Shown in pieces: positions 1-18,045 of a stretch of DNA of 18,045 nucleotides. Below the pieces are notes generated by a model that had not been told where the DNA came from, made no database searches, and worked only from the letters and a program-made list of their open reading frames with translations. The DNA lies in contig JAWLBU010000052.1 of assembly GCA_041687555.1 (NCBI GenBank), positions 1 through 18,045 on the forward strand, in the 5' to 3' direction. This stretch comes from Haloplasmataceae bacterium (GTDB lineage: Bacteria > Bacillota_I > Bacilli_A > Haloplasmatales > Haloplasmataceae). Positions within the stretch are counted from its first letter, which is position 1. Each line of letters starts with the position of its first letter. The translations under genes and the position numbers were made by a program.

Positions 1-185
1 ATCTCGCTTATAACTTAAACGAACCGCCGTATACCGAACGGTACGTACGGTGGTGTGAGAGGTCGGTAAATAAAATAATTATTTACCTCCTACTCGATTG
101 TGAGATACTAATAAAGGTTAAGTTTTTGAATAAATAGAAATTATTCTCTTATAAAGATGGAAAATTTGAAGTTTATTCATAATTC

Positions 186-214
186 TTGCTTAATTGGAAA
201 AATTTACTTAAAAT
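186..214 (+). promoter_or_regulatory. Sigma-A-type promoter: TTGCTT (186-191), 17-nt spacer, TAAAAT (209-214), upstream of the ABC transporter operon
   Basis: Hexamers and spacing read directly from the sequence. GGAGG Shine-Dalgarno at 235-239 and ATG at 245 follow. Confidence 0.5.
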
Positions 215-244
215 AAACTTGTATTTAATATATGGAGGTAAAAA

Positions 245-970
245 ATGTTTACATTAAATCTTAAAAAAGAATGGAAATTGCACAAATCATTATTAATCAC
301 GTTTTTTATTATTACATTGGCCTTATTCCTATTAATATTTGCCACATACCTGGTCTTGAAATATGCCGATTTGCCTAAGGTTGGTAATAACATTACAATC
401 GGAATCTGGATGTTTGCTTCAGCTATCGTAACAATGTTATCGACTATTTTTCCGATTGTATTAATGTATTTAGTCTTAAAAAATGATGTGGGAAAAAACC
501 GGATCCATTATACGGTTTATACTCCACAATCGATTTTGTCCTGGTTTTTGCCTAAACTATTATTTGTAATATTAATTCAATTCTTATTTGCGATAACGAC
601 ATTGGGTACTACTTTCATGCAGTTAGATATCAGTAATCAGAAAATCTTAGAAGGTGTGGATGAAAAAATTGTGACCCTTTTATCCTCAACATTTGCTTTT
701 GGAGTATTTGGCGTTATCTCTTTATGTACGGCATTATATTACTCCTTTAGAAAAAAAGGTCATGCCTGGTTATTTATGACAGTTTCGGTAATACTTTATT
801 TTATCATAAGTATGATACCTTCTCTGGTTTTTATAATTAATGAAGGACCTCAATCACAAGTTAATCCGACTATCGGACAGATGCTTATTTTATGGGGTGT
901 GGATGTTGCTGTCGGATGGCTATATTTAGGCATCTCATTAATCTTATTTGATAAGAAAGTAGAATACTAA
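245..970 (+). CDS. ABC-2-type transporter permease (polytopic membrane protein, 241 aa)
   Basis: GGAGG Shine-Dalgarno 6 nt upstream of the ATG. About six hydrophobic helices, no soluble domain. An ABC ATPase gene follows 12 nt downstream with its own Shine-Dalgarno, the typical ABC-2 exporter operon layout. Confidence 0.6.
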   Translation: MFTLNLKKEWKLHKSLLITFFIITLALFLLIFATYLVLKYADLPKVGNNITIGIWMFASAIVTMLSTIFPIVLMYLVLKNDVGKNRIHYTVYTPQSILSWFLPKLLFVILIQFLFAITTLGTTFMQLDISNQKILEGVDEKIVTLLSSTFAFGVFGVISLCTALYYSFRKKGHAWLFMTVSVILYFIISMIPSLVFIINEGPQSQVNPTIGQMLILWGVDVAVGWLYLGISLILFDKKVEY

Positions 971-982
971 GGAGGGAATGAC

Positions 983-1687
983 ATGATTGAAATAAGAAAT
1001 TTAACTCAACAATTCGGTTCTAAATTAGCGATAGATGATATTAACTTAGAAATAAGAAGTGGCGGAATAACGGGAATGATCGGACCAAACGGTTCCGGTA
1101 AGTCCACGATTATCCGATCTGTCATGGGTATTCTAAAACCAAGTGTGGGTGAGGTTTTAGTAGATGGGAAAATAGTAGATCGACGTATCAGTGAAAAAAT
1201 TTCTTATATGTCGGATATCAATGAGCTTTATTTACCTACTGTTCAGGATAATATCGAATATTTCACTAATTTGTATAAAGATTATGATATGGATATGTTA
1301 ATGGAGATCATAAACAGTTTGAATATCGATTTACATATGAATGTCAAAGGCTTATCAAAAGGTCAGACTGTGATTATTCGCTTGGCATTAACAGTAGCAA
1401 GAAATGTTGATTATTATTTGCTTGACGAACCATTAAGCGGACTTGATCCTGTCTTTAGGGATAGCTTTATTCAAAGACTGGAGAAATTCAAAAGTCAAAA
1501 GCCTAATGCGACCATCATTATAACTTCACATATGCTTAGAGAGATTGAAGGTATACTTGATGATGTCATTGCGATATATTTTGCGAAAATCCTCGCTTAT
1601 GACAAAAAAACCAACATTTTGGAAAACAATAAAGATTTGGAATCTTGGTTTAAAGATCAATATATTAAAGCAGGAATATCTTTCTAA
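983..1687 (+). CDS. ABC transporter ATP-binding protein (234 aa)
   Basis: AAGGAGGG Shine-Dalgarno upstream. Walker A GPNGSGKST, ABC signature LSKGQ, Walker B YYLLDEP and H-loop ITSHM are all read from the translation. Confidence 0.85.
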   Translation: MIEIRNLTQQFGSKLAIDDINLEIRSGGITGMIGPNGSGKSTIIRSVMGILKPSVGEVLVDGKIVDRRISEKISYMSDINELYLPTVQDNIEYFTNLYKDYDMDMLMEIINSLNIDLHMNVKGLSKGQTVIIRLALTVARNVDYYLLDEPLSGLDPVFRDSFIQRLEKFKSQKPNATIIITSHMLREIEGILDDVIAIYFAKILAYDKKTNILENNKDLESWFKDQYIKAGISF

Positions 1688-1703
1688 TTATTTTTTCTCC
1701 TCT

Positions 1704-1734
1704 AAAAAAAGTCAATATATTTTGACTTTTTTTT
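1704..1734. terminator. Intrinsic terminator: A7-GTCAA-loop-TTGAC-T8, bidirectional-type hairpin after the ABC operon
   Basis: Perfect inverted repeat flanked by an A-run and a T-run, immediately after the stop at 1687. Confidence 0.6.
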
Positions 1735-1741
1735 ACAAAAA

Positions 1742-1765
1742 AAGATGATTCTTGCGAATCATCTT
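1742..1765. terminator. Second hairpin: AAGATGATTC-ttgc-GAATCATCTT
   Basis: 10-bp perfect stem. The A-run lies before it on plus and the T-run after it on minus, so it is oriented as a minus-strand terminator. No minus-strand gene is nearby. It may form a tandem insulating terminator or attenuator. Confidence 0.35.
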
Positions 1766-1869
1766 AGATTGTAGCTTGGGACATATTTTCTCTATGTTTA
1801 TTATAGCATTTTTTTCTGTTTATTCAATACCTATATGTGATACAATTGTAATGAAAGGTTTGATGAGAT

Positions 1870-2400
1870 ATGAAGAAAATTTATCCTTATTTTTATACTA
1901 TCATCCCCGTACCGAAAGACGATTTCATGGTTTTTCGCTGCCTTAAATGTGAAGAGACATGGTTGGGAAATATTAAACAATTCTCCACCAATGATACCCG
2001 ATGTCCTTATTGCGGACATGAGGGAAACTTGAATCATTTTTATGAGACGGCCTACCTTGATAAAGTTCAATATTATCATTACGAATCATTAAAGAATTTA
2101 TTGGAATTAGTCGGAGTTAAGGCTAATATTCAAAAAAAAGAATATGGTTATGATTTGGATTTTATCAGTGAAAAAGAACCGGATGATGAAGCATTGCAGG
2201 TTTATTTAACAAAAGCCTATACTATCTTAAAAAAACTGGCTGAGGAAAATAAACTTGATTTTACCTCAAACATTCAGATTAATGTTGAGGATGTAATCGA
2301 TGTAAGTGAATTTGTCTTGCTGAAATTAAATTGTTGCGGTAATCTGATGATGGTTAACTCTAATAAGCAGGATATCAAATATTGTATTTATTGTAAGTAA
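1870..2400 (+). CDS. Hypothetical cytoplasmic protein with two zinc-ribbon-like Cys clusters (176 aa)
   Basis: CxxC-x18-CxxC near the N-terminus (CLKCEE...CPYCGH) and CC-x14-CxxC at the C-terminus (NCCGN...CIYCK). No TM segment. Weak Shine-Dalgarno (AAAGG 11 nt upstream). Terminator immediately downstream. Confidence 0.55.
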   Translation: MKKIYPYFYTIIPVPKDDFMVFRCLKCEETWLGNIKQFSTNDTRCPYCGHEGNLNHFYETAYLDKVQYYHYESLKNLLELVGVKANIQKKEYGYDLDFISEKEPDDEALQVYLTKAYTILKKLAEENKLDFTSNIQINVEDVIDVSEFVLLKLNCCGNLMMVNSNKQDIKYCIYCK

Positions 2401-2402
2401 GA

Positions 2403-2432
2403 AACAACCTCATATAAGTAGGTTGTTTTTTT
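2403..2432 (+). terminator. Intrinsic terminator: AACAACCT-loop-AGGTTGTT plus a T-run
   Basis: 8-bp stem followed by TTTTTT, directly after the stop at 2400. Confidence 0.7.
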
Positions 2433-2488
2433 ATCATAAATTTTTGTAGGAATAATAAAATGTAATATTGGGATTAGAGGTGATGCGG

Positions 2489-3814
2489 ATGAATAATTCA
2501 TTTTATAAGAAATCGATACTTGTCATAATCACTAATATTACAACGGGGATCTTAGGTTTTATGTTTTCCATAATTTTATCGAAAAAGATTGGACCTGAAG
2601 GAATGGGATTATACAGCTTGGTATCACCTATCAGTAATCTTCTATTCAGTATTCTATCCGGCGGATTATTACTTGCCACATCAAAAGTAGTGGCTGAGTA
2701 TTATGCGAAAAAAGAACTGGGAAATTTGCATAAGAGCATCAAAACCACCGTTATTTTTAATCTGATATGCTCGTTAATAGTTATTTCAATTGCTTTTTTA
2801 TTCTCGTATTCGATAAGTTTTTATTTGATAAAAGATATCAGAACACTTACCGCTTTTCGTTTTATCTTAATATCAATAATCTTTATGACGATGTCAAATA
2901 CCTATAAAGGATATTTTTACGGTACCACCAACGTTTTTGTTCCGGCATTTATCGATGTTGTGGAAAAGGTATTGCGCGTACTGCTTTTAATTATCGTGTT
3001 CAAATATTTACCTTCAATCTCAATTGAATCCTTAATAACCATTACATTTTTACTTTTTTTTATCGGTGAAGTTAATTCCTTCATTTTATTGGTAATATAC
3101 TATCATCTTGATAAAAGGGCACATCCGAAAACAACGGAAAGAATCGAGGATGCCCTTCAACTGTTGTATAATGTGTTTTCGATTTCCGTACCGTTAATGA
3201 TCACGGAACTGATCGGCTCTTCGTTATATACTGTTTCATCACTCATGTTACCAAGGAGACTTATCGCAAGCGGAAGAACTTACAATGAAGCCTTAAGCCT
3301 GATTGGTCGATTTGGCAGTATGTCGGCACAAATCGTTTTTTTTCCGATGCTCATCATTTTTTCCGTTACAACCTTGTTAATACCCGATTTATCAAGCAGT
3401 ATCGTAAAACAGGATGTTTATACGGCGCGAAAACGAATTTCTCAGATGATAAAAATCGCGATCATTTTAGGAATAACTGTCTTTTTAATCTGTTTTACCT
3501 TGGGTGATGAACTGGGTTATCTTATTTTCAAACGAAATGATTTGGGGGCTTATATCCGTTTTCTCTCCTTCTGTGCTCCGGTAATATATACTTCACAGGC
3601 AACACGAAGTATCTTAAACGGTATGGGAAAACAAAAATATATTTTAAAGTCAACTTTTATCATATCGGTAATTCAAACCGTTTTTCTCTATGTGTTGGTG
3701 GGAATTCCGAATATTAATATTTATGGATACGGAATCACCATTTTAGTTACGACCTTTATAGGGTTTATCTTAAATATCAGAGAAATTGACAAAGTTATTC
3801 ATTTTAAATTATAA
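2489..3814 (+). CDS. spoVB: SpoVB-family polysaccharide/peptidoglycan-precursor flippase (MOP/MATE-like superfamily, 12-14 TM)
   Basis: Segments resemble Bacillus subtilis SpoVB as I recall it: GPEGMGLYSLVSP, SKVVAEYYAKK, YKGYFYGTTNVFVPAFIDVVEKVLRV. Polytopic membrane protein. The start is placed at the ATG 6 nt after GAGGTG. The ORF track's TTG at 2468 and the ATG at 2483 are alternatives. Confidence 0.75.
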   Translation: MNNSFYKKSILVIITNITTGILGFMFSIILSKKIGPEGMGLYSLVSPISNLLFSILSGGLLLATSKVVAEYYAKKELGNLHKSIKTTVIFNLICSLIVISIAFLFSYSISFYLIKDIRTLTAFRFILISIIFMTMSNTYKGYFYGTTNVFVPAFIDVVEKVLRVLLLIIVFKYLPSISIESLITITFLLFFIGEVNSFILLVIYYHLDKRAHPKTTERIEDALQLLYNVFSISVPLMITELIGSSLYTVSSLMLPRRLIASGRTYNEALSLIGRFGSMSAQIVFFPMLIIFSVTTLLIPDLSSSIVKQDVYTARKRISQMIKIAIILGITVFLICFTLGDELGYLIFKRNDLGAYIRFLSFCAPVIYTSQATRSILNGMGKQKYILKSTFIISVIQTVFLYVLVGIPNINIYGYGITILVTTFIGFILNIREIDKVIHFKL

Positions 3815-3849
3815 ATTATATATAAAACATTACGATTACATGATATAAT
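3786..3849 (+). promoter_or_regulatory. Promoter region for the GGDEF/HD-GYP gene: TTGACA (3786-3791), 18-nt spacer, TATAAA (3810-3815), and an extended -10 TGATATAAT (3841-3849)
   Basis: Consensus hexamers read directly. Both lie upstream of the preferred start codon at 3882. Confidence 0.45.
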
Positions 3850-3881
3850 TGTTTATGAAACCCATCAAAGGAAGTGTTAGT

Positions 3882-6470
3882 ATGAAGGATTGTAGTGAAT
3901 TGTTGGATTATGCCAATATCGGATATGTCCTATGTGAATTAAAAAAGGAAAATGAAATTATAAAATGTCCGATTATTGAATATAATCAGATTTTTATGCA
4001 GTTTTTTGGTCAGGGACAACATATGGAAAGCGACTTAATTCAGTTGTTAATTAATATAAAAACAATATCGCCTGATTTTTTAGCTGAATGTGAAACAAAA
4101 TTAAGTAAAAAAGAAGGTTTCAGCTCGTTTGTTTATTCACTACAGTTAAAACAGTGGATGCAATTAGAAGTGGCGTATCTGGAAAATAATCGGGTTATCG
4201 TTTATGCCAAACCAATACCTTCATCCTTTGTACCGTCTGATAAATTAAGCAAGGCCCAATTGTTTAATAACAATTATATTGAGGAAATAAACAATGTTTT
4301 ACTGGCCATGAATGAATTATTAATTAATTCATTTGCCGAGGAGAATTTATTCAAGGGATTAGGTTTAACCGGTCAGGCTTTTGTGATAGATAAAATTACG
4401 ATGTTTAAGTTAACTGACAATACAGTAAATAAATTGACAGAATGGAAAAATGATAAGTATCCCGTGGATGATAAAGAGTTGAATTATGATAATGATGTTA
4501 TCCAGGTGCTCAAGGAAGAACTTAAACATAAACCATATTTTTGCTCTACAGAAAGTAAAAGAGATATCCTAACCAGGTTTTTTACGGATTTACAGATTAA
4601 AGCTTCAACAATCATACCAATCATCGTAAAAAATTCCTTATGGGGATTTTTACAGCTCGATGACTACAAATTAGAACGGATTTGGTTGGATGACGAGCTA
4701 TATTTACTACAGCTCTTAACCAGTACCATTTCTAAAGAAATTGAACGGAAATTGACGGAACAAGAGGTTGAAAACTTAAGTTATCGCGATAGCTTAACGG
4801 GATTATATAATCGTCGTTATTTTGAGATTTGTTTTAAGAATTTGGATACGGAGATCAATTTGCCCATATCAATCATTGTGGGAGATGTGAATGGTCTAAA
4901 ATTAGTCAATGATGCGTTCGGTCACACAAGCGGTGATGATCTTCTAAAGGAAGCTGCTAAGGTGATTTTAGATGAATGTTCTGATAATGATATTATCGCC
5001 AGGTGGGGCGGAGATGAATTTATCTTTCTTCTACCAAACACAAGCCTAACCGAGGCGCACAATTTAATTAACCGGATTAAGGAAAAGGGGAAAAAGACGA
5101 TCGTTCATTCCATTCCTATTTCCATATCTTTTGGCGTGGATACTAAGGAAAATCCGGATACGGAATTAGATAAGACGCTTAAAAAAGCGGAAGATGTTAT
5201 GTATCAACAGAAATTAATTGAAAGTGCGGTCATTAAAAAACAAAACATCAATTCGATAATGAAAGCCTTGTATGAACTGGCTCCGCTTGAAGAAGAACAT
5301 GCTAATCGGGTCAGTGAACTATGTGCGCAAATTGGACTAGCTAGAAACTTTGATCAGTATGGTATCCGTTATTTGAGAACAATCGGTTTATATCATGATA
5401 TCGGGAAAATCGGCATAGATAAAGAATTATTAAATAAGTCAGACAGTCTTACCAAAGAAGAATGGAAAGAAATGAAAAGACATTGTGAGATTGGTTATCG
5501 TATTTTAAGCACATCAACCGAAATGGCGGAAATAGCCGACTGTGTGCTGCATCATCATGAGTTTATCAATGGGGAGGGATATCCCAACGGGCTAATCGGT
5601 GATGAAATTCCTATCATGACCAGAATTCTTAGCGTGGCTGAGGCCTATGATGAGATGTCCAGTCCGAGACCTTATAAGAAAATAATGTCTGAAGAGGAAA
5701 TAATCGCTGAATTAATCAACAATTCGGCAACGCAGTTTGATCATAATATTGTTCGGACATTTGTGGAAAAGGTCCTACGGAAGCCATGGTACAGTGTCAT
5801 CCGGGGAGCAAATAATACGGTGATCACTCTCGGACAGAATTTTGACCCCCTACATGGAGTTTCGATTCATGATAGTAATGATGAAAATTTATCGATAAAA
5901 GATTTACAGATTATCGGCAGTGTGGATGTGAACAAAACCGGCAATTACAGTATTATTTACAGTATCACAAACAAATACGGACAGACGGAAAGGTTGTTAA
6001 GAAAAGTTTCCGTGGGTATTTTGCGGGAAATCCTCAGTCCGGACTTAAATGCATTTCACAAGATTCAAATCGAAGGCTCTGATTTTTCCTATGAAAATGA
6101 GGATGAAACGATAAAAATAAGATTAATCAAAGGCGGAAGAAATGTTTGGTCTGCCCAACTCGTTTATCCACACTTAAATTTGGTTAAAGGGAAGGAATAT
6201 GTTCTTTCTTTTGAGGCGTTTTCCAACCAATGCCGTAAGGAAATGCACATCAGTATCGGATGGAACGATTTTGAAAACAATTACTGGCATTCCTTTTTAA
6301 GTACCGTTGATAATAAGTATTACTTATCAAAATCACCGCAAACCTATAAATTAATGTTTAAGATGAATAACGATTCTAGAGTAAATTCTGACTTAAAATT
6401 CGAATTCGGAACGGGTGAAAATAGCGAAATCGGCATCAAAAACATCCATGTATATGAGTATATTAAATAA
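3882..6470 (+). CDS. Multidomain c-di-GMP signalling protein: PAS/GAF-like N-terminal region, GGDEF diguanylate cyclase, HD-GYP phosphodiesterase, and a C-terminal Ig-like (DUF5011-like) plus CBM_4_9-like beta-sandwich module
   Basis: AAAGGAAG Shine-Dalgarno 7 nt before the ATG at 3882. The track's ATG at 3849 has no Shine-Dalgarno and overlaps the -10. DxLTGLYNRRYF, RWGGDEF (5007-5021), YHDIGK (5394-5399) and HHHEFINGEGYP (5550-5585) are read from the translation. The C-terminal VDVNKTGNYSIIYSITNKYGQT and VWSAQL...LVKGKEYVLSFEAFS patterns are typical of Ig-like and CBM folds. No signal peptide or TM helix. Confidence 0.85.
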   Translation: MKDCSELLDYANIGYVLCELKKENEIIKCPIIEYNQIFMQFFGQGQHMESDLIQLLINIKTISPDFLAECETKLSKKEGFSSFVYSLQLKQWMQLEVAYLENNRVIVYAKPIPSSFVPSDKLSKAQLFNNNYIEEINNVLLAMNELLINSFAEENLFKGLGLTGQAFVIDKITMFKLTDNTVNKLTEWKNDKYPVDDKELNYDNDVIQVLKEELKHKPYFCSTESKRDILTRFFTDLQIKASTIIPIIVKNSLWGFLQLDDYKLERIWLDDELYLLQLLTSTISKEIERKLTEQEVENLSYRDSLTGLYNRRYFEICFKNLDTEINLPISIIVGDVNGLKLVNDAFGHTSGDDLLKEAAKVILDECSDNDIIARWGGDEFIFLLPNTSLTEAHNLINRIKEKGKKTIVHSIPISISFGVDTKENPDTELDKTLKKAEDVMYQQKLIESAVIKKQNINSIMKALYELAPLEEEHANRVSELCAQIGLARNFDQYGIRYLRTIGLYHDIGKIGIDKELLNKSDSLTKEEWKEMKRHCEIGYRILSTSTEMAEIADCVLHHHEFINGEGYPNGLIGDEIPIMTRILSVAEAYDEMSSPRPYKKIMSEEEIIAELINNSATQFDHNIVRTFVEKVLRKPWYSVIRGANNTVITLGQNFDPLHGVSIHDSNDENLSIKDLQIIGSVDVNKTGNYSIIYSITNKYGQTERLLRKVSVGILREILSPDLNAFHKIQIEGSDFSYENEDETIKIRLIKGGRNVWSAQLVYPHLNLVKGKEYVLSFEAFSNQCRKEMHISIGWNDFENNYWHSFLSTVDNKYYLSKSPQTYKLMFKMNNDSRVNSDLKFEFGTGENSEIGIKNIHVYEYIK

Positions 6471-6497
6471 AAATGCTTCAATTGAAGCATTTTTTTT
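6471..6497. terminator. Bidirectional intrinsic terminator shared by convergent genes: A-run, 22-nt perfect palindrome AAATGCTTCAATTGAAGCATTT, T-run
   Basis: It directly follows the stop at 6470 on plus. On minus it follows the TAA of the 64-aa small ORF at 6496-6498. Confidence 0.7.
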
Positions 6498-6690
6498 ACG
6501 CTAAACATATCAGTAAAAGAAAAAATCCGATTAACGACATAATCCACACCCAAGGTCTGAAATACCACGGTGTTAAATAAAATCTTCTCCTACAAAAACA
6601 GCACCTCCTTACAGGATACCCGTACCATGGTCGAAAGCGTCTGTAATATAGATATTTTTGAAATACACCTAGGCCTCTGTATCTCCACAT
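6496..6690 (-). CDS. Small hypothetical protein, 64 aa, extremely Arg/Tyr/Trp/Phe/Cys-rich with a hydrophobic C-terminal tail (MWRYRGLGVFQKYLYYRRFRPWYGYPVRRCCFCRRRFYLTPWYFRPWVWIMSLIGFFLLLICLA)
   Basis: On minus, an internal ATG at 6690 is preceded by AGAGGTG with 5-nt spacing. The 83-aa track version starts at a GTG with no Shine-Dalgarno. The ORF ends exactly at the bidirectional terminator. Composition parallels the neighbouring 52-aa ORF. Local GC is raised, consistent with Arg/Pro/Trp/Gly codons. No homology evidence. Confidence 0.35.
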   Translation of the reverse strand: MWRYRGLGVFQKYLYYRRFRPWYGYPVRRCCFCRRRFYLTPWYFRPWVWIMSLIGFFLLLICLA

Positions 6691-6762
6691 ACTATCACCT
6701 CTCGTATTATTATATGACTGCTTAAAGAATCTAATTGTGTGTATCACTTTACTTAAATGAAT

Positions 6763-6795
6763 AAGAATGACTTTTTCAAGTCATTCTTATTTTTA
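6763..6795 (+). terminator. Strong hairpin: AAGAATGACTT-tttc-AAGTCATTCTT, followed by ATTTTT on the plus strand
   Basis: 11-bp perfect stem with a 4-nt loop. It sits between the two minus-strand small ORFs. In plus orientation it looks like a terminator, yet no plus-strand gene lies upstream. Confidence 0.5.
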
Positions 6796-6799
6796 CATG

Positions 6800-6958
6800 C
6801 TAGAAGAACCCAAATAATAGACCAAAAGCGATACCTGAAGCAAATGCTTCAAAATCATGGCAGAAGAACCGATGATGAATGAATGGTCGGAAAGGTCTAC
6901 ATCTTATGGGTCGGCAGATGAAGCATGGGAAATTCCAGTCATGTCGACAAAATGACAT
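6800..6958 (-). CDS. Small hypothetical protein, 52 aa, Cys/Arg/Phe/Pro/His-rich with a hydrophobic C-terminal tail (MSFCRHDWNFPCFICRPIRCRPFRPFIHHRFFCHDFEAFASGIAFGLLFGFF)
   Basis: Not in the supplied track because it is under 60 aa. My own translation of the minus strand. AAGGTGAG Shine-Dalgarno 3-5 nt before the ATG at 6958. RPF/FRP repeats, a Cys cluster and a hydrophobic C-terminus resemble the 64-aa ORF downstream. Same strand as the 124-aa gene upstream. Confidence 0.3.
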   Translation of the reverse strand: MSFCRHDWNFPCFICRPIRCRPFRPFIHHRFFCHDFEAFASGIAFGLLFGFF

Positions 6959-7071
6959 AATCTCACCTTCTTTCGCAATATATGTTAATATATGTCTTTT
7001 TTGCTAATCGAGGATGTATTCATTTCCTTTAAAGACTTAAAATAATAACTCTATATCATAGACAGAAGATG

Positions 7072-7101
7072 AAAAAAATAAAAACCTCTAAAATTAAGAG
7101 G
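7072..7101 (-). terminator. Minus-strand terminator of the 124-aa gene: CCTCT-loop-AGAGG followed by T-rich tract on minus
   Basis: 5-bp GC stem. The minus strand reads ...AGAGGTTTTTATTTTTTT. It lies 29 nt after the TAA at 7130-7132. Confidence 0.45.
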
Positions 7102-7129
7102 CAATATCCGTTGAAATACATATAAAGTC

Positions 7130-7504
7130 TTATGTTATTCCTGCAATTCCGGAAGGAGTTTCAAGGAGGGCATTATCCTGCTTAAGTGTTGCTTTGATTA
7201 AGTAAATTGCCGCAAGTACGGAAAAAAGTCGGCTTATCAGTAAATCCTTGGCAGAGCTAATACTAATGGGGTCCACATAGTCTTTGCGATTAATTAAATC
7301 GTCATAATTTTTTTTCGCAATACCTAAATCGATAAAAGCCGATATGGATGCCATATAAACGGCTATAATCAACACTTTGTTGGCTTTATTATTATTTTTT
7401 TGTTCACGTCTTTCAATGATCGATGACTGGATAGATAGAATTTCCCCGATTAATGATAAAAAAGAGCTGATATCGTCTAAACGTTCTAGTTCTTCATTAG
7501 CCAT
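7130..7504 (-). CDS. Hypothetical protein, 124 aa, acidic N-terminus, one central hydrophobic segment (VLIIAVYMASISAFIDLGI), amphipathic C-terminus
   Basis: AGGAAG Shine-Dalgarno 7 nt upstream of the ATG on minus. An extended -10 TGTTATATT lies further upstream. No motif I can assign to a named family. Confidence 0.6.
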   Translation of the reverse strand: MANEELERLDDISSFLSLIGEILSIQSSIIERREQKNNNKANKVLIIAVYMASISAFIDLGIAKKNYDDLINRKDYVDPISISSAKDLLISRLFSVLAAIYLIKATLKQDNALLETPSGIAGIT

Positions 7505-7655
7505 GTTTTCACTTCCTAAAAACTATACTAATATAACATATTAGAAAAATGAAAAAATGAATAGGTTAAAGAAATAGATGTTTAAATAAAAATTAACGCA
7601 AAGCGTATTTTTGCAGATGTTTATGCATAATATAAAGGGGAAAGAGTGTTTAACT

Positions 7656-7683
7656 TTGCATTTATGTTAATATTTGGTATAAT
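7656..7683 (+). promoter_or_regulatory. Promoter of the ferredoxin gene: TTTGCA -35-like and extended -10 TGGTATAAT (7675-7683)
   Basis: Read from the sequence. Shine-Dalgarno AAAGGAA at 7707-7713, then ATG at 7721. Confidence 0.45.
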
Positions 7684-7720
7684 TAAACAAACAAGATTGG
7701 AAAATGAAAGGAATGGTAAA

Positions 7721-7915
7721 ATGAAAGGTTTTGTAGATAAGAATACATGTATAGGATGTGGATTATGTCCGACCATTTGCCCTGATATATTTCGCATGGA
7801 TGATGACGGTTTAGCAGTTGCGGAAGATATTGAAATTCCTGATAATATATTAGCCGATGCTCAAGAAGCGGCAGAATCCTGCCCGGTAGCAGCAATAACT
7901 GTTGATAATATGTAA
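7721..7915 (+). CDS. fer: Small [4Fe-4S] ferredoxin (64 aa), Bacillus Fer-like
   Basis: CIGCGLC...CP motif (CxxCxxC plus a distal CP) and an acidic C-terminal half, comparable to B. subtilis Fer. The Shine-Dalgarno-supported start is at 7721. The longer N-terminal extension in the ORF track has no ribosome-binding site. Confidence 0.8.
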   Translation: MKGFVDKNTCIGCGLCPTICPDIFRMDDDGLAVAEDIEIPDNILADAQEAAESCPVAAITVDNM

Positions 7916-7940
7916 AGTAGCTTAAACGCTACTTTTTTAT
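7915..7940 (+). terminator. Intrinsic terminator of the ferredoxin gene: AAGTAGC-ttaaac-GCTACTT plus T-run
   Basis: 7-bp stem plus TTTTTT, starting at the stop codon. Confidence 0.65.
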
Positions 7941-7944
7941 TTAT

Positions 7945-7966
7945 AAAAAAAAGGCCTACGCCTTTT
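7945..7966 (-). terminator. Terminator of the HAD hydrolase gene: A-run, AAAAGGC-ctac-GCCTTTT (a bidirectional-type hairpin)
   Basis: The hairpin overlaps the stop codon of the minus-strand gene by 2 nt. On minus, a T-run follows it. Confidence 0.55.
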
Positions 7967-8768
7967 ATAAAAAGAATTTTTCGATTACATGAGTGATTCC
8001 TTCCTCATCATTTGATAATGTGATGTATTGTGCTTTTTCTTTAATCGGCTGACAGCCGTTGGCCATTGCCACACCAAAACCCACGGCCTCAATTAAATTA
8101 ATGTCATTATAACCGTCACCGCAGGCTATTACTTCATCCTTATCAATTTTTAAATAATCAAGCAGGATTTTTAGACAATTTCCTTTGGCGATGCCTTCGC
8201 TCATAAATTCCAAAAAGTAGGGCATGGATCGGCTAATGGACAAACGATTCTGATAAGTTTCCTTCATGATTTTTTCGACATTGGCCAAATGTAGATCGTC
8301 ACCGGTCATTAAACATTTGACACTTTTTTCTTTAACCTCTGTTTTGAAATCACTTACCTTAACCACCGGTAAATCATTGATCTGTGACTCGATCATGATG
8401 TATTTGTCATAGTCCTGAGTTATGATAAAGTTATCGGTATAAGCTAAGAGATGAGTGTTTAATTTCCGTGACTGGTCAAATAAATCGTTAATGGTCCTAA
8501 GATCCAAATATGAATCAAAAATGATTTTGTTATTTTTTACGTCGATTATTCGTCCACCGTTATATGCCAGTAAATAACCGCCATATTTTTTTAACGCCAA
8601 TATTTCCGTTGCTTTTAAGAGACCATGGGTGGGTCTTCCTGATGCTAAGATAATTTTAACACCTGATTGTTGAATTTTAATAATGGCATCCCTAGTTTTT
8701 GCGGTTATCTGATTATTAGATGTCATTAATGTCCCGTCTAAATCAAGTACGAGTGCTTTATACTTCAT
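7965..8768 (-). CDS. Cof-type HAD-IIB family phosphatase (267 aa)
   Basis: N-terminal DLDGTL motif (LVLDLDGTLM), SGRP, and C-terminal GDGYNDI motif, the classic HAD motifs I, II and IV. AGGTGAG Shine-Dalgarno. Extended -10 TGGTATAAT upstream on minus (plus coordinates 8794-8802). Confidence 0.85.
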   Translation of the reverse strand: MKYKALVLDLDGTLMTSNNQITAKTRDAIIKIQQSGVKIILASGRPTHGLLKATEILALKKYGGYLLAYNGGRIIDVKNNKIIFDSYLDLRTINDLFDQSRKLNTHLLAYTDNFIITQDYDKYIMIESQINDLPVVKVSDFKTEVKEKSVKCLMTGDDLHLANVEKIMKETYQNRLSISRSMPYFLEFMSEGIAKGNCLKILLDYLKIDKDEVIACGDGYNDINLIEAVGFGVAMANGCQPIKEKAQYITLSNDEEGITHVIEKFFL

Positions 8769-8855
8769 ATTCTCACCTACACATAATCTATATATTATAC
8801 CATATTTTTTAAAAAGAAAAGCATTTTGAATTTTATCTTTATTTTACTAATCATC

Positions 8856-8884
8856 TTGGTTAATTTTGTATTATATTGTAAAAT
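8856..8884 (+). promoter_or_regulatory. Sigma-A-type promoter: TTGGTT, 17-nt spacer, TAAAAT, for the PAS-GGDEF-EAL gene. It is divergent from the HAD gene promoter.
   Basis: Hexamers and spacing read directly. GAGGTG Shine-Dalgarno lies 5 nt before the ATG at 8916. Confidence 0.5.
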
Positions 8885-8915
8885 AATAATCAGGTGCAAT
8901 TATTGAGGTGAAGAT

Positions 8916-11660
8916 ATGAAGAAGAATCGAAGAAGTCTTAAAAGAAGCATCAATTATTCATTATTTATATTACTTAATTTATTAATCATTTCATTAATAT
9001 GTTATCATTTTTTTAATAAGTATCGCAACAGCCTAGGAGAAAAGACCATCCAATACAATGAAATTCATCGGAATGTCAATGAATTAGAAATAACCGTCAA
9101 TGAACTAGAACGGATAAAGATCGTATATCTGTCGTATCCCGACGAAGATTTATTGGACCAGTATAAAGGTTTAAAAAGCACCTACAATAAAATCACTATT
9201 TTATCCGCTGTTAATAAATATAACGAGGATTTATTGCCATCTGCTAGGAATTTGATCAGTAAAATCGATTTATTATTTGAAAGTCATGAAAATAATATTG
9301 CGGGAAATCATGAAGAAATCGCAGAAGATATCGAAAAATTTTATGCTGATGTCACAAGTTATCATGTAACAGTAACAGATCAGCTAAATGATAGAATTAC
9401 CGTTTTTCAGTGGTGGTCCTTATTATTAACAGTGATTATTTTTGTGTACTTTGTGTATTTTATGGTAAGAATGTATTACCTTGTGATTAAGCCGATAATG
9501 TTAAGTCAGCAAGTATTAACGGAAATAAATAATGGTAATGAGAAACTACGATTGGTCTATAAATATAAAAATGAAGTGGCTGATTTGATAAATAGTTTAA
9601 ACAGATATATTGACCTGTCACAAAATAGCTTTAAACTTATTGAAGATCAATATAATCGTTTAAAGCTGTATTCTGATATCGGGGAAATCAATTATGTGGA
9701 ATACAGTTATGAAGATAAGATTATTAAAATTAATTACAGTAAGAAATTTGTGGAAAAGTACAATCTGAAAAGTCATATGATAACTTATACCGTCAAAGAA
9801 TTCGCTTCTTTAGTCCATCCGAATGACCGTGAGGCATTCTTTAAACAGTTGGAACAAATAAATGTCTATAAAGACAAAGATTATCAGCTCGATTATCGGA
9901 TCAAATATCCGGAAGCGGATAAGTATTGTTATGTTTCCACGATTGGTAAGATAAACTGTGACAAGGGCGATTACTTCATGGGAGTTCAATTTGATATCAC
10001 ATATTTGAAAGATATTCAAAATCAACTTCAGGAACAGGAAGAGCAATATCGTCTGATTTTGGAGAACTCATCCGATTTAATCGGAAAAATAAGCGCCGAC
10101 GGCAAAATTTTATATGCCAGTAGGGCTTATAAAGAAACCTTTGGGGATAATAAAGAATACATAGATGATTTCAATCACATGGTAAAATGGGCAAATAGTG
10201 ACTGGTTTACCAGTTTATTCAAACCACCCTATACTTCTCATGAAGAAATTTTGGTTAGCACACCGGATGGAGATAAATGGATATCCTGGAATAATGATGC
10301 TATCCTAAATGAAAACAATGAGGTAGAATATATCATTTCCGTAGGTCATAATATTACCGAATTAAAACGTTATAATGATAAGCTAAAGTATGATTCCGAA
10401 CATGATATGTTGACGGATTTACTAAATCGCCGGGGTCTGTTTGACAGATTAAAGCACTTAAGGGACATTAACAGTCTGGCGGCCTTCTTTATCGATTTAG
10501 ATAATTTTAAAAATATCAATGATTTATACGGTCATGAATTCGGTGATAAAATAATTCAATTATTTGCGAAGGATTTAATGGCTTTTAAAGAACACGGATG
10601 TATAATCAGCAGATTATCGGGTGATGAGTTTTTGGTATTGGTACCAAATTTTACCGATGAAGATTCGTTAAAATTCTTTAAAAATTATTTAAATAAACAT
10701 GTGAATAATATCTATCGGGTTGAGGGTATTGATATATATATTACCACAAGTATCGGTTATGCATTATATCCCGAGGATACATCCGATTTTGATAAATTAA
10801 TTTCCTATGCCGATATCGCGATGTATGAATGTAAAATAAATCATTTGAACCGTTGTTTAAGATTTTCAAAAGAGATGTATGAAGTGGTAAATAAAAAAGT
10901 AGGCATCGCAAATGATTTAAAAGTGGCGATAGATAAAGATGAATTTGAGATATATTACCAAGAAATAGTAAACGTAAATACAAATAATGTCGATTATCTC
11001 GAATCATTGGTCAGATGGCACAGCAGTAAAGGAATTATCATGCCCGGAGATTTTATTCCGATTGCCGAGGAATCAGGATTCATCCTGTCCTTGGATTTAT
11101 TACTGATTGAGAAATCATTTAAACAATTCTCGCAGCTAAAGAAGACCAAAAAATATGCTGATACCAAATTGTCGTTTAATGTGTCACCATCATTTCTTTT
11201 AAGAAATAATTTTGTCTCACATATTAATAATTTAGCGAAGAAGTGTCAATTGAAAAATCAGGATATTTGTATCGAAATAAATGAAAATACTTTTGTCAAT
11301 AATATTGAAATATGCCGAAATCAAATAAAAAGTCTTAGAGAATATGGCTTTATCGTAGCACTCGATGATTTTGGCAGGGAATATTCTTCACTGTCAATAC
11401 TTAGCAGAGTTGATTTTGATATTATTAAATTGGACCGTTTATTTATTAATAATCTGGATTTGAAATTAAATATTGAAATAATTAACATGGTTAATCGTAT
11501 CGCCAATCTTACGAATAATTTAGTCATCGTTGAAGGGGTGGAAACGGAAGAACAGGCGAAGTTATTAAGGAAAATGGGATGTTTCCTAATGCAGGGCTTT
11601 TTATTTTCCAAACCGTCTAAAATTAATATTGAGGAACTGCTCGTATCAGAAAAGTATTAA
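8916..11660 (+). CDS. Membrane-anchored sensor: two TM helices flanking a ~130-aa extracytoplasmic domain, then PAS domains, a GGDEF domain with an SGDEF variant motif, and an EAL c-di-GMP phosphodiesterase domain
   Basis: TM segments LFILLNLLIISLICYHFF and WWSLLLTVIIFVYFVYFMV. DLDNFKNIND plus RLSGDEF (10617-10631). EAL-domain motifs YQE, ESLVRW (11001-11018), DDFGREYSSLS, EGVETEE and QGFLFSKP are all present, suggesting an active phosphodiesterase. Confidence 0.85.
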   Translation: MKKNRRSLKRSINYSLFILLNLLIISLICYHFFNKYRNSLGEKTIQYNEIHRNVNELEITVNELERIKIVYLSYPDEDLLDQYKGLKSTYNKITILSAVNKYNEDLLPSARNLISKIDLLFESHENNIAGNHEEIAEDIEKFYADVTSYHVTVTDQLNDRITVFQWWSLLLTVIIFVYFVYFMVRMYYLVIKPIMLSQQVLTEINNGNEKLRLVYKYKNEVADLINSLNRYIDLSQNSFKLIEDQYNRLKLYSDIGEINYVEYSYEDKIIKINYSKKFVEKYNLKSHMITYTVKEFASLVHPNDREAFFKQLEQINVYKDKDYQLDYRIKYPEADKYCYVSTIGKINCDKGDYFMGVQFDITYLKDIQNQLQEQEEQYRLILENSSDLIGKISADGKILYASRAYKETFGDNKEYIDDFNHMVKWANSDWFTSLFKPPYTSHEEILVSTPDGDKWISWNNDAILNENNEVEYIISVGHNITELKRYNDKLKYDSEHDMLTDLLNRRGLFDRLKHLRDINSLAAFFIDLDNFKNINDLYGHEFGDKIIQLFAKDLMAFKEHGCIISRLSGDEFLVLVPNFTDEDSLKFFKNYLNKHVNNIYRVEGIDIYITTSIGYALYPEDTSDFDKLISYADIAMYECKINHLNRCLRFSKEMYEVVNKKVGIANDLKVAIDKDEFEIYYQEIVNVNTNNVDYLESLVRWHSSKGIIMPGDFIPIAEESGFILSLDLLLIEKSFKQFSQLKKTKKYADTKLSFNVSPSFLLRNNFVSHINNLAKKCQLKNQDICIEINENTFVNNIEICRNQIKSLREYGFIVALDDFGREYSSLSILSRVDFDIIKLDRLFINNLDLKLNIEIINMVNRIANLTNNLVIVEGVETEEQAKLLRKMGCFLMQGFLFSKPSKINIEELLVSEKY

Positions 11661-11729
11661 CCATATTTACTAATTTCGACATTTTTTTGAACCTTTATTC
11701 CTTATAATAAAAGTAAGGAGTGAAGGAAA

Positions 11730-12524
11730 ATGCTAAAAGAGATTACGACAATTATAGAAACAGTAGATGACAGTAAAAACAGGATAATCTCACCTAAATT
11801 AATTTATAACGACAAGTTTTTATTAAGCTTAATTCTGAAATGGTTTGTCAGGCAATCACATTTAATTGTCAATTCGGACCTTGATCGGAAAATATGTAAA
11901 GCTTGTCAGTTAATTGACGGGTCAAGATTTTATATAAATGCGACGATTGAAACTCCTTTTAAAGTACGAAAAAAGGGGGAAAAGGATGTTTTAGCCGAAG
12001 CCAGTGCGACTGTCAGCGGTGCTGTGGGGCATTTTTCAATCCGCTACGGTAAGAAAAAAGAAAAATTGATACTCTTACCCGATGCCGGACAATTTGTCAT
12101 ATTGGAGACAACAATGATAAAACCGTTAAAAAAAGGCGGCAAGAACATGAGAAAGTATCATCAAATCGCTAAGGATATCGGTTGTATGGTGCATACCCTG
12201 AGTCAAATAGAAAATAAATTCTTAGATTATCTGGGTTTATATGTTTTTGCTCCGGAAACTGTTCTCCAATTAGAAACGTTCAAAACTTACACATATAAAC
12301 CAAGCATTGAAGAATTGATGGTAAAAAGAGTCGAACCATACGGTGATGACGAAGACAAGCTGTTATTTATCGATTTATTCAGACGTTTATTTCAACGGAT
12401 AGATATTGATTGTATTTCGTTTGAAGACATCATCAGGTTTATCAAGAAAAATGATGCGGAGTACGGGGATAATTTATTATCTTTTTATGATAAATGTTTA
12501 AGATATCATGGCTTAATTGCTTAA
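11730..12524 (+). CDS. Hypothetical cytoplasmic protein, 264 aa, no recognisable family
   Basis: Strong AAGGAG Shine-Dalgarno 10 nt upstream. No strong terminator separates it from the upstream PAS-GGDEF-EAL gene. A terminator lies downstream. No TM helix. Contains a Lys-rich GKKKEKLILLPDAGQFVILETTMIKPLKKGGK segment. Confidence 0.6.
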   Translation: MLKEITTIIETVDDSKNRIISPKLIYNDKFLLSLILKWFVRQSHLIVNSDLDRKICKACQLIDGSRFYINATIETPFKVRKKGEKDVLAEASATVSGAVGHFSIRYGKKKEKLILLPDAGQFVILETTMIKPLKKGGKNMRKYHQIAKDIGCMVHTLSQIENKFLDYLGLYVFAPETVLQLETFKTYTYKPSIEELMVKRVEPYGDDEDKLLFIDLFRRLFQRIDIDCISFEDIIRFIKKNDAEYGDNLLSFYDKCLRYHGLIA

Positions 12525-12549
12525 GATCACATTATTTGTGGTCTTTTTC
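12523..12549 (+). terminator. Intrinsic terminator: AAGATCACA-loop-TGTGGTCTT (one G-U wobble) plus T-run
   Basis: It overlaps the stop at 12522-12524. TTTTT follows. Confidence 0.5.
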
Positions 12550-12569
12550 TTTTACATTATGCTTATTAG

Positions 12570-12578
12570 TGATATAAT
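12570..12578 (+). promoter_or_regulatory. Extended -10 element TGATATAAT upstream of the 368-aa gene
   Basis: Read from the sequence. The -35 is weak (TTTTAC/TTTACA). Confidence 0.35.
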
Positions 12579-12674
12579 TATTTTAAAATATGGAGTAATT
12601 AATTAAAAAAATCATAAAAATGTAAATTATTGGGAAAATATGAATATATTAAAAAGAAATAAGGAGATGAATAT

Positions 12675-13781
12675 ATGCGAGTAATAAAATGGTTCTTTAT
12701 TCTTTCTTTTATCGTCGTTATCGGAATTCCGTCCGCAGTAATCGGTGCTGCCCTGATAAAAGACGAAAAACCTCCTGCCTATTTAAGTGAAGTGGATCTT
12801 AATGAATTTGACGGTGAAGAAGCTATTTTAGCCGAATTAGATAAGTTTATCATTCAATTTATTTCGGGAGATCAAAGTATCACTCTTGATGAAAAAACGG
12901 TCAATAAATTAATTTATGCAAACTACCATGGCTTTAAAGACGATAAAACAAAAATAGTCGTTAATGATGACATAGTTATTCATATCGAGGGCTTTTGGAC
13001 TGATTTTGAAAATGATGAATTAACATTATATACAATTTTACGCAATGGTAAAGTTAGTACTTCTTTAACTTTAAAAGCCAAAATTACGACATCCGAAGAT
13101 AGTTTATCAATCGAATTTGAAAGATTTAAGATTGGGAAACTTCCTATACCGAACAGTGTTTTTGTTACTTTATTAGATAATTATGGGTCATCAATTACTA
13201 GTGAATATGAATATGGAACAATAGATACCGAAAAATTAATCATTACGGTCGACAAAGAATATATTCAGGACGAATTGGAAAAGGCTATGAACAGCAACCT
13301 GATCTTATTTGATAGTTTAGTTTTTCAGAAGAATCAGTTGGTTATTAATTGCGATTTAAATGCCGAAATTAATCCCGATGCTGCCGTTTTACTTGAAACA
13401 ATAGATGAGATTAAAAGAATCGTAAATGATGATTCATTATTAAATAATGTCAAAAATAGATTAGATGATGATGACTTGACAGCGGATGAAAAGAATAAGG
13501 TAGATGATTTCATTGATGAGTTAACGGAATTTAATGAAATCATTAAAAGTAAAATCGAAAATCCTACGGGTGTAAGTGCTGATGATTTAGAAACAATAAA
13601 CGGTTTACAGGATAAATTTAACGATATTCCTGAAAGCAGTAAACAGGAAGTAGTTTTAGCACTTGAAGAAAGTATCGATCCCAATATCAAGGAACAATTA
13701 TTAGAAACTTTGGAATCTTTAGGTATTTCAGGTTTTGAAAATGTATCCGATTTAATATTTGGCACGGGTTCGTCAAAATAA
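12675..13781 (+). CDS. Hypothetical membrane-anchored protein, 368 aa. It has an N-terminal signal-anchor helix, a large extracytoplasmic domain and a very acidic C-terminal third.
   Basis: AAGGAG Shine-Dalgarno 8 nt upstream. N-terminal WFFILSFIVVIGIPSAVIGAALI with no lipobox Cys. The remainder is hydrophilic and Asp/Glu-rich. Strong terminator downstream. Confidence 0.6.
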   Translation: MRVIKWFFILSFIVVIGIPSAVIGAALIKDEKPPAYLSEVDLNEFDGEEAILAELDKFIIQFISGDQSITLDEKTVNKLIYANYHGFKDDKTKIVVNDDIVIHIEGFWTDFENDELTLYTILRNGKVSTSLTLKAKITTSEDSLSIEFERFKIGKLPIPNSVFVTLLDNYGSSITSEYEYGTIDTEKLIITVDKEYIQDELEKAMNSNLILFDSLVFQKNQLVINCDLNAEINPDAAVLLETIDEIKRIVNDDSLLNNVKNRLDDDDLTADEKNKVDDFIDELTEFNEIIKSKIENPTGVSADDLETINGLQDKFNDIPESSKQEVVLALEESIDPNIKEQLLETLESLGISGFENVSDLIFGTGSSK

Positions 13782-13790
13782 ACAAAAATG

Positions 13791-13823
13791 AAACAAATTC
13801 TAAATTTTAGAATTTGTTTTTTT
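13791..13823 (+). terminator. Intrinsic terminator: AAACAAATTCTAAA / TTTAGAATTTGTTT palindrome plus T7
   Basis: About 12-bp stem followed by a T-run, 10 nt after the stop. Confidence 0.7.
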
Positions 13824-13843
13824 AATGTTATTATTTTCATATA

Positions 13844-13872
13844 TTTACTAATATCCCACATTATGGTATAAT
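13844..13872 (+). promoter_or_regulatory. Promoter of the NfeD-flotillin operon: TTTACT, 17-nt spacer, extended -10 TGGTATAAT
   Basis: Read from the sequence. AAGGGGG Shine-Dalgarno 7 nt before the ATG at 13900. Confidence 0.5.
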
Positions 13873-13899
13873 TTTCTCAGTTAGAAAGGGGGTTAGAAT

Positions 13900-14508
13900 A
13901 TGTTAGAATATTTTAAAGATTTGAATGGATTGCAAGCAACTTATTTTTATGTAGCTTTATTTAGCTCCGTATTATTTATCTTACAATCCATTTTTACATT
14001 TCTGGACTTAGGGGATCATTTTGAACTGGATACTAACTTTGATGGTGATGTAGATGTAGATTGGTCTGAAAGCCTTGGGCTACCATTTCACTTATTCACG
14101 ATACGCGGTATTATTGGCTTTTTTATGTTATTTGGTTGGTCAGGTTTTTTATTTAGTAAAAAGGATATGCATTTTGTACTAACTTTCTTCTTATCTTTTT
14201 TATGTGGATTGATAATGATGTTTGTGATCGCATTAATTTATCATTTTGCCGATAAATTAGGGGAAAGTGGCAATGTTTATTTAAAATCCGCCATAGGTAA
14301 GCAGGGTGAAGTCTATATACCTATACCAGAGAAGAATTCCGGTACCGGTAAAGTTACCGTAGTATTAAATGATTCTTTAAAAGAATTAGATGCAATTACT
14401 TACAATGATGCGCTTAAAAGCGGAGATATTGTAAAAGTAATTGACGTGCTTAATGATAAGTTAGTAGTAGAAAAAATAAATAAAAATGAAGGGGAGAAAG
14501 CTGTATGA
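13900..14508 (+). CDS. NfeD-like membrane protein (YuaF/YqiJ family): N-terminal TM helices plus a C-terminal OB-fold beta domain
   Basis: Hydrophobic N-terminal two-thirds and a C-terminal soluble segment (KVTVVLNDS...GDIVKVIDV). The 4-nt ATGA overlap with the downstream flotillin gene is the canonical NfeD-SPFH operon arrangement. Confidence 0.7.
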   Translation: MLEYFKDLNGLQATYFYVALFSSVLFILQSIFTFLDLGDHFELDTNFDGDVDVDWSESLGLPFHLFTIRGIIGFFMLFGWSGFLFSKKDMHFVLTFFLSFLCGLIMMFVIALIYHFADKLGESGNVYLKSAIGKQGEVYIPIPEKNSGTGKVTVVLNDSLKELDAITYNDALKSGDIVKVIDVLNDKLVVEKINKNEGEKAV

Positions 14509-15935
14509 TTATTTTAACAGTTGATACTTTTGTACCGCTCATTATCATTTTTGCGATTGTGGCTATGATTGTCTTTGTCTTTGTCATGAGTCGTTATCGC
14601 AGATGTCCTGCAGACAAAATCTTAGTTATTTATGGTAAGGTTGGTAGAGGTACGGAAGGTGATTCACGTAGTGCTCGTTGTATTCATGGAGGTGCGGCAT
14701 TTGTTTGGCCGGTAATTCAAGATTATAAATATATGGATTTAACTCCGATGTCAATTGAAGTAAATCTTACAAATGCTTTAAGTAGACAAAATATCCGTGT
14801 GGATGTACCAAGCAGATTTACTGTCGGTATTTCTACCGAAGTGGGCGTTATGCAAAACGCTGCTGAACGTTTATTAGGGTTAAGTCATAATGATATAAAG
14901 GCTTTGGCAAGCGATATATTATTTGGACAATTACGTTTGGTAATTGCGACAATGGATATTGAGGAAATTAATGCTGACCGTGATATGTTCTTGGCTAACG
15001 TTTCGAAAAACGTTGAACAGGAATTAAAGAAAATCGGATTAAAATTAATTAACGTAAACGTAACTGACATCATGGATGAATCAGGTTATATTGAAGCATT
15101 AGGAAAAGAAGCTGCTGCCAAGGCAATTAACGATGCTCGTAAATCCGTGGCGGAAAAAACCCGTGACGGTTCGATTGGTGAAGCCAATGCTAATCAGGAA
15201 GAACGTGTAAAAGTTGCCGAAGCAAACGCGGCTGCAGTTCAAGGGGAAAACGAAGCTAGAATCCTAATCGCAAACTCAGAGGCCAACCGTCGTGAAAAAG
15301 CCGCCATAGCGGAAAGAGTAGCGACCGCGGCTGAGAATGTTCAAAAAGCTAAAGCTTTGGAAGAATCATATTTGGCTGAAGAAAATGCCGAAATCGCTCG
15401 TGCAAAAAGAGAAAGAGCTACTTTGGAAGCTGATGCCATTGTTAAAGCCGAAATAGACAAACAAAAAGTGGAAATTGCGGCCGAGGCTGAAGCTGAGAGA
15501 ATCAGACGTCAGGCTAAAGGGGAAGCCGATGCTATTCTGTTTAGGATGCAAGCACAGGCTGACGGTCTTAATGCTATCTTGACTAAGCAAGCGCAAGGTT
15601 TTGCCGAATTAGTCAGAGCAGCCGGAGGAGATCCACAAGCAGCTATTTCCATGATGATTACGGATAAATTGCCTGAACTTGTTAAGACACAAGTTGAAGC
15701 TATCAAAGGTATTAAGATTGATAAAGTAACTGTTTGGGATAACTTGGGCAAAGATGGTGACGGTTCGACATCAACCGCTAAATTCTTATCAGGACTGTTA
15801 AAATCATTACCACCGTTTGAGGACGTATTTAAGATGGCCGGAATGGAATTGCCAAAGTTCTTTAAAGGTAGTGAACAACAGGTTATCGAACAATCGGAAA
15901 AGCCTAAATCCGAAGTAGAAGAAACTGAAGAATAG
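14505..15935 (+). CDS. floT: Flotillin-like SPFH/band-7 protein (476 aa), FloT-like
   Basis: N-terminal membrane hairpin, SPFH domain, and a long Ala/Glu-rich coiled-coil (EA repeats). Comparable to B. subtilis FloT (YuaG) as I recall it. Local GC is higher than the surroundings. Confidence 0.85.
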   Translation: MIILTVDTFVPLIIIFAIVAMIVFVFVMSRYRRCPADKILVIYGKVGRGTEGDSRSARCIHGGAAFVWPVIQDYKYMDLTPMSIEVNLTNALSRQNIRVDVPSRFTVGISTEVGVMQNAAERLLGLSHNDIKALASDILFGQLRLVIATMDIEEINADRDMFLANVSKNVEQELKKIGLKLINVNVTDIMDESGYIEALGKEAAAKAINDARKSVAEKTRDGSIGEANANQEERVKVAEANAAAVQGENEARILIANSEANRREKAAIAERVATAAENVQKAKALEESYLAEENAEIARAKRERATLEADAIVKAEIDKQKVEIAAEAEAERIRRQAKGEADAILFRMQAQADGLNAILTKQAQGFAELVRAAGGDPQAAISMMITDKLPELVKTQVEAIKGIKIDKVTVWDNLGKDGDGSTSTAKFLSGLLKSLPPFEDVFKMAGMELPKFFKGSEQQVIEQSEKPKSEVEETEE

Positions 15936-15943
15936 TTAATTAA

Positions 15944-15974
15944 AACGTAAAGGTTAAAAACTTTACGTTTTTTT
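15944..15974 (+). terminator. Intrinsic terminator: AACGTAAAG-loop-CTTTACGTT plus T7
   Basis: 9-bp stem plus a T-run, 9 nt after the stop. Confidence 0.7.
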
Positions 15975-15988
15975 AATAAATAATGTTA

Positions 15989-16017
15989 TTTGCATTTTTC
16001 GGCAAATTATCTTAAAA
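15989..16017 (+). promoter_or_regulatory. Sigma-A-type promoter: TTGCAT, 17-nt spacer, TAAAAT. It is the dedicated promoter of the ATPase plus HEPN-like gene pair.
   Basis: Hexamers and spacing read directly from the sequence. Confidence 0.5.
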
Positions 16018-16052
16018 TATAAGTAACAAACAAAAGGAAAGTGTGGTAGGGT

Positions 16053-17198
16053 ATGTTACTTCAATTGTCAGTGGAAAATTTTAAGTCAATTAAAAAACCC
16101 ATTGTCTTATCAATGGTAGCCGCAAAAGATGATACACATCTTTCATATCTTCATAATATAAATAATTATCAAATTTTACCATCATCACTTATTATCGGTA
16201 CGAACGGTGCGGGTAAGTCTAATCTGTTTAGAGCCATAAAATATTTACAAGCTCTATTAAAAGCCGGGAATCATGATTTATTGGTTTATCCCCATCTATT
16301 AAGCGGAGATAAATCTCCAACTAAGATTGATATTCAATTTCTGGTTAATGAAAAAAGGATTGCTTACGGTTTTGATGTGCTAAAGAATCAGGTTGTGGGC
16401 GAATATCTATATGTAATTGATGATGAGGATGAAATGGTATTTGACAGAGAAGGCGAAAACTATGAATTTGGTTCTGTCTATCAGGAAGAATTTAATAATT
16501 TAGCCAAGGAATACGGTTCATTAAAAAAGCTGTTTTTACCGATTTTAACAGAGTACTGTGATAATCATCTATTTAAAGATATCTACCGATTTTTGACAGA
16601 AAATATCTATGTGATTTTATCCGACAGCTTGGACGATACCGCTTATTTTCAGGAAGCATTGGAACAATATAGAGAAGTGGGTAATCCTGAGAGAATCAAT
16701 GAATTAATGAAGAGTATCGATATCGGTATAAATGAATTCGCATTAATTGGTAATGACATTATCGTAAAATATCGTAATATGGAAATTAATATTTTGGATG
16801 AATCCACAGGAATGAAAAAATTATTTACTTTATTAGTTTTATTAAGTGATGCCTTGAAAGACGGTAAAGTCATCTTATTTGACGAATTGGAAAGAAATCT
16901 TCACCATGCCTTTGTTTTATATTTTATTCATTTATTTAATGATCCAAAGATAAATACCAACAATGCCCAGTTAATCTTTTCGGCGCATCAGACACAATTA
17001 CTCGACCTTACGATTTTTCGGAAAGATCAGATTTGGTTTATGGATAAAGATATTAAAACAATGATGACGGAATGTTATTCATTATATAATATTGAAAATG
17101 TAAATATTTCAGAAAATGTTGAGAAAGGGTATCTTTTAGGGAAATATGGAGCTACATTCGCATTTAACCATGGTGGGGTAAAGAAGGATGAAAAATAA
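16053..17198 (+). CDS. SMC/RecF-like ABC ATPase of the AAA_21/AAA_15 (defence-associated) type, 381 aa
   Basis: N-terminal LQLSVENFKSI. Walker A GTNGAGKS (16197-16220). Signature-like DESTGMKKLFTLLVLL. Walker B ILFDELERNLH. H-loop FSAHQ. The architecture matches the stand-alone ABC ATPases of PARIS AriA, Septu PtuA and AbiL-type systems. The Shine-Dalgarno is weak. Confidence 0.8.
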   Translation: MLLQLSVENFKSIKKPIVLSMVAAKDDTHLSYLHNINNYQILPSSLIIGTNGAGKSNLFRAIKYLQALLKAGNHDLLVYPHLLSGDKSPTKIDIQFLVNEKRIAYGFDVLKNQVVGEYLYVIDDEDEMVFDREGENYEFGSVYQEEFNNLAKEYGSLKKLFLPILTEYCDNHLFKDIYRFLTENIYVILSDSLDDTAYFQEALEQYREVGNPERINELMKSIDIGINEFALIGNDIIVKYRNMEINILDESTGMKKLFTLLVLLSDALKDGKVILFDELERNLHHAFVLYFIHLFNDPKINTNNAQLIFSAHQTQLLDLTIFRKDQIWFMDKDIKTMMTECYSLYNIENVNISENVEKGYLLGKYGATFAFNHGGVKKDEK

Positions 17199-17886
17199 TC
17201 GGTTTGAATTATATAACAGAGAACAAGAAAAAAGAACGAAAAAAATTCGCTACCTTGATAAAGATGCCCAGGAAATAATTGATACCTTTAGAAATAACAT
17301 TAATCGGATTAAAAAGCAATTTAAAATTGTCGATGGCTTACAACAGCAAAATAAAAGTGAAGAAGCCAACGATATTTTACGTTTTCAAATCGTTTACGCC
17401 ATGAGTGCATTGGATTTCTTTATGCATGAATTATATGTGTTTAGTTTTCTGAAGATATTTAAGAATGAGATGCCTAAGACGGAGCGATATTTAGAATATA
17501 AAGTACCGTTGAAGTTAATAGAAAAGGCTTTATATGATGCGGAAAATATCGATACTTACTTAAAAGATGCTTTTATCGAACTTAACAGCAATTACACATT
17601 TATGTCATCTAGCAGGATTAAAGAATTATTAAACATGATCGCCGGAAATGATGAATTTAATGAAGCGGAAAGAAGATTAAAGAACAAACGTGTTATTAGA
17701 CAACATATCCGTTTGGATAATTTAATCGATCATATTTATGAAAGAAGAAATAAAATCGCTCATCAGACGGATATTAATCATGGTGAAGATGACAAAAACA
17801 TCATCACAATGGATGATGTCGAATATTATATCGATGTTATTGACAATTTTGTTGAGGAAATCTATAAAACAATATATATAAAATAA
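17188..17886 (+). CDS. Alpha-helical protein, 232 aa, with a C-terminal R-x4-H (ERRNKIAHQTD) HEPN-like motif; a putative RNase effector partner of the upstream ATPase
   Basis: It overlaps the ATPase gene by 11 nt, indicating translational coupling. A GGTGGGG Shine-Dalgarno lies 9 nt upstream. The R-N-x3-H motif (17743-17766) is followed by a polar residue and sits about 35 aa from the C-terminus, as in many HEPN families. There are no Cys or His clusters, so it is not an HNH nuclease. There is no TOPRIM-like acidic pattern. Family assignment is inferential. Confidence 0.6.
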   Translation: MKNNRFELYNREQEKRTKKIRYLDKDAQEIIDTFRNNINRIKKQFKIVDGLQQQNKSEEANDILRFQIVYAMSALDFFMHELYVFSFLKIFKNEMPKTERYLEYKVPLKLIEKALYDAENIDTYLKDAFIELNSNYTFMSSSRIKELLNMIAGNDEFNEAERRLKNKRVIRQHIRLDNLIDHIYERRNKIAHQTDINHGEDDKNIITMDDVEYYIDVIDNFVEEIYKTIYIK

Positions 17887-17915
17887 AAACGTGATAACAG
17901 TAACAATAACAAGTT

Positions 17916-17952
17916 TAGCCGGCTACTTAATAGGGCCGGTTATTTTTATTTT
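17916..17952 (+). terminator. Intrinsic terminator: TAGCCGGC-loop-GCCGGTTA plus TTTTTATTTT
   Basis: 8-bp GC-rich stem (one G-U wobble), an 11-nt loop and a T-run. It starts 30 nt after the stop at 17886. Confidence 0.65.
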
Positions 17953-18045
17953 AAAAAAGTTCTTTGTCAAATGGTGTTGGTAAATAAATTTCCAATATCC
18001 TGACTTAATAGGTTTAAGCAGAAATGCTTAGACCTTTTTGCTTAT

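Follow-up and report, generated by a model that had tools for sequence, protein, structure and literature searches.

In the 18,045-nucleotide stretch of Haloplasmataceae DNA analysed here (the window), a gap between a GGDEF/HD-GYP gene and a short hypothetical gene would be empty were it not for two small open reading frames on the minus strand, and the question it raises is whether these frames encode proteins and what proteins of such composition might do. The original prediction took them for real genes of a new, paralogous-looking small-protein family, and both frames lie exactly where it placed them and translate as it read them. The N-terminal part of ORF1 (6958-6800, minus strand; 52 aa plus stop) is rich in Cys, Arg and Phe and contains a C-x-P-x-x-C-x-P core; its C-terminal part is a hydrophobic helix of GxxxGxxxG pattern. 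ORF2 (6690-6496, minus strand; 64 aa plus stop) has a polycationic aromatic N-terminal part that carries an invariant YYRRxRPWYGYP motif, followed by a C-terminal transmembrane helix.

Signals and composition in the window

The Shine-Dalgarno sites proposed for the two frames are present and correctly spaced, 3 nt 5' of each ATG: AAGGTGAG for ORF1 (6962-6969, minus strand) and AGAGGTGAT for ORF2 (6694-6702, minus strand). ORF2 does end, as had been proposed, at a bidirectional intrinsic terminator common to it and a convergent 873-aa gene (end 6470) in which GGDEF and HHE...GYP motifs are visible. This hairpin (6469-6494, both strands) has an 11-bp stem between an A-run and a T-run, begins 1 nt past the ORF2 stop codon (6498-6496) and abuts the stop of the convergent gene. 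A second hairpin, the ORF1 terminator, lies between the two frames (6760-6791, minus strand; -16.1 kcal/mol, z = -7.2); its stem GAATGACTTG...AAGTCATTC is kept in three of the related genomes introduced below (L008, L013, L016), and L012 has a different hairpin there.

The window alone gives no case for the frames beyond chance. Spurious ORFs of 50-74 aa are frequent in it (five within 5000-9000), GC2 exceeds GC1 in both frames, which is an atypical pattern, and their codon-usage log-odds are negative (-0.24 to -0.48 bit/codon, versus +0.15 to +0.50 for 15 real genes). By this measure neither frame has host-like codon usage, because the amino-acid composition of both is extreme. The locally elevated GC that had drawn attention to the gap is there, at 0.36-0.41 over the ORFs versus 0.27-0.31 in the flanking spacers, but it is only the ordinary coding level for the window. 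A structured RNA, which had been named as another source of this GC, was not found among Rfam families at E<=1.

Gene finders called only 3 of the 14 copies of these genes in seven genomes and never called the other 11; one copy, that of L012, was called in a wrong frame, and none was named beyond 'hypothetical'. These misses, the negative log-odds, the GC pattern and the plentiful spurious ORFs are what would be expected if the frames had arisen by chance, were what is left of a decayed gene, or lay in a conserved structured RNA that accounts for the higher GC. The misses can also be explained by extreme composition, which defeats codon-usage models, and comparative data settle the matter.

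Conservation of the pair beside spoVB

An exhaustive phmmer scan of 1.84 billion representatives returned a match to ORF2 (P0002; 60% identity, E 5.6e-15) and a match to ORF1 (P0003; 51% identity, E 5e-5), adjacent on one contig and in the order seen in the window. The GGDEF/HD-GYP gene failed as a synteny anchor, yielding only 39-43% domain-level relatives in genome and metagenome collections. The syntenic anchor is spoVB (2468-3814, plus strand; 448 aa), whose TIGR02900 score of 413.8 bits against a cut-off of 372.3 also bears out the suggestion that the host is a sporeformer. With tblastn on loci fetched through SpoVB relatives, both genes were found in L011, L012, L013, L015 and L016 as well. 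These five, L008 and the window make up a set of seven genomes of divergent 'Mycoplasmatota bacterium'-type sporeformers. The homologous loci are not assembly duplicates of one organism, since their proteins are only 49-65% identical.

The tandem has the same order in all seven genomes, and a start codon with a GGAGGTGAT-type Shine-Dalgarno site stands before every one of the 14 copies, at constant distance for ORF1 and likewise kept in seven of seven for ORF2. The proposed frame is the only one free of stops throughout, every other frame being interrupted in at least one genome, and the gaps of protein-guided alignments leave it open in each. Six-frame translation offered no other coherent frame; one that looked protein-like by eye, and raised the idea of a pseudogene, was dropped, as it is broken by stops in each of the genomes, conservation being confined to the ORF frames. 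Mean identities at the first, second and third codon positions are 0.64/0.67/0.47 for ORF1 and 0.63/0.72/0.55 for ORF2, with the third position least conserved in 20 of 21 and 15 of 21 genome pairs, respectively. The synonymous-biased substitution that the original prediction proposed to look for is evident: pN/pS is 0.47 for ORF1 and 0.48 for ORF2, against 0.97-1.40 in frame-shifted controls. Relative to L008, for which pS is saturated at 0.67-0.76, pN is 0.27-0.28 for ORF1 and ORF2 and 0.28 for SpoVB, and higher, 0.43, for the 124-aa neighbour. Because the frame is conserved, third positions are the most variable, pN/pS is about half that of shifted frames or less and conservation equals that of SpoVB, ORF1 and ORF2 are genuine protein-coding genes under purifying selection. 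These comparisons already refute the view that they are no genes at all, and we give it almost no weight.

The arrangement in all seven genomes is spoVB, none or one inserted gene, then ORF2 and ORF1 on the opposite strand, and it holds across 35-45% divergence of SpoVB. In the genomes other than the window, ORF2 converges directly on the 3' end of spoVB; the window alone carries the 873-aa GGDEF/HD-GYP gene, as an insertion. Upstream of ORF1 lies a conserved hypothetical gene of 124 aa (7504-7130, minus strand), a frequent neighbour of the pair. It is, as had been noted, on the same strand and just upstream, but it does not share an operon with the ORFs, since it has its own terminator at 7102-7084; its promoter is its own too. 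The comparisons thus show the pair to be conserved as a tandem next to spoVB in an endospore-forming clade filed as 'Mycoplasmatota bacterium' (Haloplasmatales-like).

Two families of small proteins with hydrophobic tails

The resemblance between the two proteins does not extend to homology. BLASTP of ORF1 against ORF2 gave no alignment, and hhalign of the two 7-sequence profiles returned a probability of 0.2%, so the pair, far from being paralogous, represents two unrelated families that have composition and architecture alone in common. Neither peptide of the window returned anything in a word-index homology search, matched Pfam or NCBIfam at E<=1, or was present by exact sequence in a collection of 15 billion proteins; PHROGs, Rfam and a PDB sequence search gave no match, and a viral contig scan with ORF2 revealed no relative. 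The proposal of a new small-protein family is accordingly upheld twice over, as both families are previously undescribed.

The seven ORF1-type proteins are 48-60 aa long and contain 5-10 cysteines, grouped about an invariant C-x-P-x-x-C-x-P core that usually reads ICRPICCRP (C15, P17, C20 and P22 in ORF1); at their end stands a hydrophobic helix with an invariant GxxxGxxxG pattern. The seven ORF2-type proteins (57-64 aa) have 9-13 Arg/Lys, 12 in the window protein, many Tyr/Trp/Phe and not one Asp or Glu, and their invariant motif is YYRR(F/Y)RPWYGYP. The FRP/RPW units and cysteine clusters described earlier are present in the window but are conserved only in part across the families: in ORF2, RPWYGYP and a second P-W/F persist, and the cysteine clusters mostly do not, C31 alone being invariant.

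Neither family has a signal peptide. In the ORF2 family the C-terminal end comprises 17-24 uncharged hydrophobic residues (mean Kyte-Doolittle hydropathy 2.1-2.8), and AF2 predicts a helix at residues 45-63 with pLDDT of about 90, so that these proteins have the single C-terminal hydrophobic helix of a tail anchor. The ORF1 family is borderline in this respect: its uncharged tail is 11-27 residues long, only 11-17 in several members, and the AF2 helix spans residues 29-49 with pLDDT 60-78. The AF2 predictions were built on two-sequence alignments, and their confident part is the C-terminal helix only, pLDDT being about 50 in both N-terminal domains.

Arg/Trp/Pro-rich and Cys-rich compositions resemble those of cationic antimicrobial peptides, and the pair might thus encode exported antimicrobials or RiPP/bacteriocin precursors, perhaps leaving the cell through the ABC transporter encoded at 245-1687. 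The 234-aa ATPase of that locus has PmtA and lantibiotic-protection ABC proteins as its best NCBIfam matches, far under the cut-off (119.8 versus 350 bits), and one ORF1-type protein has a faint match to daptide precursors (NCBIfam, E 0.25). The proteins, however, have no leader-like N-terminus and no double-glycine motif, the ORF2 cysteines are not conserved, and the terminal hydrophobic helix is among the most conserved segments, resembling an anchor and not a secreted core. The genes that flank the pair in the seven genomes include none for a maturase, radical-SAM or lanthipeptide enzyme, for export or for immunity, and spoVB and other genes part the upstream ABC genes from the pair by a variable distance. 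We regard a role of this kind as quite improbable.

Slightly less improbable, and still unlikely, is that these are toxic membrane-active peptides whose expression is kept low, such as type I toxin-antitoxin toxins or holin-like or cannibalism-type peptides. Type I toxins (Fst, TxpA, BsrG and the C. difficile CD-type) are likewise under 65 aa, combine one hydrophobic helix with a charged region and are usually missed by annotation pipelines. The ORFs share with them a short, cationic, hydrophobic-tailed build; the strong flanking hairpins could end antisense transcripts in either direction, and opposite the 5' end of ORF2, on the antisense strand, there is a weak promoter-like site (6684-6713, plus strand). 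The domain order is nevertheless opposite to that of most type I toxins, with a long charged N-terminal part and the transmembrane helix at the extreme C-terminus. Neither an antitoxin RNA (Rfam, E<=1; known families only) nor a PHROG relative, nor a viral relative of ORF2, was found, and the Shine-Dalgarno sites are strong and unmasked in every genome. The genes are also single-copy, fixed in chromosomal synteny and under purifying selection comparable to that on SpoVB, a housekeeping sporulation protein.

The YjcZ or 'tiny TM' family of Bacillus and Clostridium (PF09680, TIGR01732) consists of very small sporulation-associated proteins, often missed by annotation, in which a Gly/Tyr/Cys-rich N-terminal part precedes a hydrophobic C-terminal tail. 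ORF1 and ORF2 resemble it in size, in hydrophobic tail, in their apparent link to sporulation and in having escaped annotation, and the L012 homologue of ORF1 (GYGGFGFGGGYGF...GLLFGFI) is compositionally the closest. The motifs conserved here (CRPICCRP, GxxxGxxxG and YYRRFRPWYGYP) set the two families apart from it. We rejected membership, as the family models had no match among seven ORF1-type proteins in Pfam and NCBIfam at E<=5; the seven ORF2-type proteins had no Pfam match at E<=5, and the window ORF2 had no NCBIfam match at E<=1.

Promoters and a candidate role in the spore envelope

The genomic context favours a spore-coat or membrane role, and we consider the best reading of the pair, at about even chances, to be that of late-sporulation, membrane-anchored proteins of the spore envelope. 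On this reading the mother cell would express ORF1 and ORF2 at a late stage of sporulation, the -10 box of their promoters being of the sigma-E/K-type CATATAnTA. The C-terminal helix of each would act as a tail anchor in a membrane that borders the mother-cell cytoplasm, the outer forespore membrane being the most plausible, and by the positive-inside rule the N-terminus would stay on the cytoplasmic side. At that membrane the Cys-rich, keratin-associated-protein-like domain of ORF1 and the cationic aromatic domain of ORF2 might serve as structural or nucleating parts of the envelope, possibly cross-linked through disulfides or tyrosines or bound to anionic partners. The borderline tails of several ORF1-type proteins and the low AF2 confidence in the N-terminal domains sit less well with this reading.

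The timing and compartment of expression are suggested by sequence motifs. A -10-like box of the mother-cell sigma-E/K class, CATATATTA (6986-6994, minus strand), stands before ORF1 and is identical in all seven genomes; the same box occurs in the mapped sigma-K promoters CD1898 and CD2409 of C. difficile (PMC3789822 Table S7), and mapped sigma-E/K promoters of that species carry -10 boxes of the CATATAnTA type (PMC3789822). Before ORF2, CATATAATA (6708-6716, minus strand) follows the consensus CATATnnTA in seven of seven genomes and CATATAnTA in six, so the sigma-K -10 element CATAnnnTA precedes both genes throughout. Each box has a conserved partner upstream: ATACATCCT (7011-7019, minus strand), 16 nt before the ORF1 box, and (A)ACACAA (6735-6742, minus strand), 18 nt before the ORF2 box, which is intact in five of the seven genomes, has diverged to ATACAAGAA in L012 and is absent in L016. 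The composite A(C/T)ACA-N17-22-CATATAnTA occurs at 11 sites in eleven loci (~155 kb), all before these genes and none elsewhere. Each gene has its own conserved promoter block and appears to be transcribed independently. With a conserved hairpin between them as well, the two do not form an operon with each other. As for spoVB, it is preceded by a canonical sigma-E-like promoter (TCATAnn-N13-AATAmAAT).

The fit to sigma-K is good at the -10 box and equivocal at the -35 spacing. In mapped sigma-K promoters an 'AC' lies 16-18 nt from CATA (PMC3789822). Before ORF1 the base 17 nt upstream of CATA is invariably C (position 7012, in ATACATCCT), as in that element, but it follows a base other than A, and the conserved ATACA box lies 20-21 nt upstream; ORF2 lacks a C at the canonical position and has an AC 20 nt upstream, the spacing of its upstream box being 2-4 bp above the canonical. 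This spacing counts against the late-sporulation reading, as does the frequency of CATATAnTA by chance: a window of a 33% GC genome should contain about 3, and this one has 3, one of them irrelevant (position 234). Assignments to sigma-G, sigma-F, sigma-E and sigma-A were tried and rejected, as their spacing fails.

The departure from sigma-K spacing lends some weight to the most credible of the competing explanations, which we nonetheless judge distinctly less probable, namely that these are small membrane proteins of general physiology, for instance ones that modulate a membrane enzyme, a transporter or a signalling complex, and that their position beside spoVB is conserved synteny only. Regulatory small membrane proteins typically combine a small size with a C-terminal transmembrane helix, as here, and neighbours of the pair vary (GGDEF/HD-GYP, Lactamase_B, Phosphodiest). 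Upstream of ORF1, moreover, a further conserved block of TGnTATAnA type (7043-7064, minus strand) is like a sigma-A extended -10 and is a possible second promoter; a box similar to it, TGTTATAAT, precedes the genes of the 124-aa family. The extreme Arg/aromatic/Cys composition, however, is unlike that of known regulatory small membrane proteins, and a general role leaves the invariant mother-cell-type -10 box before both genes in seven genomes to be explained. Three genomes (L011, L012 and L013) have, directly upstream of the ORF1 homologue, a gene for a coat-like, N/Q/Y/P-rich low-complexity protein; its promoter is canonical sigma-K-like (AC-N17-CATAnnnTA), and the canonical arrangement does occur in the lineage. 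Both families have so far been seen only in spoVB-bearing genomes. Against the envelope role, the pair was not found in the SpoVB-bearing relatives L014 and L017 (10 kb and about 4 kb beyond spoVB), and it stands next to spoVB in convergent orientation instead of sharing an operon with it, a placement that might be due to historical accident.

Whichever of these roles applies, two conserved genes have been invisible to standard annotation in a poorly understood lineage, that of the endospore-formers on the line of descent towards the wall-less mycoplasmas. Spore-forming lineages near Mycoplasmatales are without most Bacillus-type coat genes, and most of the classical genes for coat, SASPs and germination are absent from endospore-formers on that line (PMC10868615). 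If ORF1 and ORF2 are spore-envelope components, they would offer a first point of entry to spore construction there and a new morphogenetic architecture, a polycationic or Cys-rich head on a membrane tail; otherwise they remain two clean new families of small membrane proteins, searchable by YYRRFRPWYGYP and CRPICCRP...GxxxGxxxG.

The envelope role has parallels in known proteins. Those of the coat and exosporium (CotT, CotG and CotY/CotZ of B. subtilis; CdeC/CdeM of C. difficile) and the mammalian high-sulfur keratin-associated proteins (Keratin_B2) are likewise of low complexity and rich in Cys, Tyr, Arg and Pro, and work as components of cross-linked matrices; the former also have sigma-K/E-like promoters and a sporulation context. 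CCRP-type repeats are a common feature, through which the L012 homologue of ORF1 matches Keratin_B2 (E 2e-4). We rejected membership of that family, since only one of the seven ORF1-type proteins matches, and regard the likeness as compositional convergence; there is no sequence homology of ORF1 or ORF2 to any of these proteins. Known coat proteins, moreover, have no terminal hydrophobic helix, and ORF1 and ORF2 are much shorter.

A more specific and rather doubtful version of the envelope role would make both families lineage-specific building blocks, with ORF2 coating the outer forespore membrane and nucleating assembly and the CRPICCRP protein forming a disulfide-cross-linked, keratin-like layer above it. 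ORF2 would then be a functional analogue, on a different principle, of SpoVM/SpoIVA. Mother-cell morphogenetic proteins of the SpoVM/CmpA type are, like ORF1 and ORF2, tiny and without a signal peptide. What ORF1 and ORF2 may further share with them is attachment, from within the mother cell, to the membrane that faces the forespore, and nucleation of the coat. SpoVM is a 26-aa amphipathic helix and not a tail-anchored polycation, and it has no sequence similarity to either protein.

Coding status of the two reading frames

From the window by itself we could not decide whether ORF1 (52 aa, minus strand 6958-6800) and ORF2 (64 aa, minus strand 6690-6496) are genes. Re-translation of the minus strand gave coordinates and peptides identical to the original prediction, and the Shine-Dalgarno sites it claimed are present 3 nt before both ATGs (AAGGTGAG, 6962-6969, and AGAGGTGAT, 6694-6702, both minus strand). 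The locally elevated GC it had noted is there too (0.36-0.41 across the ORFs), but merely at coding level. Non-genic ORFs of 50-74 aa are common in the window, and with a codon table built from 15 of its real genes both frames score negatively (-0.24 to -0.48 bit/codon vs +0.15 to +0.50 for real genes), with GC2 exceeding GC1, the reverse of real genes. Pfam, NCBIfam and Rfam searches with ORF1 and ORF2 returned no family match, a word-index homology search had no match for either peptide, and the exact peptides were not found in a 15-billion-protein collection. For the flanking GGDEF/HD-GYP gene, genome and metagenome collections gave no close relative.

With both peptides concatenated as the query, phmmer was run exhaustively against 1.84 billion representative proteins and found a 63-aa protein 60% identical to ORF2 (P0002, E 5.6e-15) and a 50-aa protein 51% identical to ORF1 (P0003, E 5e-5). 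Their genes are neighbours on a single metagenomic contig (L008), with the order and strand seen in the window, 110 nt apart vs 109 nt. The L008 pair is convergent with a gene encoding a protein that shares 56% identity with a 448-aa protein of the window; TIGR02900 identifies the latter as SpoVB (413.8 bits vs a cut-off of 372.3). SpoVB served as a synteny anchor for fetching nine loci, which were then searched by tblastn for both ORFs; its nearest relatives, among them 'Mycoplasmatota bacterium' CP074573.1 and a Haloplasmataceae MAG, are 54-65% identical. Both genes occur in L011, L012, L013, L015 and L016, always convergent with spoVB, with zero or one inserted gene before ORF2 and then ORF1, usually followed by a homologue of the window's 124-aa gene, a Phosphodiest gene, or both. 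The pair was not found within the region fetched for L014 (prophage after spoVB) and L017; L018, whose sequence ends too early, is outside this count.

In every copy a GGAGGTGAT-type Shine-Dalgarno site and a start codon occupy the homologous position, and no frame but the proposed one stays stop-free through the CDS in all seven genomes. Codon alignments guided by the protein sequences have mean identities of 0.64/0.67/0.47 (ORF1) and 0.63/0.72/0.55 (ORF2) at positions 1/2/3 of the codon. Across both ORFs pS is near saturation (0.63-0.69) and pN is 0.30-0.33, and pN/pS is 0.47-0.48 in frame vs 0.97-1.40 when the same alignments are shifted by one or two bases. Relative to L008, pN of the ORFs (0.27-0.28) equals that of the C-terminal half of SpoVB (0.28) and is below that of the 124-aa neighbour (0.43). 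Frame loss in relatives, or a structured RNA in place of genes, had been named as possible grounds for abandoning the prediction; the open frames and the synonymous-biased substitution it had proposed as a check therefore speak against both, and Rfam offers no competing RNA. This comparison makes a solid case that ORF1 and ORF2 are protein-coding and under purifying selection, and that they are non-genes, as their codon scores might have suggested, now seems exceedingly improbable. With conservation in seven genomes, an adjacent spoVB and no family matches, the central idea holds: these are genuine, new small proteins of a sporeformer.

Gene finders called just 3 of the 14 copies, one of them as the 'hypothetical protein' QVK18652.1. 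In L012, a 55-aa product (MLTWDITDTEDVAQLF...) is annotated in another frame overlapping the ORF1 homologue (12564-12731, minus strand); that frame is not conserved and is broken in the other genomes, and the call is probably a mis-call provoked by how unusual the true frame is in composition.

Two new protein families

ORF1-family proteins (48-60 aa, seven-sequence alignment A2) contain 5-10 Cys and share invariant C15, P17, C20, P22, F39, G42, G46 and G50. Their core, C-(R/K)-P-(I/V)-x-C-x-P, is mostly ICRPICCRP and is triplicated in L012, and they end in a glycine-zipper helix, F-x-x-G-x-x-x-G-x-x-x-G; AF2 models residues 29-49 of ORF1 as a helix (pLDDT 60-78). Through its CCRP repeats the L012 homologue matches Pfam Keratin_B2 (E 2e-4), a membership we rejected as convergent likeness to cross-linked matrix proteins.

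ORF2-family proteins (57-64 aa, seven-sequence alignment A3) keep M1, W2, Y13, Y15-Y16-R17-R18, R20-P21-W22-Y23-G24-Y25-P26, R28, C31, R36 and P46 invariant. They have 9-13 Arg+Lys, zero Asp/Glu (pI 9.9-10.8), 7-11 Tyr and 3-6 Trp, and they end in a strongly hydrophobic stretch of 17-24 uncharged residues; in ORF2 AF2 places a helix at 45-63 (pLDDT about 90), the remainder being of low confidence. One Cys apart, the RRCCFCRRR cluster highlighted in the original prediction is not conserved.

The suspected paralogy of the two ORFs fails: BLASTP gives no alignment between them, and hhalign of the families a probability of 0.2%. PDB and PHROG searches, and a viral scan for ORF2, found no relative. 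The two ORFs represent two new families, so far confined to a single clade of 'Mycoplasmatota'-type genomes that carry spoVB. The families are new, but their general kind is familiar, that of tiny, compositionally extreme, hydrophobic-tailed sporulation-locus proteins; YjcZ-type proteins are comparable in style and unrelated in sequence. Both proteins carry a hydrophobic helix at the C-terminus and lack a signal peptide. Exported antimicrobial or RiPP peptides, which could share the cationic composition, are an improbable reading of such proteins, and type I-toxin-like peptides, with which the small size and hydrophobic helix would be compatible, are only slightly less so.

Transcription units and promoters

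ORF1 and ORF2 are independently transcribed. The upstream 124-aa gene, to which they had been linked, ends at its own terminator (7102-7084), a strong hairpin lies between ORF1 and ORF2 (6760-6791, -16.1 kcal/mol, z = -7.2), and an 11-bp-stem hairpin at 6469-6494 (both strands) begins 1 nt past the ORF2 stop, making three transcription units and no operon. This last hairpin has an A-run on one side and a T-run on the other and adjoins the stop codon at which the convergent 873-aa gene ends, which makes it a bidirectional terminator, as originally proposed. In L015 the ORF1-ORF2 spacer (7502-7888) is enlarged to 387 nt with additional hairpins, and a 67-aa ORF called in it (7628-7831, minus strand) is matched in none of the other genomes.

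The 873-aa gene (3849-6470, plus strand), whose product has visible GGDEF and HHE...GYP motifs and a C-terminal ~230 residues with no match in any relative found, lies between spoVB and ORF2 in the window only. This interval, which holds a Lactamase_B gene in L012 and L013 and nothing in L008, L011, L015 and L016, seems to be an insertion hot-spot.

Upstream of ORF1, the seven-genome alignment shows an invariant CATATATTA (6994-6986), a (G)TATACAnnCT box 16 nt beyond it (7019-7011) and, farther upstream, a TGnTATAnA block (7064-7043); upstream of ORF2, CATATnnTA (6716-6708) is present in all seven genomes, as CATATAnTA in six, and ATAAACACAA, 18 nt beyond (6742-6735), is intact in five, all on the minus strand. 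When both strands of eleven loci (about 155 kb) were scanned, the composite A(C/T)ACA-N17-22-CATATAnTA gave 11 sites, all before ORF1 or ORF2 genes. Mapped C. difficile sigma-E/sigma-K promoters have CATATAAT/CATATATT-type -10 boxes (PMC3789822, text and Table S7), and sigma-K promoters an 'AC' 16-18 nt upstream (PMC3789822). The spoVB promoter, TCATAnn-N13-AATAmAAT, is of canonical sigma-E-like form and conserved (window 2400-2468; L013, L015, L016), so mother-cell promoter geometry in this lineage matches that of Bacillus and Clostridioides. The -10 box of such promoters is matched before both ORF1 and ORF2, but the conserved 'AC' boxes there lie 2-4 bp too far upstream, and at the canonical position in the ORF1 promoter C alone is kept; assignment of the two promoters to a mother-cell sigma factor is therefore no more than probable.

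A candidate role in the spore envelope

We favour a late-sporulation, spore-envelope role, suggested by the coat-like composition, the -10 boxes and the setting among sporulation genes. It also agrees with a report that, in sporulating lineages around Mycoplasmatales, the coat, SASP and germination genes of Bacillus type are mostly missing (PMC10868615). The proteins would be expressed late in the mother cell and inserted in a membrane as tail-anchored proteins, with the cationic N-terminus cytoplasmic by the positive-inside rule. As structural or nucleating spore-envelope components, they might be cross-linked via Cys or Tyr residues or bind partners that are anionic. That they are generic small membrane regulators, with which the hydrophobic tails would also agree and to which the coat-like composition is less suited, we consider rather unlikely, although it is the likeliest of the alternatives. 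With coding status solid, the lineage of their host makes the pair deserving of wet-lab attention.

Directly 5' of the ORF1 homologue, L011 (12042-12500), L012 (12881-13273) and L013 (12833-13096; all minus strand) have a third conserved gene, which is not in the window and is preceded by a canonical sigma-K-like promoter, AC-N17-CATAnnnTA. Its low-complexity product starts with MNLLSFGLKNxGTIQ, continues in N/Q/Y/P-rich repeats (NPYYN...) and ends in GNxFRNxF; it has no Pfam match in these three loci and looks like another lineage-specific coat-type protein. The 124-aa hypothetical protein belongs to a conserved clade-specific family with 35-50% identity (window 7130-7504, minus strand; L008 105-485; L013 ~15443-15847; L015 9462-9809; L016 9137-9511). 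Its gene, with a sigma-A-like promoter (TGTTATAAT extended -10), is often near the ORF1/ORF2 pair, in most genomes with the Phosphodiest gene between them. Elsewhere in the window, a 175-aa ORF (13334-13861, minus strand) antisense to and overlapping a 368-aa gene (12675-13781) is probably spurious because its codon score is about 0. At the contig start, positions 22-98 (plus strand) match Rfam Intron_gpII (RF00029, 47.7 bits vs a gathering score of 40) and represent a group II intron's 3' catalytic domain; the contig probably breaks inside a mobile intron.

Follow-up and report, generated by a model that had tools for sequence, protein, structure and literature searches.

The window, by which we mean the whole 18,045-nucleotide stretch of DNA that was analyzed, contains two overlapping genes on the forward strand. 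Gene 1 (positions 16053..17198) encodes a 381-residue stand-alone ABC ATPase of the AAA_21/OLD/AbiLi type that is predicted to act as sensor and gate, and gene 2 (17188..17886) encodes a 232-residue HEPN protein of the RiboL-PSP family that is predicted to be a metal-independent endoRNase effector. Both open reading frames and their 11-nt overlap are as given in an earlier, sequence-only reading of this DNA. On the 5' side, the module is bounded by an intrinsic terminator of the upstream NfeD-like/flotillin operon (15942..15976, forward strand), which consists of an 11-bp hairpin followed by U7 (dG -11.9 kcal/mol, z -3.9 relative to shuffled sequences), and every syntenic relative possesses its own, differing hairpin and T-run at the equivalent position. 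On the 3' side, a terminator-like hairpin (17916-17942) with its U-rich tract (the whole element at 17916..17955, forward strand; dG -14.3 kcal/mol, z -2.2) follows gene 2, in agreement with the claim that the module has its own terminator. The companion claim of its own promoter held only in part. The element TTGCAT-17-TAAAAT (15990..16018, forward strand), read from the sequence, is plausible and is reported by a promoter scan shifted by one base (TTTGCA-18-TAAAAT), and six of seven aligned sequences (the window and six relatives) have a -10-like TAnAAT about equally far from the start codon, but such hexamers prove nothing alone because they are no commoner than in shuffled AT-rich sequence (8 matches found versus 12.9 expected). 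A search for an AbiF/ToxIN-like RNA antitoxin or a repeat array found neither, as the vicinity of the module contains no Rfam family, no tandem repeat and no tRNA.

Gene 1 contains all the nucleotide-binding motifs that the sequence-only reading quoted. The Walker A motif, or P-loop, G49-T-N-G-A-G-K55-S56 (residues 49-56; 16197..16220) is followed by the ABC signature-like motif E250-S-T-G253 (16800..16811), the Walker B residues D277-E278 (16881..16886) and the H-loop histidine H312 in S-A-H-Q (residues 310-313; codon of H312 at 16986..16988), all on the forward strand. Among 20 homologs with identities down to 22%, G49, N51, G54, K55 and N57 are invariant in and beside Walker A; E250, S251 and G253 of the signature, both Walker B residues and H312 are also invariant. 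In Pfam, gene 1 matches AAA_21 (PF13304; 1.2e-22, 81.8 bits, gathering score 27) and AAA_15 (4.7e-8), while AAA_13, the PrrC-type domain, is not among its matches. In PADLOC, the best supported assignment is AbiLi (PDLC02335; 5.2e-74, 247 bits), followed by AriA models at 2.3e-25 and 2.4e-9, which are domain-level matches, and by weak matches to PtuA (about 1e-8). Its ATPase type is thus the one used by PARIS, Septu and AbiL, as had been proposed. The AlphaFold2 model of gene 1 (pLDDT 87.5, pTM 0.87) retrieves Rad50, PtuA and SMC heads by Foldseek at E-values of about 1e-12, consistent with an ABC-head fold, and the OLD-family nuclease 6p74 is its sole sequence match in the PDB. The subclade to which the window's ATPase belongs is missing an insertion of ~35 residues found in relatives of ~420 residues. 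NCBIfam returned nothing meaningful for gene 1 or gene 2. Gene 1 is an AAA_21/OLD-type ABC ATPase whose catalytic motifs are all invariant.

The product of gene 2 matches the Pfam family RiboL-PSP-HEPN (PF18735) over profile positions 5-189 (of 191) at 46.5 bits, where the gathering score is 28.4, and its AlphaFold2 model is all-helical, as predicted earlier, with the helical-bundle fold of HEPN proteins. Its catalytic motif R187-N188-K-I-A-H192 (17746..17763, forward strand), an R-x4-H motif in which the arginine is followed by a polar residue, lies in the segment ERRNKIAHQTD (residues 185-195), from which the sequence-only reading had proposed a HEPN-like protein. R186, R187, N188, I190, H192 and D195 are invariant even in members at 28-37% identity, and 129 of the 148 HEPN family representatives match the pattern R[RK]N.[ILV].H. 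Catalysis by PrrC, RloC and RNase L requires both the R and the H of this motif (Anantharaman 2013). Another conserved block, formed by R65, Q67, D76, H80 and E81 of the first helix of the HEPN domain (17380..17430, forward strand), is invariant in three alignments (A1, A2 and A4); E81 is replaced by C in a human-gut variant. Ahead of the domain lies an N-terminal tail of about 25 residues (17188..17262, forward strand), which has low pLDDT in the model and nonetheless contains conserved positions (L8, R11 and K18). The motif [FL]xLxxRxExxR[DE]K recurs in the tails of the 226-240 aa HEPN class, whereas a ~200-aa class of the same family that is paired with ParA-like ATPases is without it, and the tail may serve to dock the HEPN protein onto the ABC ATPase. 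The HEPN profile has no sequence match in the PDB even at an E-value of 10, and gene 2 shows no match to AbiLii, RloB or DUF4435 in PADLOC or Pfam. Judged by its profile match and motif, gene 2 encodes a true HEPN protein, for which RNase activity is predicted.

The two genes form a conserved unit, as the sequence-only reading anticipated. The ATPase gene immediately precedes the HEPN gene in 9 of 9 reference-genome loci and in all 69 metagenome loci with upstream room, every one of these loci keeping the pair as a unit, and the genes overlap or lie no more than 15 nt apart in 20 of 22 distinct loci. The pairwise distances among the ATPases correlate with those among the HEPN proteins (Mantel r 0.88, a value reached by 0 of 2000 permutations), and the pair co-diverges.

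Relative to AbiL, the effector of this unit has been swapped, because ATPases outside the HEPN-paired clade pair with RloB/AbiLii proteins of the TOPRIM type. Specifically, RloB partners accompany ATPases that share 23-32% identity with gene 1, and the partners in two loci used as positive controls (L023 and L010) match PADLOC AbiLii at 8.7e-31 and 5.7e-13, respectively. A neighbor-joining tree places all the HEPN-paired ATPases in a single clade, beyond which each branch either has RloB as its known partner or has no known partner; the RloB-paired ATPases are about as distant from the window's ATPase as are the Bacillales and Clostridia members of the HEPN clade. The claim that the effector differs from those of known pairs is accurate for two-gene systems of the OLD/AbiL type.

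We propose that the locus is probably an autonomous two-gene conflict module in which an ABC-ATPase sensor is combined with a HEPN endoRNase effector that takes the place of TOPRIM or HNH nucleases. By analogy with related systems, its most likely function would be abortive-infection-type defence with the ATPase gating the HEPN RNase. Under this model, the translationally coupled genes would allow the two proteins to be made together and to form a complex, in which the ATPase would keep the HEPN protein inactive, probably via the conserved N-terminal tail of the latter. The ATPase may sense a phage-derived cue, which would be either a protein of the phage or an abnormal structure of DNA or of replication, and ATP binding or hydrolysis would then change the conformation of the ATPase. 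The HEPN protein would be released or re-arranged such that two R-x4-H motifs meet in a dimer to create a composite active site, and the activated RNase may cut tRNA, mRNA or rRNA, halting translation, so that the infected cell would arrest or die before the phage matures.

A damaged copy of the pair bears on an alternative, in which the HEPN protein is a toxin and the ATPase its neutralizer in a toxin-antitoxin or addiction module without a dedicated anti-phage role, whose loss would be harmful or which would stabilize adjacent DNA. We consider this reading unlikely, although it is the strongest of the rivals. The HEPN gene is split by an IS605 TnpB in Anoxybacillus, and the ATPase gene is frameshifted or deleted in gut strains. 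One of these gut strains (L049) has lost the ATPase and yet retains an intact HEPN gene with a 100% identical protein, and orphan ATPases with no partner also exist; neither is expected of an obligatory pair. The L049 case fits poorly with an ATPase that neutralizes a constitutively toxic RNase, unless the HEPN gene is then unexpressed. The fully conserved ATP-hydrolysis machinery also suggests a regulated switch rather than a passive antitoxin. The toxin-antitoxin and the defence readings are not mutually exclusive.

The surroundings of the pair in its own lineage might instead point to a housekeeping role, in which the pair would be an ATP-dependent host RNase for RNA processing or quality control, possibly together with a membrane-microdomain operon of NfeD and flotillin. 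The order NfeD-like gene, flotillin, ATPase and HEPN is kept in eight relatives (L001, L002, L003, L007, L012, L013, L014 and L026), the genes around the module in the window serve housekeeping or signalling, and the GC content of the pair is that of the genome and its surroundings. This reading is nevertheless improbable. The flotillin adjacency does not extend beyond the lineage, being missing from Anoxybacillus, Bhargavaea, Terrisporobacter, Epulopiscium and 68 of the 69 metagenome loci, and is broken in L001, L016 and L017. In Inordinaticella, flotillin has decayed to fragments with the ATPase-HEPN pair intact, and in L001 two unrelated genes have been inserted between flotillin and the pair. 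All the relatives possess a terminator and a promoter-like site between the two operons. The identities across loci are 78-87% for flotillin but only 47-65% for the HEPN protein and 38-57% for the ATPase, indicating that the pair diverges far faster than flotillin. The pair is also patchy in its distribution, being found in 9 species when 185,579 reference genomes were searched with motif patterns, and pseudogenized copies exist. The flotillin adjacency is a lineage-specific synteny of Haloplasma-like genomes, and a functional link with the flotillin operon, which had already been denied on sequence grounds, is rejected, the adjacency being absent from Bacillales, Clostridia and nearly all metagenome loci. 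It is more improbable still that the HEPN protein has no catalytic role and serves as an adaptor that binds RNA or nucleotides, like the MtlR-type HEPN domains, with the output coming from the ATPase or an unlinked effector, given that R-N-x3-H, a signature of active HEPN RNases (Anantharaman 2013), is invariant across the family and that no other effector gene is conserved beside the pair.

The preferred reading, a conflict module with an ATPase-gated RNase, is consistent with where the pair is found elsewhere. In the lineage of the window, the pair looks vertically inherited and outside any defence island or mobile element, because it occupies a single syntenic site whose neighbors are housekeeping genes (NfeD/flotillin and, in some relatives, MGMT) and has native GC content; the comparison of GC with the surroundings revealed no compositional sign of horizontal transfer. 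Outside the Haloplasma lineage, the pair adjoins a prophage integrase with a cI-like HTH gene and DnaB, and in a common human-gut variant Csm6 is directly upstream of it. Other neighbors there include another HEPN gene, a DuOB gene, another AAA_21 ATPase, a PBECR4 toxin and variable surface loci. Carriage of this subfamily by phages or plasmids was also considered and rejected: it was not found in the viral contigs of IMG/VR, and searches of INPHARED (phages) and PLSDB (plasmids) yielded only distant relatives paired with ParA-like ATPases. The fast divergence relative to flotillin, the contexts outside the Haloplasma lineage and the decayed copies are the behavior of a conflict-type system.

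The principle of ABC-ATPase-gated, RNA-targeting abortive infection is not new, because PrrC, RloC, APECO1_4465 and ERFG_01251 are all ABC ATPase-HEPN fusions (Anantharaman 2013) and because effector swapping in OLD-ABC dyads with exchanged nucleases is an already described theme. We found no description in the literature of a dyad of an AbiLi-type ABC ATPase and a RiboL-PSP-HEPN protein, although Krishnan et al. 2020 (NAR 48:10045) might contain one. The suggestion that the combination is uncommon or undescribed is therefore correct for the two-gene dyad in the literature searched but not for ABC plus HEPN as such, which is established in fused form. Neither the HEPN partner nor the dyad has a model in PADLOC v2, which called no complete system; current annotation tools would call only an orphan AbiLi, so that such loci are missed or mislabelled. 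We tentatively suggest, with somewhat less than even confidence, that the dyad is a distinct, unnamed anti-phage system distributed across Firmicutes, among them a prevalent human-gut lineage that carries it beside the type III CRISPR nuclease Csm6, and, more broadly, that RiboL-PSP-HEPN may be a plug-in effector for at least three unrelated gates (ABC ATPase, ParA-like ATPase and ParB/DUF262, as in PD-T4-2), with a partner-specific N-terminal tail choosing the gate. The gut variant beside Csm6 and the ParA-HEPN modules of Pf phages and Burkholderia plasmids suggest such wide reuse. If validated, the dyad would extend the AbiL/PARIS/Septu group of defence systems gated by ABC ATPases with a branch that uses an RNase, and the logic of PrrC and RloC would also be present as a split two-gene system. 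Related ATPases driving a metal-dependent TOPRIM nuclease on the one hand and a metal-independent, dimer-activated HEPN nuclease on the other would then be a natural comparison for how one sensor scaffold controls different nucleases.

Among the known systems, AbiL (AbiLi and AbiLii), or RloAB, is alike in ATPase family (AbiLi, 5e-74) and in layout, in which the ATPase gene precedes a small effector gene that is close to it or overlaps it, but its effector is RloB/TOPRIM, whereas that of the window is a RiboL-PSP-HEPN protein with no AbiLii match. PARIS (AriA and AriB) likewise combines a stand-alone AAA_21/AAA_15 ABC ATPase with a separate nuclease. AriA senses a phage protein and activates its tRNA-cutting partner, and the logic proposed here is similar, in that an ATPase would sense the trigger and a released or activated nuclease would attack RNA (tRNA in PARIS). 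AriB, however, is a metal-dependent DUF4435/TOPRIM protein, while the partner in the window would, by analogy, be a metal-independent and dimer-activated HEPN nuclease; AriA resembles gene 1 at the domain level only, and gene 2 has no DUF4435 match. Septu (PtuA and the HNH protein PtuB) is more remote, with weak PtuA matches (~1e-8) and a HEPN gene where Septu has an HNH gene. HEPN-MNT, the type VII toxin-antitoxin system, uses a minimal nucleotidyltransferase as antitoxin, whereas the neighbor of the HEPN gene in the window is an ABC ATPase with no NTP_transf match.

Two further systems are similar in the HEPN protein rather than in the gate. PD-T4-2, a validated two-gene anti-T4 system, consists of DUF262 and HEPN proteins (Vassallo 2022, Table S1), and its HEPN component is listed under PF18735 in a 2023 review. 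The window pair is not PD-T4-2: the partner in that system is a ParB-like DUF262 protein instead of an ABC ATPase, no DUF262 gene is present in the window module, and the HEPN protein of PD-T4-2, at about 170 aa, is the shorter of the two and bears only a remote similarity to gene 2, the PADLOC model PD-T4-2_B matching gene 2 weakly (E-value of 0.01) and the Epulopiscium homolog at 2.7e-5. The modules of a ParA-like ATPase (AAA_31) and a RiboL-PSP-HEPN protein in Pf-like phages and Burkholderia plasmids share the HEPN family (PF18735, 6.8e-14) and the gene order, with the P-loop NTPase first and the genes overlapping or abutting. Their NTPase, however, is a ParA/MinD-type deviant Walker ATPase unrelated to ABC ATPases, their HEPN protein is without the N-terminal tail, and they are sited on mobile elements; these apparently uncharacterized modules are not PD-T4-2 either, as they have no PADLOC match. 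PrrC and RloC are HEPN anticodon nucleases that are regulated by an ABC ATPase (Anantharaman 2013) and present the same combination in anti-phage abortive infection. Each is a single polypeptide in which a Rad50/SbcC-like ABC domain is joined to a PrrC/RloC-type HEPN domain, whereas the window module comprises two open reading frames, without AAA_13, that encode an OLD/AbiLi-type ABC ATPase and a RiboL-PSP-type HEPN protein.

The two genes of the module are forward-strand ORFs of 381 aa (gene 1, 16053-17198) and 232 aa (gene 2, 17188-17886) that overlap by 11 nt, as the sequence-only reading had described them, and every motif quoted in that reading is found in the translations: GTNGAGKS (residues 49-56), E-S-T-G (250-253), D277-E278 and S-A-H-Q (310-313) in gene 1 and ERRNKIAHQTD (residues 185-195) in gene 2. 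Gene 1 is matched by the Pfam families AAA_21 (1.2e-22) and AAA_15, and among PADLOC models best by AbiLi (5.2e-74), followed by AriA, PDC-M12A, HEC-01A, MAD3 and PtuA. Its AlphaFold2 model (pLDDT 87.5, pTM 0.87) resembles the ATPase heads of Rad50, PtuA and SMC, and its sole PDB sequence match is an OLD-family nuclease. No variation occurs in Walker A, E-S-x-G, D-E, Q306 or H312 among 20 homologs with identity down to 22%, from which gene 1 is expected to be catalytically competent. In the ~410-430 aa ATPases of Bacillales, Clostridia and gut bacteria and in RloB-paired relatives, an insertion of ~35 residues separates the helical region from the signature motif (columns about 298-335 of alignment A3); the Haloplasma-type ATPases (366-394 aa) lack it.

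The HEPN identity of gene 2, guessed earlier from a single motif, is correct: the protein matches HEPN_RiboL-PSP (PF18735) over nearly the whole profile with 46.5 bits, above the gathering score of 28.4, and AbiU2 and Swt1 HEPN more weakly. R186, R187, N188, I190, H192 and D195 are invariant in its homologs, members of 28-37% identity included, and so are R65, Q67, D76 and H80 of a first-helix block. The R and H of the HEPN motif are essential to catalysis in PrrC, RloC and RNase L (Anantharaman 2013). A HEPN profile search of 1.84 billion representatives yielded 1,222 clusters at E <= 1e-3, including 57 at E <= 1e-30, and the best 150 matches fall into two classes, one of 226-240 aa with an N-terminal peptide, [FL]xLxxRxExxR[DE]K, and one of 196-209 aa without it. 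This tail is present in every ABC-paired member examined. For L002 (Mycoplasmatota bacterium CP074573.1, a complete genome), the HEPN gene is called as 204 aa after an 84-nt gap behind the ATPase (7916-8001); residue 20 of the query is the first with similarity, and the tail may thus have been lost or put out of frame.

The tail-less members examined are partnered by a ParA/CbiA-like (AAA_31) ATPase, and are found on metagenome contigs, beside the integrase of Pf-like filamentous Pseudomonas phages and on 12 Burkholderia plasmids, most of them conjugative. This parallel two-gene module, in which the ATPase gene (~341-351 aa) is followed by an overlapping or abutting gene for a tail-less RiboL-PSP HEPN protein (~202 aa), is found in Pseudomonas phage WX-TY (L020:1956-3588), unannotated in Pf1 (AY324828.1, 429-914), on a Burkholderia glumae plasmid (L021:2865-4504) and at L005:2674-4330. 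It matches no PADLOC system and appears to be uncharacterised. Members of the RiboL-PSP HEPN family are recorded as L-PSP fusions or "in operon with ParB" (Anantharaman 2013), and the family appears to combine with various partners. It includes an experimentally supported defence member, since PD-T4-2 ("DUF262, HEPN") was validated against T4 and is placed under PF18735 in a 2023 review.

The ATPase and HEPN genes form a conserved unit. All close homologs of the HEPN gene (Haloplasmataceae, Haloplasma contractile, Inordinaticella and assemblies labelled "Bacilli" or "Mycoplasmatota"; 45-65% identity) have an ATPase gene directly upstream, as do the remoter ones of Bhargavaea, Anoxybacillus, Terrisporobacter and Epulopiscium. 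Of the 80 loci that a metagenome scan yielded, 11 are cut by a contig end upstream, and an AbiLi-like ATPase is immediately 5' of the HEPN gene in 69/69 loci with upstream room. In 20 of 22 distinct loci, the two genes overlap or are spaced by <=15 nt. Distances among the HEPN proteins closely track those among their ATPases (Mantel r 0.88 overall and 0.94 in the non-Haloplasma subset; 0/2000 permutations reached either value). Co-divergence is expected for any co-inherited neighbours; within the HEPN-paired clade, it indicates that partners have not been shuffled.

The pair had been credited with its own promoter and terminator and with no functional link to the flotillin operon upstream. Hairpins with U-runs do flank it on the forward strand, one downstream of flotillin (15942-15976, z -3.9), the other downstream of gene 2 (17916-17942, z -2.2). 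The promoter-like TTGCAT-17-TAAAAT (15990-16018, +) is by itself weak evidence, because such sites are no commoner than in shuffled sequence (8 found versus 12.9 expected in a generic scan). When the flotillin-ATPase spacers of the window and six syntenic relatives are aligned, each has a hairpin and T-run of its own, every one different, and 6/7 have a -10-like TAnAAT about equally far from the start of the ATPase gene, with little conservation in the remainder; the pair is thus plausibly a separate transcription unit.

The window's order of NfeD-like, flotillin, ATPase and HEPN genes is repeated in eight loci (L001, L002, L003, L007, L012, L013, L014 and L026), and part of the synteny further upstream is also common to the window and its relatives. 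The adjacency is broken at L001, where genes for a GH1 glycosidase and an Imm5-like immunity protein lie between flotillin and the pair (4137-6318); at L016, where no flotillin is near the pair; and in Inordinaticella fortuita (L017:4547-4694), where an intact pair is accompanied by just two short remnants of flotillin and by no NfeD-like gene. Flotillin is also absent from every locus examined outside the Haloplasma-like lineage. The adjacency is lineage synteny and not a functional requirement, in agreement with the earlier claim. Integrases, an rve transposase and DUF6431 a few kb downstream in L001 suggest a variable region. Across the syntenic genomes, the pair evolves far faster than the neighbouring flotillin (identity of 38-57% for the ATPase and 47-65% for HEPN versus 78-87%), and its GC content is native.

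Elsewhere in the window, positions 22-98 (+), right where the contig begins, match the Rfam group II intron family RF00029 over its full 77-nt model (47.7 bits), which represents the domain V/VI region. No Pfam match was found for the ORFs at 245-970, 1870-2400, 7130-7504(-), 11730-12524 and 12675-13781; the 264-aa and 368-aa ORFs among them have counterparts at the corresponding place in relatives (30-58% identity). The window also encodes two large proteins of cyclic-di-GMP turnover, at 3849-6470 and 8916-11660, with the architectures GAF-GGDEF-HD(HD_5) with Ig-like domains and PAS-GGDEF-EAL. RelA_SpoT and EAL genes are found downstream of the pair's common human-gut variant, and the presence of signalling genes near both pairs is probably a coincidence.

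This gut variant (L036:1215-4615; ~38 near-identical contigs, L028-L065) is directly downstream of Csm6 (CARF-6H-HEPN match, 3.5e-60), presumably bordering a type III CRISPR locus, which places two predicted HEPN RNases side by side. Other pairs adjoin a tyrosine integrase, a cI-like HTH gene and DnaB (Terrisporobacter), a DuOB protein gene and a PF05168 HEPN gene (Epulopiscium) or a second AAA_21 ATPase (L099), or have a PBECR4 toxin nuclease nearby (L095). The Bhargavaea and Anoxybacillus pairs are inserted at one common site, with a DUF4080 radical-SAM gene on one side and lut/GntR genes on the other; other loci belong to capsule or choline-binding-protein regions or have housekeeping genes around them.

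Decayed copies also occur. In Anoxybacillus flavithermus CP020815.1 (L008:7253-9720), an IS605 OrfB/TnpB splits the HEPN gene at ~residue 73 downstream of an intact ATPase gene. In gut contig L064 (2662-3914), the ATPase gene has a 1-nt deletion at nt 680, which may be an assembly error given the low coverage, and in L049 (3741-4615) only its last ~170 nt are left; both HEPN proteins are 100% identical to that of the intact locus. Retention of an intact HEPN gene without its ATPase in L049 is a hint that the HEPN protein does not kill constitutively by itself, and promoter loss could equally explain it.

In PARIS, sensing of a phage protein by AriA leads to activation of its tRNA-cutting partner, and the HEPN anticodon nuclease of PrrC/RloC is kept in check by an ABC domain as long as no phage cue arrives (Anantharaman 2013). 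By analogy with these systems, we propose for the pair that the ATPase may keep the HEPN protein inactive via its N-terminal tail, that a phage cue with ATP binding or hydrolysis would release or re-arrange it, and that a HEPN dimer would bring two R-x4-H motifs together for RNA cleavage and hence translation arrest.

The ABC-HEPN combination is established as a fusion (PrrC, RloC, APECO1_4465 and ERFG_01251; Anantharaman 2013). A 2026 preprint catalogue of ABC-coupled effectors gives HEPN only for PrrC/RloC, and a 2026 survey presents as a general pattern the OLD-ABC dyads whose second member is TOPRIM, HNH, REase or PIN. We found no description of a two-gene system of AbiLi-type ATPase and RiboL-PSP HEPN in the literature searched, Krishnan et al. 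(2020) lying outside it, and PADLOC v2 holds no model for the HEPN effector. ATPases with 23-32% identity to gene 1 precede a gene for a RloB-like protein, and L023 and Buttiauxella L010, whose partners match PADLOC AbiLii (8.7e-31 and 5.7e-13, respectively), are genuine AbiL/RloAB systems; some other relatives are orphan ATPases. In a neighbour-joining tree without bootstrap support and with few labelled tips, one clade holds all HEPN-paired ATPases, and the RloB-paired and orphan ATPases are outside it. Gene 2 has no AbiLii, RloB or DUF4435 match in Pfam or PADLOC, and the suggestion that the effector differs from those of the known pairs is borne out for the two-gene OLD/AbiL-type systems. 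The window pair shares ATPase type and architecture with AbiL and differs from it in the effector; therefore it is AbiL-like in its AbiLi-type ATPase and architecture, and its HEPN effector places it outside AbiL itself.
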